Below are positions 1-64,000 of a stretch of DNA of 64,000 nucleotides, in pieces. A model generated the notes under the pieces. It was not told the DNA's origin, did no database searches, and saw only the letters and a list, made by a program, of their open reading frames with translations. The stretch is from a virus. The stretch spans positions 32,001 through 96,000 of the IMG/VR virus record IMGVR_UViG_3300037010_003037; one strand, 5' to 3'. How positions within the stretch are numbered: position 1 is the first letter of the stretch; the number at the start of each line of letters is the position of its first letter. The position numbers were made by a program, and so were the translations under genes.

Positions 1-177
1 GCGCAGCAGCTTATGGAAGCTGATCGATATGCTAACATCGCAGAAACCAAAGACACATGTGCTATTTGTAGCTTCTGGAGCACCTTTTGGTTTCTACTGC
101 AAGATCATCAGTACGAAAAAAATTCTCTCTACTTTCTTATTTGTGATCTTGCAGAAGGTTCATACCTTATCAGGTAA
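1..177 (+). CDS. 3' end of a hypothetical protein (truncated by window start)
   Basis: Frame 1 is open from base 1 (AQQLMEADRY...SYLIR) to TAA at 175-177. Confidence 0.4.
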   Translation, partial: AQQLMEADRYANIAETKDTCAICSFWSTFWFLLQDHQYEKNSLYFLICDLAEGSYLIR

Positions 178-246
178 TAATCTTACTTTTGACTGAGCAG
201 TGTTTAGTTCATTATACTACACGCCGTTAAGATGTGTGGACAAAAT

Positions 247-1512
247 TCAAAATATCTTAAAACCATCAGGTAACCATTTTTTAAGATCAAAATCATAACC
301 TAAAATGACCCGTATGGTTGATAGCATGTGTTCATAGTAAATGTCATCTTCTTCATGATGTTTAATTTGGTAAACAATAAAGTTTATTAATTCTTGGAAT
401 GCTTTCTTATCTTTATAGATGTGTTCAACGTATTCACGATCATGTGTAATGATAAAAAGCACTTGGTCATTAGAATAACCATAGCTCTTTTTAGCTAATT
501 CTATCAATTCCATTGGTTCAAACTTAAGAAATACTTTTTTGCATTCTTTCAATAATGAAACATATGTAACGTGTTTAGGGTTATTAAAATAATCAAACAG
601 TTCAATCAAACCATTCTTAATGGTATCGTTAAGCTTTATGTTTGATTTAGCAAAGCTTCTATTAATCCAATCAACAATTTTAATTGGATGTTTAGCGAAT
701 GCTTTACGAACATTTTCAAAGATTTTAGCTAACAAATCATTTGTAAGCTTCTTAGGGTCAATCAGCTCAATAACACCCCATTTTTTAGCTTCTTCGTCAA
801 AAATCTTGTAGAGAACTGGGTATTTGTGTGCAAGCTCACTTAGATCAACTGGTTGATCTGCCGCATTCATGAATTGGTCTGTTGCAAAATGGAACTGGTA
901 TTTCTTACCATCATCGGTAATCACAATGTACAATGGAGCCCAAGGTTTGCTGTAATAGTTAAACAGATTATCTTTATTAGCAGCAGTACACCACCGCGTA
1001 CCTTTACCAAAACACTTGCTTGCTTCTTCCGTATGCGGTATGATAACTTTAACGCCACCGCCTTCATAAAATAATTCCGCCTGTTTTTCCTTGAAGAGCT
1101 TTTCTATGTACTCACGATTTAACTGCTTGTTAGATTTTTCATCATCAGTGTTAAATGGCGCGAGCGCATCATCAAGCTCAGCGGATGATGCATACTTATT
1201 CAGATCCTTCTTTTCAAGCTTATTTCTAAGTTTCTCGAATTTTTCAATAGAGTTCTTGATCTTGCTTGCATCTTCAAGAGAGAAATCACCCTGTTGGTAC
1301 CAATTAGCAATTTTCTGAAGATGTTTTTCCGAGATGTTGTTAGCCAGATATTTTACTACCTCAGCTGCGTTCTTTAATTTTGGTTTACCAGCACCTCTGT
1401 CCAGCATGTACGCATCCCAAAGATTATCACCTTGTTTATTAGTGATATACTCTACTCTGTCTTCTAACAGCATAGAGTTAAATGATTCTGCAAATGAAAG
1501 TAGTTGGAACAT
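247..1512 (-). CDS. Hypothetical phage protein (GTRWCTAA-motif type), possibly head-packaged
   Basis: 421-aa ORF; N-terminal 'FAES...MLLED'; late-like CATAAATA upstream on the minus strand (1597-1604). Confidence 0.7.
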   Translation of the reverse strand: MFQLLSFAESFNSMLLEDRVEYITNKQGDNLWDAYMLDRGAGKPKLKNAAEVVKYLANNISEKHLQKIANWYQQGDFSLEDASKIKNSIEKFEKLRNKLEKKDLNKYASSAELDDALAPFNTDDEKSNKQLNREYIEKLFKEKQAELFYEGGGVKVIIPHTEEASKCFGKGTRWCTAANKDNLFNYYSKPWAPLYIVITDDGKKYQFHFATDQFMNAADQPVDLSELAHKYPVLYKIFDEEAKKWGVIELIDPKKLTNDLLAKIFENVRKAFAKHPIKIVDWINRSFAKSNIKLNDTIKNGLIELFDYFNNPKHVTYVSLLKECKKVFLKFEPMELIELAKKSYGYSNDQVLFIITHDREYVEHIYKDKKAFQELINFIVYQIKHHEEDDIYYEHMLSTIRVILGYDFDLKKWLPDGFKIF

Positions 1513-1817
1513 TGTTATTAGTGTCGCGAAAGATAATGTAGAAACTTATAATCCTGTGTCTCTTTAAAAACACAATATCTTTTTATATCTGTGCAATATT
1601 TATGGTATAATAATATTAGGAAAAATTTTTTAGGATGGGTTGAACTAGATTTCTTCATGCTCTGGAACTGACAACATACATTATTGATTATTGATTATTG
1701 ATTCGACCAGAATATTGATGAAACTCATTACACTGATGAGAGTCTGTAATTAGAGTAATTAGTGTTTGTAATAACTGATGCATTATATCAGCTTCATATT
1801 GTTTTTGGAGGTTTAAA

Positions 1818-3041
1818 ATGTTAACAGTGAAAATGAGAAATTTGATGATGATTGGTATTATCGCTGTATTGACAGCGTGCGGTGGTGGCGGAGATTTCAC
1901 AACAACACCAGTTGTCACAACAACACCAGTTGTCACAACAACACCAGTTGTCACAACACCAATTCCTGCATTTAAGACGAGTTATGAGAACGCGAATGGC
2001 TATGGCATGTCGCATATTAACTTTCCTGCGACAGTACAAATTGGTATTGGTCAAGTAGCGTGGGGCACTGCTGATTTCTTTAAGACAGGAAACATTGATA
2101 TCTTTACGGCAAAGCAGAATTACAACACCAGTATTCCGTATAGTGTCGTAACGCTTGATGTCAAGTATCAAAGTGATTTTCAGTTTTGGCGACGGGATCC
2201 AGCAACAGGAACGCTAACCCAAGTTGGCCCTACATACAAAGGTTGCTTGCATCCGCGTAAAGCTGTTGTTGCAGATTTTAACAACGATGGTTGGCCTGAT
2301 GTATTTGTCGCATGTCACGGATATGATGCTCCTGTCAATGGGATATGGCTTGGCGAGAAAAGTAAATTGCTGCTTAGTGATGGCAAAGGTGGATTTACTG
2401 TAACCGATGCAACTGACGAAGCAGGATTTTACCATGGAGCTACCGCTGCTGATGTGAACGGCGATGGTTGGGTAGACATAGTGGTGACAAATAATTTTAA
2501 TCTAACCCACCCTCTCTTTGTATTATTAAACAACAAAGATGGTACGTTTACAAAGGATGAGACGAGAATAAAAAATGTGACCCCGGGTCCATTTTTCTCG
2601 GTCGAACTGGTCGATGTAAATGGTGATGGTATTCTTGACCTTATTGCTGGCGGTCATGAGGCAACTCCAGATTGCACTGACTATGTAGGATGCACTGCCG
2701 AAACTGCTATTTTTTACGGGGATGCAACTGGAAATTTCGGGAATACTAAAAAAGTGATCCCAGCAGTCCCTGGGCAGGGCGTTGTATTAAGCTTTAACGT
2801 CGTGCATAGGAATGGTCAAAACGTAGTTTACGTTGGTAGAACATCAGACTCGACGAATCCCATTGGTTTTTACAAAACACGAGTTTTGCAAGCATACAAC
2901 GAAACAACTGGTACTAGTTCTGTATTGTTGAATGAAGTCGGGCAATGGATTCCATGGTGGGGCACCATTACACGTAATGGTGTAGTTGGTGTGGCACCAA
3001 TGGATGGAATATTCCCAGACTATTTTTTTAGTATCCCCTGA
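1818..3041 (+). CDS. FG-GAP/VCBS-repeat beta-propeller lipoprotein
   Basis: GGAGG RBS; signal peptide with lipobox LTA-C followed by GGGG; repeats ADFNNDGWPDV, ADVNGDGWVDI, VDVNGDGILDL. Confidence 0.85.
   Translation: MLTVKMRNLMMIGIIAVLTACGGGGDFTTTPVVTTTPVVTTTPVVTTPIPAFKTSYENANGYGMSHINFPATVQIGIGQVAWGTADFFKTGNIDIFTAKQNYNTSIPYSVVTLDVKYQSDFQFWRRDPATGTLTQVGPTYKGCLHPRKAVVADFNNDGWPDVFVACHGYDAPVNGIWLGEKSKLLLSDGKGGFTVTDATDEAGFYHGATAADVNGDGWVDIVVTNNFNLTHPLFVLLNNKDGTFTKDETRIKNVTPGPFFSVELVDVNGDGILDLIAGGHEATPDCTDYVGCTAETAIFYGDATGNFGNTKKVIPAVPGQGVVLSFNVVHRNGQNVVYVGRTSDSTNPIGFYKTRVLQAYNETTGTSSVLLNEVGQWIPWWGTITRNGVVGVAPMDGIFPDYFFSIP
1897..1961 (+). repeat. 18-bp tandem repeat (three full copies plus a partial) encoding a TTTPVV linker
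   Basis: tcacaacaacaccagttg at 1897, 1915 and 1933, partial copy at 1951. Confidence 0.95.
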
Positions 3042-3066
3042 AATATTCATCCAAGCATTTGTTACA

Positions 3067-3106
3067 AGTGTTATATCGGGCTGCGTTCGCAGCCCGATAT
3101 AACACT
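3067..3106 (+). terminator. Long perfect hairpin, probable terminator after the lipoprotein gene
   Basis: agtgttatatcgggctgcg-tt-cgcagcccgatataacact; no clear U-tract. Confidence 0.65.
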
Positions 3107-3273
3107 GTTGTATGAATACGTCTGTGTTCATTTTCCTTGTGTAGATACTAATTTGACTGTCAAGAACCTCGTTACCATGACAAGGTTCAGGTTCCAGACA
3201 CGATACCAGTAACTTAACCTGATCAGTAATTGTTACATTTTGTGATACAGTTTTCAATTGGTTACAATTTATC

Positions 3274-3303
3274 TGCACAATTTTGCTCAGGTTGTGTTAT
3301 AAT
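3274..3303 (+). promoter_or_regulatory. Sigma70-like early promoter with extended -10
   Basis: TGCACA-N18-TATAAT with TGn; AGGAG RBS downstream. Confidence 0.55.
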
Positions 3304-3338
3304 TCAATTATCGATTAAACCACAGGAGTAACGTCCAA

Positions 3339-3797
3339 ATGCTGAAACAAATCGCAAACATCATCAATATTCCCTACATCGAAAATGATCTGGTTTCTCA
3401 GACCATCTTGCAACGCATCGTTGCAAAGCTTCCAAATGGCATGACTGAAGAGTCTGATGGTTTTGAGCAAGCTGTCTTGGAAGCCGAAGCTCAAGTTGAT
3501 CAAGAAGGTCAAATGGCAATCGTTTCTTTGGTCAAGCAAATGACGGCAGAGCCTGTTGAAAAAATGCTAAAGATCAAGTCGAGCCCTAAGGGTGCTCGTG
3601 TTAAGATTGCAGCGGCAAATGGCATTCGTTTTTCATTTGGCCCTATTTGGAATGAATCTGTTAAAAAAGGCAAAGGTATTGCGGTTGCTCCTGCAAACCG
3701 CGCAAAGCTCAATCATCAAGCTTTGCTGGTTGGTATTGCTAACCCAGAAACGATGGAAGCAAGTGCTCTTTGTGCAGAAATTTCCAAAACGCTATAA
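3339..3797 (+). CDS. Hypothetical early protein, paralogue of 3916-4371
   Basis: Motif KGA(R/K)xKIA...G(I/F)xFGP(I/V)W...KxGKGIAxxPAN is shared with the next ORF. Confidence 0.75.
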   Translation: MLKQIANIINIPYIENDLVSQTILQRIVAKLPNGMTEESDGFEQAVLEAEAQVDQEGQMAIVSLVKQMTAEPVEKMLKIKSSPKGARVKIAAANGIRFSFGPIWNESVKKGKGIAVAPANRAKLNHQALLVGIANPETMEASALCAEISKTL

Positions 3798-3915
3798 AAA
3801 CACATTTTGATATTGTTGTGGTATAGTAGGTCGAATACCGCAACAATTTAGATTCGTGTCGACCAAACCGTGAACTAACACGCAAACACAATTCTTTTGA
3901 TGAAAGGAAATTAAA

Positions 3916-4371
3916 ATGACGCTGAATGAACTGATCGCCAAGTACAACGCTCTTGCTACTGTTGCTGGGCTTCCTACACGAAAGTGGTTTGAAAACAAAG
4001 CTAAAGCTGAAGCAGCTATTGCTGAAGTAGAGGCTAAAACCAAAGCAACTATCACTGAAGATAAAGCTGAAACTGAAGTAGCTATTACTGAAGTCAAGGC
4101 TGAAGAAGCTATTGCTGAATTCACGGAAAAGAGTAAGGGTGCTAAATTGAAGATTGCCAAGTCAATGAGGACTGTGAAAGTACATGAAAAAGGTCCTCGA
4201 GGCTTCAGGTTTGGACCTGTGTGGATGTCTTCAATCAAGGAAGGTAAAGGCATTGCTCTCTCGCCAGCAAACATGCCGAAACTTCTAGATACCGCAGCCC
4301 ACTTTGGGGTATCTGTTGATAACAAGGCGTCTCAAGCTGATATTGTTGCAGCCGTTGCAGCAGTAATTTAA
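3916..4371 (+). CDS. Hypothetical Ala/Glu/Lys-rich early protein, paralogue of 3339-3797
   Basis: AAGGA RBS; extended -10 TGgTATAGT at 3819-3827; shared C-terminal motif. Confidence 0.8.
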   Translation: MTLNELIAKYNALATVAGLPTRKWFENKAKAEAAIAEVEAKTKATITEDKAETEVAITEVKAEEAIAEFTEKSKGAKLKIAKSMRTVKVHEKGPRGFRFGPVWMSSIKEGKGIALSPANMPKLLDTAAHFGVSVDNKASQADIVAAVAAVI

Positions 4372-4392
4372 ATCGTGCAGTAGAGCACATAA

Positions 4393-4431
4393 TTCTAGGC
4401 CTACCTTTATCCTATAAAGGTAGGCCTAGAA
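4393..4431. terminator. 18-bp perfect hairpin between convergent genes, probable bidirectional terminator
   Basis: ttctaggcctacctttat-cct-ataaaggtaggcctagaa. Confidence 0.75.
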
Positions 4432-4752
4432 GATCTTGATTGACTCTTCTTCATCTCGAATTCCAATGACGATGTATAGATTGTTTTGTATGAGTGTCAT
4501 GAAGAAATCCGTTAGGATCTTATCATCCCCTCAGTTTAAGATTCATCATCTGTGCCAATTTTTACCATCTTTGGATTGACCATATCCCAAGCCACTGAAC
4601 CTATCGTGATGAGATATGTGTTGTAGATAAAACATGTAGTTCTTGACAAGTGAGTAAACTCGTTGCAAGTCGTTCCTTGAAGACGTTTGAAGTCATCTTT
4701 GGTGAGCTTAAGCAGCTTCCTTGTGCTCTTCAAGAAGTTCTGCTACACTCAT
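4426..4752 (-). pseudogene. Probable frameshifted gene remnant
   Basis: ATG overlaps the upstream TGA and reads MSVAELLEEHKEAA*; plausible coding text continues in other frames (LLKLTKDDFKRL...; DDKILTDFFMTL...SIKIF*). Confidence 0.4.
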
Positions 4753-5405
4753 TTCAGTTTAATCTCTAGTTTTTCAGCTAACTTGTCTTTAAAGTAGTAG
4801 TTTCTGACAGCAATGTAACTATCACCAGTGATAAGCACATCATCATACCTACCCTTAAGAACTTCTGCTAGCTCTGATGTAGAGCTAAATGATTTTGGAC
4901 GCATCTTGAGGATTTCCTCCTTCATGCGCTCTATGTCATCACCACTTCCAATTTCCCGCATCTTGAAGAACGTGTAGCCATCTTTCACGGATTCAAACAC
5001 TGTGCCAGTCCAACCGTCCTTCACGAAGATGACATAGACTGATCCCCAGGCTCTAGTCTTGTCAATATTTGTTGTGCAGAAAATGGAATTCATGCGAGTA
5101 GCCTTGAGACCAGCCGCAAGAAATGCCTGGTGCAGCTTCTGATGCGACTTCTCTTCCATTTCAACTGGTTTGCGGTCTTGATGAATCTTTGACTTGATGA
5201 CAACAGTTTCATCGCGGATTCCACGGTACAGAACTAGGCCAGTCTGTTGATAGGCCTTTAGCATCTCGCCACAGTTCTCAGTGATGATTTGAACGAGATG
5301 TTCATCATCCTTCGTGTCATCAATTTTCTTAGATTCGGGTTTGAGCACATCATGTTGTCCTTGTGCTGGATCAAACCATGCTTCAAACAGTTCTGCTACT
5401 TTCAT
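4749..5405 (-). CDS. Late hypothetical protein, possible ADP-ribosyltransferase-like fold
   Basis: N-terminal MKVAELFEA; LYRG, SIFCT and GxVYVIF motifs; TATAAATA upstream on the minus strand. Confidence 0.6.
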   Translation of the reverse strand: MKVAELFEAWFDPAQGQHDVLKPESKKIDDTKDDEHLVQIITENCGEMLKAYQQTGLVLYRGIRDETVVIKSKIHQDRKPVEMEEKSHQKLHQAFLAAGLKATRMNSIFCTTNIDKTRAWGSVYVIFVKDGWTGTVFESVKDGYTFFKMREIGSGDDIERMKEEILKMRPKSFSSTSELAEVLKGRYDDVLITGDSYIAVRNYYFKDKLAEKLEIKLK

Positions 5406-5471
5406 ATTATAATTTCACAAATGGTTACACAATTTTTGATGTTTACATTTTCAGATTCATAGTATAATTTT

Positions 5472-5479
5472 TATTTATA
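5472..5479 (-). promoter_or_regulatory. T4-type late promoter TATAAATA
   Basis: tatttata on + strand, about 70 nt upstream of the 4749-5405 start. Confidence 0.65.
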
Positions 5480-5718
5480 AAAGTAGTAAAGTGAGAAAAA
5501 TACACGATCTTTAGTCATGTGTATGAATCGCTAAACTTGTTTTTCAATATATTTTAGTGATGGTACCGATAAAATCATTTTCAATACTAGAAATAAAAAT
5601 ATATTGTCTGGTATCTAGATCACAGCACAGCCCGAGCTACTGGATACCAGAACTACAATCGCGAAATGAAAAAGAAAGATACTGCGACCTGAATGGTCCT
5701 GATTCTTACTGACATCAG

Positions 5719-5747
5719 TTTACACAGGACATCCTGCGTAATAAAAT
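5719..5747 (+). promoter_or_regulatory. Early/sigma70-type promoter of the topoisomerase large subunit
   Basis: gTTTACA-N17-TAAAAT. Confidence 0.65.
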
Positions 5748-5776
5748 AATCTACATCTAACTAACAACGAGACCTC

Positions 5777-7726
5777 ATGACAAAAGACAAGACGATTGAA
5801 CAGAAATTTCGTAAGCTATCGGAGATTGAACATTGCCTATTGAGGCCTGGACGCTACATCGGTTCAATCACGCCTCACACTTCACAGGAATACATTCCTG
5901 TTGTCAAGTCGGCAACCGACGTTTCGATGGTTCGCCGTGAAGTCACCTACAACCCTGGCTTCCTGAAACTCTTCGATGAAGTCATCTCCAACTCTGCTGA
6001 CCACTCAAAGCGGCCTGAGGGCAAGCATCTCGATACGATCCGCGTTGAAGTTGATCAATCTAAGGGCGAGATCAGCATCTTCGACAACGGCGGTATCCCG
6101 GTTGTCAAGCACGCTGAGTACAACCAGTGGGTTCCTGAGATGATCTTTGAACTTCGCGCTGGCTCTAACTTCGACGATGACGATCAAGCAATGCTTACCG
6201 GACAAAACGGTGAGGGTGCTGCTCTGACGAACATCTTCTCCCGCAAGTTCGTGGTCGAAACCTGTGATGGCAAGAACAAGTTCAAGATGATCTTTGAGGA
6301 CAACTCTCAAAATCGCAAGCCCGCAAAGGTTGAATCTGCAGCAGGTGTCAAAGGATTCACGCGGATCACATACATTCCCGACTTCGAGAAGCTGGGAATG
6401 ACTGGTATTGACCAAGACAACCTAGACATGCTCATCGCTCGTGTCTATCAAGTTGCCGCTGTAAACACACACCTAAAGGTTTACTTCAACGGGACTCGTG
6501 TGATGACGCGCTCGTTCAAGGACTACATTGAGATGTTTGTCGGCAAAGATGGTGAATACGCGTACGATGAAACTGAGCACTGGAAGGTAGGTGTAGCAAG
6601 TTCTGAGGATGGATTTCAGCACATCTCCTTCGTAAATGGTACGCACACGAAGATCGGTGGTACTCATGTTTTGTACGTGGGCATGCAGATTTGGGAACGC
6701 ATCCGCGAATACATCAAAAAGAAGCACAAGGTGGACATTAAGCCATCTGAGCTGCGTCAGCACATGACGCTGTTCATTGATTGCTCGATCGTGAATCCAC
6801 GCTATTCAAGCCAAACAAAAGACGATCTTATCACCGAGGTCAAGGACTATAAAACAAGCTGGACAGCGCCTGACAAGATGATTAATAAGATCGTCAAGTC
6901 AACGATCATACAGAACATTCTTGACTGGGCAGCTGCAAAGCAATACCAGGAAGAAATGAGAGAGCTACGCAAGCTTAATAAGGAAACTGATAAAGCTGAT
7001 CCCCGCCGTGTTGAAAAGTTTTCTGACGCCTTTGAGAAAAAAGAACGTCATAAGTGCGTCATCTTTCTGACAGAAGGAGATTCCGCTGCAAAATCTGTCC
7101 AAGCTGGGCGTGGTAAGAATCCATATATTGCAAGCTTCCCATTGCGTGGTAAGCCGTTGAACGTTCGAGAAAAAGACACAAAGCGAATTTTAGAAAACGA
7201 GGAAATCAAGAAGATTCTAACAATCATCGGTTTGAAGCTTGGTGAGAAGGTTACCTCTATCGCTCAGCTTCGATTTGGTCGCATTGCTTTCACGACAGAT
7301 GCAGACGTTGATGGAGCACATATCTCTGGGTTGCTAATGAATCTATTTGACCATTTTTGGCCGGAGTTGTTTGATCTTGGTGTCATTTGCGTATTTCGCA
7401 CTCCTTTGGTAAAAGTAATTCTAAAAGACAAGACGGTTCTGGAATTTTTCACGGAGCGCGAGTTCAAGGAATGGGAAAAGACGGATGGGCAGAAGCTAAA
7501 AGGTTGGACCCATAAGTACTACAAAGGACTTGGTACGAGCACTGCCGCCGAGTTCAAGAACTATTTTGAAAACATGGATAACTATCTGTTCAAGATTGAG
7601 ATGGCTGACAAGGAAGACAAAGATGCTATTGATCTAGCATTCAACAGCCAGCGCGCTGATGATCGCAAGAAATGGCTAGAAACTGGCGCGGCAAATTTTG
7701 AGGATTTTATCATGGAAGCTGTATGA
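5777..7726 (+). CDS. Type IIA DNA topoisomerase large subunit (GHKL ATPase + TOPRIM; T4 gp39/gp60-like, fused)
   Basis: LLRPGRYIGS, FDEVISNSAD, GQNGEG, TEGDSA, PLRGK, DADVDGAHI, YYKGLGTS. Confidence 0.97.
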   Translation: MTKDKTIEQKFRKLSEIEHCLLRPGRYIGSITPHTSQEYIPVVKSATDVSMVRREVTYNPGFLKLFDEVISNSADHSKRPEGKHLDTIRVEVDQSKGEISIFDNGGIPVVKHAEYNQWVPEMIFELRAGSNFDDDDQAMLTGQNGEGAALTNIFSRKFVVETCDGKNKFKMIFEDNSQNRKPAKVESAAGVKGFTRITYIPDFEKLGMTGIDQDNLDMLIARVYQVAAVNTHLKVYFNGTRVMTRSFKDYIEMFVGKDGEYAYDETEHWKVGVASSEDGFQHISFVNGTHTKIGGTHVLYVGMQIWERIREYIKKKHKVDIKPSELRQHMTLFIDCSIVNPRYSSQTKDDLITEVKDYKTSWTAPDKMINKIVKSTIIQNILDWAAAKQYQEEMRELRKLNKETDKADPRRVEKFSDAFEKKERHKCVIFLTEGDSAAKSVQAGRGKNPYIASFPLRGKPLNVREKDTKRILENEEIKKILTIIGLKLGEKVTSIAQLRFGRIAFTTDADVDGAHISGLLMNLFDHFWPELFDLGVICVFRTPLVKVILKDKTVLEFFTEREFKEWEKTDGQKLKGWTHKYYKGLGTSTAAEFKNYFENMDNYLFKIEMADKEDKDAIDLAFNSQRADDRKKWLETGAANFEDFIMEAV

Positions 7727-7959
7727 AAGTTATTAAATTTCTGATTGCTGTAGCGCTCATCATTTTAACAATCATTATTTTTGCGTTCGTGCAGAAAGCT
7801 GTGATGCTTTATGGACTGGTTGTTGGAATGACTGAGTTTGGTGCTAGTATTATCGGTTTAATCACAGTTGTATTCTTGTTGGTGATGTTCATTATGATTG
7901 ATCATGTAGGCGATTGGATTGTTGATCCATTTACTAATAAAAATGATAGTAAAAAATGA
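7723..7959 (+). CDS. Small membrane protein (2 TM)
   Basis: ATGA overlap with upstream stop; two hydrophobic stretches. Confidence 0.7.
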   Translation: MKVIKFLIAVALIILTIIIFAFVQKAVMLYGLVVGMTEFGASIIGLITVVFLLVMFIMIDHVGDWIVDPFTNKNDSKK

Positions 7960-8009
7960 TATGAAGATTATTGACAACATCTAAAAATAATCGATAAAAT
8001 CAAAATAAG

Positions 8010-8038
8010 TTTACACGATACATTAACCTAATTATAAT
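8010..8038 (+). promoter_or_regulatory. Early/sigma70-type promoter of the topoisomerase breakage-reunion subunit
   Basis: gTTTACA-N17-TATAAT. Confidence 0.7.
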
Positions 8039-8043
8039 TACAC

Positions 8044-9417
8044 ATGGCAAATAAATCTATTTCAAACATGACAAAACACGCTGCTGGTCGTCGAATTCGT
8101 GTTAAGCACTTTATGAACTCTGCGTTTAAGGAGTTCTCGTTGTATGACAATGTGCGGTCAATTCCTATTCTGTTTGATGGCATGAAACCATCACAGCGAA
8201 AAGCAGTATATGGCGTGCAACTTCGTGGTGAGAATGCTCCTGAAATTCAGGTGGAACGCCTTGCAGCCCAAGTTGCCGCAGCTACTGACTACCACCACGG
8301 CACAGGCTCAATGGAAGGTACCATTATTGGTATGGCGACTAACTATGCTGGCGCCAACAACATGAACCTTTTCATGCCAAATGGACAGTTCGGTTCTCGC
8401 TTGACTAAAGAAGCTGCCGCAGGTCGATACATTTTCACAAAATTCTCTCCGTACTTTCGTCAGCTCTTCAAGAAGGAGGATGACTCCATTCTTGAGAACA
8501 ACATGGTTGATGGCGAAAAGATCGAACCTAAGTTCTACATTCCTTTGCTACCGATGATGCTCATCAATGGAGCGCAAGGTACTGGAACAGGTCATGCTTG
8601 CTTGATCATGAACTATCATCCTGAACAAGTTCGGGACGCGTGCATGAAAGTTTTGGACGGTAAGAAGCTTACTAAAGGAATGTTGACACCATGGTATCGT
8701 GGTTTTTCTGGTACGATCGTTCGCAGTGCTGAAACAGGTCAAGTCATTATTACAGGCAAGCTTGAAGTAGTGAATAGTACTACTATCAAGATCACCGAAA
8801 TCCCCATTGGTGTGTATCTTGACACTTACAAAGAACATTTGACGAAGCTAGAAGATGCGGGTTTCATCAAAGATTTTGAAGACCGTTCAACTGAGGAAGG
8901 TTTTGAGTTTGTGGTAACGTGCCCCCGCAGCACAACAGCTCTTGATCATGAAGAGCTCCTCAAGAAGTTCAAACTAATCAGCCGCGATACTGAAAACCTA
9001 ACACTGTGGAATGAAAATGGAATTCTTGAGCGTTTTGAAACCGTCGAGGATATCATTGAGCGGTTCGTGGCGTGGCGAGTTGCTCGCTATGAAGATCGTC
9101 GACAGAAGCTGATTGCTGAAACCACCGAATCGATTCGTTGGATGAATGAGAAGCTTCGTTTCATTCTCTTTTACCTATCGAACGTTGATGCTTTTAAGAA
9201 CAAGAAAAAAGAAGATCTCGTCAAAATGCTTTTAGAGAACAAGTTCGAGGATTACGACCGTCTTCTTCAGATGGCAATGTGGAACCTTACCAAGGACAAG
9301 ATTGATGAGCTAAAGAAACAAATTGATGAGGAAAAGAAACATCTTGCTGGCCTGGAAGCTGACACAGCGCAGGCGATGTACAAGCGTGAATTGAAAGAAT
9401 TCAAGTACGTTTACTAA
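8044..9417 (+). CDS. Type IIA topoisomerase breakage-reunion subunit (T4 gp52-like)
   Basis: DGMKPSQRK, YHHG, GQFGSR, catalytic AAGRYI, PMMLING. Confidence 0.96.
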   Translation: MANKSISNMTKHAAGRRIRVKHFMNSAFKEFSLYDNVRSIPILFDGMKPSQRKAVYGVQLRGENAPEIQVERLAAQVAAATDYHHGTGSMEGTIIGMATNYAGANNMNLFMPNGQFGSRLTKEAAAGRYIFTKFSPYFRQLFKKEDDSILENNMVDGEKIEPKFYIPLLPMMLINGAQGTGTGHACLIMNYHPEQVRDACMKVLDGKKLTKGMLTPWYRGFSGTIVRSAETGQVIITGKLEVVNSTTIKITEIPIGVYLDTYKEHLTKLEDAGFIKDFEDRSTEEGFEFVVTCPRSTTALDHEELLKKFKLISRDTENLTLWNENGILERFETVEDIIERFVAWRVARYEDRRQKLIAETTESIRWMNEKLRFILFYLSNVDAFKNKKKEDLVKMLLENKFEDYDRLLQMAMWNLTKDKIDELKKQIDEEKKHLAGLEADTAQAMYKRELKEFKYVY

Positions 9418-9437
9418 CTTAGCACCTAATTCAACAA

Positions 9438-9809
9438 ATGGAAAATTTTTTCTATAAAACACTTGCATTTTCATTTATGCCAATGCTGCTAGCATTGCAT
9501 GCTGTCACTCAGTACAACGTATTTTTATACATCTACAGCGCGTTGTTGATTTTTACCATCATCTTCTTTTTGATTGGTATTTTTACGGTATTGCGTAATA
9601 TGGATGATGTTGAGATGATGAAATCAGCTGAAGTGACAATGCCAAAGCCATGGAAAGTGTTTGTTAGCACATTGTACAACTTTTTAGCGCTAGCGTATTT
9701 GCTATACATTAAAGCATATGCGGTAGCCTCAATTCTTGTTTTTCTTATCATTATTCTTATGGCTAGCATGGCTATGCTATGGTCAATTCGTAAAGCAGTA
9801 AAACAATAA
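9438..9809 (+). CDS. Membrane protein (about 4 TM)
   Basis: Strongly hydrophobic 123-aa ORF. Confidence 0.7.
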
Positions 9810-9825
9810 CATAGTTTGTAAAAAA

Positions 9826-10632
9826 ATGAAAGATTACTACGCTATTCTAGGCCTAGCTAAAGATGCCACTGAAGAAGAAATTAAGTCTGCTTATCGTAAG
9901 TTAGCGATGAAGTACCATCCAGATCGTGAAGGTGGCGATGAAAGCAAATTTAAAGACATCAATGAAGCATATGAAACACTAAGCGATTCTGCCAAGCGAC
10001 GGGTGTATGATGCAAAAAGCCCAGGTAACAAATACACCTCATTCTTTGAAGATTTTTTACGTGGAACGATGTTTACCCAATATGAGGGGTTTTCTAATAT
10101 CCGAACTGCAATGGTTGATATTAATCTGCATGACGCGTATCATGGTGCGCAAAAGATCATACACCTTCATCAGTTTGGTCAATCTGTTACGCTAGATATT
10201 CCACCAGGAATTCAACAAGACCAACGCGTTGGATCTTTTACCGTGCCGAATGGTGTTGTTTATCATGTTCTTGCAAATCTAAAAAATGATCCAAACTATG
10301 ACTATGATGATGGGCGTCATGATCTGAGTCGTAAAGGAAATATCTACGTTAACATAGGCGTTTCTCCGTTCAAAATGATCTGCGGAGGTTTTGTTGAATA
10401 TACGTGCATTGACGGCGATGTAGTACAAGTTCGGATTCCTGAGGGTCTAGGCGCAGGTAAGTTGCTGAAGATTAAGGAACGTGGCTATTGGAAAAATGAA
10501 AAGTGTTCCCACCGTGGTGACTGTTTTCTAAGGGTTACACCTAACATTATGAAGCTTAGTGATTATCCTGCCAGTGACATTAAAATGCTCATGGAAAAAT
10601 ATAAAGAGATTTCTGAACAAAAGCCGGATTAA
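9826..10632 (+). CDS. dnaJ: DnaJ/CbpA-type co-chaperone lacking the Zn-finger
   Basis: J-domain DYYAILG...[12 protein letters not shown]...[13 protein letters not shown]; C-terminal GDxFL motif. Confidence 0.9.
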
Positions 10633-10712
10633 ACATATTAGATCTTGTTAATGATGTTCAATGAAATCATCATTGAATAAATAAAATTTAATTAAACTCA
10701 TACTATATCAAA

Positions 10713-10982
10713 ATGTCTTCATCACCTATCGATGCTGCTATTCTTGCCGCTCTTGACGATGTAATTACAAAGCTTGCTAAAGAACTAGTTGTTCTTAATC
10801 CACTCTTGGATGAAAAAAATGCTGACTTGATAATTACTCACAATGGCAGAGACATTGTAATTCACGCCCCCTTGTATTTCAAGGCCTACATTCCAAAGAA
10901 GTACGATAGTTGGAATGTAGTTTTTGTTGAATCTACAGGTAATGAAATTGACATTGACATTGACAGCATCATATCGATATAA
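10713..10982 (+). CDS. Hypothetical protein
   Basis: 89-aa ORF immediately upstream of thyA. Confidence 0.7.
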   Translation: MSSSPIDAAILAALDDVITKLAKELVVLNPLLDEKNADLIITHNGRDIVIHAPLYFKAYIPKKYDSWNVVFVESTGNEIDIDIDSIISI

Positions 10983-10984
10983 AA

Positions 10985-11911
10985 ATGGAACAACAATATC
11001 TTCAACTGCTTAATGATGTTCTTCTCAATGGAGAAGATCGTATGGATCGTACTGGTGTTGGCACTCGCTCAGTTTTCGGTCGACAGATTCGCTGTGATTT
11101 AAATGACGGTTTCCCAGCCATTACAACAAAGAAATTGTTTTGGAAACCGTTGGTTGCAGAACTACTGTGGTTCATTGAAGGAAGCGGAGATGAGCGCCGG
11201 CTTGCTGAAATCCAACATGGTACTAGAGATGCAAGCGCAATCACCATTTGGACTGCGAACGCGCAAGCCGATTACTGGAAACACAAAGCAAAATTTGATG
11301 GCGATGTCGGACGCATTTATGGAGTCCAATGGAGAAAATGGCGAGGATTTAAGCTAGATTCAGCAGGTCATGCTGTACAACACGATGATCCAAATAAGAC
11401 TATCACGTTTTTTAATGCAAAAGTTCAGCGCTGGGAAGTTGATCAACTTGCTAATATCATTCATTCACTTAAGTCAAATCCGGCAGACCGTCGAATGATC
11501 TTGAGTGCGTTTAACGCTGGCGAGCTTGATCAGATGGCACTTCCACCATGTCATATGTTCGCGCAGTTTCATTGCAGTGAAAAGGGACGTCTTAGTTGTC
11601 AGGTGTACATTCGTTCAAATGATTTGTTTCTTGGACTGCCATTCAACATTGCCAGTTATGCGTTGCTAACACATATGTTAGCACAGGTAACTGGTAAGAC
11701 GGTTGGAGATTTAATCATCACAATTGGCGATGCACACATTTACCTTAATCACATTGAACAGGTAAAAGAACAGCTTACACGGACACCCTTCAAGGCGCCT
11801 TCCTTAGTTCTGAACCCTAACATAATGGATATTAACCAGTTCACGATGAACGATATCATGTTAAAGAACTACGAATCTCACCCAGCTATTAAAGCACCAA
11901 TGGCGGTTTAA
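10985..11911 (+). CDS. thyA: Thymidylate synthase
   Basis: DRTGVGT, ELLWF, YGVQWR, ALPPCH, RSNDLFLGLPFNIASY, GDAHIY, C-terminal MAV. Confidence 0.97.
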   Translation: MEQQYLQLLNDVLLNGEDRMDRTGVGTRSVFGRQIRCDLNDGFPAITTKKLFWKPLVAELLWFIEGSGDERRLAEIQHGTRDASAITIWTANAQADYWKHKAKFDGDVGRIYGVQWRKWRGFKLDSAGHAVQHDDPNKTITFFNAKVQRWEVDQLANIIHSLKSNPADRRMILSAFNAGELDQMALPPCHMFAQFHCSEKGRLSCQVYIRSNDLFLGLPFNIASYALLTHMLAQVTGKTVGDLIITIGDAHIYLNHIEQVKEQLTRTPFKAPSLVLNPNIMDINQFTMNDIMLKNYESHPAIKAPMAV

Positions 11912-11912
11912 T

Positions 11913-12290
11913 ATGTTAAATTTCGTTCCTAAAGATTCTATTTCAAAACAGCTGCTTAAAAGCATTCCACGTAAGTTCGTTACTTGGATGGAAAATATAG
12001 ATCATGACCAAATTAATAAAGGTAAATTTGGTGATCTAGAATGGAGAGTTGACACTGATAAGAGCTGGGTCACAGTGCTTTCCAGAGATATTACTGTAAG
12101 GTGGTCAGGATCTCATAACAATCCATCATGGATTGCTGGGTCTGATCCAGCATTTGAGAACATTGTTGACAACCTTGATTTTTTTGTGAGTGTTGAGAAG
12201 TCTATCTATGATGAGCTTGAAAAACTCCAAGAACATTACATCAGTTTAAATGCAACAGAAATTCCAATCCTCAAAAGCGCAGATAAATGA
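11913..12290 (+). CDS. Hypothetical protein
   Basis: 125-aa ORF in operon. Confidence 0.65.
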   Translation: MLNFVPKDSISKQLLKSIPRKFVTWMENIDHDQINKGKFGDLEWRVDTDKSWVTVLSRDITVRWSGSHNNPSWIAGSDPAFENIVDNLDFFVSVEKSIYDELEKLQEHYISLNATEIPILKSADK

Positions 12291-12696
12291 AATTTTTCGT
12301 CATTTAAGGCCAGTAAGATTTGATTCAAAGTCATTTACTATTGTGCCACAAAGAGATGGCGGTATTTCGTTTATGCTATTACCAAAAGCAAAGGGTGTTT
12401 ATTCTTATTGGGTGTATATTTGTCCAATGAATGCTCCATTCTCAGCTAAGGTTGCGGTGCACAACTTAAGAGACCGAACTAAACGTCAGGTTGAGCCATG
12501 GGGTGAAATTTCATTAAATGATGACCCAATTATTATTCAGCTTTTAAAGTCTGTTATGTCAGAAGAAAAATTATCAACAGAAATATCTAAAATGGCTTTT
12601 GACATAATGATGACGCACTGGGCTGCTGAGGCTAGAAAAGAAAAAGCTAAGTCGTATCATAAAGCAATACAAATTTATAAAGATGATCATCTATGA
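12250..12696 (+). CDS. Hypothetical protein
   Basis: 148-aa ORF overlapping both neighbours. Confidence 0.65.
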   Translation: MQQKFQSSKAQINEIFRHLRPVRFDSKSFTIVPQRDGGISFMLLPKAKGVYSYWVYICPMNAPFSAKVAVHNLRDRTKRQVEPWGEISLNDDPIIIQLLKSVMSEEKLSTEISKMAFDIMMTHWAAEARKEKAKSYHKAIQIYKDDHL

Positions 12697-13175
12697 AAAA
12701 GATCATTTTTGGTGATATCACAACTGCTCACACACATGAAAACAACATTATTGTTCATGGTTGCAATGCTCATGGTGTAATGGGTTCTGGAGTAGCCATG
12801 GCTATTCGAAACAAATGGCCTGGAGCTTTTGATGAATACAGCGCTTACGTAAAGATGAAAGGCGCCGGTAATCCAGAATTGCTTGGTAAGGTTATTCCAT
12901 ATGCTGATAGTGATAATCATATCATAATCGCGAATGCTATCACGCAGCTTGATTTTGGAAAAGATGGAAAAAAGTACGTAAGCTATCAAGCAATTGATAT
13001 GGTGTTCAAAACCATTGCGGAAATTGCTTCTAACTTCAATGGATCACTTGGAATTCATTATCCACAAATTGGTGCAGGATTTGGCGGTGGTGATTGGACT
13101 ATCATTTCTGATATCATCGAAACCGTGTTTGCTAAGTATCCTTATCTAGATCATTATCTTTGGATAATGGAATGA
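12693..13175 (+). CDS. Macrodomain protein (Appr-1''-p processing / ADP-ribose hydrolase family)
   Basis: GDI, HGCNAHGVMGSGVA, NAITQ, PQIGAGFGGGDW. Confidence 0.9.
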   Translation: MKKIIFGDITTAHTHENNIIVHGCNAHGVMGSGVAMAIRNKWPGAFDEYSAYVKMKGAGNPELLGKVIPYADSDNHIIIANAITQLDFGKDGKKYVSYQAIDMVFKTIAEIASNFNGSLGIHYPQIGAGFGGGDWTIISDIIETVFAKYPYLDHYLWIME

Positions 13176-13266
13176 AGCTCAAATTACACCCACTGTACTA
13201 AATGCAAATCACCTTTTGCCATGATTTCAGTAAATAAGGGTATTGGAAAACTTTAAAATTCACATT

Positions 13267-14985
13267 ATGTTACTAAAACTACTACTCTTACAAGAAGCAT
13301 CTAGCCTTAGTATTTCTGAGGTAAAAAAAGCTATTCAAAAAGATAAACGTGTATCTCAAGTTCTAAAAAAGGACTTAAAGCTTTCTGACATTCAGAACCC
13401 AGAAACATTTCTTGCGACGTTGAAATACTATATTTTCAATAATGAAAATGTGCGCAATTTCGTTGAAACACGCAACAACATTCGTGACATTGGTGTTTCT
13501 GAGTTCAAAAGATGGCGAACTTTAAGAGCAAATGAATTAACGGATGAAAACATTGAGTGGTTGAGCGAATTTGTACAACTGCTTTTCAAGGAATACGCTT
13601 ATGTAGAGCGTGGATCAATGTCGTCTAAGTTGAAACGCGAGCTTGAGGACTGGCTAAATTCTAACACCAGCCGCCATGTTCTATCTCCATGGGCTCAAAA
13701 GGAACTTATGTCGATTCCTAATCTTCGCCCAAACAAGCGAGTGCTAGTGTATCGTGGTATCTTGTTTAAGGAACATGATTTAAAGTCAGAAAAATCATAT
13801 GATGGTACGTTGGAAGAAGGTAATGGAATTAAATTCCTAAAATCTATTAAAAATGGCGGGCGTGAAGTTGATCTAACATGGAATAGACCTTCTAGCTGGA
13901 CGGTTGATAAAAACATAGCAGAGCGATTTGCTATGTATGGGCCAGCATCAAGCAGTTTTGATGCCACACTTCAATGGCTAGATCGTTCTATGAAACAACA
14001 AGCCATTGATGGCGCTCTTGGATTTGTCATCTCTACTTTTGCTAGGCCAGAAGATATTCTGATTGATATGCGCAGATTATCGGCAAATGGCATAGCTTTA
14101 AAACATGGTGATGAAGGTGAAATTATTCTGAAACCGGGCACATATACAGCACGTATTGTTAAAAAGTATACTGTTAAAGGTGAGGTTGACCCGGAAGCAG
14201 TTGAATCACATGATAATGAAGAACTGAACAAAGCGATTGAAGCTGCAGATGATTTTGTGAAAACTATGAAAGTTCCTTCTGATCTTGGTGATCTCACTAA
14301 AATTAATGATTCTAACTTTAAAATCATTCGTGCGGCACAAATTGCCCAAGATATACCAAAGTTTAGAAAACTTGTTTTAGACAGTACTACGACACAAGTT
14401 ATTCATGAATTTGATAAGTTACTTGATTTTTATAAGAAAAATTTACATAATCTAGAGAATGATGATCTTAGTGCTGACAATTTAATTAGTAATCAAGATG
14501 TTAAGAAAAGAGCCGATTCACTAAAGAAATTTCTCAATATATTGAGACGTGATGTTCGTCATTCAAAATTTGCTAATTCTGATACATCAAAATCAAAAGG
14601 TAAAATTCATGAGCTTACAGCTGAAGAATTTAGATCAACAATCAATCCTGCTGATCTTAAACCTTTAGAAACTGACTTACTTGTTAAAGGCAGAATAGTT
14701 GAAAAGTCAAACATTAAAACTATTGATTTTCTTGCATCAGCTGCAGGTCTTAAGCTGCCAAGTACACATTTTCACATGCTTAGCGTTGCTAAACAGCAAT
14801 CTTTTTTAAATGAAGTATTCTTTAAGTTTCTAGAAAAACTTGGACTTGAACCTTCAAATGATTATAAAGAAAATGTAACACGTGTTCTTAATCTCTTAAA
14901 GAAGGCGTATCGAAATTACGTCATGATTGATATTATTCAGACTGCTGAAAAAGCCCTTAAGGGAAATGGAGATGAATATTGGTAA
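13267..14985 (+). CDS. R-S-E clade ADP-ribosyltransferase-domain protein (functionally Alt-like, late)
   Basis: VYRG...SSWT...DEGEIIL triad; probable ATG at 13267 (MLLKLLLLQEA); TAAATA at 13231. Confidence 0.7.
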   Translation: MLLKLLLLQEASSLSISEVKKAIQKDKRVSQVLKKDLKLSDIQNPETFLATLKYYIFNNENVRNFVETRNNIRDIGVSEFKRWRTLRANELTDENIEWLSEFVQLLFKEYAYVERGSMSSKLKRELEDWLNSNTSRHVLSPWAQKELMSIPNLRPNKRVLVYRGILFKEHDLKSEKSYDGTLEEGNGIKFLKSIKNGGREVDLTWNRPSSWTVDKNIAERFAMYGPASSSFDATLQWLDRSMKQQAIDGALGFVISTFARPEDILIDMRRLSANGIALKHGDEGEIILKPGTYTARIVKKYTVKGEVDPEAVESHDNEELNKAIEAADDFVKTMKVPSDLGDLTKINDSNFKIIRAAQIAQDIPKFRKLVLDSTTTQVIHEFDKLLDFYKKNLHNLENDDLSADNLISNQDVKKRADSLKKFLNILRRDVRHSKFANSDTSKSKGKIHELTAEEFRSTINPADLKPLETDLLVKGRIVEKSNIKTIDFLASAAGLKLPSTHFHMLSVAKQQSFLNEVFFKFLEKLGLEPSNDYKENVTRVLNLLKKAYRNYVMIDIIQTAEKALKGNGDEYW

Positions 14986-16072
14986 CCTTTCATTAGAAAA
15001 AACTCCACGTAAAGTTTCACAAATAATTTTTGAATTTCTTGCAAATAGGCTTCCAATCCGTGATGGGAAGCGCCGTGGTGAGGGGTTTAAAAATACTGGT
15101 GCGTATCAAATTCGTATTATGCCTGTAGATTCAAAAAATACTAACAATCTACTAAATGAAACATTGTCGCAAATAAAATCTATTAAAGAACAACAGCTTG
15201 AAATAAAAAACGTTAAAGTAAATGCGAAATCACTTCACTCGCAAAAATTTTCAAGCATTCAGTTTGATGTCGACAATATCACGTATGATGTAGTAATTGC
15301 TGCAGGAGCAAATAAAGGTGAATCATTTGAAAATGAAATCTTGTTTAATCTCAATAATTTCATCGCTGGTATAGATGATAATGTAGAAGCCAAAAAAGCA
15401 CTTGAAGCTATTCAATCAGTTGAACCTTCTATTACTCCTGACCAAATTGATATTATTTCAAAGCGTCAAGGAAAAACTCGACGTGCTAACATAAATGATT
15501 CAGATGAGATTGGTAAGATTATTGCTGATCTTATTATCAGAATGAAGAATGGTAATGAACACTATATCTCATTGAAAAACCTGAATGGCACAAACATCGC
15601 GCAATTTGGTATCGCGAGCATCTTTGATGATAATTTGAATGCTAATACATCTAACCCGCTATGGAATAAATGGTTAGCCCCTTTTAATTTGGATTCAAAG
15701 AAGATTACAGCTGGTTTAAAATCTTACCAAACAAAACAAAAACCATCATTTACTACAGAAGAAACTATTAACAAGAAGCTTACACCCAATTCTGCAGCGT
15801 ACGCACTTCTTGAAAATATGTGGGGCACAGGATATATCTATCTTCGTGAGAAAAGAAATGGGTGGGAAGCAATGAAGATAGACAAAGAATACTTAGCGCA
15901 AAATCTTTTAAAAGATCTTGAGATAGTTAAAATTCTTTACCCTTCTGAAGAACGGAAATCTGTTGAAGTATATTTGAAGTTTACTAATGGTAGTTATAGA
16001 GTTAGATTAAGAAATAAGAATGATCCAAAGTGCCTTAAACCTACGATCATTCAGCTTGAAAAAACTAAATAA
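14927..16072 (+). CDS. Putative PD-(D/E)XK nuclease-fold protein
   Basis: GESFE...IADL...YISLK pattern; true start possibly 14966 or 14972. Confidence 0.5.
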   Translation: MILFRLLKKPLREMEMNIGNLSLEKTPRKVSQIIFEFLANRLPIRDGKRRGEGFKNTGAYQIRIMPVDSKNTNNLLNETLSQIKSIKEQQLEIKNVKVNAKSLHSQKFSSIQFDVDNITYDVVIAAGANKGESFENEILFNLNNFIAGIDDNVEAKKALEAIQSVEPSITPDQIDIISKRQGKTRRANINDSDEIGKIIADLIIRMKNGNEHYISLKNLNGTNIAQFGIASIFDDNLNANTSNPLWNKWLAPFNLDSKKITAGLKSYQTKQKPSFTTEETINKKLTPNSAAYALLENMWGTGYIYLREKRNGWEAMKIDKEYLAQNLLKDLEIVKILYPSEERKSVEVYLKFTNGSYRVRLRNKNDPKCLKPTIIQLEKTK

Positions 16073-16111
16073 ATATTTTCTCATTAATAATAAACACTAA
16101 GGACAGGAGTA

Positions 16112-16483
16112 ATGTCAAGACACGAATACGAACATCATGTTCCTCGTAATTACAAAAATAAAAGTAAGCAACGAGTTTCTGAAGATTTTGATGAAAATAG
16201 ACCGGCAAAAATAAGCTTTAAGCCATACTTGCTTCAAATACGTGAGCAAGAAACTATGGATGAAATGTATATTGAGCCCGTTTATAAACCTGGTGAGATT
16301 GTTGATTTAACACCAGAACACGAGAAACAAATTATCGAGGATTTTGTTAGATGGTCTGGAGGATATTACCCAGATGAAATGAATGACTCAGAACTTCAAG
16401 AATATGCCACTAAAGCTTCTGCAGCAGAATTTGATTCAGACACGGTTCTTAGGTTTATACGAAACTACGTTAAGGAAGACTAA
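16112..16483 (+). CDS. Hypothetical protein
   Basis: AGGAG RBS; TAAATA upstream. Confidence 0.7.
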   Translation: MSRHEYEHHVPRNYKNKSKQRVSEDFDENRPAKISFKPYLLQIREQETMDEMYIEPVYKPGEIVDLTPEHEKQIIEDFVRWSGGYYPDEMNDSELQEYATKASAAEFDSDTVLRFIRNYVKED

Positions 16484-16974
16484 TGTTAGTAGTTCCTATT
16501 CACAAAGATACCATTCTTACAAAAGATGGCAATAAATTACGCGTTATAGAGTACACCAACTATAAAGAGGGTGGACCGGCAGTTTACGCAAAGTCTCCTG
16601 CAAAAGAAGTTATTCTTGTTTACTTCTTCGACATCGCAGAGATAAATGGGACAAAAGTAGAATACGAGCGCAGTTCAAAAGTGTTCAGAGCTTTTGGAAA
16701 AATTTTTAGAGAACAGCATCTTCCTCAGCCTGATGATACCATTATTGTCCTTAAGAATAGTATTTCTGATGAAGATCAGAAATCAAGCGCTAAGGTAGAA
16801 TCACTAAAGCTAAAATCAAAATTACTTGGTGTAAATAAAGGGTTGCTTATTAAAGACGATCAAGGAAATTACTATCGTCTAAAACAAATTTTAGATATTG
16901 AGCGTGCTTTAGGTGGAAATAACTTTGACAGAGACGTTTTTATGGCAATGTATAAGGATTATGCGGGAGTCTAA
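16483..16974 (+). CDS. Hypothetical protein
   Basis: TAATG coupling with the previous gene. Confidence 0.7.
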   Translation: MLVVPIHKDTILTKDGNKLRVIEYTNYKEGGPAVYAKSPAKEVILVYFFDIAEINGTKVEYERSSKVFRAFGKIFREQHLPQPDDTIIVLKNSISDEDQKSSAKVESLKLKSKLLGVNKGLLIKDDQGNYYRLKQILDIERALGGNNFDRDVFMAMYKDYAGV

Positions 16975-16976
16975 AT

Positions 16977-17198
16977 ATGAAGATGCTTGGTCAAGAAATT
17001 TATACACACGAAGAATTTAATACTTTTCTTCAGGAAAAATTTAATCCTTTAAAAGCGCACACTGCGGCACATAATGACATGATTATTTTTCAAAAACAAG
17101 AAATTGAAGAGCTAAAGAAAAACTTAAACAGATATAAGATTTTAACTATTGCTGCTATGTTAATATCTATCATTACCGTCGCGTTAACTGTACTATAA
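16977..17198 (+). CDS. Small coiled-coil protein with C-terminal TM anchor
   Basis: Hydrophobic C-terminus ILTIAAMLISIITVALTVL. Confidence 0.65.
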   Translation: MKMLGQEIYTHEEFNTFLQEKFNPLKAHTAAHNDMIIFQKQEIEELKKNLNRYKILTIAAMLISIITVALTVL

Positions 17199-17231
17199 GC
17201 ACTAAATATACCCATATAATATGGAAACGCT

Positions 17232-17450
17232 ATGTCAAAGCTTGATTTTTTCGCTAATCTTGAAGATGAGATAAAATCTCCTAAGAAGAAATACCAGTTG
17301 TTTGAAGCAAAAATAGGCTTTGAGACTGGTAAGGTTCTCATTCCACTTGAGAATGCTGATGCATTTGAAGCCGCCGCTTTAAAAGCTAAACCAAAAACAC
17401 GAACATCATTTTTAGCGTTAGCTAAAAAATTTGGGGGCCGTGCTGAATGA
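17232..17450 (+). CDS. Hypothetical protein
   Basis: 72-aa ORF after CTAAATA at 17202. Confidence 0.65.
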   Translation: MSKLDFFANLEDEIKSPKKKYQLFEAKIGFETGKVLIPLENADAFEAAALKAKPKTRTSFLALAKKFGGRAE

Positions 17451-18118
17451 GTGATTGCTCTCTACAACTTTTTTCTAACAATGCGGTTGCGTTACTTCAA
17501 AACGATGTCTCGCCAACTGATTTAGTTATTCAAGTTCAACCTGGGCTTGGGAAATTTTTCCCGCAACCAACTAATGCTGGTGAGTGGTTTCTAATTACAT
17601 TAGAAACCACTTCTGCACCTTTTCAACATGAGATCATTAAGATCATTGGTAGAACAGGAGATGTTCTTATCGTTGATCCAGCAGGCAGAGGATGGGAAGC
17701 TACCACACCAAGAGCTTGGGCAGCAAACGAAACTCTAGTTGACCATCGTATTACCGCAGGTTCGCTTCGATGTTTTCAACGAAGTACAACATCAAATTTC
17801 GGGGATACTACTCTAGGTCTTACAGTAGAAGTTGGCAATACTGAAAATGCTAACTCTCTTGACATTACTAGGTTAAATAAAACATGCAAGTGGATTGTTA
17901 CTATTGAAACTGCTGATAACAGAATTTGCATGATAGAAATTCTAGCAGTGTATAAGCCAGGTAATCCTATTTGGAATCGCTACTCAAAGGTTGGCGATAA
18001 TATAAGTGTAGCGTTTGATGTACTTGATGCTACAACTCAGATGATTCTTAGCATATCAAATACAGATACATTTAACTTTACAAAAGTAGACGTAATGCGA
18101 TTACAGCACTACGCATGA
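17447..18118 (+). CDS. Virion structural protein (tail/fibre-associated)
   Basis: FSNNA...EIIKI...RGWEATT...RITAG pattern seen at N-termini of tail-fibre-like proteins. Confidence 0.6.
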   Translation: MSDCSLQLFSNNAVALLQNDVSPTDLVIQVQPGLGKFFPQPTNAGEWFLITLETTSAPFQHEIIKIIGRTGDVLIVDPAGRGWEATTPRAWAANETLVDHRITAGSLRCFQRSTTSNFGDTTLGLTVEVGNTENANSLDITRLNKTCKWIVTIETADNRICMIEILAVYKPGNPIWNRYSKVGDNISVAFDVLDATTQMILSISNTDTFNFTKVDVMRLQHYA

Positions 18119-18172
18119 TAAATATTAAACAACCAATAGGTTGAAACCAATCTTTGAAAAAGAGGAGACACG

Positions 18173-19507
18173 ATGTCAACTGATTTCTTTCGCATTTACC
18201 GCGGCTTAGAGCTTGATGAAGCCGCACAATTTCTAACCGGTATCGGTGCTCCAGGAGCTGCTGATGATACTTCTACCGCTCCACGCGGTTCATACTTTAC
18301 AGATACAGCAACTGGCGACTTTTACATTAAGGTGGCGCAAGGTGTTGGTACTGATAAGTGGAAGCGCGTAGCTACTGAAGACTATGTTTCAACCGTGACT
18401 TCTACCGGTATATCGTGGCGTGAACCAGTTGCTGTAATTGATACAACTGCTACCGATGTAACTACACTTAAAGCAGACCTTGATGCTGATAATTTTATCC
18501 AAGGTGTTCCAGTTACAGCTGGGATGCGCATCCTTGGTGCTAATGTTACTGGCAACAAGAATATTTTTGTTGTAAGCGGAACTGCAGGCAACTGGACTCT
18601 GACCGAAGATTTAAATCTAGAATCTGCTGGCGATGCTGTTTATGTTATTGGTGGCGATGATGCTGGCAAGACCTTCCAGTATGATGGCACTAATTGGACA
18701 TGGATCTTAGGTCAAGCAAACACTGAAGATGCATTTATTCGCGCATTTATTGGCAAGGATGCTGCTGGAAATGAGCTACCATTATACACTAGCACGCACG
18801 TTATCAGCAACAATGACAGTCTTGAAACTGCAGCTGGTAAGCTTGATGCAGAAGCAGGATATGCTAATGCGTTCATAGGTAAAACTGGTGTTGGTAATGT
18901 ACTTCCAAACTACAGCTCAGTAAACGTTGTTGCTAATGGCGATAATCTTGAAACAGCTATTGGTAAACTAGATGCTGAGATTGGCCCGGCAGTCGTTAAT
19001 GGAACGGTCATTCAAGCATCCAATACAGCAAATGCAAACATCACTGCTCTTGATGGTGAAGTTGGCCATATCGACACATATCTTGGTAAGACTGCTGGTA
19101 ATAGCACTCCAAATTATTCTTCTACAAGTTTTGTTGCAACTAATGATAGTCTAACAACTGCAGTTGGTAAGCTTGATGCAGCAATTGCATCTACCAGCCT
19201 TACATGTACAGTAACCAATGTAACATCTATTACTGCTGTTGACACCGTTACTGGTGTTGCTGCTGAATGGAATGTTTATATTCGACAGTCTGACACACCT
19301 ACCAACGTTCGTGTATTCAAGGTGTTTGCAATGCATAATGGTACTGACGTTGACAGCACTATTTTCGCGACTCTGTCAAGTGGTGGTGCGATTTCGGGAT
19401 TCCATGCCACTGTCACTCTTAGTGGTGGTAGCCTTGTTCTTAACGTTCAGTCTACAGTAGCCGTTGATGTTAAGGCACAACGTCTGTCTGCTATTGCAGC
19501 GTTTTAA
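18173..19507 (+). CDS. Fibre-like virion structural protein with internal repeats
   Basis: Repeated DxLETAxGKLDA units; Gly/Thr/Ala/Val rich; AGGAG RBS; GATAAATA at 18117. Confidence 0.75.
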   Translation: MSTDFFRIYRGLELDEAAQFLTGIGAPGAADDTSTAPRGSYFTDTATGDFYIKVAQGVGTDKWKRVATEDYVSTVTSTGISWREPVAVIDTTATDVTTLKADLDADNFIQGVPVTAGMRILGANVTGNKNIFVVSGTAGNWTLTEDLNLESAGDAVYVIGGDDAGKTFQYDGTNWTWILGQANTEDAFIRAFIGKDAAGNELPLYTSTHVISNNDSLETAAGKLDAEAGYANAFIGKTGVGNVLPNYSSVNVVANGDNLETAIGKLDAEIGPAVVNGTVIQASNTANANITALDGEVGHIDTYLGKTAGNSTPNYSSTSFVATNDSLTTAVGKLDAAIASTSLTCTVTNVTSITAVDTVTGVAAEWNVYIRQSDTPTNVRVFKVFAMHNGTDVDSTIFATLSSGGAISGFHATVTLSGGSLVLNVQSTVAVDVKAQRLSAIAAF

Positions 19508-19533
19508 TTAATGTAACTTTGAAGAGATTGTAA

Positions 19534-21033
19534 ATGACAGATCTTAACTTAGCGTTTCAGTTCGAAAATGGGCTAGTATTCTCTGAGACTGACATTGCAA
19601 TCTTTTCTGGTGCTGATGATCCATCTACAGGGGTTTCGGCCCCTGTAGGTTCGTTCTTTTTAAGATCATCTGGAGACGCCTATCTTAAAACTGGCACGCT
19701 TAACATAAATTGGTCTAGAGTTCTTAAAAATGGCGATGTAACTATTAACTTAGTTCAACCAACTTCAGGTTTAACAATTACTGGTGGTCCAATAAACAAC
19801 AGTGGAACTATTACATTTGCTCTCGCAAATGATCTTGCCGCGCTTGAAGGACTTTCAGGAACAGGTTTTGCTGTTAGAACAGGTACTGACACATGGGCAA
19901 ACAGAACACTTACAGCTGGTACTGGTATTTCCATTTCCAACGGAACTGGAGCAGATGGTGACCCAGTTATTACAAACACTGGTGTTACTTCAGCGTTTGG
20001 AAGAACTGGAGTTGTTTTAGCGCAAGAAGGTGATTACTCGCTTAACCTTTTATCAGATGTATCTCTTACTTCACCATCAGCTTTCCAAGTTCTTGCGTAC
20101 AATGGTTCACAGTGGGTAAATACGGGTGCTGTTGGTGCAAATGCTACTGGTTTGGTTGGTGCTGGGCAATCATCACCGGCTAACTGGACACTTATATCTG
20201 GAACTAGATATAGAGCTGATTTTGTTCACAATCTAGGAACCTCAAACGTAGTTGTAAATGTCTGGAATACAAGCAACAACGATGTGGTTATTCCAGCTCG
20301 TATAACAGCACTAGATGCCAATACAGTTAGAATTGAAGTAAATGGTAACACGGCAACTTTAAGAGTGGTTGTTGTTGCCAATGGGCAATCAATAGTTGCT
20401 GGTGGATCAACTCCTTCAAGCGTTATTGCTGCTAAGGATGGGGTGGATATTCTAAGCGGCGCAACACGTTTGAACTTTGTTGGACAAGCAGTTAATGTTG
20501 CTAATTCTGGTGGTGGAACCGCAAATATTACTATCGGTTCACGCTTTACGTTCTTCTCGGCATCTCTCGACAGCCCTAACAGTTCTGATTGGGCAGTTAA
20601 TGCCAACGCAGCACTTACCACGGACCCATCATATGCTTCACTGAACGTCCGTTCATTCAGTGATACTGTTGAACAGGGTGTTGGCGCGTTAGTGTCTGTT
20701 CCTCCCGGTACAACACAATTCAAACTAAAAATTAGAGGTAGACCACAGACAGCTCCAGGCACTGCATCTGTAGTTCAGTTCCGTGTGTATACACGACAGC
20801 TTCCTCCAAATAGTACTGTCGGCACATGGTCAAGCGCGACCGACTTGTCTAGTTTTAGTGTTCCAACTAATGCTAACTTTCAGTACTTTGAAGTTATCGG
20901 ACCTCTAAGCACGATTGGGATGGTTGCAGACAGAATGTTTCAAATTGAAGTCACTCGTAAAGTATCAGGTGTTTCAGGAACTAATCTTGCAGCCAACTTT
21001 TTACTAGCTGAAATGACTCTGGAGTTCTTCTAA
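19534..21033 (+). CDS. Fibre-like virion structural protein
   Basis: LTAGTGISI, VTSAFGRTG, LSDV...QVLAYNGSQWVN and HNLG motifs typical of fibres. Confidence 0.75.
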   Translation: MTDLNLAFQFENGLVFSETDIAIFSGADDPSTGVSAPVGSFFLRSSGDAYLKTGTLNINWSRVLKNGDVTINLVQPTSGLTITGGPINNSGTITFALANDLAALEGLSGTGFAVRTGTDTWANRTLTAGTGISISNGTGADGDPVITNTGVTSAFGRTGVVLAQEGDYSLNLLSDVSLTSPSAFQVLAYNGSQWVNTGAVGANATGLVGAGQSSPANWTLISGTRYRADFVHNLGTSNVVVNVWNTSNNDVVIPARITALDANTVRIEVNGNTATLRVVVVANGQSIVAGGSTPSSVIAAKDGVDILSGATRLNFVGQAVNVANSGGGTANITIGSRFTFFSASLDSPNSSDWAVNANAALTTDPSYASLNVRSFSDTVEQGVGALVSVPPGTTQFKLKIRGRPQTAPGTASVVQFRVYTRQLPPNSTVGTWSSATDLSSFSVPTNANFQYFEVIGPLSTIGMVADRMFQIEVTRKVSGVSGTNLAANFLLAEMTLEFF

Positions 21034-21770
21034 TGGCAATTCAGTGCACAGCTGCCGACTATCATCTTAGAAGCACAAGTTCTTTTTTGAACATATCAAG
21101 CACTGCACCTTTTTCTATAGCCGTTTGGTTAAATGCCTCCTGGACAGATGGTAATACCTACTCATTTGTTGGAATATATGGTCCGACAAATTCAAATGAT
21201 TCACCAACAGCTACTCCAGTTACCGCTTTACAAATTGGAACAAAGACTGGGCAAGGTAATTTAGTATTTTGGACATGGGGTGGTACCACATTAACAGCAA
21301 CATCAACTGGCGTGATGAACGCGTTTAACAATAAGTGGTGTCATGTGACTTACACGTATGATGGTACTACGCATCGAGGCTATGTAAATGGTAAACTAGT
21401 TACATCAACAGTAGGGTCAAATACAGCTGGTTTTTTAAAACAGATTTACATAAATGGATATCCTGGAGCTACAACAAATGAAACTTCAACTCATCAAGTT
21501 GATGCATACATGCTCTATAACCGTGCGTTAAGAGATGATGAGATACTTACTATCTCATCTGCAAGAGGATCACGTCACGCAATAACATATGGGTTGCTAG
21601 TTTGGCATGAATTTGATGAGCAAGCACAGGGAACTTCTGTTACAAATGTTGTTGATCTTACTAAAAATGGAGTAAATTTAACAAATGTATCTGTAGGAAC
21701 CCCCGGCGCTCCAGCAACATATACGTACATAAATACTCTTGCAAATTCTAACTTGAGGCCAGTTCAATGA
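21033..21770 (+). CDS. LamG/concanavalin-A-like lectin domain protein
   Basis: FSIAVW, WCHVTYTYDG...YVNG, LYNRAL. Confidence 0.85.
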   Translation: MAIQCTAADYHLRSTSSFLNISSTAPFSIAVWLNASWTDGNTYSFVGIYGPTNSNDSPTATPVTALQIGTKTGQGNLVFWTWGGTTLTATSTGVMNAFNNKWCHVTYTYDGTTHRGYVNGKLVTSTVGSNTAGFLKQIYINGYPGATTNETSTHQVDAYMLYNRALRDDEILTISSARGSRHAITYGLLVWHEFDEQAQGTSVTNVVDLTKNGVNLTNVSVGTPGAPATYTYINTLANSNLRPVQ

Positions 21771-22708
21771 CTACAGAAGTTCTCGGTAAGCTATCATTTT
21801 TAGAGGTTCCAGATGTAAATGGGAATGATGTTTTGCTCAACGCGGGCGGTGTTCCTTCATTTGCTTCAGGTCCTACAACCAATCTTCCTTCATCTGGAAT
21901 TGTAGGTCGTATCTACATTGATACTACAGCGCTTAAAATTCTTAGAGATAATGGAACCTCTTGGGATTCTATTAGTATTACTTCTTCATCTATTTTAGGA
22001 ACAGCTAATCAGATAAATGTTTCTGGAACTGATCCTTTGAATATTTCTCTTGCAAGTAATGCCATTTTTCCTGGAAGTGAAGGAATTGTGCTTCCATCTG
22101 GTTCTACGTCATCAAGACCAGCTGTTCCTACAGTAGGCAAGATCAGATATAATACCGACCTTCGACGTATTGAGTATTATCAGCCAAGTGTTTGGGTTAA
22201 AAGTAGCGGTATAATTGAAAAGAATGTCACAAATATAAAAATAACAAGTACTGCTGAAAGTGATTTAATGAGCCTGACAATTCCAGGAGGAACACTTGGA
22301 GCAGATGGCATAATCAAAATTAGCATTAATGCATCCATTAATAACGTGTCAGGTGCATACAGAGCATATATTATTAGGGTTAGGTATGGTTCCACTATTG
22401 TATATGCTGATACTACTGCAAACCAAGCAACTGGCACCACAGTAGGGTTAACAGGAAATCTGTACTTAACAGCAAATAGTTCTTCATCTGCCCAAACATT
22501 AAATGGTTTCATAATGATTGGATCAGCTGGGGCTGTTACTACTGGTATTACAGGTGATTTGTCAACAAGTACAATCTTATCTAATGCTATTATTGATGCA
22601 ACAAGCGCTGTAGATAGCAGTGTAGATCAAACACTTCGTGTAACTATTCAACCAAGTGGTACTGGAACAACTACAACTCGTAGATTCTATCTAGTTGAGT
22701 TACTTTGA
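21767..22708 (+). CDS. Fibre-like structural protein
   Basis: LPSGSTSSRP...GKIRYNTD fibre motif. Confidence 0.7.
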   Translation: MTTEVLGKLSFLEVPDVNGNDVLLNAGGVPSFASGPTTNLPSSGIVGRIYIDTTALKILRDNGTSWDSISITSSSILGTANQINVSGTDPLNISLASNAIFPGSEGIVLPSGSTSSRPAVPTVGKIRYNTDLRRIEYYQPSVWVKSSGIIEKNVTNIKITSTAESDLMSLTIPGGTLGADGIIKISINASINNVSGAYRAYIIRVRYGSTIVYADTTANQATGTTVGLTGNLYLTANSSSSAQTLNGFIMIGSAGAVTTGITGDLSTSTILSNAIIDATSAVDSSVDQTLRVTIQPSGTGTTTTRRFYLVELL

Positions 22709-22719
22709 GGAGAACATAA

Positions 22720-23280
22720 ATGACTATAGCATATAACAAAGTAACTAGAGAGTGGAAATCAACATCAACGCCAGAAGAATTAGATTCGAATTGGATAATT
22801 GATCCTGTGTTTGAAGATAAAGAATTTGCTAATGAAATAGGTCAAGAATATTGGTCATTTGACGGCAACATCATAAAAACACCAACGCGTGAAGAGTATG
22901 CGGCTATTCAAAAAGAAAATAACCAAAAAGAAATGTGGAGACAAATTCAAGCATTTCGCGATGAACGAGTAAGTACTGGTGGAGTGTTTGTTGCTGGAAA
23001 ATGGTTTCACAGCGATAGCACATCACGTATTCAACAGCTTGGGTTGGTTATGATGGGGCAAAATATGCCATCTAACTTAATGTGGAAGACCATGGATGGT
23101 ACGTTTGTGCAAATGACTCCAGAACTTGCCCAGCAAATTTTCCAAGCATCAGCAGCAAGCGATATGACTAATTTTGCGATTGCTGAACAGCATCGTCAAC
23201 AGATGTTACTTTCAGATGACCCATTGAATTATGATTTTAGAAATACTGCTCCGCAGTGGCCACCAATTTTTGGAGAGTGA
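22720..23280 (+). CDS. Tail-fibre assembly-like protein (DUF4376-like)
   Basis: IQAFRDER...GGV...WFHSD...WKTMDGTFV motif. Confidence 0.7.
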   Translation: MTIAYNKVTREWKSTSTPEELDSNWIIDPVFEDKEFANEIGQEYWSFDGNIIKTPTREEYAAIQKENNQKEMWRQIQAFRDERVSTGGVFVAGKWFHSDSTSRIQQLGLVMMGQNMPSNLMWKTMDGTFVQMTPELAQQIFQASAASDMTNFAIAEQHRQQMLLSDDPLNYDFRNTAPQWPPIFGE

Positions 23281-23281
23281 T

Positions 23282-23911
23282 ATGAATAAATCTCTTTTCC
23301 AGCGCGTTCAGGAATGGTTTATAAAGAAAATTTCACCTATTAAATGGAAGCAGAAAAATCCTTTAACTGATGATGATAGAGCTTTCCTTCGAGACGTGCT
23401 TTCAAAGGATTACTTTATCATTGCTATTCGCAGAAGCAATTATCTCACAGCGTTCTTCATTGATTTTGGTAACTTTCTTTTAACAGGACGTTGGGGATAT
23501 TTTACACACGTTTTTATGAACCTTGAAAATGATGTTAAAGATGATTCAGATTTTAGGTTCATTGAAGCAACTACATTAGGAACAGAATACACAACATTTG
23601 ACCAAGCATTTGAAGATGTTGATGGAGTTGCTCTCCTAAAACCGCACTCCATGACGTTAACTGAATGGACAGAATGCCTTGATGCTGCTAAGAAAGAACT
23701 TGGTAAGCCATATGATACACTATTTGATCTAAAGAATGATTTAGAGGTAAACTGTGTTGAGTTAATTCGTATTGCTCTTAAAGCTTTGCCAGACTATGAT
23801 ACCCGTTTTGCAAATTTAGAAAAAATGATTCAAACAAAGAAGGAAATTACACCAGAAATGATTGTTGATTGTGAAGATTTTCACATTTATTACATGATTA
23901 GAAAGTTCTAA
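23282..23911 (+). CDS. Permuted papain-like NlpC/P60 enzyme (YiiX/YebB-like)
   Basis: His before Cys: YFTHV...IEA...GKPYD...NCVEL; probable start 23282 after GGAG. Confidence 0.75.
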   Translation: MNKSLFQRVQEWFIKKISPIKWKQKNPLTDDDRAFLRDVLSKDYFIIAIRRSNYLTAFFIDFGNFLLTGRWGYFTHVFMNLENDVKDDSDFRFIEATTLGTEYTTFDQAFEDVDGVALLKPHSMTLTEWTECLDAAKKELGKPYDTLFDLKNDLEVNCVELIRIALKALPDYDTRFANLEKMIQTKKEITPEMIVDCEDFHIYYMIRKF

Positions 23912-24325
23912 ATGTCTATTAACGCGTGCTCATTAAATGAGCACACAATGAACTCTTTGTGTAGCAGTAAAAGGCAGGCTATCATTAATAGCCTGCTTGA
24001 TCTTGTTCCACGTCAAGAAGAAAAAGGACACCAGCAGAAAGTTCATCTTGATACTTTAGTTCCTCTTAGCATCTTTAGAAGACAAGTTGAAGAAGATACC
24101 GATTTTGCTCCTGTTGAACTGCCATACATAACAGTATCTGTCGAAATAAATGGTGAAACTCAGATGCAAACACTTGATAGGGATGAAATAATTTCGCTTG
24201 TTACAATAAGTAACATTGTTGCAAGAGATGTAGAAACACCAAATGTACGTATCATTGATTTAAACGTCAGTGAAATTGATTCCACAAATGTAAATATCTC
24301 TGATTTGAAAATTAAGGTGCTTTAA
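23912..24325 (+). CDS. Hypothetical protein
   Basis: 137-aa ORF coupled in operon. Confidence 0.65.
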   Translation: MSINACSLNEHTMNSLCSSKRQAIINSLLDLVPRQEEKGHQQKVHLDTLVPLSIFRRQVEEDTDFAPVELPYITVSVEINGETQMQTLDRDEIISLVTISNIVARDVETPNVRIIDLNVSEIDSTNVNISDLKIKVL

Positions 24326-25026
24326 TGGAACTAAGATTTCCCTCTCAAAAATCAATTGAAATTTCTTTCAAAGTTAGCATTGCTGGTACAAGTGCTTTGC
24401 CACAAGCGGTGTCAATTGTTCTAACTAATGGAGAAACCGCTCTTAGTTTTACTGCTCAAAAGCGTGATGACACATGGGTTGCTGTTGTTGAACGGCCTGG
24501 TATGATTTTTGGCGATGGCATTATTCAAGTGGCAGTGCATGTTGTCGTTAATAGCAGGCTATTTATCCCAGTTAAAACAACTGCAGAGATTTTTAGTGAT
24601 AGGCTAAACAACTCTGCGGCATTACAACCAGAACCAGAAGTGGTTGATTTAATAACTACTAAACAAGAAATTGAACCTAAAGATGAACCGGATGCTGTTG
24701 CAGTTACAAAACAATATGATGAACTAACACAAACTTTGCCCGTCAAATCAATAGAAAGCATTCTTAAAACGCTTGAATCTGCAAACATGCCAGTTTCAAA
24801 GATAGCGAAAGATAAACAACATAAAACTACAACTCACAAAGTTACAAAACAAACATCCTTACAAGCAAAACAAGTCCAAGAAGACATAAAACCAAATAAT
24901 CTACTTAAGTCCATCGAACCACAAATTGAGCGCACGACAGAAAAAGTTATTGAAACACAAAAACCAACTGTTCCAAGAACACCGTGTGTTTTTGAAATAA
25001 AGCGATCAAAGATTGTAATAATCTGA
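24325..25026 (+). CDS. Hypothetical protein
   Basis: 233-aa ORF with TAATG coupling. Confidence 0.7.
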   Translation: MELRFPSQKSIEISFKVSIAGTSALPQAVSIVLTNGETALSFTAQKRDDTWVAVVERPGMIFGDGIIQVAVHVVVNSRLFIPVKTTAEIFSDRLNNSAALQPEPEVVDLITTKQEIEPKDEPDAVAVTKQYDELTQTLPVKSIESILKTLESANMPVSKIAKDKQHKTTTHKVTKQTSLQAKQVQEDIKPNNLLKSIEPQIERTTEKVIETQKPTVPRTPCVFEIKRSKIVII

Positions 25027-25047
25027 CCTAGATAGTTGTAGTATCAG

Positions 25048-25076
25048 TTTACACATATGTTGTCGTGATGTATAAT
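25048..25076 (+). promoter_or_regulatory. Early/sigma70-type promoter
   Basis: gTTTACA-N17-TATAAT. Confidence 0.7.
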
Positions 25077-25089
25077 AATCTCACCGAAA

Positions 25090-25482
25090 GTGAGGTGGAT
25101 TATGGTACAATTTTTGATGTTTTTTATTTTTCCAATTGTCATCTTGTGGCAATTTGGTTTTAGGCAGACTGTCGCAAATTTGCTTAAAGCTGGTTATGTT
25201 ATTCTTGTTTTACTTGTTTCTTCCCTATTAGGATTACTTCTTGAAGTAATGTTCTATCCAGATAATGTTAGAACATATGAAGGGATAACGTTATATACAA
25301 TCCTATATAAAAATAGTATTGAAAATTTGGGTCAAGCTTTTCTTATTCCATATATTTTTGTGATTGATATTCTTCGACTAGTAATTCATTATACATTTAC
25401 ACACTCAAAATGGATTATGAATATAGTTCAATTATATGGTGTTTATGTGTGCTTGTCATTTCTAAATCTAATAGAAAAATAA
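25090..25482 (+). CDS. Membrane protein
   Basis: Several hydrophobic segments; start probably 25102 after GAGGTGG. Confidence 0.65.
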   Translation: MRWIMVQFLMFFIFPIVILWQFGFRQTVANLLKAGYVILVLLVSSLLGLLLEVMFYPDNVRTYEGITLYTILYKNSIENLGQAFLIPYIFVIDILRLVIHYTFTHSKWIMNIVQLYGVYVCLSFLNLIEK

Positions 25483-25540
25483 ATTTTTAAACATCTGTTT
25501 TTAACACTTAAAACGGCTTTTGCTGTTTTATGCTTTGAAT

Positions 25541-25756
25541 TTAATCTTGATTTGTTCCCATCTCAGCCTCTATCTGTTTCCTCGAAATCAAAGCATCGAG
25601 CTCATTAATAAATCCAAGGTATTGATTTGCAAATGATGCGTTGGCACCGCGTAAGCCAAAATAAATGTCGTACATGTCATTCTTTAGATCAAGTAATTGA
25701 CTGATAGTTAAATTTTTCCATTCGGTTTTAGGTGGTAGTTTTTTATTATTTTCCAT
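25541..25756 (-). CDS. Hypothetical protein
   Basis: 71-aa ORF with AAGGAG RBS on the minus strand. Confidence 0.7.
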   Translation of the reverse strand: MENNKKLPPKTEWKNLTISQLLDLKNDMYDIYFGLRGANASFANQYLGFINELDALISRKQIEAEMGTNQD

Positions 25757-25808
25757 ATTGATCTCCTTTTTATTATATTTAATGACACAGTGTTTTCTGT
25801 TGCATCAT

Positions 25809-25816
25809 TATAAATA
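25809..25816 (+). promoter_or_regulatory. T4-type late promoter TATAAATA
   Basis: Exact octamer upstream of 25853. Confidence 0.65.
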
Positions 25817-25852
25817 TTAGGTGAATAAACACAAACATGGAAAAAATCAACA

Positions 25853-26248
25853 ATGAAGCTCAACGAAATAAAAACAGCAATTAGTAAAGAATATAATCTT
25901 CTTGAAGGTGTTATTCCTTATCATCTTACGATGACACTTGAGCAAGTTATTTCAGATGGTGGTATTACTAATAATGTTCAGTACTTCATTATGGGTGGTC
26001 TTATAAGCATGTTTAAGGATGGTGGTCCTTATCGTTGGCCAAGAGATCTAAACCCATACTCAATGACTACTAGCTCAGAAATAATTGATGCACTAAAGAC
26101 ATTGTCAGATTTAGAAGCTGTTGAACTGGCATCTTGGCTACTTGATAAGCTTCAAACACCTGCGTCCTTTGAATCTAATCCTTATGTTTGCCCATCTTCT
26201 ATTGACACTGTAGACTGGATAAAATGGGTTCTAAAAAAACAAGACTAA
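25853..26248 (+). CDS. Late hypothetical protein, possible internal head protein
   Basis: MKLNEI...NLLEG N-terminus; late promoter. Confidence 0.7.
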   Translation: MKLNEIKTAISKEYNLLEGVIPYHLTMTLEQVISDGGITNNVQYFIMGGLISMFKDGGPYRWPRDLNPYSMTTSSEIIDALKTLSDLEAVELASWLLDKLQTPASFESNPYVCPSSIDTVDWIKWVLKKQD

Positions 26249-26371
26249 ACTTTTCTTTTCAAAAACAATTTTTCTTTATGAAAGGAGTGTTAATTTTACA
26301 CTGATGAATATCATCTGGTGAATGGTAAGTTTTTTCTTCAACTACTTTACCTATGAGGGAACCAAAAATAA

Positions 26372-27169
26372 ATGGCACGTAACTCCCGAAAACAAAAATA
26401 CCCTCAACAAGTTCCTGCTGAATCTGCTGGGCAACCTGTAAAAATTCGCCACCAAACTAAACCAAAGAATATAGCTCAAGAGCTGTATCTAGAGTCTCTA
26501 AGAGAGCAGCCACTTACTATCTGTAGTGGTCCCGCTGGTTCTGGAAAAACATACCTTGTAACATTAGTCGCTATTGAAAAACTGCTCAACAATGAAGTTG
26601 ATCGGATTGTTATCACACGACCTGTTGTTGAAGCTGGAGAACATCTAGGATTTCTTCCAGGAACTCTTGAGGAAAAGCTTGATCCTTATCTTCTTCCCCT
26701 AATAGATGCCATTGAAGATCATATTGGTCCTACTATGGCAAAGAAACTTTTAGAAAGTGGTAAGATTGAAATTGCCCCGCTAGCATTTATGCGAGGTCGC
26801 ACGTTTAACAATTGTTTCGTTATCCTCGATGAAGCACAAAATGCGACGGTAGAACAAATTAAGATGTTTGTAACCCGCATGGGATATGACAGTATCTTCG
26901 CGATTAATGGTGACATTTCACAGTCTGATTTGCAAAAACCAAAGGGCGCTGGGTCTGATTGGGAAAATGGACTCCAGTTCATTATTCGTAAACTTAAAGG
27001 GAGGGACTCGAAGATCAGCTATATTGAATTCTTTAACAGAGATGTTGTTCGTTCTCAAATGGTCCAACGAATTCTAACTCTTCTTGACTCACCAGAGCCA
27101 AAACAGAGACATGATTTCTATGATCATGTAAACGGACACACGTGTATGGAGCCAAGAGAAAAGTCATAG
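26372..27169 (+). CDS. phoH: PhoH-family ATPase
   Basis: GPAGSGKT, TRPVVEAGE, LGFLPG, MRGRTF, LDEAQN, GDISQSD. Confidence 0.95.
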   Translation: MARNSRKQKYPQQVPAESAGQPVKIRHQTKPKNIAQELYLESLREQPLTICSGPAGSGKTYLVTLVAIEKLLNNEVDRIVITRPVVEAGEHLGFLPGTLEEKLDPYLLPLIDAIEDHIGPTMAKKLLESGKIEIAPLAFMRGRTFNNCFVILDEAQNATVEQIKMFVTRMGYDSIFAINGDISQSDLQKPKGAGSDWENGLQFIIRKLKGRDSKISYIEFFNRDVVRSQMVQRILTLLDSPEPKQRHDFYDHVNGHTCMEPREKS

Positions 27170-27222
27170 ACGGGTCTACGGGCGCCGCACTACACCGATC
27201 TTAAGGCGTGTCTTTAATAGAC

Positions 27223-27263
27223 CTGGGGACCGATTTAAAAAGGAGGGCGGTCCCCAGTGTTTT
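27223..27263 (+). terminator. Probable intrinsic terminator after phoH
   Basis: ctggggaccg/cggtccccag stem with a 15-nt loop, followed by tgtttt. Confidence 0.6.
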
Positions 27264-27271
27264 TATAAATA
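27264..27271 (+). promoter_or_regulatory. T4-type late promoter TATAAATA
   Basis: Exact octamer upstream of structural gene 27348. Confidence 0.7.
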
Positions 27272-27347
27272 CCATGTCTAAATTGCACGACATGGTGTAC
27301 CGGATAATCCTAGTCGTGCCAATAGTGAGCCGGCGCTAGGAGAAACA

Positions 27348-28814
27348 ATGACAACATCTTACGATATTAAATGGCAAAGTGGTGGTAATGAAGGAATTCC
27401 TGGTAAAGAAGACATTATCTTACCACAAAAAACAAATAACTCAACGTCTACATCACTGACTCTAACTGGTCGTGGAGTTGCAAACTACGGTGAGATTCAA
27501 CAAGAAAACTTCATCCGTTTGATGGAGAATTTTGCTTCTGCATCCCCACCACCACATCCAACTATTGGTCAACTTTGGTATAATGCTGCTGAAAGCATTT
27601 TGTACTTGCGAGTTGACCCAGACACTGTAGGTGAGCTTCAACCACGCTATTTCCCGCAAAGCCCAGCAGCATGGGTGCAAATTTGGCCAAGTAGAACAAC
27701 CTTCGCATCTTTGACTGAATATGCACCAATGGCAGCGATGATAAACAAGATTATTGGCACGCCTTCAACAGAAGGTTCGTCAACAAATTGTGAAACTATC
27801 CAATATGGATGGGGTCAGACTGATTTAGTTCCAGAATATGATAGTGTAAACAAACTTAAAGCAGGATTTGATCCAAACATTTATCCTCAACAATTTGATA
27901 ATACAGCATGGGTTATTCTTCTTTCTCGTTTGAGAAAAGCGATGCGCCATGTTGGTTTAGATGAAAGTACAGTTTCTCCAGTAGGTTTTATTGATGATGG
28001 TCGCCCAACTCCACCAAATGGTAGCCATCTAGCAAATAATTATAATGATAATCCAGCTCAAACATCACTACCAGACTATACAGCAGGATGGGGTGGTGTT
28101 GGTTATTTGACATTGCAACTTTATTATGCAGCAACACTTAATGCAATATCTGATCTTAAAAATAATCGTTTAGCTCGTCCTCCTCAATCTACAGAAACAC
28201 ATGTTTTGGTAACAGCTACTAGAACAACCGCATGGGATTCTACAATTTCGCACACGGTACGGTTAACGTTCCAAGACGAAAACGCAGCTAAAGCATACTT
28301 TAACACTGGGGGTTCATTACAGTTTAATATGGATCTAGCATCACCTGGGTCTGATCTTATTAGCACTAACTGGTCCCAATGGTTAGCTTTGATCTCTGGA
28401 TTACACTTTGATCTTAAGGGAATTAAGCTTAACGATGGTAATTACTATGTTACGAGTAGCGGGCAGATCGTTGGGTTCTGTGATTTAACATCAACAATGA
28501 TGACGATATTTTCTAGAAGACGTGATATCGCGCATACTGGTTCAGGATATAATTCTTCTGTATATTCTGTGTATGATAATATTATTGACAGTGGTCTTCA
28601 AATTGATGCACGTCGATACAATAGTTCAGGTCATCACGTTCTAGAATTTGTTGTTCGTTTTATTGAAGATAACTCACAGAACATATATGGATCTGGTTTT
28701 ATCACAGGTAACCTTACATCAACTATTACTGGATACAAGGCTTCAGCTAACAATATAAACAGCCCAGTGATTGCATTTCCAACTACTGTGGGATCTGATA
28801 CTACAATCCAGTAA
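27348..28814 (+). CDS. Virion structural protein (baseplate/tail-associated)
   Basis: TSLTLTGRG...YGE...ENFIRLMENFA...GQLWY N-terminal module; YFNTGG; late promoter. Confidence 0.75.
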   Translation: MTTSYDIKWQSGGNEGIPGKEDIILPQKTNNSTSTSLTLTGRGVANYGEIQQENFIRLMENFASASPPPHPTIGQLWYNAAESILYLRVDPDTVGELQPRYFPQSPAAWVQIWPSRTTFASLTEYAPMAAMINKIIGTPSTEGSSTNCETIQYGWGQTDLVPEYDSVNKLKAGFDPNIYPQQFDNTAWVILLSRLRKAMRHVGLDESTVSPVGFIDDGRPTPPNGSHLANNYNDNPAQTSLPDYTAGWGGVGYLTLQLYYAATLNAISDLKNNRLARPPQSTETHVLVTATRTTAWDSTISHTVRLTFQDENAAKAYFNTGGSLQFNMDLASPGSDLISTNWSQWLALISGLHFDLKGIKLNDGNYYVTSSGQIVGFCDLTSTMMTIFSRRRDIAHTGSGYNSSVYSVYDNIIDSGLQIDARRYNSSGHHVLEFVVRFIEDNSQNIYGSGFITGNLTSTITGYKASANNINSPVIAFPTTVGSDTTIQ

Positions 28815-28839
28815 ATTTTTGTTGATTCTAGTATCTAAT

Positions 28840-28871
28840 AAATATCCCTGTCTAATGACAGGGATATTTTT
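28840..28871 (+). terminator. Intrinsic terminator overlapping a late-like TAAATA
   Basis: aaatatccctgtc-taat-gacagggatattt followed by Ts. Confidence 0.75.
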
Positions 28872-28908
28872 ACTTCTAAATAAGAAATAAGAAATAAGGA
28901 ATATCAAA

Positions 28909-29289
28909 ATGACAGAACTACATCCTGATCTCCAGGCAGCACTTGATGCACGTCTTAATGACGCAATTGCAGCGGCAAACTATCGTCTTACTCTTAATAA
29001 TCAAAAACAAAACGCGCGACTAAAGCTTCAGAAAGATTTAATCTATGCCAAAAATGGTGGCATGTTCAACATTTCTCCTGAACTGATTTCATTTATTCAA
29101 TCGCTCATCAGCATGGGTAAGGAAGACGCGATTCTTCTTGATATAAACAAGAATCCAATTGAAATTTCTGATTTACTGGATTTCCAAGAAGCAATCGTGG
29201 CTCAGTACTATGAGTGCATGAATGATTTCTTATATGAATTCAAATCACTCCAAAAATCACGCACAACAAAAGCATTGATTGGGGAATAA
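28909..29289 (+). CDS. Hypothetical protein heading the glycosyltransferase operon
   Basis: 126-aa ORF with AAGGA RBS. Confidence 0.75.
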   Translation: MTELHPDLQAALDARLNDAIAAANYRLTLNNQKQNARLKLQKDLIYAKNGGMFNISPELISFIQSLISMGKEDAILLDINKNPIEISDLLDFQEAIVAQYYECMNDFLYEFKSLQKSRTTKALIGE

Positions 29290-29290
29290 T

Positions 29291-30181
29291 ATGACACGAG
29301 GAGTCGTATTATTTGGTGTAAACAACACTATGATAGACTATGTACAGCTATGTGTCATGGCCTCTGCTTTTGTAAAGAATAACATGCCAGGCACCCGTGT
29401 AGCACTCATTACAGATGAGTCAAGCTACTACGCGCAAGAATCTAAAGGGAAATGGCCACTTTCAGATTTCTTTGATAATGTAGTGATGATTCCACCACAT
29501 TTCAAAGAGAATTTTAGTAATAAACGAAAATATAAAGATACACGCTATTATGGTATTGATGCACCATTTCGTAATGAATCAAGAAGCTTAATTTATGAGC
29601 TTACTCCATATGATGAGACACTTTTAATTGATAGTGATTATTTAGTTTGCAATAATTCATTGAGCGCTGTTTGGGGGTCAAGTGAAGATGTAATGATTAA
29701 CACTAATGCAATTGGTTTGATGCATAATAAGCTTGAAGGGGCTGAGTTTAGGCTTAACCCGTTTGGAATTAAAATGCATTGGGCAACAGTCATTTACTTT
29801 AAGAAAAGTAAGCGCGCAAAACTTCTCTTTAATCTTGTAGAGCACATCAAAGAAAATTGGGATTTTTACAAGCTCACGTATGATTTCCCAGGTCATCTGT
29901 ACAGAAATGACTATGCTTTTTCCATTGCAATTCACATTCTAAATGGATTTGTTGAAAGCAGTGAGGTTGTAGCACCACTACCAGATAATAGTATCTTTAC
30001 TGCTCTCGATACAGATCAGTTCTATAAAATTAGATCTCCGTCTGATATGACATTCTTTGTGAATGACATCAAAGAAACATGGAAGTTCTATGCCACCCGT
30101 ATTAAGGGCCTAAATGTTCATTGTATGAACAAACTATCCTTGTTGAATAATATGGACAGTATCATGGAGGTCTTACAATGA
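29291..30181 (+). CDS. GT-A (GT8-like) glycosyltransferase-like protein
   Basis: TPYDETLLIDSD DxD motif; RNDYAFSIA; paralogue of the next gene. Confidence 0.7.
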   Translation: MTRGVVLFGVNNTMIDYVQLCVMASAFVKNNMPGTRVALITDESSYYAQESKGKWPLSDFFDNVVMIPPHFKENFSNKRKYKDTRYYGIDAPFRNESRSLIYELTPYDETLLIDSDYLVCNNSLSAVWGSSEDVMINTNAIGLMHNKLEGAEFRLNPFGIKMHWATVIYFKKSKRAKLLFNLVEHIKENWDFYKLTYDFPGHLYRNDYAFSIAIHILNGFVESSEVVAPLPDNSIFTALDTDQFYKIRSPSDMTFFVNDIKETWKFYATRIKGLNVHCMNKLSLLNNMDSIMEVLQ

Positions 30182-31041
30182 GCTCTCATGGGTTTTTTAC
30201 TATAGCACAGGGAAAAGAATATCAACGCCTTGCGTATGGACTAGCTCTATCTCTTAAGCTATCACAACCAGAACATTTGTCTAAATTGTCAATAGGGGTA
30301 ACTAAAGAAGAAAAATCTAGCATTGATCCAAAATACCTTGAAGTTTTTGATGAAGTTATCGAAATTCCATGGGAAGACCATGCGAAGAACAGCACATGGA
30401 AGCTAGAGAATGAATGGAAAGCCATCTATATGACACCATATGATGAGACGATCAAGCTAGATGCTGATATGCTATTTCCGACTGATATTAGTTATTGGTG
30501 GGAACTTTTATCTCTAAGCGATGGGGTTTTTGCTACATCTCCAAAGACATATCGTGGTGATATCATTACTAGTGATTTTTATCGCAAGACGTTTACAGAA
30601 AGTGATTTACCAAATGTATATACTGCGATGTTTTACTTCAAGAAAAATGATATAAACTTTGAACTGTTCAAGCTGGCTGAGTTCATCTTTAACAACTGGG
30701 AACGCTGCTTTTACGAATTCTTAAAACCAGACAATCGTCCTAAGTTTGTCTCTACAGATGTTGTGTTTGCCATCGCTGCAAAGATTTTGGATTACACGTC
30801 ATTGAATAAAACACCATTAGCAGATATTCCAACCTTTGTTCATATGAAAAGCCGACTGCAAGATTGGCCTGTTGACCAATTTATGGTTGAGGATTGGACA
30901 AAAATGATTCCTTATTATTTCAACAGAGATTGTACATTGAAAATTGGTAATTACGCTCAGCACTTACCTATTCATTATCACGTGAAGACCTTTTTAACGG
31001 ACAAGATGCTTCACACTATGGAAAGGAAGTTAGGACTATGA
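30178..31041 (+). CDS. GT-A (GT8-like) glycosyltransferase-like protein
   Basis: TPYDETIKLDADM DxD motif; STDVVFAIA; FVHMK. Confidence 0.7.
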   Translation: MSSHGFFTIAQGKEYQRLAYGLALSLKLSQPEHLSKLSIGVTKEEKSSIDPKYLEVFDEVIEIPWEDHAKNSTWKLENEWKAIYMTPYDETIKLDADMLFPTDISYWWELLSLSDGVFATSPKTYRGDIITSDFYRKTFTESDLPNVYTAMFYFKKNDINFELFKLAEFIFNNWERCFYEFLKPDNRPKFVSTDVVFAIAAKILDYTSLNKTPLADIPTFVHMKSRLQDWPVDQFMVEDWTKMIPYYFNRDCTLKIGNYAQHLPIHYHVKTFLTDKMLHTMERKLGL

Positions 31042-31865
31042 GCGCGCTACAAAATCTCATTAAGCAAATTAATCCGAACGTTGTTGCTTTTCAGGCATTT
31101 AAGAATAATCCAAAGTTTTATGCACATTTTGATCCAACTTCACTAAAGATCATCTCAATTAATGGTAAATCAAGCATAGAAAATCTTGGTAGTATTGAGC
31201 TTGATTATGAAATAGCACAAAAACTTCTTTCTGGAAAGGAAGATTTAAGCAAATGGATTGTTGGCGTAAAAAATGATAAGCCAACACTTGAGCGAATTGA
31301 TTCTGTTGACAGTTTTTTCATTAATCGTGTTGAACTAAATCCTATCATTAAACTTGATTTTAAGTCAACTGAAGAATATGACGATGAAGCAGAAGCCGCA
31401 AAGAAACGAAAACAAGCACTAAATGATGCGCTTGCTATAAAGCGCAAAAAAATTGAATCACTTATATCAAGAGCATCCCGTCCAAACTTCATGCCAAATG
31501 ATTATTGGCATGATCATATGTTAGTGCAACGAGCTGAACAAGTTACTGAAGATAATTATGATAGCATTTTTGATCTTATTATCAAGATTAACAGGGATGC
31601 AGGCACCGCATCATTCATTTACAATGGTGATATAATTTTAACTAAAGAAAAAATTCTTCGCTTTTACTTCACTAGAGAAGACGATCCATCGCATTTAAAA
31701 TGTGTCCTTAAATTAGATAAGAACACACTTGACAATGTCTTGAAAATAAACAATCTTGATAAATGGCCCAACCCACTTACGTTCAAAATTCCATTTGGAG
31801 CTGACGATTTATCAATTTATACAATTAAATCAGATCTAGAAATTATAGTGCTGGAGGAAAAATGA
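31038..31865 (+). CDS. Hypothetical protein within the glycosyltransferase operon
   Basis: 275-aa ORF with ATGA overlaps on both sides. Confidence 0.7.
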   Translation: MSALQNLIKQINPNVVAFQAFKNNPKFYAHFDPTSLKIISINGKSSIENLGSIELDYEIAQKLLSGKEDLSKWIVGVKNDKPTLERIDSVDSFFINRVELNPIIKLDFKSTEEYDDEAEAAKKRKQALNDALAIKRKKIESLISRASRPNFMPNDYWHDHMLVQRAEQVTEDNYDSIFDLIIKINRDAGTASFIYNGDIILTKEKILRFYFTREDDPSHLKCVLKLDKNTLDNVLKINNLDKWPNPLTFKIPFGADDLSIYTIKSDLEIIVLEEK

Positions 31866-32818
31866 GCAAGCATTCAATTACCGAGTTTGATGTCTTCTAT
31901 CTCTCATACGATGAACCACAAAAAGAAGAATTTTGGGCTAAAATTCAAGAACTAGCTCCATGGGCCAAACGAGTTGATGGTGTTAAGGGATTTGATTCAG
32001 CGCACAAGGCGTGTGCTGTGCAATCTGAAACTGATCGTTTTATCACAATTGATGGCGATAATATCGTTTATCCAGAGTTCTTTGAGCTAGAGCTAGATAT
32101 TCCTGATAATTTAAAGGACGCAACTCTTAGCTGGGCGGGTCGTAACATAATTAATGGGCTTGCGTATGGAAACGGTGGATTAAAACTTTGGACAAAAGAA
32201 TTTGTTCTCAATATGCGCACACATGAAAATGCGACACGTGATGAAGAGAAAGTAGATTTCTGCTGGGATGCTAAGTACGTACAACTCAACAACATTTATT
32301 CTGATACGTGTCCTAATGGCTCTCCATTCCAGGCATTTAGAGCTGGATTTAGAGAAGGAGTAAAGATGACGCTTGACAGAGGAATGAAGGCTGGTGAAGG
32401 ATCAGTATCACGATACGTTCATGAAAAAAATTATCGTCGCTTGCTTATCTGGGCATCTATTGGCGCTGATGTAGAAAATGGACTGTGGGCAATTTATGGA
32501 ACACGCCTTGGTATCTACATGGCAAACATTGAGGCATCATTTGATATCGCTCAAATTTCAGATTATGACTGGTTTAAGAATTACTTCTACAATGAGATTG
32601 CACCTATGCTAGAAGGTAATAAGACAGATAAGTGTTCACGAACTGGGCAGCGATGGGATAAGAACTTGCTGATTGAAAAAAGTAGAGAACTGTTAGCTCC
32701 GTTGCAAAAGAAACTTGGCATGAATATTACTGACATGACTCCAGAACAATCACTATTTTTCAAAACTGTATATGAGCCACCAGTTAGAAACGTTAATCCT
32801 TTAATGATTGAAAGCTGA
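31862..32818 (+). CDS. GT-A-fold glycosyltransferase-like protein
   Basis: FYLSYDEP, RVDGVKG, IDGD (DxD), YGNGGLKLW, AFRAGFREGVK; paralogue of the 43199 N-terminus. Confidence 0.65.
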   Translation: MSKHSITEFDVFYLSYDEPQKEEFWAKIQELAPWAKRVDGVKGFDSAHKACAVQSETDRFITIDGDNIVYPEFFELELDIPDNLKDATLSWAGRNIINGLAYGNGGLKLWTKEFVLNMRTHENATRDEEKVDFCWDAKYVQLNNIYSDTCPNGSPFQAFRAGFREGVKMTLDRGMKAGEGSVSRYVHEKNYRRLLIWASIGADVENGLWAIYGTRLGIYMANIEASFDIAQISDYDWFKNYFYNEIAPMLEGNKTDKCSRTGQRWDKNLLIEKSRELLAPLQKKLGMNITDMTPEQSLFFKTVYEPPVRNVNPLMIES

Positions 32819-33387
32819 TTTAGACATGGAACAGAACGCCTAAATTGTAAAGTAATTTTTAAAAACTAATTTTAATAGACACATATTCAAAATAAATTTA
32901 GATTTAATGTATTCATCTAATGAATTTAGTAAACTCGTGTAGAGTATATTCTTACAATGGATTAAATTTGAGAAATACTATGTTCAAACATTTTTTAACA
33001 TCCTAAATAAGAATAGGAATTTTGTTCAAACACAGCGTGTGATGACTATCAATGTGGGGCTATATTTAAATTTTACTGCATTCATGTAAGCTCATGTGAG
33101 GTAATAATATTAAGAGTTAAATATCCTCTCAAGAATTATTTCTATCATCTAATATTTTGCACTTTTCATCATTTCAAACAATACTGTTCTTCCAAAGGAT
33201 ATTATAAATAAAAGTGTTGACAAACTTGAAGAATAGTTTCATAAAAATGAAAATAAACTTTGAAATATTTGATAATGTGATAGTAATTTGTTGACAAAAA
33301 TTCTATAAAAACTAAAAAAAAAAGGCTACTGAGGAAAGTTGAATAAAACCTATTGTGTGTAAATCTTGAGTCAATGGTTAATGAAAA

Positions 33388-34302
33388 ATGAGAAAAACTA
33401 AATTATTTAGTGGTGATTTAACACAACAACAACAGATAACACGATTTAAACCAAATTCTGTTATGCTTTTTATTAATGGCAACAGAGATATAAATGATAC
33501 AGAAAAAGCCCTTAAAGAAAACAGAACAACTTATAGTCCGGCTGATGTAAATTATAAATTTAATAGTCATGGATTTAGATGTGATGAATTTGAAGAAACG
33601 AATTCACCGGTAATAGTTTTTACTGGCTGCTCATTTACGTTTGGTAGTAGCTTACCGTTAGAAGATGTATGGGCATACCGTGTAGTAAAAAGATTACGTG
33701 AAGAAGTAGATCCAAATATTAAGTATTTTAATATAGCAAAGCCTGGTGCATCTATAGATTCAATGGTTCGTGCCATTTTGGCATTTAGAAAACACTATAA
33801 TCCAGATGTAGTGGTTGGTTTGCTTCCTCAGATGATACGTTTAGAAATGTTTTGTGATCCGGGCGTAGTTAAAGAAGTTTTTTATGCGTCAGAAAACATA
33901 CGATCTTCAATTGATTATGTTGACCTACCTAATCATGCATTGCAAAATGTGAAAAACTATGAAGAGCTATTTTTCGGTGATCCTTTCTTAGATGCATATC
34001 GTCTGTCAAAAAATTTAGCTATGTTTGACATGTATCGAGAAATAACTGGTTGTGAAATGATTTTGTCATCATGGCAAAAATATGATGAATTATTTGAACA
34101 TATAGGTGATGATTATAGTCATTTGTTTACTCCTTTCTTTTATAATTGTGATATTACATGGCCGTTAAAAATTATAGGAAAGACAAGCAAATATGCTTTG
34201 GATGGTATGCATCCGGGACCAGCACATAATGAAGCTTTTGCTCATCTAATGTACCCACTGGTGAAAGCAGCTGTTGAAAAGAAAATAGCTAATAGAAAAT
34301 AA
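33388..34302 (+). CDS. SGNH/GDSL hydrolase-like protein, copy 1
   Basis: Block I GCSFTFG, block II NIAKPGAS, block V DGMHPG. Confidence 0.8.
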   Translation: MRKTKLFSGDLTQQQQITRFKPNSVMLFINGNRDINDTEKALKENRTTYSPADVNYKFNSHGFRCDEFEETNSPVIVFTGCSFTFGSSLPLEDVWAYRVVKRLREEVDPNIKYFNIAKPGASIDSMVRAILAFRKHYNPDVVVGLLPQMIRLEMFCDPGVVKEVFYASENIRSSIDYVDLPNHALQNVKNYEELFFGDPFLDAYRLSKNLAMFDMYREITGCEMILSSWQKYDELFEHIGDDYSHLFTPFFYNCDITWPLKIIGKTSKYALDGMHPGPAHNEAFAHLMYPLVKAAVEKKIANRK

Positions 34303-36291
34303 TTTGTCTAGATGTTTTTATATTGTCTTTAAAGAAATTAAAGATAGAAAAATAGAATGTCTAAATATAAAAAAAAGTTATTCACAGGTAATCTAAAAGA
34401 GCAGCATAATATTTGTCCTATGATGCCTAGCATAACTACACCTATTTGTGGTGTTAATTCTATACCTATTTGTGATAATGCAATCAAGGAAAATAGAACA
34501 GCTTATAGTCCTGCTGATGTAATATATAAGTCAAATAGTCATGGATTTAGATGTGATGAATTTGAAGAAACGAATTCACCGGTAATAGTTTTTACCGGTT
34601 GTTCATATACATTTGGTCTCTGTGTTCCACTAGAAGATGTATGGGCATACCGTATCATAAAAAGATTACGTGAAGAAGTAGATCCAAATATTAAGTATTT
34701 TAATATAGCAAAAGCAGGTTCATCTATAGATGCTATGATTCGCGCTCTTTTGACATTTAGAAAACACTATAATCCAGATGTTGTCGTTGGTTTGCTTCCG
34801 CCGAGATGGCGAATAGAATTGTTTTGTGATCCAGGAGAGATTAAAGACTTAGTACATCAATCAGTAAATTTACGTAAGTTATTTAGTTTTGATATTTCAT
34901 CTGAAACTGAAAAAGAAACACTACTCAAATACGAAGAGCTATTTCTTGGTGATCCTTTCTTAGATGCATATCGTCTGTCAAAAAATTTAGCTATGTTTGA
35001 CATGTATCGAGAAATAACTGGTTGTGAAATGATTTTGTCATCATGGCAAAAATATGATGAATTATTTGAACATATAGGTGATGATTATAGTCATTTGTTT
35101 ACTCCTTTTTGGATGGACCCTGATATAACTTGGCCAGTAAAAATTATAGGAAAAACAAGCAAATACGCTTTAGATGGTGGACATCCTGGACCAGCACATA
35201 ATGAAGCTTTTGCTCATCTAATGTACCCACTGGTGAAAGCAGCTGTTGAAAAGAAAATAATTAACAGAAAAACTAGTTCTTTAGAAGAATTAGAATAACT
35301 GTATCGAATTAAATTCAAAAACGAATATCAGTAAATATATCATTCATTTTATGATGATGTCTCGAAATTGATTAAACATACAAAAGAAAAGGACTAAAAT
35401 GGCTGAACATCAAATGATATTTGCAGGTGATCTAAAAACGCAATATTATGTTCGTCCTTTAGTGCCTAACATAACTACACCTATTCTTAATGTTAATTTA
35501 ATACCCACTATTGAAGAAGCTCTTAAAAAGAACAGAACAGCTTATAGTCCCGCTGATGTAATCTATAAGTCAAATAGTCATGGATATAGATGTGATGAAT
35601 TTGAAGAGACAGATGCCCCCGTAATAGTTTTTGTTGGCTGCTCATATACATTTGGCTCTGGCGTTCCACTAGAAGATGTATGGGCATACCGTGTAGTAAA
35701 AAGATTACGTGAAGAAGTAGATCCAAATATTAAGTATTTTAATATAGCAAAGCCTGGTGCATCTATAGATTCAATGGTTCGTGCCATTTTGGCATTTAGA
35801 AAACACTATAATCCAGATGTAGTGGTTGGTTTGCTTCCGCCGAGATGGCGAATAGAATTGTTTTGTGATCCAGGAGAGATTAAAGATCTTGTGTATCAAT
35901 CAGCAAATTTGCAGAAGTTATTTCGTCTTGCAAATTCATCTGAGGCTGCAAAAGAAACATTACGTAAGTATGAAGAGTTTTTTCTCGGTGATCCTTTCTT
36001 AGACGCATATCGTCTGTCAAAAAATTTAGCTATGTTTGACATGTATAGAGAAATAACTGGTTGCGAAATGATATTGTCTTCATGGCAAAATTATAAAGAG
36101 CTATTTAAACATGTAGGTGATGATTATAGTCATTTGTTTACTCCTTTTTGGATGGACCCTGATATAACTTGGCCAGTAAAAATTATAGGAAAAACAAGCA
36201 AATATGCTTTGGATGGTATGCATCCAGGACCAGCTCATAATGAAGCTTTTGCTCATCTAATGTACCCATTAGTAAAAGCTGCTGTTGAAAA
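33520..36291 (+). repeat. Three tandem ~1-kb imperfect direct repeats (gene triplication)
   Basis: By-eye alignment: 33659-33827 matches 35670-35838; 33976-34136 matches 34948-35108. Confidence 0.9.
34357..35298 (+). CDS. SGNH/GDSL hydrolase-like protein, copy 2
   Basis: GCSYTFG, NIAKAGSS, DGGHPG. Confidence 0.8.
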   Translation: MSKYKKKLFTGNLKEQHNICPMMPSITTPICGVNSIPICDNAIKENRTAYSPADVIYKSNSHGFRCDEFEETNSPVIVFTGCSYTFGLCVPLEDVWAYRIIKRLREEVDPNIKYFNIAKAGSSIDAMIRALLTFRKHYNPDVVVGLLPPRWRIELFCDPGEIKDLVHQSVNLRKLFSFDISSETEKETLLKYEELFLGDPFLDAYRLSKNLAMFDMYREITGCEMILSSWQKYDELFEHIGDDYSHLFTPFWMDPDITWPVKIIGKTSKYALDGGHPGPAHNEAFAHLMYPLVKAAVEKKIINRKTSSLEELE

Positions 36292-36319
36292 ACGAATAGA
36301 GAAAAATAGATTAGAGTGA
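35399..36319 (+). CDS. SGNH/GDSL hydrolase-like protein, copy 3
   Basis: GCSYTFG, NIAKPGAS, DGMHPG. Confidence 0.8.
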   Translation: MAEHQMIFAGDLKTQYYVRPLVPNITTPILNVNLIPTIEEALKKNRTAYSPADVIYKSNSHGYRCDEFEETDAPVIVFVGCSYTFGSGVPLEDVWAYRVVKRLREEVDPNIKYFNIAKPGASIDSMVRAILAFRKHYNPDVVVGLLPPRWRIELFCDPGEIKDLVYQSANLQKLFRLANSSEAAKETLRKYEEFFLGDPFLDAYRLSKNLAMFDMYREITGCEMILSSWQNYKELFKHVGDDYSHLFTPFWMDPDITWPVKIIGKTSKYALDGMHPGPAHNEAFAHLMYPLVKAAVEKRIEKNRLE

Positions 36320-36380
36320 ATGTATATCCAAACATAAATAATTCATACTAATCATCAAGAATAAAACACATATCTATATT

Positions 36381-37772
36381 ATGAGCAATCAGCAAAGAAT
36401 CACAAAACTTAAAGAAAAAATCGAGCAGATTAATGCTGTCAGCCCAACATTTTGCTTAGCAAAATGGAAACAAACAACAACAACGTTGTACAACGGCATG
36501 ACACATTCATGTCACCATCCCTCACCGCATAAAATTCAAGTTGAGGATATCAAGAATAACCCACGTGGCTTACATAATACACCTATCAAAATTGCTGCCC
36601 GTCAAGACATGTTAAATGGCATTCAAACAAAAGAATGTGACTATTGCTGGAATATTGAAAATCTAGGGCAACAACATTTTTCTGATAGGCATTACAAAAG
36701 CGCGTCTGAAAACATGGGTATCTGGCAAACTCTTGAAGAGGTAAAAGCATCAGGCCTTGGAGAAAATATTGACCCGGCATACATGGAAATTGCTTTTGAA
36801 AATACATGTAATTTTAAGTGCGCATACTGTTCTCCAGCCGTAAGTTCTCGTTGGATGGAAGAAGTGCAAGCCCATGGTCCATACCAATTACCTCATCATA
36901 CTCATCACCACTTGGATTGGCTGAAACAAACAGGACAATTTCCTATTCATCATAAAGAATATAACCCATATATTGAGGCATTTTGGAAGTGGTGGCCTGA
37001 ACTATACCAAAATTTGTACACCTTTCGTATTACAGGTGGTGAACCATTGCTCAGTGAAAACACCTGGAAGATCATTGACTACGTGATCGCTAACCCACGT
37101 AAAGACTTTAAGCTTGCTATCAACACGAACATGAACGTGCCTGCTAAGCTGATCGACCGCTTAATTAAAAGTATTAACGAACTTGAATCTAAAATACATG
37201 AGATTGACATTTTTACCTCAGCAGAAGGAACAGGAAAACAACAGGAATATTCACGTTTTGGCATGGAATGGGATGTGTTTGTAGCTAACTGCGAAAAATT
37301 TCTTGAACAAACACCAGAAAGCGTTCGGCTTCAGTTCATGACAACTGTTAACCTATTTTCATTTTCAACATTTGATAAGTTCTTGCTGTGGATTTCTGAT
37401 TTACGTGGCAAGTTCAACAAGGACGTTGCATATAGCCGAGTAGGCTTTTCTGTAGCTTATCTTCGTTGGCCTCAGTTCTTATCTTTGACACTTCTATCTT
37501 CAGAAGAAAAGGCTGATTTTGCTAGAAGACTACAAGCAGTTATTGACGAGACTAATTCTCGCCCACAGTTGCAGCGCTTTTATATAGAAGAAATTGATAT
37601 GATTCATCGTCTCATTGACTTCATTAACTCTGTAGAGAATGGCCAACAGATAGAGATTGAAAATTTTGCAGCGTTTGTAGATGAATATGATAAACGTAAA
37701 GGAACGAATTTTTTTGAGACGTTTCCAGAGCTTGTTGATTTATACAATCGCGGTAAAATCAGAAAAACTTAA
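36381..37772 (+). CDS. Radical SAM enzyme with N-terminal Cys-rich (permuted twitch/SPASM-like) domain
   Basis: CNFKCAYC, ITGGEPLL, INTN; N-terminal FCLAKW...SCHH...ECDYCW. Confidence 0.9.
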   Translation: MSNQQRITKLKEKIEQINAVSPTFCLAKWKQTTTTLYNGMTHSCHHPSPHKIQVEDIKNNPRGLHNTPIKIAARQDMLNGIQTKECDYCWNIENLGQQHFSDRHYKSASENMGIWQTLEEVKASGLGENIDPAYMEIAFENTCNFKCAYCSPAVSSRWMEEVQAHGPYQLPHHTHHHLDWLKQTGQFPIHHKEYNPYIEAFWKWWPELYQNLYTFRITGGEPLLSENTWKIIDYVIANPRKDFKLAINTNMNVPAKLIDRLIKSINELESKIHEIDIFTSAEGTGKQQEYSRFGMEWDVFVANCEKFLEQTPESVRLQFMTTVNLFSFSTFDKFLLWISDLRGKFNKDVAYSRVGFSVAYLRWPQFLSLTLLSSEEKADFARRLQAVIDETNSRPQLQRFYIEEIDMIHRLIDFINSVENGQQIEIENFAAFVDEYDKRKGTNFFETFPELVDLYNRGKIRKT

Positions 37773-37814
37773 TATAACTCTCATAAATAAAATTTTCAAC
37801 TTGTCTTCAAAACT

Positions 37815-37925
37815 ATGAAAAACCTATTAGATAAAATTAAAGAACTTATATCTCAATGGAAATATAAGAAAGCTAGAAAAAAGCGCTTGGCAGAAATGAA
37901 AAAGAAGGATCCATTCATTTATTAA
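37815..37925 (+). CDS. 36-aa basic peptide ending DPFIY (below ORF-track cutoff)
   Basis: MKNLLDKIKELISQWKYKKARKKRLAEMKKKDPFIY*; CATAAATA at 37782; ends 1 nt before the carbamoyltransferase ATG. Confidence 0.7.
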   Translation: MKNLLDKIKELISQWKYKKARKKRLAEMKKKDPFIY

Positions 37926-37926
37926 T

Positions 37927-39405
37927 ATGAATATTTGGGGCATAAATGCAATGAATCACGATGCTTCAATAAGCGTCGTGGATTCTGATACTGGATCTAT
38001 CCTTTTTGCGGGACACGCAGAACGTTATAGTAGAATAAAAAATGATCCAAACTTAAATGAAGGGTTGATAGCTGACGCATGTCAGGTTGGTAAACCTGAT
38101 ATTATAGTTTGGTACGAAAACCCATATGGAAGAAAGATACGTAACCTTCTAAGTGGAGATTTTGAATCTTTTTTTACATGGGAATCTCCGCAAAAGTATC
38201 TTAAAGCATATGGAATTGACGCACCGGTAAAGTATTCAAATCACCATGCTTCACATGCTGCTGGTGGTTTTTACACATCAGGGTTTAATGATGCTGCCAT
38301 TCTTGTTGTTGATGCTATAGGAGAAATGTCAACTGCATCTATTTGGCACGCGCGTGGGGAAAAACTTACTAAAAAATGGTCTTTAAATTATCCCCATTCA
38401 GTTGGGTTGTTTTACAGCGCCATAACAGATCTAGTAGGTTTGAAGCCAAATGAAGAAGAATACATTCTTATGGGAATGGCCGCGTACTCAAAGCACAACT
38501 ATATTCTAACTGATTATGTGCTTAACACGTTCTTTAAAGATGACCTATGTCTAAAGCAAAGATTCAATTTTCATCGTGGTGTAAGAGGTGATAGTTTTCT
38601 TCAATATGTTGCTTCTACAGAGCAAGGAAAATATGATCTTGCTGGAATGGCACAAGAAATTGTTGAAATGTGCGTTCAACGACTTGTTGATATGACAGAG
38701 GATTTTGTGGACTCTGAAAATCTGGTGTATTCTGGTGGAGTTGCGCTAAACTGTGTAGCAAATGAAAAAATACAGCATAATTATAAAAACGTTTGGATTT
38801 TGCCTAATCCTGGTGATGCCGGAAATTCGCTTGGAGCCATAGCAAACTACCTTAGAAAACCACTTAAGTGGAATGGACCTTTCTTAGGTTATGAAATTAA
38901 AAAAGCACTTGATGTTGATGCTATAGTAGAAGAATTACTAACTACTGGTATTTGTGGCGTCGCACACGGAAGAGCCGAGTTTGGCCCGCGCGCATTTGGT
39001 AACAGATCACTTCTTGCAGATCCACGCAGACCGGATATCAAGGATAAAGTAAACAGCATTAAGAGACGTCAAAAATTTAGACCTTTTGCCCCTGCTGTTT
39101 TATCTAGGTTCGCTAACGAGTACTTTTATCTTGACGATACTAGCAAAGATGCTAAGTACATGCAATATGCTGTACCAGTAATTGTTGATAATCTACCAGC
39201 AATCACACATGCTGATGGAACTGCTAGGGTACAAGTTGTTTCTGATGAAGCCACTACACTTAATCAAATTCTCGAGGCATGGTATGTAAAAACTGGTTGC
39301 CCGGTTTTACTAAACACTTCTCTAAACATAAAAGGAGAACCATTAGTGAACACGTGGGAAGATGCTGTTAGATGGCAGAATTGTTACAATGTTAAGGTTT
39401 TTTGA
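37927..39405 (+). CDS. Carbamoyltransferase (CmcH/NodU family)
   Basis: HDAS, ERYSRIK, HHASHAA, VDAIGE, MGMAAY, GGVALNC, GDAG, EFGPRAFGNRS, FRPFAP, LLNTSLN. Confidence 0.95.
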   Translation: MNIWGINAMNHDASISVVDSDTGSILFAGHAERYSRIKNDPNLNEGLIADACQVGKPDIIVWYENPYGRKIRNLLSGDFESFFTWESPQKYLKAYGIDAPVKYSNHHASHAAGGFYTSGFNDAAILVVDAIGEMSTASIWHARGEKLTKKWSLNYPHSVGLFYSAITDLVGLKPNEEEYILMGMAAYSKHNYILTDYVLNTFFKDDLCLKQRFNFHRGVRGDSFLQYVASTEQGKYDLAGMAQEIVEMCVQRLVDMTEDFVDSENLVYSGGVALNCVANEKIQHNYKNVWILPNPGDAGNSLGAIANYLRKPLKWNGPFLGYEIKKALDVDAIVEELLTTGICGVAHGRAEFGPRAFGNRSLLADPRRPDIKDKVNSIKRRQKFRPFAPAVLSRFANEYFYLDDTSKDAKYMQYAVPVIVDNLPAITHADGTARVQVVSDEATTLNQILEAWYVKTGCPVLLNTSLNIKGEPLVNTWEDAVRWQNCYNVKVF

Positions 39406-39448
39406 TAACTCTTGTTACAATTTAACATTATCTGTTACACTTTAACAG

Positions 39449-39477
39449 TTCACAGCTGGTTCTAGGTGGTGTATAAT
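39449..39477 (+). promoter_or_regulatory. Early/sigma70-type promoter
   Basis: gTTCACA-N17-TATAAT. Confidence 0.6.
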
Positions 39478-39503
39478 TACACATCACTCACTAATGTGCT
39501 GTT

Positions 39504-39815
39504 ATGTCCTACAAGCTTTTCATTGATGATGAACGCTGGCCTATTGATGATGGAACGACATGGGTGATAGCTCGGTCTTCTGCTGATGCTATCACAGCGG
39601 TTGAGTGTCTGGGTGTGCCAGAATATATCAGCTACGATCATGATCTTGGCGGTGATGATACTTCCATCAAGTTTATCTGGTGGTTGATTAACGCGTACTT
39701 GGACAAAAAGATCACAACATTTCCAATCAATTATTATGTGCACAGCCAAAACCCAGTTGGCGCGGAAAACATTCGCTCTCTGTTGTTTAGTTTTATCGAA
39801 TCTGAAGTAAAATAA
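39504..39815 (+). CDS. Cyclic-phosphate-processing receiver-like domain protein
   Basis: LFIDDER...ISYDHDLG...VHSQNPVG. Confidence 0.75.
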   Translation: MSYKLFIDDERWPIDDGTTWVIARSSADAITAVECLGVPEYISYDHDLGGDDTSIKFIWWLINAYLDKKITTFPINYYVHSQNPVGAENIRSLLFSFIESEVK

Positions 39816-39882
39816 TGTAACTCGACGTGAATTTTTAATTCACAGATGATACAATAGCTTCTAAACTTAAAGTGAGATTAAA

Positions 39883-41025
39883 ATGCTGCACATCTCTAAC
39901 ATCGATGAATTTCGTTCCCATGTAGCGCACAAGGAAGAAATCCGTGAAATGGATATCGGTTTTGATTCCATTTCTTTCTGCTACATGGTCGCTGCTGAAA
40001 AAACGTTTGATGATGCGTGGGCACTCGAGTGTCGTGGCATTGTTTTTGATAAAGTTTCTGGTCGTGTGAGTGGTCGACCATTGCACAAATTTTTTAACGT
40101 TGGTGAACGAGAATCCACGCTTCCTGAAAATCTTGATTGGTCAAAGGTTGTGCGTGTTATGGATAAGCGTGATGGATCACTAATTCATACGGTGCAGACG
40201 GCTCATGGTGTTAGGTTAAAATCTAAGAAGACATTTAGCTCAGCCGTTGCGCTAGCTGCTGAAAAATGGATGCGTGAACAGCCGGGTCAGCACGTCCTAT
40301 CTTTTGCTAACTTTGTCACTGCTCAAAATTTAACAGCTATCTTTGAATGGACGGCGCCGGATGCTCGCATTGTGCTGTTCTATCCAGAAGCTGAACTACG
40401 ATTGTTGCATATTCGTCATAATGAAACTGGCGATTATGTTGCTGGGAACATCTTAAAAGAATGGGCTGAAAAATTTAACGTGAATGTTGTTGATGAAGTT
40501 GATGAATTCTTTGAAGCCCAAGGTAGTCAGACCACATTCAATCATCGCAAGATGTTGGAAGCAGCGAAGACTCGCGAGGGTATTGAAGGCTGGGTTGTCC
40601 AGTTCGAGAATGGTGACATGGTCAAGGTAAAGACCGATTGGTACCTAAAACGCCACCATGCAATGACATTTCTTCGTGAACGAGATATCGCGCAACTAGT
40701 TTTGGACGAAAGCTTGGATGACATGAAGTCGCTGCTGGTTTCAGAAGGCGTCAACATTAATGAAATTCTTGAGATTGAAGAGCGTGTTCTTCATGACCTA
40801 CGCGAAATTGCGTTGACTGTTGACATGATCTATAGTGAAGATAAGGACTTGCCACGAAAAGATTTTGCGATCAAGCACAGCTCACACAAGTACTTTGGTA
40901 TGCTGATGGCAAAGTACAGTGGTAAAGAGCCTTCGTTTAAGGACTACTTCGCGCGCAATGTGTTGAAGAACAACTACAGTCTGCGTCAGTTAGTTCTTGT
41001 TCCTTCAGTTGCTGAAGGTGATTAA
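39883..41025 (+). CDS. RNA ligase 1 (T4 RnlA family)
   Basis: ECRG, KFFN, motif I KRDGS, FEW, EGWV, KVKTDWY. Confidence 0.88.
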   Translation: MLHISNIDEFRSHVAHKEEIREMDIGFDSISFCYMVAAEKTFDDAWALECRGIVFDKVSGRVSGRPLHKFFNVGERESTLPENLDWSKVVRVMDKRDGSLIHTVQTAHGVRLKSKKTFSSAVALAAEKWMREQPGQHVLSFANFVTAQNLTAIFEWTAPDARIVLFYPEAELRLLHIRHNETGDYVAGNILKEWAEKFNVNVVDEVDEFFEAQGSQTTFNHRKMLEAAKTREGIEGWVVQFENGDMVKVKTDWYLKRHHAMTFLRERDIAQLVLDESLDDMKSLLVSEGVNINEILEIEERVLHDLREIALTVDMIYSEDKDLPRKDFAIKHSSHKYFGMLMAKYSGKEPSFKDYFARNVLKNNYSLRQLVLVPSVAEGD

Positions 41026-41099
41026 CTAACTGAAGCTAAATAACTTCCAGTTTTCTACATTTCAGGTCAAGCACTTAAGGAGCATGCATAAACTCAAGA

Positions 41100-41128
41100 T
41101 GTACATTTTTGTCGAAAAAGAGTATAAT
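41100..41128 (+). promoter_or_regulatory. Early/sigma70-type promoter
   Basis: TGTACA-N17-TATAAT. Confidence 0.5.
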
Positions 41129-41332
41129 CATACTATGACTGGACAGGCTGCTATGAAAAACACTCAAAACGTAGTACCAAGATTGCTGATGAATCTTTCA
41201 TCTAATGAAAGAACTATGAAAAATGATTTGAAATCAAAATCTAACGGAACTAAACACAATAATAGAAAGAACAAACAAGTGATACCAGCGTTGTTCAAGC
41301 CATTTGTCTGTAACCATAATCTAGGGTGCTAA

Positions 41333-41605
41333 ATGTTCAACATTGAAAAAATTCAAAACAACAACGTGAAAGCGTTAGCTGAACTATGCGTTGTCCAACA
41401 CAGCAATTCTGGGACGTCTATGGCTAATGAATTCGACTTGGAAAAATTTGCGATGCTTATCGTGAGTGAGTGTATTAAGTCCATTGAAACGTATGAAATT
41501 CCAGTAGGCAACAGCCCAGCTGGGGAAATGGCGTTTGAATGGACATATGATGCTCTAGCACAAATTCGAGATGACATTAATGAAAAATTTATGGTGAATA
41601 AATGA
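41333..41605 (+). CDS. Hypothetical phage protein
   Basis: LEKFAMLIVSEC pattern of small phage ORFs. Confidence 0.65.
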   Translation: MFNIEKIQNNNVKALAELCVVQHSNSGTSMANEFDLEKFAMLIVSECIKSIETYEIPVGNSPAGEMAFEWTYDALAQIRDDINEKFMVNK

Positions 41606-41754
41606 GTGAGCTTGCTATTATTGGAATTATGCTTTTTGCATGGTTTCAGGGGTTAATTGTCGGTTACATCATGTGGGGCCCTGATTCTGAATTCAAGCGG
41701 GGCTTCATTGATGGAATTACTCTTAAATTTATTTGGAAACGGTTGGTCAAATGA
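41602..41754 (+). CDS. 50-aa membrane peptide (below ORF-track cutoff)
   Basis: MSELAIIGIMLFAWFQGLIVGYIMWG...RLVK*; overlaps both neighbours. Confidence 0.6.
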   Translation: MSELAIIGIMLFAWFQGLIVGYIMWGPDSEFKRGFIDGITLKFIWKRLVK

Positions 41755-41957
41755 TTCAAATTGTCTTTCCTGAAAAATGGCAGTGCGAAATTGCTGATAT
41801 GCTTTGGGCTGCTGAATCGTATGACGAAGTTCAATCAATCATTGAAACATATGGTGTTGAGGCAGAAGTTGTTTATGAAATGATCATCGCTGCTACACTT
41901 GATGAAGAAGATCTTGACTTGACGCTCGCGCAAGAAGTTATCCGGAGCGTGAAGTGA
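41751..41957 (+). CDS. Hypothetical acidic protein
   Basis: ATG at 41751 overlaps the upstream TGA. Confidence 0.6.
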   Translation: MIQIVFPEKWQCEIADMLWAAESYDEVQSIIETYGVEAEVVYEMIIAATLDEEDLDLTLAQEVIRSVK

Positions 41958-42012
41958 GAATGAAAAACAAAAAGCATAGCATTAATTCTTTCTAAAATAG
42001 CATAAGTCAAAT

Positions 42013-43101
42013 ATGAGAAAATTAGTTACAATCAGAAAAATCAATGATTTGTCCCCCATTTTGGGTGCTGATAACATTGAAGTTGCATCTATTGATGGGT
42101 GGAAAGTTGTAGTTAAGAAGGGAGAGTTCAAAGTCGGAGATCCCTGTGTGTATTTTGAAATTGATAGCTTCCTTCCTGAATCTGATCCGCGCTACGCGTT
42201 CATTATGAAAAGTGGTGTTCGGGAGTTCGAAGGGATTCGTGGGCACAAGCTGCGCACGGTAAAACTTCGCGGTCAAATTAGTCAAGGTTTGGCTTTGCCA
42301 TTAGGTCAAGCTAATAACACGATGTTTCCGGAAATCTGGCAGTATTTGCGGGATCACCATTTTGACGAAAATAATCCATACGAGGCTGACTTCAGTGCAC
42401 TGTTGGGAATTAAAAAATGGGAACCACAACTACCTGCTGAGCTAGCTGGTCAAATTAAGGGGGTATTCCCGAGTTTTATTCGTAAGACAGATCAGGAACG
42501 GTGTCAAAATCTTATTGATGAGATCTTTATTGACAATGCCGATTCAAAGTATGAAGTCACCATTAAGCTAGATGGAACTAGCGCTACTTTCTACCATCAT
42601 GACGGTTACACTGGAGCATGTAGTCGGAATTTTGAGATGAAGATTTGCGATGAAAATGCTACAAACACTTATGTTAGAATCCTAATTGAAAGTGGATTGC
42701 AGACTGCTTTACCTAAGTTTGGTAACATTGCAGTGCAAGGTGAAATTATGGGCCCTGGGATTCAGGGAAACCGTGAAAAATTGAAGACAGCAAAATTCTT
42801 CATTTTTGACGTGTACTTGATTGATGAGAGTCGTTACATGACTCCTGTTGAACGTAAGAATTTTGTCAATGTGCTACTTCCTCAGTTGAACGCTGAATTG
42901 GTTTCTCATGTGCCTGTCATTGCTGAAGCGGCAAACTTGCGTGATACACTTGGAATTACAAACATTGAACAACTTTTGCAGTTCGCGGCTGGCAAGAGCC
43001 TAGTTCATCCTGTGCGTGAAGGTCTTGTTTTCAAGCGGGATGACGGTAACTTCAGTTTTAAAGCAATTAACAATGAATTTCTCGCAAAAGAAAAGGACTG
43101 A
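42013..43101 (+). CDS. ATP-dependent RNA ligase, DRB0094 family
   Basis: MRKLVTIRKI...GADNIE, YFEIDS, LRGQISQGL, KTDQER, motif I KLDGTS, QGE, REGLVFK, SFKAIN. Confidence 0.9.
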   Translation: MRKLVTIRKINDLSPILGADNIEVASIDGWKVVVKKGEFKVGDPCVYFEIDSFLPESDPRYAFIMKSGVREFEGIRGHKLRTVKLRGQISQGLALPLGQANNTMFPEIWQYLRDHHFDENNPYEADFSALLGIKKWEPQLPAELAGQIKGVFPSFIRKTDQERCQNLIDEIFIDNADSKYEVTIKLDGTSATFYHHDGYTGACSRNFEMKICDENATNTYVRILIESGLQTALPKFGNIAVQGEIMGPGIQGNREKLKTAKFFIFDVYLIDESRYMTPVERKNFVNVLLPQLNAELVSHVPVIAEAANLRDTLGITNIEQLLQFAAGKSLVHPVREGLVFKRDDGNFSFKAINNEFLAKEKD

Positions 43102-43198
43102 AATATTTTTCTAGACATGAGAATTTACTTGAAAACGTGATTAAAAATTGAAGTAAATAAGTCTATCTTCTTATAACAACCATACATGATAGATTAAA

Positions 43199-44539
43199 GT
43201 GCTAGATATTATCTTCATCTCATACGATGAGCCAAATGCTGATAAAAACTGGAAAAATCTAAAAGCTAGATTTCCATATGCAAAGCGCGTTCATGGTGTA
43301 AAAGGCATCGCGAACGCGCACATGGCTGCATGCAAAAAGGCAAACACACAGTTTTTCTACGTAGTAGATGCTGATGCTGAGATTTTAGATTCATTTAAGT
43401 TTGATTACAAACCTCCTGAATATGATTCAGAGTATGTTCACATCTGGCATGCTCTAAATCCGGCAACAGGGCAAGATTATGGGTATGGAGGTGTAAAGCT
43501 CTTTAATAAGAAGCATTTCCGCAACGTAAAGAACGCGCTAGATTTCTCTACCACGCTTACTAAAGATGTGAAAATTATAGATAAAATTGCATGCATTACC
43601 CGCTTTAATTCTGATGCTGTTAGAGCGTTCCGGGGTGCGTTTAGAGAATCTGTAAAGTTATACACTATCATCAATGATGAAAGCAAACCAGAAAATCAAC
43701 GAATTGAAGCTAGAAATAGGTTAGATAGATGGCTTAATCCTGTTCAGGATTGTGATTACCAAGAAATCATTGCTTTAGGTGCACGGGATGGTATAGAGCA
43801 AGCAAAACAGAGAGGTGATGATCTATCATTTATCAATGATCATGATCTAATGTTTAGAATGTTAATGACTGCGCACCCAGAAATTGATCCAAATATCGAG
43901 CCACAACTTAATGAAAATCATCCTATGAAGCACGAATTTTTCTTTACTACACGAATTGCTGGTGTTCTTTATGATAAGTTTATTGAAGAAAATCTCTCAT
44001 TAAATGAATTGCGAGATGCTCTTTCTGACGGTCAAATGTACAGCAAAACATGGCTAGTGGAGGAATTATCCAAACTGATTGAAAGCGGTAAAATTGAAAA
44101 GAAAGAAAAATACCATGTTGTAGTGCTGGGGGGTTGGATTGGGCTACTATCGCTCATGTTATTCACATGGGAATTTCCTGTATCTGTGATTAGTATTGAC
44201 ATTGATCATCGAGCTAATATGATTGCAGAGAAAATGAATTGGGGATTTGATTTTAAAGCTGTACATAATGATATGTATAACACTAACTACGCTGAGTTTG
44301 ACATTATTATCAACACATCATCAGAACACATTCCTGATATTCCAGCATGGCGGGCAACTATTCCTTCAAAAAAAATTGTCATTGTGCAAAATACTGATTA
44401 TGAAGATGGCGACGGGCATGTCTCTATAGTTAGCAGCTCAAATCAGCTTAGAAATAAGTTAAATCTCTCAGAAGTTTTGTATGAGGGAACTAGAAAATTC
44501 AATCAGTACAACAGGTTTATGATTATTGGAAGAACCTAA
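43199..44539 (+). CDS. Glycosyltransferase-like domain fused to a class I SAM methyltransferase-like domain
   Basis: N-terminal FISYDEP/VDAD/YGYGGVKLF; C-terminal VVLGGWIG, SIDID, IINTSSEH; GTG start. Confidence 0.7.
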   Translation: MLDIIFISYDEPNADKNWKNLKARFPYAKRVHGVKGIANAHMAACKKANTQFFYVVDADAEILDSFKFDYKPPEYDSEYVHIWHALNPATGQDYGYGGVKLFNKKHFRNVKNALDFSTTLTKDVKIIDKIACITRFNSDAVRAFRGAFRESVKLYTIINDESKPENQRIEARNRLDRWLNPVQDCDYQEIIALGARDGIEQAKQRGDDLSFINDHDLMFRMLMTAHPEIDPNIEPQLNENHPMKHEFFFTTRIAGVLYDKFIEENLSLNELRDALSDGQMYSKTWLVEELSKLIESGKIEKKEKYHVVVLGGWIGLLSLMLFTWEFPVSVISIDIDHRANMIAEKMNWGFDFKAVHNDMYNTNYAEFDIIINTSSEHIPDIPAWRATIPSKKIVIVQNTDYEDGDGHVSIVSSSNQLRNKLNLSEVLYEGTRKFNQYNRFMIIGRT

Positions 44540-44594
44540 TTCAAGATTACATTGTTGATGGCGGATGTGATATAATTATCTCTAAGGAGATTGT

Positions 44595-45071
44595 ATGGAA
44601 CTTCGCCTTTATGTTTTCATTAACTATCAGCTAAATTCAACACAACAAAATATACAAGCTGGGCGTGCAGCACTTAATCTTGTTGAAAAGTACACTGCAA
44701 AAGATAATCCTTTTAATGTGAGTATTGTTAAAGAGCACACTGATCTAGTTAAACTGTGGGCAAGTAGTAAAAATCTTTTTACGGTGGTTAATGCTGTGTG
44801 TATTCTTGAGCTTGCAAAAGCAACGAGCATTATCTCAAAGTCTGATTTTCCATGGGTAATTATCAGAGAAGATAAAGAAGATGGTAATCAACACCAAATG
44901 GGTGTTGCTGTTATTTTGCCAGACTGTATTTTTTCGGCAAACAAGAAACACCACGCAAATAATGTAATTGAATATTTTGAATACGTGGATAAAGATGAAA
45001 AACGATACGCATTTATGAAAGGTCAACCTCGTTTTGACCTTATCAAGCTAATTAAAACTTATCAGAAATAA
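44595..45071 (+). CDS. Hypothetical protein, possibly peptidyl-tRNA hydrolase 2-like
   Basis: RLYVFIN...QxxIQAG(R)A...W...FPW...ED...GVAVILP pattern. Confidence 0.4.
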   Translation: MELRLYVFINYQLNSTQQNIQAGRAALNLVEKYTAKDNPFNVSIVKEHTDLVKLWASSKNLFTVVNAVCILELAKATSIISKSDFPWVIIREDKEDGNQHQMGVAVILPDCIFSANKKHHANNVIEYFEYVDKDEKRYAFMKGQPRFDLIKLIKTYQK

Positions 45072-45078
45072 GATTTAT

Positions 45079-45666
45079 ATGATTGTAGGACTTTGTGGAA
45101 CACAAGGGACAGGTAAATCCACTATTTTGCAAGCTGCTGAAGCAGCAGGATTTAAGGTAGACTGTACCCAGGTGTCTCGTACAGTGCAGGCAAATCTTGG
45201 ATGGGATAAACTATCACGTGCTGAAGAATCTGTTGAAAACATGATGTTGCTTCAAAATGAGATAGCTAATGTCATGTACGACCGTGATATTAAGTATCTG
45301 GACAGTGATGAGGTTGTATTAGTTGAACGAACCCCAGCTGATGTGTGGGCATACACATGTGTTTGGTGTAAAAGAAACAATGTGTCTATTTCTATAAATC
45401 CATGGGCTGTGGATTACAAACACCGAATGCAGCGCATGTCAACCTTTTACACTCGCTTCATTATTGTTCCACAAGTTGCAGAAATTCCTTTTGTTGAGGA
45501 TCCACATCGAGCTGATTATGAAAGTCGTCAATATGTTGACAATATAATTCGTGATTTTTTAAAACGTGGTGGTTTACCATATAATGAAATGAAAACGATT
45601 AGTCGAGAAGAACGAAGTGCAGAAATTGCCGCTCTTCTCACTCTAATAAAAATGGAAAAAACATGA
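45079..45666 (+). CDS. P-loop nucleotide kinase-like protein
   Basis: GTQGTGKST; ERTPADVWAY. Confidence 0.75.
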   Translation: MIVGLCGTQGTGKSTILQAAEAAGFKVDCTQVSRTVQANLGWDKLSRAEESVENMMLLQNEIANVMYDRDIKYLDSDEVVLVERTPADVWAYTCVWCKRNNVSISINPWAVDYKHRMQRMSTFYTRFIIVPQVAEIPFVEDPHRADYESRQYVDNIIRDFLKRGGLPYNEMKTISREERSAEIAALLTLIKMEKT

Positions 45667-46304
45667 AAAAGAAAGTTGTTCAACAAATGCATCAGTTTGG
45701 TTTGTGCATTGACTGGGAAACTAGTGGGGCTGACTTCGGTAAGGATAGTTCACAACATTATCAAGGACTGTCTTTTGGAGCAGTAGTCTTTAAGACTGAG
45801 GACTTTACAATTGTAGAAGAAATGTATCAAGAGATTAAGTTTAACGGTTCTAAATGGGAGTGGTCTGAAGATGCTGAAAAAATTCATGGTCTAACTCAAG
45901 AGTATCTTGAGCAAAATGGTGTGTCACAGGAAGATGCTGCTATCGCACTCGCAGAGCTGATTCTTAAGTACTGGGGTCCAGAAAATAAGGTGATGTTTCT
46001 TGGACATAATCCAGAATTTGATATTCGTTTTACAAATCAACTTATGAACCAGATTGAGATTGAGTTCTCTGTTGAGAAGAAAACTGATTTTACTAGCTGG
46101 ATTCAGTTACATCATGTGGTACTCGATACCTCAGCTGCAGGATTTATTACAACTGGCATTTATAAATCTGATTTGCTTTTTGAAAAGATGGGATTTGCAG
46201 AACGTGATAAACATAATGCGCTTGAAGATGCACGCCAGACAGTGATGACTTGCGCTATTCTTCGTGAATTAACTAAAATCGGTATGGAAAGTGTGGGTCT
46301 ATGA
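45663..46304 (+). CDS. DEDDh 3'-5' exonuclease
   Basis: IDWETSG, IHG, GHNPEFD, LDT, HNALEDA. Confidence 0.88.
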   Translation: MKKKVVQQMHQFGLCIDWETSGADFGKDSSQHYQGLSFGAVVFKTEDFTIVEEMYQEIKFNGSKWEWSEDAEKIHGLTQEYLEQNGVSQEDAAIALAELILKYWGPENKVMFLGHNPEFDIRFTNQLMNQIEIEFSVEKKTDFTSWIQLHHVVLDTSAAGFITTGIYKSDLLFEKMGFAERDKHNALEDARQTVMTCAILRELTKIGMESVGL

Positions 46305-46504
46305 CAACATATGTGTATGATGGTATTGAAGTTAGAAAAACCGGCCGAACCGCATCAAAAGAATCTCCTACGTTAAGAGGAAAAAGATTCGTTACCTTGA
46401 TTGAAATTACCCCAGTTGGGGATGATGTCGGATGGAAAAAATGGGTTGATGAAAATTCACTTTATGTTGTTGAGGAAAACAAGGAAAACAATGAAAACAA
46501 TTAA
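46301..46504 (+). CDS. Small hypothetical protein
   Basis: 67-aa ORF with ATGA overlap. Confidence 0.65.
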   Translation: MTTYVYDGIEVRKTGRTASKESPTLRGKRFVTLIEITPVGDDVGWKKWVDENSLYVVEENKENNENN

Positions 46505-46739
46505 GTACTATCAAATTTCAGGATTTCAGCTGTTTGTTATGGCTATAATCGTTGGCGTTATTTCTGCGGCACTTATCACGATAAATACAGCTGTGCAAGA
46601 ATATTTGCAACTACCAATGGTGCACATGTCAAAAGATGGGCAATGCACGGTGGTCTCTAATTACAAAAATGGAGATGCTTTCACATGCAATGATGTAGAT
46701 GTAATTCTCCGAAAATATAGAACGACTAAACAAGAATGA
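46491..46739 (+). CDS. Small membrane-anchored protein
   Basis: Probable start 46491 after AAGGA; N-terminal TM segment. Confidence 0.6.
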   Translation: MKTIKYYQISGFQLFVMAIIVGVISAALITINTAVQEYLQLPMVHMSKDGQCTVVSNYKNGDAFTCNDVDVILRKYRTTKQE

Positions 46740-47872
46740 ACCGCTATTTTATCTATCAATGCACGGTCTGCAGAAGAACTAAGGATATACCACGAAATGA
46801 TACACATGTTATCCCGACGGGGTGTACAATTACCAAGGGGTGTTCAGGAACATTGCTTAAGGTTGGTGAAAGAGATATTGCCGAGCAGACAGCCCCTGTT
46901 GTTGGTGTAACAGATTGGTACCCACGTGGGACACACCCGAGCGATTCTGAACCTGTTAAAACGATTGAATATGTTAATATGTCTGGTTCATCAACAGGTG
47001 CTTTAGTGTTGGCTATCAGAATGACTGAAGATCAAGCAAATGCGGTTTCTTCAGTAGTTGTCACGTTGGAACAACGTCGTGTTGAAGAAATTTCATTCAA
47101 CCAGTTCACTTATTATGTTCTTACTAATGGTATGACAACGATTTCTGGGCGTGATTCCCAAGGAAAGAACCTGCGAATAGATAGTACTGCGGTGACAGAA
47201 GGCCGATTACGCGTTAGAGTCAATGGTGTTATTAGAACTGATTACACTGTTAATTCATCTATTAACTCCTCTTCTGTAGTGTTCTCATCAGTTCTTCCAT
47301 TACAAAGCGCCGTTGACATTATCGTGTTTAATGAAAGAGAAGTTGAAGACAAGGAATTAGAGTTTGTTACTAATAGAACAATTCCTGTTAGTGATTTAAG
47401 TGGTGCTTGGGGTAATGTTCGTTGGATAGACAAGATAAACCCAGCCATCCCCGGTCCAAATGAGGAACGATGGTGGTTATATACATGCACATCAATAGCA
47501 GGACTGCAGCCATCGGCACGAATTAAGGTAACACAAGTATTGGCAGAAACAACGGAAATTTCATTTGAAAATATCATGTTCTTGCTTGCATCTCCACCGT
47601 ATTCACATGTTGATCGGTATTTGGGATTAGTCGTGCCAATGACTGAGTGCGTTGAAGATTTCAATATCTTGACTAGTAGTAAAATAACACGTGATTTCAT
47701 GATTGAAAAAACCAGAGCTAAAAGCATTTACCCACCACTGAAAATAAAGCGTGGATATACAGAACAGCAAAAATCATTAACAAGTGAAGATATTATTCCT
47801 GTTGCTAAAAATTCAACAGCTCAAAACACACCGATGATGTTAACAGACAAATACACTAATGGACCGATATGA
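46736..47872 (+). CDS. Hypothetical protein with N-terminal Cys cluster
   Basis: CTVC...CTITKGC; beta-rich middle region. Confidence 0.65.
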   Translation: MNRYFIYQCTVCRRTKDIPRNDTHVIPTGCTITKGCSGTLLKVGERDIAEQTAPVVGVTDWYPRGTHPSDSEPVKTIEYVNMSGSSTGALVLAIRMTEDQANAVSSVVVTLEQRRVEEISFNQFTYYVLTNGMTTISGRDSQGKNLRIDSTAVTEGRLRVRVNGVIRTDYTVNSSINSSSVVFSSVLPLQSAVDIIVFNEREVEDKELEFVTNRTIPVSDLSGAWGNVRWIDKINPAIPGPNEERWWLYTCTSIAGLQPSARIKVTQVLAETTEISFENIMFLLASPPYSHVDRYLGLVVPMTECVEDFNILTSSKITRDFMIEKTRAKSIYPPLKIKRGYTEQQKSLTSEDIIPVAKNSTAQNTPMMLTDKYTNGPI

Positions 47873-48408
47873 TTGCTGATAAAATTATTCCTAGCTTCTA
47901 TCTTTTAGAATTAGAAGGGGCTGCAGCGCAGGTTGTGGTGCCTGGAGATTTTAACATTGACAGAATAGCAGTTGGGTCAGATGATTACAATTCTGACTTG
48001 CATGCCACAAGTGCCCTTCAACAAGCGATACATGCAATCGCTGATAGCGTAGCAGAAGATCCATCAAAGCTTAAAAAGGAAATAGAATTTAATCCTGAAT
48101 TTTTCCCAACATTAAAGTTTGAACTTCCTGAGGATATTGAAGAAGAGCTTGAAGAAGCACAAGCTATCTCTGATGTCATGTCAAATGAAATGATTGAAAA
48201 TGGACAAGTTCCTATCTTTTTAACTAATACATTTGATTCACTTGGCGATTTTATTCAATCAAGATGGACTGTTTCGGGGGAAAATTTTAAGATAACTGGG
48301 CGTGTCGCCGCAAACCCAACAAAGTACGTGATGTATAAGGGATTAGAACAAGTCAAGCGACATGAGACAATTCATCGTAATGAACTTAACACACTAATGG
48401 TTCACTAA
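47869..48408 (+). CDS. Hypothetical protein
   Basis: 179-aa coupled ORF. Confidence 0.65.
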   Translation: MIADKIIPSFYLLELEGAAAQVVVPGDFNIDRIAVGSDDYNSDLHATSALQQAIHAIADSVAEDPSKLKKEIEFNPEFFPTLKFELPEDIEEELEEAQAISDVMSNEMIENGQVPIFLTNTFDSLGDFIQSRWTVSGENFKITGRVAANPTKYVMYKGLEQVKRHETIHRNELNTLMVH

Positions 48409-48821
48409 TGAACACATCGTTTACTTACGCAGTTAAAATTATTGATGGGTCACCATTTTTTGCTAGTGAAACTATCAAAAATTTGTTTCCTAGCGCTAGA
48501 GAAATGGTCATTACTTCAAAACCATTTAACAACTATGACGAGTGCTATGAAAAGCTGTTGAGTCTTCTAGACGCACTAACGACAGCATCATCAACAACAA
48601 GCAAGAAAAATTATGTCATTGTATCTCGAATTAATCCTTCATTGGATAAAACTGGAGAGACTAAATCTATTGAAGGTGAGACATGGGATGATCTTACATT
48701 AATTAAAGCATATGTTGCTAATGCCGATGCACTAAAGAAATCTGAGCTGCGCTACACAATAATTGGAGCAATTATAATGAGTTCAGGAATTGACAATTTA
48801 GTTAATTTTGATCAATCTTAA
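48408..48821 (+). CDS. Hypothetical protein
   Basis: 137-aa coupled ORF. Confidence 0.65.
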   Translation: MNTSFTYAVKIIDGSPFFASETIKNLFPSAREMVITSKPFNNYDECYEKLLSLLDALTTASSTTSKKNYVIVSRINPSLDKTGETKSIEGETWDDLTLIKAYVANADALKKSELRYTIIGAIIMSSGIDNLVNFDQS

Positions 48822-48905
48822 TTTATTGAGTGATAGTTTTCAAAAAGATCACTTTTTGTTAAAATTATAATTTAATTTTTATCTGTTCATCATAGGAGAT
48901 TTTAG

Positions 48906-49229
48906 ATGTCTAAGTCTAAATACGCACTCGCACCCACTGGGAAAAAACAATACATTGAAGTTACGACGCTGATTAAGGATCCAGCACAGCGATCCAAACT
49001 ACAGAACTACATTGATGAAGTTATTCGCTGTAAGACAAAGATTCTTGATGAACAAGAGTCAATCAAAGCGCTTCGTGATGCTGCGGTTGAAGAGCTTAAC
49101 ATTGAACCAAAGATGTTTACTCAACTTGTGAGCTTGTTTTTTAACAACAACTTTGAGCAAAAACGCGCTGAACTAGAACGACTAGAAGCAGCAATTAACG
49201 CTCTTATGCAAACCGAAACCAATGAATAA
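48906..49229 (+). CDS. Probable dsDNA-binding protein (T4 DsbA-like)
   Basis: Small helical protein; KLQNYIDE...IK...AVEELNIEPKMF pattern; AGGAG RBS. Confidence 0.5.
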   Translation: MSKSKYALAPTGKKQYIEVTTLIKDPAQRSKLQNYIDEVIRCKTKILDEQESIKALRDAAVEELNIEPKMFTQLVSLFFNNNFEQKRAELERLEAAINALMQTETNE

Positions 49230-49415
49230 TGTCAAAGAAGTAAATTTTACCAGTGCTCATATGAGATGGTAAAGATTTAGAAAATGCACGTAGAACACAT
49301 GTTCTTCAGTGATGATTCACAACTTGTGTAATCCTGAACTAGCTAAATATCTTTGAACATTAGGTATTTCTCAAGATACTATAACAATCAGTATCGTAGA
49401 CACAACTAAAAAAGA

Positions 49416-52400
49416 ATGACAACTAAATTTACAAACTACGTCGCTGCATGGGTTGATTACTCTAGAAACCGTGATGGGGAAATTATGGTGCTAGAGCGAG
49501 ACCAAGATGGTAAAGTTTTAAAGGTTCGTCACAATTCCCCATTTTACTTTTTTGTTGAAGATCCAGAAGGTGAACGTGAGTCAATCTTTGGGCATAAAGT
49601 TACGCGGGCAGAATTTAAAACTAAACACGAATATGACGAGGCACTTAAGTTTTTCCGCAATCCACGTAATTTTGAAGAGGAAGGTCGTTGCCCTTACCTA
49701 TTTGAAACAGATATTCAGCCACTTAAGCGCGTGCTGATGGATATGTATTACAACAGACCATCACCGCCTGTCAATTTTGTGTTTATTGATATTGAAGCTG
49801 ACTACACACGTAAGATCGGATTTCCATCTCCATCAAATCCGTATGCTGTAATAAATGCTGTAACAGTGTATCAATCATGGACACAAAAATTCTTCACTCT
49901 AGCAATACCACCTAAGGAATTTACTGGAACAATCGATGATCTGTACGCAGAAATCAATGAGCTTATTAAGCAAAAACAACTACGTGAGGGTATTATTCCT
50001 GAGATCATCTTGTGTGATGATGAGCGTGAGCTTGTTAACATTATGCTTCAGCTTATTCAAGAATCTGACATCATCTCTGGCTGGAACTCAGAATTCTTTG
50101 ATATGCCATACATCTACGAGCGGTTAATGCGGCTTGGTGGTGAATCACTTGTTGCAAAACTAGAACACGTGGGATGTCGCCCACCACGTAAGGTGATGGT
50201 GAACAAGTTTGGGTCTGAGGAACCAGTTATCAAGTTCTCTGGGCGTTCTCACCTTGACTACATGCGATTGTTTCAAAAGTTTACTTTTGAAGGCCGTGTA
50301 TCATATTCTCTTGGAAACATTCTTCAAGAAGAAGTTGGTGTTGGTAAAATCGAGTTCGAAGGTTCTCTTGAAGACTTATACCACAACAACTTTCCTAAGT
50401 TCGTGGCCTACAACTTCCGTGACGTTGATGGAATCGTACAGTTAGACGCTAAGTTTAAATTCATCGCTCTCGCGAATCAAATGGCGCATGAAAATACTGT
50501 GAGTTTTGATGCGGTTTTAGGAACTGTTTCTTATGTTGAAACAGGCATCACCAATCACGCTCACTATGTTCTAAACAAAGTTGTGCATGACAAGAACATT
50601 AAAGAACACGATAAGGTTGAAGGCGCTATCGTTTTGAATCCTAAGATTGGTCTACATGAATGGGTTGGTTCTGTTGACATCAACTCACTATATCCAAACA
50701 CAATTCGTTCATTGAACATTTCACCTGAAAAAATTATTGGGCAGTTTACACAAAAAGAAGAAGCGTGGCTAGCAATTAAGAACAACACAGACGACCGCCT
50801 TTGTTTTCAGTACGAATCTGGTAAGCAAGAAATTCTAACAGCAAAAGAGTGGAAAACTATTCTTGTTGATCGTCACTGGGCTGTATCAGCGTATGGCACA
50901 GTATTTGATCAATCTAATGGGCGGGGTGTTGTTGCTGACATCCTTGGTTTCTGGTATGCAGAACGAAAGCGTCTTCAGGCTGAAAAGAAAAAGTACACAG
51001 CGCTTGCCAAGGAAGAAAAAGATCCAGTCAAGAAAGCTGAATATAAGAAGCTTGAAGAACACTATGATCTTTTGCAGCTAACCAAGAAAATTTCGATGAA
51101 CAGCCTGTACGGCGCGCTCTTGAATCCTTCTATGCGATTCTCAGATGAACGCATGGGTGCATCTGTCACTGCAACAGGTCGACAGATTACTACACATATG
51201 ATGGAAACGATTGCGTTCTTGTTAACTGGTGAACGTTCTCCTCTTAAAAAGCATACTGAGTTCGATGAGGAAGAAGGCAAGTACATTAACATTTACACGT
51301 GTGATTCACCTGCTATCATCTACGGTGATACTGATTCCGTTGACAAAGATAGCGTAATTGATACGTCACTTGGTAAGAAAAGCATTGAATCTTTGTTCGA
51401 CACATTTGATATTAAAAGGAAAAATTACGAAAATAAGGAATTTGCTTTTAGCAGCGTAAAAGTAACCACACCATGTTACGTCAATAAAAGAATTGTGCAG
51501 CGCCCTATTTTGGCAATTTACCGTCACAAGGTATCAAAGAAGAAATACAAGATTACGCTAGAAAATGAAAAAAGCGTAATAGTAACAGAAGATCATTCTG
51601 TGATGGTCATTCGTGATGGGGTTTTGACTGAGATTAAACCTAAAGATATAAACACAAACACAGATCTGTGCATCTCTGTAGATGACATGAATGTGACTAA
51701 TAACGGTGATGTTGCGAATTATGAGCTAGTAAAAATACGCGCAATTGAAGAATTAGAAGCTTTTGATAATGAATACGTGTATGACGTAATCATGGCTGAT
51801 GATAGCACGCCATGGTTTTTTGCAAATGGCGTGCTCGTTCATAATTCTTGTTATTACAAATGCATTGGGGCTACTGACAAAGCGTCAGCTATTGAAATTG
51901 CTGACTTAACAGCTGAAGGGGTGAACGATTCATTCCCCGCTTTCATGCGAGAAGCATTTAATTGTCAACCAGAATTTGACACACTTATTAAAGCAGGTCG
52001 TGAAATTGTTGGATCACGAGGGTTATTTCAAGCTAAGAAAAAGTACATTATCAAGGTTATTGACGCTGAAGGTTTACCCGTTGACAAGCTAAAGTCGATG
52101 GGATCTGAAATAAAGAAGGCCGACACTCCTAAGATCATTCAGGATTTTCTGAAGACAACAGTTGACATGATCCTGGATGGTAAATCATATGATGAACTAG
52201 CAGAGTATGTGAATGGTCAGAGACGTGAAATTCTGAAAAAGAAGGTAAACGTATTTTCTTTGGGTGTTGCAAAGCAAGTAAATAATCTTGAAAAGTACAT
52301 GGCTGAGTATCGCGCACCTGGTACTTTTAGATCAAAAAATGGTGGCAAGCTAACTATTCCAGGACATGCTCGTGCTGCTTGCAACTACAATGCTTTACTT

Positions 52401-52673
52401 GAAGAATTTGACAAAGGTGCAAAACCTATCAAAAGCGGTGACAAAGTTCTAGTTTATTACCTAAAAAAGAACGATAGAGATTTTAAGTCGATTGCTTTTC
52501 CTGCAGAATTTACGCGCTTTCCAGATTGGTTTACCGAAAACTTTCAAGTTGACATTAAGAAAACCGAGGAACGCATGTTTGACAGCAAGCTTAGCGGTAT
52601 GTTTGCCGCAGCGTTTAATAAAGAAGTTCCAACACCACAATCTGTCTTAACTAATAGTTTGTTGGAATTTTAA
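49416..52673 (+). CDS. Family B DNA polymerase (gp43-like) containing an intein
   Basis: DIE, GWNSEFFD, YNFRD, SVDINSLYP, KISMNSLYG, YGDTD/S, KKKY. Confidence 0.97.
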   Translation: MTTKFTNYVAAWVDYSRNRDGEIMVLERDQDGKVLKVRHNSPFYFFVEDPEGERESIFGHKVTRAEFKTKHEYDEALKFFRNPRNFEEEGRCPYLFETDIQPLKRVLMDMYYNRPSPPVNFVFIDIEADYTRKIGFPSPSNPYAVINAVTVYQSWTQKFFTLAIPPKEFTGTIDDLYAEINELIKQKQLREGIIPEIILCDDERELVNIMLQLIQESDIISGWNSEFFDMPYIYERLMRLGGESLVAKLEHVGCRPPRKVMVNKFGSEEPVIKFSGRSHLDYMRLFQKFTFEGRVSYSLGNILQEEVGVGKIEFEGSLEDLYHNNFPKFVAYNFRDVDGIVQLDAKFKFIALANQMAHENTVSFDAVLGTVSYVETGITNHAHYVLNKVVHDKNIKEHDKVEGAIVLNPKIGLHEWVGSVDINSLYPNTIRSLNISPEKIIGQFTQKEEAWLAIKNNTDDRLCFQYESGKQEILTAKEWKTILVDRHWAVSAYGTVFDQSNGRGVVADILGFWYAERKRLQAEKKKYTALAKEEKDPVKKAEYKKLEEHYDLLQLTKKISMNSLYGALLNPSMRFSDERMGASVTATGRQITTHMMETIAFLLTGERSPLKKHTEFDEEEGKYINIYTCDSPAIIYGDTDSVDKDSVIDTSLGKKSIESLFDTFDIKRKNYENKEFAFSSVKVTTPCYVNKRIVQRPILAIYRHKVSKKKYKITLENEKSVIVTEDHSVMVIRDGVLTEIKPKDINTNTDLCISVDDMNVTNNGDVANYELVKIRAIEELEAFDNEYVYDVIMADDSTPWFFANGVLVHNSCYYKCIGATDKASAIEIADLTAEGVNDSFPAFMREAFNCQPEFDTLIKAGREIVGSRGLFQAKKKYIIKVIDAEGLPVDKLKSMGSEIKKADTPKIIQDFLKTTVDMILDGKSYDELAEYVNGQRREILKKKVNVFSLGVAKQVNNLEKYMAEYRAPGTFRSKNGGKLTIPGHARAACNYNALLEEFDKGAKPIKSGDKVLVYYLKKNDRDFKSIAFPAEFTRFPDWFTENFQVDIKKTEERMFDSKLSGMFAAAFNKEVPTPQSVLTNSLLEF
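51336..51845 (+). mobile_element. 170-aa mini-intein at the YGDTD|S catalytic motif
   Basis: Starts SVDKDS; block B VTEDHS; block F VYDV; ends LVHN before the Ser extein; no LAGLIDADG motif. Confidence 0.93.
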
Positions 52674-52741
52674 CAATTAAAACATAAAAATGTATAAAAC
52701 TGTAATACTACATAGTATAATATACTATTAGATGAAGGAAG

Positions 52742-52984
52742 ATGAAAATGATTCTACACGCTGAAGAACCAAATGATCCCGTGGTTGGGGATGCTTACAT
52801 TGGCAAAATGACCCGCACAGTAAATGTGTTTGATGGAAATGCATGGTAAACATTCAATGAATATGAGCTTTTAGAAATGGAAATGATTCATCTACTTATG
52901 ACAACAGGTAGGACACGACAACAAGCTGAGCGTGCAATTCACATGCTACAACATGGGCACATTCACAATGGAGACAAAGAATGA
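52742..52984 (+). pseudogene. Small ORF interrupted by one in-frame TAA (52847-52849)
   Basis: MKMILHAEEP...GNAW*TFNEYELLE...GDKE*; the final TGA overlaps the ATG at 52981. Confidence 0.5.
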
Positions 52985-53721
52985 AATTATCGACAGAGAA
53001 TACTGCTAAACTTACGTCTCTGCTCAATACAGCAAGTATTTGCGGTATTGAGAGCATCATTATAATTGATGATAAGGCCCGTGGTATCAACCCAGCAAAA
53101 ACATGTTTTTTAGTATCAAGTGATAATCTTCCAAAATTTCCTCAGAAGATCGGTCTTGGTCGCTTAAAGGATCTTCAATCACGCATCAATGTTTTTGCAG
53201 ATAAATCTGATGTCGTTATTGATGCAAAAGAATCAGAGCGCGGCGAGATTACATCACTTGAAATTTCTTCTGGGCGTAATAAGGTTCAATATCGTTGTCA
53301 ATCCACTATGATGCTGGCAGATAGCATTCCTAAGAATGTTCCTGACGCATTCAACCCTGCGTATAAGCTGTTCATCAATAAAGACGAGATGAAAATGATT
53401 CTTGATGCAGTACGTGTTATGAACAGCAAGCGAATTACTGTTGCTATCAAAAATGATCGCACGGTAAGTTTTACAGTTAGTGATGCATCTAATGACAATT
53501 TTACAGTAATTCTTTCTACCCCTGCAGAGCGAATTACTGAAGATGAAGATACCGTTGTAAATTACTATGTAACAGAGGTGTTCTCGCCAGTTGTTAAAGA
53601 GCTTATGTCTCTTGACACCGCGGTGGTTCATGTCGGTGAACGTGGAACTATGACGGCAAAGATCAATCAACATAATGTCGTGCTACTCCCGCAAGTGGGT
53701 GACGACGGAGAGGAAGAATAA
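52981..53721 (+). CDS. Probable DNA polymerase sliding clamp (gp45-like)
   Basis: 246 aa, MKLS start, two-domain alpha/beta pattern, next to the polymerase. Confidence 0.55.
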   Translation: MKLSTENTAKLTSLLNTASICGIESIIIIDDKARGINPAKTCFLVSSDNLPKFPQKIGLGRLKDLQSRINVFADKSDVVIDAKESERGEITSLEISSGRNKVQYRCQSTMMLADSIPKNVPDAFNPAYKLFINKDEMKMILDAVRVMNSKRITVAIKNDRTVSFTVSDASNDNFTVILSTPAERITEDEDTVVNYYVTEVFSPVVKELMSLDTAVVHVGERGTMTAKINQHNVVLLPQVGDDGEEE

Positions 53722-54080
53722 TGGCAGCAGAAAATATGACCATCACTGAAGCTCTAACAATGATTAAAGCACAAGGTGATAAGCTTAAAGAGTGTTATGA
53801 GCAACTAGCAAAATGGAAATTGGAGTTTTCTTTTGAAACCGATCCAACAACGCTCGAGGTAAAAATTAAAGCACTTAAGCCATTTGGTGGGGGTGGTGTT
53901 ATTCGCACTCTCACAAAAGAGGATATCCTCCATTACGCAAATGATATGGACACGCTCATTCGTGAAGTCGCGGAGCAGTTTTATGAGGTTCTCTTGAAAA
54001 AACAAATTTTTGAAGAACTCGCGCCAGGCGCTAGAAGGGTACTTGAGAACACGGCAAGCATTGCAAAAAGAACGGTATGA
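53721..54080 (+). CDS. Hypothetical protein
   Basis: 119-aa coupled ORF. Confidence 0.7.
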   Translation: MAAENMTITEALTMIKAQGDKLKECYEQLAKWKLEFSFETDPTTLEVKIKALKPFGGGGVIRTLTKEDILHYANDMDTLIREVAEQFYEVLLKKQIFEELAPGARRVLENTASIAKRTV

Positions 54081-54379
54081 AAAAGAGCACTCTAATTAAC
54101 ATGAAGGAGCTGCTTGAAAGCCGCTCAAAAAAACCTTGGGCATGCTTTGAGACTGAAGGAATTACTGAAAATGGTCTTGGCGTAGCAATGCATTGGAATG
54201 AAGCCTTCGTTAAACACCTTCACACACTAGGAATTCAAGGCGCTAATGATCATGAGACCCTTCAACTGTTTTTTATGTATATGTCTAGCCGAATCGCAGA
54301 TGGTTTAATTGGTGAGGACACTATTAATCCTGAGGCAATGCCTAATCTAACTAGTGAAGCTAATAAGTTTGTTAGTTAA
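54077..54379 (+). CDS. Hypothetical protein
   Basis: 100-aa coupled ORF; KPW...WNEAFV. Confidence 0.7.
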   Translation: MKKSTLINMKELLESRSKKPWACFETEGITENGLGVAMHWNEAFVKHLHTLGIQGANDHETLQLFFMYMSSRIADGLIGEDTINPEAMPNLTSEANKFVS

Positions 54380-54513
54380 GTTTATTAGTTGTTCATAATA
54401 GGATATAATTTAAATTATATTGAAAATTCTTTTGATTCAGCAGTGTTTTTAAAGTATGGTGAGACTGACACGCTGATATAAAAGCTAAGTGATAACTTAT
54501 AAGGAAAAACCTA

Positions 54514-55509
54514 ATGCGTCGAATGATCGTTGACACGGCTAACCTGCTATTTCGAGTGGCAGCTGCGCACGGAAAATACAATACATCTGGAACACCGGAA
54601 GAAAAAGCAGGGTTGGCCATGCACATGGCGCTTAATACTCTAAACAAGTACTATAAAAAATACCAGCCAGACCAGCTTGCTTTAACTTTTGAGGGTCGGA
54701 ATAACTGGCGTAAAAAGTATACTCAATCACCCCAATGCTTGTCTGGTAAGGTATATAAGTCAAACCGCGTCAAAGACCCGTCTATGATTCCATTCTTTGA
54801 GCTGATTGCATCGTTCGAAGAGTTGGTACGTAAGCACACATCTATAGTATGCCTTTCACACCAAGAGTTGGAAGGTGATGACTTGTTTGCGGGATATGTT
54901 CAGCGTTTTGATGCGGTAGGTGATGAAGTAATTGGTATTTCTGGCGATAAGGACTTTGTGCAACTCCTGCGTCATAAAAATTTCATCTTGATTGACCCTG
55001 ACAAAGGTAAACCCCGAAAGGTTGAAGATGTTTGTGGCATTGATGATGCTGATTTTTTTATGTTTGAAAAAGCCTTTCGCGGTGATAAAGGTGATAACGT
55101 TTTCCCAGCATACCCGCGTGTTCTGAAAAAGCGATTGTTGAAAGCATACACAGATGAGTACGAACGTGTGAAGATCATGAATGAAACGTGGCAGTTTAAA
55201 GATCCTGATACCGGTGAAGAAAAGACTTTTCGCGTTGGTGATTTGTTTGAAGAGAACATGTTGCTTATGAATCTTGAAGCGCAGCCTGATTATATCAAGG
55301 CTATCATTAACGAAACTTTAGATTATGAGCTTGAGCATCATGGTAAGTTCTCATTCTTTCATTTTCAACGATTCTGTGGTCAGTTTGGACTAAAGCAAAT
55401 TTCAGAAAATTCAACTAATTTCGTGAATATGTTTAGCGTTACGGGACAACGGTCGCCGAATCGTGAAGGTGGACGTAAGAAAAATTCTGCTACATTGCTG
55501 GAGTACTAA
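54514..55509 (+). CDS. rnh: T4-type RNase H / 5'-3' exonuclease (FEN family)
   Basis: VDTANL, WRKK, YKSNR, EGDD, SGDKDFVQL, GDKGDNV. Confidence 0.9.
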   Translation: MRRMIVDTANLLFRVAAAHGKYNTSGTPEEKAGLAMHMALNTLNKYYKKYQPDQLALTFEGRNNWRKKYTQSPQCLSGKVYKSNRVKDPSMIPFFELIASFEELVRKHTSIVCLSHQELEGDDLFAGYVQRFDAVGDEVIGISGDKDFVQLLRHKNFILIDPDKGKPRKVEDVCGIDDADFFMFEKAFRGDKGDNVFPAYPRVLKKRLLKAYTDEYERVKIMNETWQFKDPDTGEEKTFRVGDLFEENMLLMNLEAQPDYIKAIINETLDYELEHHGKFSFFHFQRFCGQFGLKQISENSTNFVNMFSVTGQRSPNREGGRKKNSATLLEY

Positions 55510-55574
55510 GTAGATTTTTGTGATTCCTTATGATGTGATATAAAACGTAATGTGATAGGTTTACTGCTATCTTC

Positions 55575-55582
55575 TATAAATA
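55575..55582 (+). promoter_or_regulatory. T4-type late promoter TATAAATA
   Basis: Exact octamer upstream of 55671. Confidence 0.65.
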
Positions 55583-55670
55583 CTTAGCGTCATTTAGACG
55601 TAAGTGTTTTATTTTCGGGGTTTTTAAAACGTAAGCACGTTATCCCTACAGATTAAAAAGGAGATCCACC

Positions 55671-56105
55671 ATGGCAGTAAAAGATACTATTGAACTACAG
55701 CCTACCAGCCTTCCACATATTTTTCTTTGCGACGTTGATGATTCAGGTTTGCTTAAGGAAATTGCGCTTGTAAAGCGCTTTAGCGACGGTTCCATTTACT
55801 ATATTGAAATCGACTCACTTCATGCAATTGATAAGAGCCGTATTAAGAAAATTGTTACATCTCAACATGCGGATAAGTATGAGTTGTGGGAACTGATGTC
55901 ACAAAGTAAGCTATCTAATGGAATGAATGCCCTAGATTTTTTCCACAGCAACAATGTAAAAGTTAAGCGTCCAAAGGGAGCTCGTGCTTCTTCTGGTAGT
56001 CTAGAAACAGTACCTGCATATGGTACTGATAAGATGATTGGTTCTGATTTCGTAAACCCAGCTGAAGCAACCTTAGATCCCGCTACTAAGAATTTTAGTT
56101 CATAA
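55671..56105 (+). CDS. Late hypothetical protein
   Basis: AAGGAG RBS; own late promoter and terminator. Confidence 0.8.
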   Translation: MAVKDTIELQPTSLPHIFLCDVDDSGLLKEIALVKRFSDGSIYYIEIDSLHAIDKSRIKKIVTSQHADKYELWELMSQSKLSNGMNALDFFHSNNVKVKRPKGARASSGSLETVPAYGTDKMIGSDFVNPAEATLDPATKNFSS

Positions 56106-56119
56106 GCTGTTTTTCTTGT

Positions 56120-56155
56120 AGAAACTGGGACCTGTTCAGGTCCCAGTTTCTTTTT
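56120..56155 (+). terminator. Intrinsic terminator
   Basis: agaaactgggacctg-tt-caggtcccagtttct followed by Ts. Confidence 0.85.
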
Positions 56156-56268
56156 AGATATTCATAGTTTATAATAACATAAATACAGTTCATTCTGTTT
56201 TTATAAAAGCTCTGCTCTCTATTCAGAAAGTAGACCTACCAACCCTTAAACAAGGAAGGAGATCACTC

Positions 56269-56934
56269 ATGAAACTGAGCAACTATATGCTCTCTTTGGT
56301 CGCTGTCGTTGTAACTTCAGCAGCTGTATTTGCAACAACACATATTATTAGTACTAACCCGACAACAGTTATTAGCATACCCAAAGAAGAAAGAGACGGA
56401 ACTTTTGCAGGTGATAACATTACATTAAAACTTCCAGAAAATTTATCTGACCGGCAAGCAAAACTTCTTTCCATGGCATATCAAATAGCTAAGGAAGATG
56501 GGCATCGATACCCGCAAATTTTGCAGGGAATTATTCTTCAAGAAACTCATGCTGGTGAACTTCGTCATTACAAGGTAGCTGGGCAAGAATTTGGCCTTAA
56601 AACCAATGAACGATACTATGGCGTTGGGCAAATTAAACTTTCAGTTGCAAAGGATGTTCTTAAGCGTTATCCGCAGCTGAAAGATAAATTTAATTTCAAT
56701 ACGGAGATGGATGAAGAAATTATCGCGAAGCTGATTGAAGATGATAGATTTAATCTTACAGTAGCGAGTAAGTATCTATTGATTTTGCGTGATCATGGAT
56801 ATGATACAATAAAACAATTAGCTCTGGCATATAATCAAGGACCTGCTGGTGCTAAACGATTTGATTCAGATACACATCACTATTCGAATGGGGTTATGAA
56901 GTATATTCAAAAGCTTAATGTTGTCAGTAAGTGA
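56269..56934 (+). CDS. SLT-type lytic transglycosylase with N-terminal hydrophobic segment
   Basis: ILQET (catalytic Glu), GVGQI, LAYNQG; CATAAATA at 56178. Confidence 0.8.
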   Translation: MKLSNYMLSLVAVVVTSAAVFATTHIISTNPTTVISIPKEERDGTFAGDNITLKLPENLSDRQAKLLSMAYQIAKEDGHRYPQILQGIILQETHAGELRHYKVAGQEFGLKTNERYYGVGQIKLSVAKDVLKRYPQLKDKFNFNTEMDEEIIAKLIEDDRFNLTVASKYLLILRDHGYDTIKQLALAYNQGPAGAKRFDSDTHHYSNGVMKYIQKLNVVSK

Positions 56935-56976
56935 GTAAAGAATAGTTTATCATCTATCATCGTTAGAGCGTGTTTC

Positions 56977-57957
56977 ATGTTAAAGTCAGTAACACTTGAG
57001 AGTTTGATTAAGGAACGTCTACATCTTAGACGTTCCCGTACTGGTTGGGATGTTGGAAAGTGTCAGGTTTGCAATGATTATAAGGATCGTGCTGGCTTTA
57101 AATTTGAAAATAACTATGTTGTTTATAATTGTTGGAACTGTGGCACTACTTCTCGTTATGAGGAAGGTAGTGGGCATATTTCAAAGAACATGCGACGCAT
57201 CCTAAATGCGTATGGATTTGACGATACTGAGATTAGTGATGTAGTTAACTCAACATTTTTCAAGCCAATACAAAAGGCAGAAGTTATTACTCTAAGCTCT
57301 ATTTCAAAAATAAACACTAATACTCCTACTGTTAAACTTCCACCAAAATCTTATCGTATAGGGTCAGATGAATTTACTGATTATCAAGAAAAGTTAGTAT
57401 CTTACTTAATCAATCGAAAAATTGATTTGATTAAATATCCATTTTATTTTTCAATGGAAACTCGATTTATTAATCGTGTTATAATTCCTTTCTATCGAAA
57501 TGGGCATTTGATTTATTGGCAGGCACGCTCAATAGACGAGTCTGAAAAGAAACGGTATGATAATTCGCCAGTTTCTCGTAATGCTGTTATTTTCAACTTT
57601 GATCAGCTTTACACATATTCTCCTGGACCATTATTTGTTACTGAAGGGGTATTTGATGCGATGATCGTAAATGGTGTCGCGATTCTTGGAAGTAAGCTAA
57701 ATGATGCAAAAATTGAACTGTTTTCTAAGACTAATCGACGATTAGTTTTTGTGATAGATAAAGATAAGAATGGTAAGCAATTAGCTGAAGACGTTCTTTC
57801 AAGAGGATGGGAGATTGCATTTGCACCAGATGGTGCAAGTGACATCAACAATGCTGCTCAGCGCTTTGGAAAAATTTGGACAATTCAGCAGCTCTTTAAG
57901 AGCATTCCCAAAACAACAAGTGAAGCACAATTAGCAATCAACATAAACTGCAAATGA
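56977..57957 (+). CDS. DNA primase (gp61-like)
   Basis: Zn-finger CQVC...CWNC; TOPRIM VTEGVFDA and DKD. Confidence 0.9.
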   Translation: MLKSVTLESLIKERLHLRRSRTGWDVGKCQVCNDYKDRAGFKFENNYVVYNCWNCGTTSRYEEGSGHISKNMRRILNAYGFDDTEISDVVNSTFFKPIQKAEVITLSSISKINTNTPTVKLPPKSYRIGSDEFTDYQEKLVSYLINRKIDLIKYPFYFSMETRFINRVIIPFYRNGHLIYWQARSIDESEKKRYDNSPVSRNAVIFNFDQLYTYSPGPLFVTEGVFDAMIVNGVAILGSKLNDAKIELFSKTNRRLVFVIDKDKNGKQLAEDVLSRGWEIAFAPDGASDINNAAQRFGKIWTIQQLFKSIPKTTSEAQLAININCK

Positions 57958-58229
57958 ACAACAAATACGACTATACAAATCTTATTGAACTTTTATTGGT
58001 AGCACCTGAAGATCAACTTGATCCATCAGTACGTTCTTTGATTGAGAAGTGGAACCGACCAATGCCAAAGGCAGTACAAGTTCTTGAGGTGCTTTACAAA
58101 TGTGTTTTCTCTTCACGGTGCTCTGATTTTGTTGTTGGTACACTTGAAACAATCTATGAGCGGGCGCTTGAGAATGAAAATGTAACTCGCGCTGAAATTG
58201 AAAAACTTGTTGCATGGTATGATCTATAA
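57954..58229 (+). CDS. Hypothetical protein
   Basis: 91-aa ORF coupled between primase and helicase. Confidence 0.65.
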   Translation: MNNKYDYTNLIELLLVAPEDQLDPSVRSLIEKWNRPMPKAVQVLEVLYKCVFSSRCSDFVVGTLETIYERALENENVTRAEIEKLVAWYDL

Positions 58230-59569
58230 TGGAACTTGAAAAACAAAAACTGCTAGTTAGCGCTCTCGCTAGTAATCGCGATCTTATGGCGCTGTGTTCT
58301 AGTATTATCAAACCATCATACTTTGATCCATCTCTCAAGAAGTCAGTTCGCTTCTTGAAAGAATACTTTGAGAAATATAAGGATGTACCTCGTGCTCAAG
58401 TAATACGAGCTGAAACAGGTATTATCCTGGATGATGTTGGAGAGATTAACAAAGCTGAAATGAAGTTCGTCTCTGAGGAGATTGAGACATTCTGCCGTAA
58501 TAGGGCCATGACAGAAGCAATTCTTGCTGGTCCAGAACTTATTCAAAAAGGTGACTTTGGCAAAATCCTGAATGTTCTTAAAGATGCCATTTCAGTAGGG
58601 CTAGTTAAAGACCTAGGAATGGATTATTTCTCTAATCCAGAAGAGCGTTTAAAGAACACCCTTGTTACACAAGCTAGAATATCAACTGGTTGGGCTGAAC
58701 TAGATGATCTTACAGGTGGGGGTCTTAGTAGACAGGAACTTATCATGTTTGCTGCTAACTCTGGTGGTGGTAAGTCAATGACAATGCTGAACTTAGGAAA
58801 AAACCTTCTTGCGCAGGGATTGAATGGTGTTTATATCTCTCTTGAAATGTCAGAGTCAGTAGTTTCTAAACGTCTTGACTCAATGATTTCAATGATTGGG
58901 CAGGATAATCTTCTCAAGGAAATGCAAAAGGTAGCTTCTATCATTGAGAAAGCTAGCGGTAAGATGGGTAAGTTCATCATCAAGCGGATGCCTGAAAACA
59001 GAACTAATATCAATACGATTCGTTCGTACTTGCTTCAACTAGAACAAGCAACAGGGTTTCGCCCCGATTTCATCATTATTGATTACATTGACATCATGGG
59101 AACTACCATGAGCATTTCAATGGATAACTTATTCATCAAGGACAAATACGTTACTGAAGAAGTTAGAAGCTTAGGATATGATTTTGATTGTATCATGATA
59201 AGTGCTTCACAGCTTGGGCGTGGAGCAATTGATGCAGAAAAACTAAGTCAGGCACACATTCAAGGTGGAATTTCAAAGATAAATACATCTGATTATACCA
59301 TCGGTATTAAGCAAGATGATTTGATGAGAGCCTCTGGTGAAATCTACTTTGAAGGGTTAAAGACCCGAAATTCAGCTGGAACTGGGGTACGAAAACTTTT
59401 AGGATGGGATCCAATTTCCCTGAACATTATCTCTCTTCAGAAAAAAGAGAATCAATTACAACTTAACCGCAAATCAAAACCGGCAATTTTGAATTCTAGT
59501 AGTACACTTTTTGAACGAGAAGATGCTACAAAGAAAGATGAAGGCATTTTTAGTTTGATGAACACGTAA
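58229..59569 (+). CDS. Replicative DnaB-family helicase (gp41-like)
   Basis: STGW, ANSGGGKS, YISLEM, IIDY, SASQLGR, KTRN. Confidence 0.93.
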   Translation: MELEKQKLLVSALASNRDLMALCSSIIKPSYFDPSLKKSVRFLKEYFEKYKDVPRAQVIRAETGIILDDVGEINKAEMKFVSEEIETFCRNRAMTEAILAGPELIQKGDFGKILNVLKDAISVGLVKDLGMDYFSNPEERLKNTLVTQARISTGWAELDDLTGGGLSRQELIMFAANSGGGKSMTMLNLGKNLLAQGLNGVYISLEMSESVVSKRLDSMISMIGQDNLLKEMQKVASIIEKASGKMGKFIIKRMPENRTNINTIRSYLLQLEQATGFRPDFIIIDYIDIMGTTMSISMDNLFIKDKYVTEEVRSLGYDFDCIMISASQLGRGAIDAEKLSQAHIQGGISKINTSDYTIGIKQDDLMRASGEIYFEGLKTRNSAGTGVRKLLGWDPISLNIISLQKKENQLQLNRKSKPAILNSSSTLFEREDATKKDEGIFSLMNT

Positions 59570-59583
59570 CAAGGAGAAAACAT

Positions 59584-59832
59584 ATGAAAATTGAAACACC
59601 AACTAATCTAACAATTGATGGTAAAGACTACGCTGTCGCTGACTTTAGTGACAAGGTTAAAAATTTGGTTGCAATTCGCACTGAATGGCAGAATGAAGCA
59701 CAAAAAGAGCGTTTAGCACTTACAAAAACTGAAGCCGCTATCAGAGCTCTTGATGCTGAACTTGCACAACTAGTTAGTGCTGAACTCTCAGAAAAGAATG
59801 GTGCAGCAAATGATGCTGAAATAGCATCATAA
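59584..59832 (+). CDS. Small coiled-coil hypothetical protein
   Basis: AAGGAG RBS; LTIDGKDY N-terminus. Confidence 0.75.
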   Translation: MKIETPTNLTIDGKDYAVADFSDKVKNLVAIRTEWQNEAQKERLALTKTEAAIRALDAELAQLVSAELSEKNGAANDAEIAS

Positions 59833-59854
59833 AAGCATAACTTTTTATTAAAAT

Positions 59855-59877
59855 CAGGGGCCTTAAGGCCCCTGTTG
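59855..59877 (+). terminator. Hairpin, probable terminator
   Basis: caggggcc-ttaa-ggcccctg. Confidence 0.65.
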
Positions 59878-59896
59878 TGCATGAAAATACATTATC

Positions 59897-59904
59897 TATA
59901 AATA
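59897..59904 (+). promoter_or_regulatory. T4-type late promoter TATAAATA
   Basis: Exact octamer; implies the gene starts at 59946 rather than 59877. Confidence 0.65.
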
Positions 59905-59945
59905 CATTGTTGACTCTTAACCTTCTACTATATCATTATTATTTC

Positions 59946-62900
59946 ATGGCACATCTTCTAAAAAATGTCGTCTTATTTGAAGGCATAACTCATCTTGAGG
60001 ATTTACCACTCGATGAGTTTATTCGCACGGTTGAAACACTAAAAGATAAGATAATTACTGAAAAGTTAGATGGAGCAAACCTTTGGTTTGGTCTAGATGA
60101 GAACGGGCTATTTACATCTAGAGAAGGTAAAACACCAAAGAATTCTCGATTCTATAGTGTTAGTGATTATGCCATGGTGGCGGCATATAATGGATTTAGA
60201 GCAGCCCATTTAGCCCTTGAGGCAGTCGAACCAATCATTCGAAAGTATTTTCAACAGGGTGATACTGCTGAAATTGAAGTTCTGTTTGGTCGTCAACCAA
60301 ACACAGTACCTTATGGAGTTAATGACAAGAATTTCATTGTTATTCTAAGGGCAGTTAATGACACACCAGATGAGCGGATTCAGAAACTTGCAAATGCTTT
60401 ACAAAATAAGGTAGTTACTGTAAAATCAACAGTAATATCTTCACCAGATGGTGAACAACTTCAACAAGAAGATGTAAAAATGAAGTGGGAGTTCACTAAA
60501 ACAACTCCTATCAATACCAAACAGGTTAATACTAAGGAAGCAATGAAGCTTCTTAGTGAACTTAAGATGTATCTAAAGCAGAAGAACAACGTTCTTCCAG
60601 AAATGACGAATGCGCAAGTTGCTGAGCTCAAATTATCATCAGTACCTAAAGATCAAAGAGAAGAAGCTAAAAAAGAACGTGAAAGAGTCAATGCCTACAT
60701 TATGACCAATTTCAAAGGTCCAATAAAAGAGCTATTGCTCAACAACCTTGTTCGTAAAATTAAACCATTCTTACAAGCAAAAGATCTTGACTCATCTGAG
60801 GAAATTGGTGTAGAAGGTGTTGTTGTTCGTGATCCTGTTTCTGGTTCACAGATAAAGATTGTTGATAAAGACGTGTTTACAGCCATCAACTCCTTCAATA
60901 ATGAAGTTCGCAATATTATTTCTGGTCTTGTAAGAACAACAGATCAAGATGCACCTATTGAAGCACGAGGCGGAGTGTTCGGACAAGCAAAAATTCGTAT
61001 TGCTAATCTTCTAGGTGTTAAAGAGCTGGCAGCATCTTCGTCTGCTAAACGCTTTATCAGTAAATTTAAGCAGAATGATCCAATATCAACAGCTGATGCT
61101 TTAGCTAAAAGTCTAAAGATTACAAATCTTTCATCAATTAAAACAAAGATATCAGCTATTCTCAAGAGCACACTTCAAGATATTGATGAAATATTGAATG
61201 ATTTCAAACAAGAAGCTGGAAAGCTTAAACTTAAACTAAAAACTGGAAAAGAAATCGGTATAAGTCCTGAAGTTATGAACCGCACGCTTACCGCATTTGC
61301 GGAAACTAAAGCTGATATCAATAGACTTAACAAATTAGTGCAAAAAAGTAGTACTCCAATAGAACTTATACTGGCTTTGTATGGTAGAACAATCGAATCA
61401 CTCTTTAATGGAGATAAAACCGAAGTGAAAGAATCATTCAACTTAATAAAATCTTTACAAGAAGAAGGTGATAGTGGTAGTGTAGATTCAGGAGCTGCAA
61501 ACAATGGAACAGAAGCTCAACTTTCTAATCCTGCCGGGTATATATCATCTGTTCAAACAGGTGCTATTGCATCTGTGCCATTCAAGCTTCTTAAAGGCTC
61601 GAAGATTGTTCAACGCAGAAAGAGAAATTTCACTCGACCTAAAAAGTTCCCCACACCGCAATCACGTTCAGAGTTTAAGCCGACCAGTGAAGGTGGGGAT
61701 TTTTCACTGATTAAGACTATCAGTGAAGACTGGTCACATGTAAAAGACATGAAATTTGCAACTGATGTTGATGATTCTGCATTAGCTAAATCTGATGTTG
61801 AATTTTCACGGTTAAGAAATAACCTTAATATAAGTGATAACGTTTCAGCGATGGACGTTGACCGTTATTTAGACAAAGCACATGAACTAAATAATGAAGT
61901 TGACAGTATAGTCTTTGGCATGGAAACAGATGATGGTAGTATTGTAAAGGTATGGGTAAATGCGCAAGAGGCAGATAACTTTGAAGCAGCTCTAGCTAAA
62001 TTACTTGGTCAAGAAGATGATGTAGAAAAAGTCATTAATATGTTAGCTGATAAGTTTGATATCGTTGATGTTGAATGGCCAGAAAGCATGCAACATGGAA
62101 CAGAAGACTCTACTGATAAATCTTTAGATAATTATTCACAGGATAATAGTGATATAAAAGATGATGATAATTTTGATTCAAATAAAGAATTGAGTCCTGA
62201 AGATAATACTGAAGACGCCTCTGAAAATGATGACATTTATCTTGGAACAGAATCTGATAAGGATGAAGAGAATGAAGATGAAGAGAATGAAGATGAAGAT
62301 GAAGATGAAGAGAATGAAGATGAAGATGAAGATGAAGAGAATGAAGATGAAGAGAATGAAGATGAAGACGAAGAGAATGAAGATGAAGATGAAGATGAAG
62401 AGAATGAAGATGAAGAGAATGAAGATGAAGAGAATGAAGATGAAGAGAATGAAGATGAAGACGTTTTTCTTGGAACAAAATCTGATAAGGATGAAGATGA
62501 GGAAGAAATTTCTTCTAAAAAGGAAACTAAGTCCAATATAATTGGTAAAGAAAAACCAAAAAGTAAAAAAGCAAAAGACATAAAAAAGGAGTCAGTTATG
62601 TTAACATACGGTCAACGATTTAAGGAAAAAATTCTTTCTGAAGAAAATCAAAAGAAAGATAGAAACAAAAATTATAGGGAAAAGAATGATCTTGAACAAC
62701 AAGAAGACCCTATTGTTATTGCTTCTCGTGCAAAGAATAAGAAGCAAGTTGATGATCTTATAAAATCATTTCCAACGGCGAGCCAAAAAGCAATAATCAC
62801 TTTAATGCTTACACTCGGCGCACCAGCGAACGCGATGAAGATTCATAAAACTGATCTTCGCGAAAATATTGAACCTGTTGCAGAAAAGTATCGCAAGAAC

Positions 62901-63512
62901 AGCGCATTTAGAACCTGGGTTCATAAGCTTATGTCTGCTATTTCGTCAAATTCATCTTCAATGAATGAAGAAGCTGTTCTTGAAGATAGTCATTTTGAAA
63001 GTATGCTTTCTAATAAGTATCAGCGCGTCATTTACTATATTCTTAAAGCGCTTGGTTTACCAGAATCAATTGAAATTACTGCAGCACGTGCCCTTAAAAA
63101 GGGTATTCGTTCAACAGCCGAACTGATTATGGACGATAGTCGTGCACGCTTGTATCTTATGTCTGTTGCTGAACAACTTGGGATAAATGATAAAGTTGAA
63201 AATGATTCTGAACCTTCGGAATACGTCAAAGAAGAAACTGTTTTAGAACATAACAATGTAGAAGAAGCGATTGCTGTGCTAACTGATCTACTTACCACAC
63301 TTGGTTTTGATACTACTCGTAATTCGTCAATAGCTATGCAGGCACAACGAGTTAACGCGCGTAAAGCCTTTTTTAAACTTGCAGCTAACCCAACATTATT
63401 GAAGCGTTTGACTATGATCACTAACATGATTAAAAACAAAATCGCTGATCATACACAATCTCCATCTTCATTTTCATCTCCACAGACTATGAATGATAAT
63501 ATTCAAAGATGA
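59946..63512 (+). CDS. Large late multidomain protein: ligase/nucleotidyltransferase-like N-terminus, acidic tract, helical repeats
   Basis: GITHLEDL, EKLDGAN, EGVVVR, KIVDK; D/E tract; late promoter. Confidence 0.75.
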   Translation: MAHLLKNVVLFEGITHLEDLPLDEFIRTVETLKDKIITEKLDGANLWFGLDENGLFTSREGKTPKNSRFYSVSDYAMVAAYNGFRAAHLALEAVEPIIRKYFQQGDTAEIEVLFGRQPNTVPYGVNDKNFIVILRAVNDTPDERIQKLANALQNKVVTVKSTVISSPDGEQLQQEDVKMKWEFTKTTPINTKQVNTKEAMKLLSELKMYLKQKNNVLPEMTNAQVAELKLSSVPKDQREEAKKERERVNAYIMTNFKGPIKELLLNNLVRKIKPFLQAKDLDSSEEIGVEGVVVRDPVSGSQIKIVDKDVFTAINSFNNEVRNIISGLVRTTDQDAPIEARGGVFGQAKIRIANLLGVKELAASSSAKRFISKFKQNDPISTADALAKSLKITNLSSIKTKISAILKSTLQDIDEILNDFKQEAGKLKLKLKTGKEIGISPEVMNRTLTAFAETKADINRLNKLVQKSSTPIELILALYGRTIESLFNGDKTEVKESFNLIKSLQEEGDSGSVDSGAANNGTEAQLSNPAGYISSVQTGAIASVPFKLLKGSKIVQRRKRNFTRPKKFPTPQSRSEFKPTSEGGDFSLIKTISEDWSHVKDMKFATDVDDSALAKSDVEFSRLRNNLNISDNVSAMDVDRYLDKAHELNNEVDSIVFGMETDDGSIVKVWVNAQEADNFEAALAKLLGQEDDVEKVINMLADKFDIVDVEWPESMQHGTEDSTDKSLDNYSQDNSDIKDDDNFDSNKELSPEDNTEDASENDDIYLGTESDKDEENEDEENEDEDEDEENEDEDEDEENEDEENEDEDEENEDEDEDEENEDEENEDEENEDEENEDEDVFLGTKSDKDEDEEEISSKKETKSNIIGKEKPKSKKAKDIKKESVMLTYGQRFKEKILSEENQKKDRNKNYREKNDLEQQEDPIVIASRAKNKKQVDDLIKSFPTASQKAIITLMLTLGAPANAMKIHKTDLRENIEPVAEKYRKNSAFRTWVHKLMSAISSNSSSMNEEAVLEDSHFESMLSNKYQRVIYYILKALGLPESIEITAARALKKGIRSTAELIMDDSRARLYLMSVAEQLGINDKVENDSEPSEYVKEETVLEHNNVEEAIAVLTDLLTTLGFDTTRNSSIAMQAQRVNARKAFFKLAANPTLLKRLTMITNMIKNKIADHTQSPSSFSSPQTMNDNIQR
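62241..62500 (+). repeat. Acidic tandem repeat (gatgaagagaatgaa and gatgaa units) flanked by a ~29-bp direct repeat
   Basis: DEENE/DE units; cttggaaca(g/a)aatctgataaggatgaaga at 62241 and 62469. Confidence 0.95.
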
Positions 63513-63658
63513 TACTATTTTGAAATATTTGTTAAGTGAAATGTAATACTTGCTTTAATAGCTTCAAATGATATTGCTATTATTGAACAAGAAATGTAAA
63601 TTAAGCTTTAATGTTGAAGAAGCAAATAAATTGAGATTTGATCTTAGTGTAAAATAAA

Positions 63659-64000
63659 ATGAAATTTGCTTACCCAGATCTTCAGGCGACATCAGTTCAG
63701 GGTTTACGCCTTTACGAAACTCCTGAGGGAAACTTTTATCCTTCAATCACTACTATTTTAGGCAAGACTATGCCTAAGGAAAAGGCTGATGCATTGAAGA
63801 AATGGCAGCTTTCTCTGGGTCCTTTGGCTGATAAAAAATCTAAAGAGGCTACCGATAAGGGAACCGCAGTGCATTTACTTGCAGAGCGGTTCCTTAAAGG
63901 TGAAGAGCTTATTAAACCTGGAGAAAAATTTGATACTAATTCCATTAGCTCTTTTAATGGACTTAAATTGAAGCTAAAAAAGGTTGAAGAGGTATGGGGG
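63659..64000 (+). CDS. 5' part of a PD-(D/E)XK (Cas4/RecB-like) phage exonuclease, truncated by window end
   Basis: MKFAYPDL...RLYETPEGNFYPSITTILG...KW...GTAVHLLAE; open to the window end. Confidence 0.75.
   Translation, partial: MKFAYPDLQATSVQGLRLYETPEGNFYPSITTILGKTMPKEKADALKKWQLSLGPLADKKSKEATDKGTAVHLLAERFLKGEELIKPGEKFDTNSISSFNGLKLKLKKVEEVWG

Follow-up and report, generated by a model that had tools for sequence, protein, structure and literature searches.

Mycobacteriophages glycosylate their virions. This capsid and tail glycosylation, PBCV-1 A64R and the fibril glycan clusters of mimivirus are the closest viral counterparts of the locus described here: in all of them soluble GT-A transferases are encoded beside structural genes without lipid-carrier machinery, and the same applies to a block of genes at positions 28909-39405 of the window (the whole stretch of 64,000 nucleotides of DNA from an uncultured giant phage that was analysed). 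Beyond what these virion-glycosylation systems contain, the present module has radical SAM, SGNH and carbamoyl tailoring enzymes.

The host recognition cluster of pelagimyophages and cyanomyophages (PMC7029224) is likewise a variable island by tail-fibre genes, with GT8-type transferases and swappable radical SAM cassettes, but it is hypervariable whereas the core of the present module is strictly syntenic. Its authors read the pelagimyophage GT8 genes as modifying the host O-chain, which is itself a proposal (PMC7029224). No homologue of the core genes (GT8-like B, GT-A-like, radical SAM) was detectable in deposited cyanophage or pelagiphage records, and the carbamoyltransferases of cyanophages and pelagiphages are 27-36% identical to that of the window. 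The serine-rich-repeat adhesins GspB and PsrP (PMC5578698, PMC7948813) show a likeness of logic only: several soluble transferases act one after another in the cytoplasm to glycosylate a fibrous surface protein rich in Ser/Thr, and the glycan is O-acetylated, but the accessory Sec system, the GT4 priming pair GtfA/B and homologous sequences are missing here. The 5hmC carbamoyltransferase of uncultured phages (PMC8670742) belongs to the same superfamily as the carbamoyltransferase of the block, and the present genome likewise encodes a dCMP hydroxymethylase.

Layout, conservation and boundaries of the block

All open reading frames of the block lie on the plus strand, at coordinates that agree with the initial annotation. 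The block and its flanks contain the following features.

27264..27271, +, perfect TATAAATA, 83 nt upstream of the fibre-like gene
27348..28814, +, fibre-like protein, 488 aa
28837..28844, +, AATAAATA, late-promoter-like motif
28840..28869, +, hairpin with a 13-bp stem and a 4-nt loop, then a T run
28909..29289, +, 126-aa protein, first gene of the module
29291..30181, +, GT8-like glycosyltransferase A (start at the ATG at 29291, not the TTG at 29279)
30178..31041, +, GT8-like glycosyltransferase B
31038..31865, +, 275-aa protein in a variable slot
31862..32818, +, GT-A-fold protein, 318 aa
32819..33387, no strand, AT-rich non-coding spacer, 570 bp, a variable insertion site
33203-33210, +, perfect TATAAATA inside the spacer, before the SGNH genes
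33388..36319, +, three tandem SGNH-fold paralogues (33388-34302, 34357-35298, 35399-36319)
35331, +, GTAAATA, a TAAATA core between SGNH genes 2 and 3
36333..36340, +, CATAAATA, 47 nt upstream of the radical SAM gene
36381..37772, +, N-terminal-twitch radical SAM enzyme
37782..37789, +, CATAAATA, 33 nt upstream of the 36-aa ORF
37815..37925, +, basic 36-aa ORF ending DPFIY
37927..39405, +, NodU/CmcH-type O-carbamoyltransferase
39449..39477, +, sigma-70-like site TTCACA-17-TATAAT (11/12)

The block is a core with a cassette, and the cassette is swappable. The core consists of the Ser/Thr-rich fibre-like protein, the 126-aa protein, the two GT8-like transferases, the GT-A-fold protein and at least one twitch radical SAM enzyme, while the cassette in the window holds the three SGNH enzymes, the small basic peptide and the O-carbamoyltransferase, a combination that is seen again in other phages. 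Synteny was surveyed in 80 viral loci out of 442 relatives, and the order GT8-GT8-GT-A-radical SAM is kept across these loci, being partial where they are truncated by contig ends. In close relatives the cassette region, which follows the GT-A gene, encodes a sugar nucleotidyltransferase, a HAD phosphatase, an aminotransferase or a methyltransferase. The same core enzyme order is present in the cultured Ralstonia phage RsoM2USA (ORF355-349), where RsoM2USA_352 is 49.6% identical to GT8-like B and the module lies in the tail region, adjoining the MS-confirmed virion protein ORF356 and the GDP-mannose 4,6-dehydratase ORF358. That related gene sets occur in other large phages had been stated before and is right, with the restriction that among 50,697 deposited phage records RsoM2USA is the sole carrier of the core genes.

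The block had also been placed directly behind a structural gene. The fibre-like gene is indeed immediately upstream, and the word structural derives solely from an N-terminal match (residues 20-84, E 1e-9) to phrog_14394, "virion structural protein". The ORFs just upstream of the module in 48 loci form one BLAST cluster that includes the 488-aa protein of the window; members have 310-580 aa and mostly 20-34% Ser+Thr, and the protein of the window is only moderately Ser/Thr-rich (0.19 compared with a contig median of 0.12). Since the family gave no Pfam or PDB match, and its short forms no PHROG match either, its virion role is itself presumptive. The 488-aa protein is a candidate acceptor of the glycan. 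Homologues of the 126-aa protein were found in 53/80 loci; its nearest named ESM Atlas cluster is DUF4376 (score 0.91), an assignment that Pfam searches on 20 members of the family did not confirm, and a role as fibre chaperone is a lead only.

The five TAAATA cores listed in the initial annotation (at about 28839, 33203, 35332, 36333 and 37782) are all present. Besides the perfect copies of TATAAATA at 27264 and 33203, the motifs at 28837, 36333 and 37782 match it at 7/8 positions. Contig-wide, ATAAATA in upstream regions is oriented with the genes 26 times against 5, and TAAATA occurs at the same site in 19 of the 29 distinct fibre/126-aa intergenic regions of relatives; TATAAATA by itself shows no enrichment in the window, with 6 copies where 4.6 would be expected. 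The motif at 28839 is not free-standing, as it shares sequence with the 5' arm of the hairpin at 28840..28869. This hairpin has terminator features, and the intergenic region has a folding energy of -23.6 kcal/mol. For the fibre gene it looks like a terminator, and in the module transcript it would be an element at the 5' end; the arrangement of motif plus hairpin is repeated in loci L009, L011, L012 and L017. Judged by the motifs, the cluster may be expressed late. The site at 39449..39477, the best sigma-70-like site of the scanned region, lies just beyond the cluster, where it precedes a cREC_REC/Rnl1 pair and marks the 3' boundary.

Enzymes of the core and the cassette

The gene content claimed in the initial annotation is real, and the folds and families of the enzymes are as it gave them: two GT8-like paralogues, a third GT-A-like gene, three SGNH proteins, a radical SAM enzyme and a CmcH/NodU carbamoyltransferase, together with a 36-aa peptide. 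Pfam matches among the enzymes are confined to the radical SAM enzyme and the carbamoyltransferase, and no membrane segments are predicted in any cluster protein (maximal KD19 hydropathy <=1.42).

GT8-like A and B have no Pfam or NCBIfam match at E<=0.01. Their family profiles are homologous to each other (hhalign probability 99.7, E 1.4e-26), and glycogenin, a GT8 enzyme, is the best PDB match of both, with E 4e-6 for B and 0.04 for A. The match spans only about 105 N-terminal residues, the half with the DxD-type motif, in which D114 and D116 are invariant in A and D97, inside D/E-A-D, is invariant in B. The slot that follows is variable: close loci hold only weak relatives (23-26%) of the 275-aa protein, and RsoM2USA has an unrelated 184-aa ORF there.

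The AF2 model of the 318-aa protein (pLDDT 87.4) resembles GT-A folds, with a Rossmann-like N-terminal domain (residues 2-173) that carries a DxD after strand 4 (D64-x-D66, invariant) and a helical C-terminal domain. Residues 2-173 match GT-A glycosyltransferases and nucleotidyltransferases with Z values of 8-9.4, near the noise band, and superimpose with an rmsd of 3.2-3.5 over 135-145 residues on B4GALNT1, STIV A197, POMGnT1, PBCV-1 A64R and SpsA; Foldseek against GT-A enzymes gave E about 1e-3. Structural neighbours of the domain include the PBCV-1 capsid glycosyltransferase, STIV A197, mimivirus R699/R655 and pneumococcal GlyE, a glycosyltransferase of the serine-rich-repeat adhesin pathway. 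PBCV-1 A64R and mimivirus R699/R655 are neighbours in structure, with no sequence homology. Transferase rather than nucleotidyltransferase activity is putative, because nucleotidyltransferases score similarly. The family is very large, comprising at least 8000 protein clusters, none of them with a Pfam domain or name. The 570-bp spacer behind this gene gave no match in Rfam.

The three SGNH paralogues share 72-82% amino acid and 84-87% nucleotide identity. In an alignment of 9 sequences block I (G80-C81-S82, with the nucleophile Ser, and Cys in place of Asp in the GDS motif) and block V (D272-x-x-H275) are invariant. G120 is invariant too, but for the oxyanion residues of block II (Gly) and block III (Asn) a clear GxND block was not identified. 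With an AF2 model (pLDDT 72, N-terminus disordered), nearly all Foldseek matches listed are SGNH/GDSL esterases (best E 2.5e-6, target TM 0.55-0.71).

The radical SAM enzyme matches NF033640 with 332.9 bits, well above the cut-off of 170, and the cysteines C143-x3-C147-x2-C150 as well as the N-terminal C25, C44, C86 and C89 are invariant. Paralogues are amplified in relatives, with up to 7 tblastn matches per locus, comprising 6 full-length ORFs. The twitch family is also found on Bdellovibrionales chromosomes, single or arrayed, without any of the transferases, and no cluster proteins were found near these arrays; the glycan is therefore not necessarily its substrate.

The 36-aa ORF is conserved in relatives as an ORF of 30-37 aa with a fixed C-terminus, beside radical SAM arrays. 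It is translationally coupled to the carbamoyltransferase gene through overlapping stop and start codons, and the Tyr is followed by K or H in many copies. Where it occurs, it goes with the carbamoyltransferase or with an SGNH gene rather than with the radical SAM gene, and it was not detected in core loci showing neither of the former two. The carbamoyltransferase has both Pfam domains above cut-off (164 and 130 bits), and its catalytic motifs are intact: HHxxH, GGVALN, DAG, GRAEFGPRAxGNRS, RPFAP and THxDGxARVQ align with NovN. The closest solved enzymes, NovN, GdmN and TobZ, have small-molecule acceptors.

Possible targets of the module

DNA modification had been dismissed on the argument that T4-type DNA-modifying enzymes are early. 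This argument is weak and was made without knowledge of a gp42-type dCMP hydroxymethylase in the genome (D169 and D177 present, 56% identical to Tequatrovirus gp42), which makes the published 5hmC carbamoyltransferase a serious rival. The carbamoyltransferase would then act on 5hmC, and hydroxymethyl- or glucosyl-cytosine would be the substrate that the transferases and tailoring enzymes lengthen or decorate. A phage carbamoyltransferase does make 5-carbamoyloxymethylcytosine, and in modified contigs it is found together with ThyA homologues (Yang et al. 2021, PMC8670742). Other phages have poly-glycosylated cytosines (PMC13326640), and the peptide coupled to the carbamoyltransferase, small and very basic, could bind nucleic acid. 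The module is nevertheless independent of the 5hmC pathway of the phage, because that pathway has its own hydroxymethylase and beta-glucosyltransferase and because relatives free of the hydroxymethylase keep the module. The T4 beta-glucosyltransferase homologue (PF09198) lies 3 kb from the hydroxymethylase, with a Tmk-like kinase, and about 40 kb from the cluster. Co-occurrence with a ThyA-type hydroxymethylase, as described for the published enzyme, is not seen: the hydroxymethylase is about 53 kb from the carbamoyltransferase, and genome G003 (99% complete) has no ThyA-family gene and yet carries in the same module the same peptide and an orthologous carbamoyltransferase, 46% identical to that of the window. 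In genome G005 (98% complete) the core coexists with a canonical ThyA as the sole ThyA-family gene, with no hydroxymethylase. Glycosyltransferases acting on 5hmC or 5hoC are generally of the GT-B type, whereas those of the cluster are GT-A-like and without match to the T-even beta-alpha-glucosyltransferase. The known enzymes gave structural matches to GT-B-type enzymes (PMC13326640), and the glycosyltransferase-flanked carbamoyltransferases of Yang et al. came from unmodified contigs (PMC8670742). Hypermodification of DNA appears very unlikely.

LPS core, O-antigen or capsule precursors could also be substrates of the transferases, on the inner side of the host membrane, and the tailoring enzymes would decorate that glycan. 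The GT8 family includes LPS-core transferases, surface glycans commonly carry carbamoyl and acetyl groups, and no enzyme need be in the particle. O-chain modification is favoured for the GT8 genes beside pelagimyophage tail fibres (PMC7029224). We consider such envelope remodelling rather unlikely, given that no flippase, polymerase, ligase or lipid-carrier-priming enzyme was found among the scanned neighbour genes (part of the ORFs of the cluster and the scanned relatives), that the cluster proteins are without predicted membrane segments and that the fixed partner across phages of very different hosts is a fibre-like phage protein. If true, it would mean an altered cell surface, for instance with other phages excluded or re-adsorption of progeny stopped; late-type motifs are a poor fit with exclusion, because exclusion is needed early. 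SPASM/twitch radical SAM enzymes commonly mature peptides, and the DPFIY peptide could be a RiPP-like precursor that is processed by the radical SAM enzyme and then glycosylated, acylated and carbamoylated (cf. mycofactocin); a small-molecule glycoside is a variant of this idea. The conserved ORF beside radical SAM arrays, the amplified paralogues and the small-molecule substrates of NovN, GdmN and TobZ agree with it, but the peptide tracks the carbamoyltransferase or SGNH gene instead of the radical SAM gene and went undetected in core loci showing neither, its stop overlaps the next start, its Tyr is often followed by K/H, and a scan not aimed at such small peptides showed no other cluster proteins near the Bdellovibrionales arrays. 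A diffusible or peptide-derived product would also leave the fixed linkage to the fibre-like gene unexplained, and seems improbable.

Several observations bear on glycosylation of the fibre. Against it speak the terminator-like hairpin between the fibre gene and the enzymes, the action of membrane-segment-free GT8 enzymes also on LPS cores, the only moderate Ser/Thr content (19%) and presumptive virion role of the fibre-like protein of the window, and the occurrence of the radical SAM family without transferases in Bdellovibrionales. For it speak the structural resemblance of the GT-A domain to viral transferases and to pneumococcal GlyE, the sugar-chemistry genes in the cassette region of relatives and the position of the RsoM2USA module in the tail region.

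The initial annotation had proposed that the cluster builds and tailors a glycan on virion proteins or the host envelope late in infection. Enzyme identities, independence from the DNA pathway, linkage to the fibre-like gene and oriented motifs support this proposal in part; its argument from early T4 enzymes is weak. Our preferred reading, with a probability of roughly 40%, is a glycan-building module of jumbo phages that O-glycosylates and tailors the neighbouring fibre-like protein. Late in infection the soluble transferases would use host nucleotide sugars in the cytoplasm and attach a short O-linked glycan to virion proteins, either the fibre-like product of the gene directly upstream or others. 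The radical SAM enzyme may modify either the protein or a sugar, O-acyl groups may be attached or taken off by the SGNH enzymes, and the carbamoyltransferase would put a carbamoyl group on a sugar hydroxyl.

Gene content of the cluster

All genes of the cluster at 28909-39405 are on the + strand and lie at the coordinates first assigned to them. Since single-sequence Pfam matches were limited to the radical SAM enzyme and the carbamoyltransferase, profiles and folds were needed for the other gene calls; searches of Pfam, NCBIfam and PHROGs with single proteins gave nothing for 8 of the 11 cluster genes. Family alignments of the glycosyltransferase (GT)-like proteins were built from viral relatives. 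The two GT8-like proteins of about 290 aa (the first starting with the ATG at 29291) are mutually homologous (hhalign probability 99.7), and the top PDB match of both family profiles is glycogenin, a GT8 enzyme (E 4e-6 and 0.04), which covers the N-terminal half where the invariant DxD sits. The T-even beta-alpha-glucosyltransferase was ruled out as their kin (probability below 1).

The 318-aa protein gave a confident fold model (pLDDT 87.4), in which the first 173 residues are predicted to form a GT-A domain with Z scores of 8-9.4 to B4GALNT1, STIV A197, POMGnT1, PBCV-1 A64R and SpsA. Foldseek matches, GlyE and A64R among them, were at E about 1e-3, and D64-x-D66 is invariant in the family alignment. 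The family comprises at least 8000 protein clusters, none of which carries a name or a Pfam domain. At about 530-550 aa, many relatives (among protein matches P0009-P0064) look like a duplicated or fused form. Behind the main copy there is often a shorter paralogue of about 240-350 aa with 27-35% identity, e.g. RsoM2USA_348 in the cultured Ralstonia jumbo phage RsoM2USA.

The three SGNH paralogues of about 305 aa share 72-82% amino acid and 84-87% nucleotide identity and have invariant G-C-S82 and D272-x-x-H275 motifs, and nearly all Foldseek matches listed for a model of one of them are SGNH/GDSL esterases (best E 2.5e-6). The radical SAM enzyme, a full NF033640 member at 333 bits vs a cut-off of 170, has four invariant N-terminal cysteines in addition to CX3CX2C, and the carbamoyltransferase can be aligned with NovN over its full length with all conserved motifs kept. 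Profiles, folds and alignments thus bear out the gene content proposed in the initial annotation (two GT8-like genes, a GT-A-like gene, three SGNH genes, a radical SAM gene, a carbamoyltransferase gene and a 36-aa ORF), including the GT-A and SGNH folds.

Conserved core and variable cassette

Viral contigs contain 442 relatives of the 318-aa protein, and in the best 80 of these 442 loci the order GT8, GT8, (variable ORF), GT-A, radical SAM is kept as far as the contigs extend, with the 126-aa gene ahead of the GT8 genes detected in 53 of the 80. RsoM2USA, the closest deposited genome to the source contig, has an identical module gene order from ORF355 to ORF349 at 38-52% identity; there the module lies within the tail region and adjoins the MS-confirmed virion protein ORF356 and a GDP-mannose 4,6-dehydratase, ORF358. 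The synteny survey suggested initially has therefore yielded an order common to the 80 viral loci examined and RsoM2USA. The source IMG/VR contig, of which the window covers bases 32001-96000, is 147.7 kb long and 42% complete (CheckV), corresponding to a phage genome of about 350 kb, and a megablast of the block against phages gave no match. The fibre-like gene, the 126-aa gene, both GT8 genes and the GT-A and radical SAM genes are also all present in an 18,955-bp sequence labelled as a Fischerella MAG (L121, JANZYY010000027.1), which is probably a contig of phage origin that was binned with a cyanobacterial MAG.

Tandem copies of the radical SAM gene are common, with up to seven tblastn matches (six full-length ORFs) per locus, and in related loci a carbamoyltransferase sometimes stands behind the radical SAM genes. 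Such N-terminal-twitch arrays of up to seven paralogues were seen in L058, L082, L044, L030 and other jumbo-phage loci, and also in Bdellovibrionales chromosomes (L124, OZ220490.1, and L122), with no glycosyltransferases alongside.

The region downstream of the GT-A gene is a variable cassette site, occupied in close relatives by a methyltransferase, by an FG-GAP protein, by a sugar nucleotidyltransferase together with a HAD phosphatase, or by an aminotransferase. In the window the GT-A and radical SAM genes are separated by the SGNH triplet (33388-36319) and a spacer:

32819-33387, AT-rich non-coding spacer of 570 bp with two TTGACA boxes and a perfect TATAAATA, in the slot where relatives have differing cassettes

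The SGNH genes behind this spacer have a lower GC content (about 33%). A scan for close relatives of the SGNH genes found none, and a profile scan for the family returned 220 viral relatives. A carbamoyltransferase occurs in the same stretch as an SGNH gene in 33 of 80 loci, mostly as its immediate neighbour and often behind radical SAM arrays. From this recurrence and the constant core order we take the block to be a fixed core combined with a recurrent tailoring cassette. The two can be unlinked, since the cassette genes of RsoM2USA lie about 90 kb from its core module; this second set (L002, MG752970.1 123467-128228) contains, in this order, a second radical SAM paralogue (34% identity), two ORFs of about 283 aa and the carbamoyltransferase (48% identity).

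The ORF just upstream of the module always belongs to a single Ser/Thr-rich family, mostly with 20-34% S+T, and all 48 full-length upstream ORFs, the 488-aa protein of the window included, form one BLAST cluster. This fibre-like family gave no Pfam, PDB or (for the short forms) PHROG match, and the ESM Atlas returned weak fibre-like leads only. An ESM Atlas lead to DUF4376 for the 126-aa protein was dropped when Pfam and PDB profiles gave no confirmation. A PhoH-family gene (26372-27169) lies just upstream of the fibre/module block and a PIN-PhoH gene (L124:6490-7806) just upstream of a radical SAM array in a Bdellovibrionales chromosome, which is probably a coincidence.

Promoter motifs and the DPFIY ORF

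The five TAAATA cores of the initial annotation (about 28839, 33203, 35332, 36333 and 37782) were all found in place. While TATAAATA alone is at chance level in the window (6 found vs 4.6 expected), ATAAATA motifs at most 150 nt upstream of genes are gene-oriented in 26 cases and opposed in 5, counted over the whole contig. TAAATA is present in 19 of 29 distinct intergenic regions between the fibre-like and 126-aa genes, a site that is kept in relatives, and in the close clade it is immediately adjacent to a strong hairpin. In the window this hairpin (28840-28869), which does not figure in the initial annotation, has 13 bp followed by a T run, and would terminate the fibre transcript and lie at the 5' end of the module transcript. 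Within the block, sigma-70-like sites are about as frequent as expected by chance (48 found vs 52.5 expected), which together with the oriented, conserved ATAAATA motifs makes late expression of the module plausible. Rfam gave no match in the cluster region. The best sigma-70-like site (11/12) is just past the cluster, ahead of genes for a cREC_REC receiver-like protein and a T4 Rnl1-type RNA ligase (39449-41025); in L009-L013 and L017 these two genes likewise come after the module, and they probably serve RNA repair and belong to another temporal class.

The 36-aa peptide turned out to be a real and recurrent ORF. At least 12 distant loci contain a basic ORF of about 30-37 aa with a DPFIY C-terminus, in some cases extended by K or H:

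37815-37925, + strand, basic DPFIY(K/H) ORF in the window; also in loci L014, L016, L030, L044/45, L055, L065, L067, L070/72, L075 and L085

Wherever the stop region of a copy was read, its stop codon either overlaps or directly adjoins the start codon of the gene that follows, usually a carbamoyltransferase and in L075 and L067 a GDS-type SGNH gene. The product could be a subunit, a regulatory arrest/leader peptide or a precursor peptide.

A separate DNA pathway and the proposed function

One phage carbamoyltransferase is known to produce 5-carbamoyloxymethylcytosine (PMC8670742), and the contig has a gp42-type dCMP hydroxymethylase, so the cluster could have been a DNA hypermodification pathway. 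The hydroxymethylase is one of two ThyA-family genes in the contig, the other being a canonical ThyA. It is 50-58% identical to the T-even dCMP hydroxymethylases, has an Asp (D177) at the E. coli N177 equivalent, the mark of dCMP specificity, and keeps D169, which sets hydroxymethylases apart from 5-hydroxycytosine synthase (PMC8670742, PMC13326640), so the latter identity is excluded. At a distance of 3 kb, adjoining a Tmk-like kinase, is a homologue of the T4 beta-glucosyltransferase (PF09198, 72 bits):

G000:C1:16465-21715 of the source contig (window -15535 to -10285; L089, L090), T4-style DNA-modification module with dCMP hydroxymethylase, DEAD/ResIII helicase, Tmk-like kinase and beta-glucosyltransferase

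Judged from its genes, this module predicts glucosyl-5hmC DNA in the jumbo phage. The PF09198 family was also found in the related genomes G001 and G011 and in RsoM2USA, with a 74%-identical homologue in G015, and all four have the hydroxymethylase as well. G002 has the hydroxymethylase and no detectable beta-glucosyltransferase; two TGA codons that seemed to break the former were dismissed, as tblastn shows an intact gene. The T4 alpha-glucosyltransferase (PF11440) gave no match, but since its control was silent too, this negative carries no information. L089 also carries unusual phage cargo (G000:C1:3796-11649), a Ro60/TROVE-vWA protein and a PrkA / DUF444 / SpoVR trio, the latter a bacterial yeaG-yeaH-ycgB-type stress operon.

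With the PF09198 homologue so close to the hydroxymethylase, the DNA pathway has its own dedicated transferase, about 40 kb from the cluster. G003 (99% complete) is devoid of any ThyA-family gene, yet its module is complete and includes a carbamoyltransferase of 46% identity and the DPFIY ORF, G005 (98% complete) has the module core and a canonical ThyA only, and the glycosyltransferase-flanked carbamoyltransferases of Yang et al. (PMC8670742) came from unmodified contigs. These points agree with the initial view that the cluster does not modify DNA, a role which we consider very improbable. The clean split between module and T4-style pathway helps to keep the carbamoyltransferase from being wrongly annotated as acting on 5hmC.

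Our tentative reading, with a probability of roughly 0.4, is that the transferases would act stepwise in the cytoplasm to O-glycosylate the fibre-like protein, with radical SAM, acyl and carbamoyl tailoring to follow. Membrane segments were predicted for none of the cluster proteins, the genes scanned included none for a lipid carrier, flippase or polymerase, the fibre-like protein is the constant partner of the module in phages from very different habitats, and relatives carry added sugar-nucleotide enzymes; together this makes O-glycosylation of the fibre-like protein the simplest reading. Against it, the fibre-like family is without a known domain and the radical SAM family is also found in Bdellovibrionales chromosomes without the transferases. 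Its gene neighbourhood there is of a housekeeping kind and uninformative. Pelagimyophages and cyanomyophages have similar islands beside fibre genes, for which remodelling of the host envelope was the favoured reading (PMC7029224); the core genes here differ in having no detectable homologue in deposited phages, RsoM2USA excepted, and we find envelope remodelling by the module unlikely. A peptide or small-molecule product appears quite improbable, and some explanation outside those listed is unlikely as well.

Stepwise O-glycosylation of the fibre-like protein would share its logic with the glycosylation of serine-rich-repeat adhesins (PMC5578698, PMC7948813) and with virion glycosylation by the own transferases of some other viruses. 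It is doubtful, if somewhat less so than envelope remodelling, whether the full scheme holds, in which the glycan on the Ser/Thr-rich fibre would be radical SAM-tailored, acylated and carbamoylated, with the DPFIY leader peptide governing the expression or activity of the tailoring enzymes. If true, it would constitute a virus-encoded, lipid-carrier-free protein glycosylation system made from unannotated families. To our knowledge such radical SAM/acyl/carbamoyl glycan chemistry has not been seen on any virion, and we know of no product of the module.

The analysis exposes large unannotated families, i.e. the GT-A-like protein, the Ser/Thr-rich fibre-like protein, the twitch radical SAM arrays and the DPFIY peptide, and RsoM2USA is one cultured phage carrying the module in which the question can be settled. 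The roles usually given to phage glycosyltransferases are DNA protection and O-antigen conversion, and a conserved, abundant module that decorates the particle would add a third, which would matter for host recognition, for stability and for the detection of particles by immune systems and other microbes.
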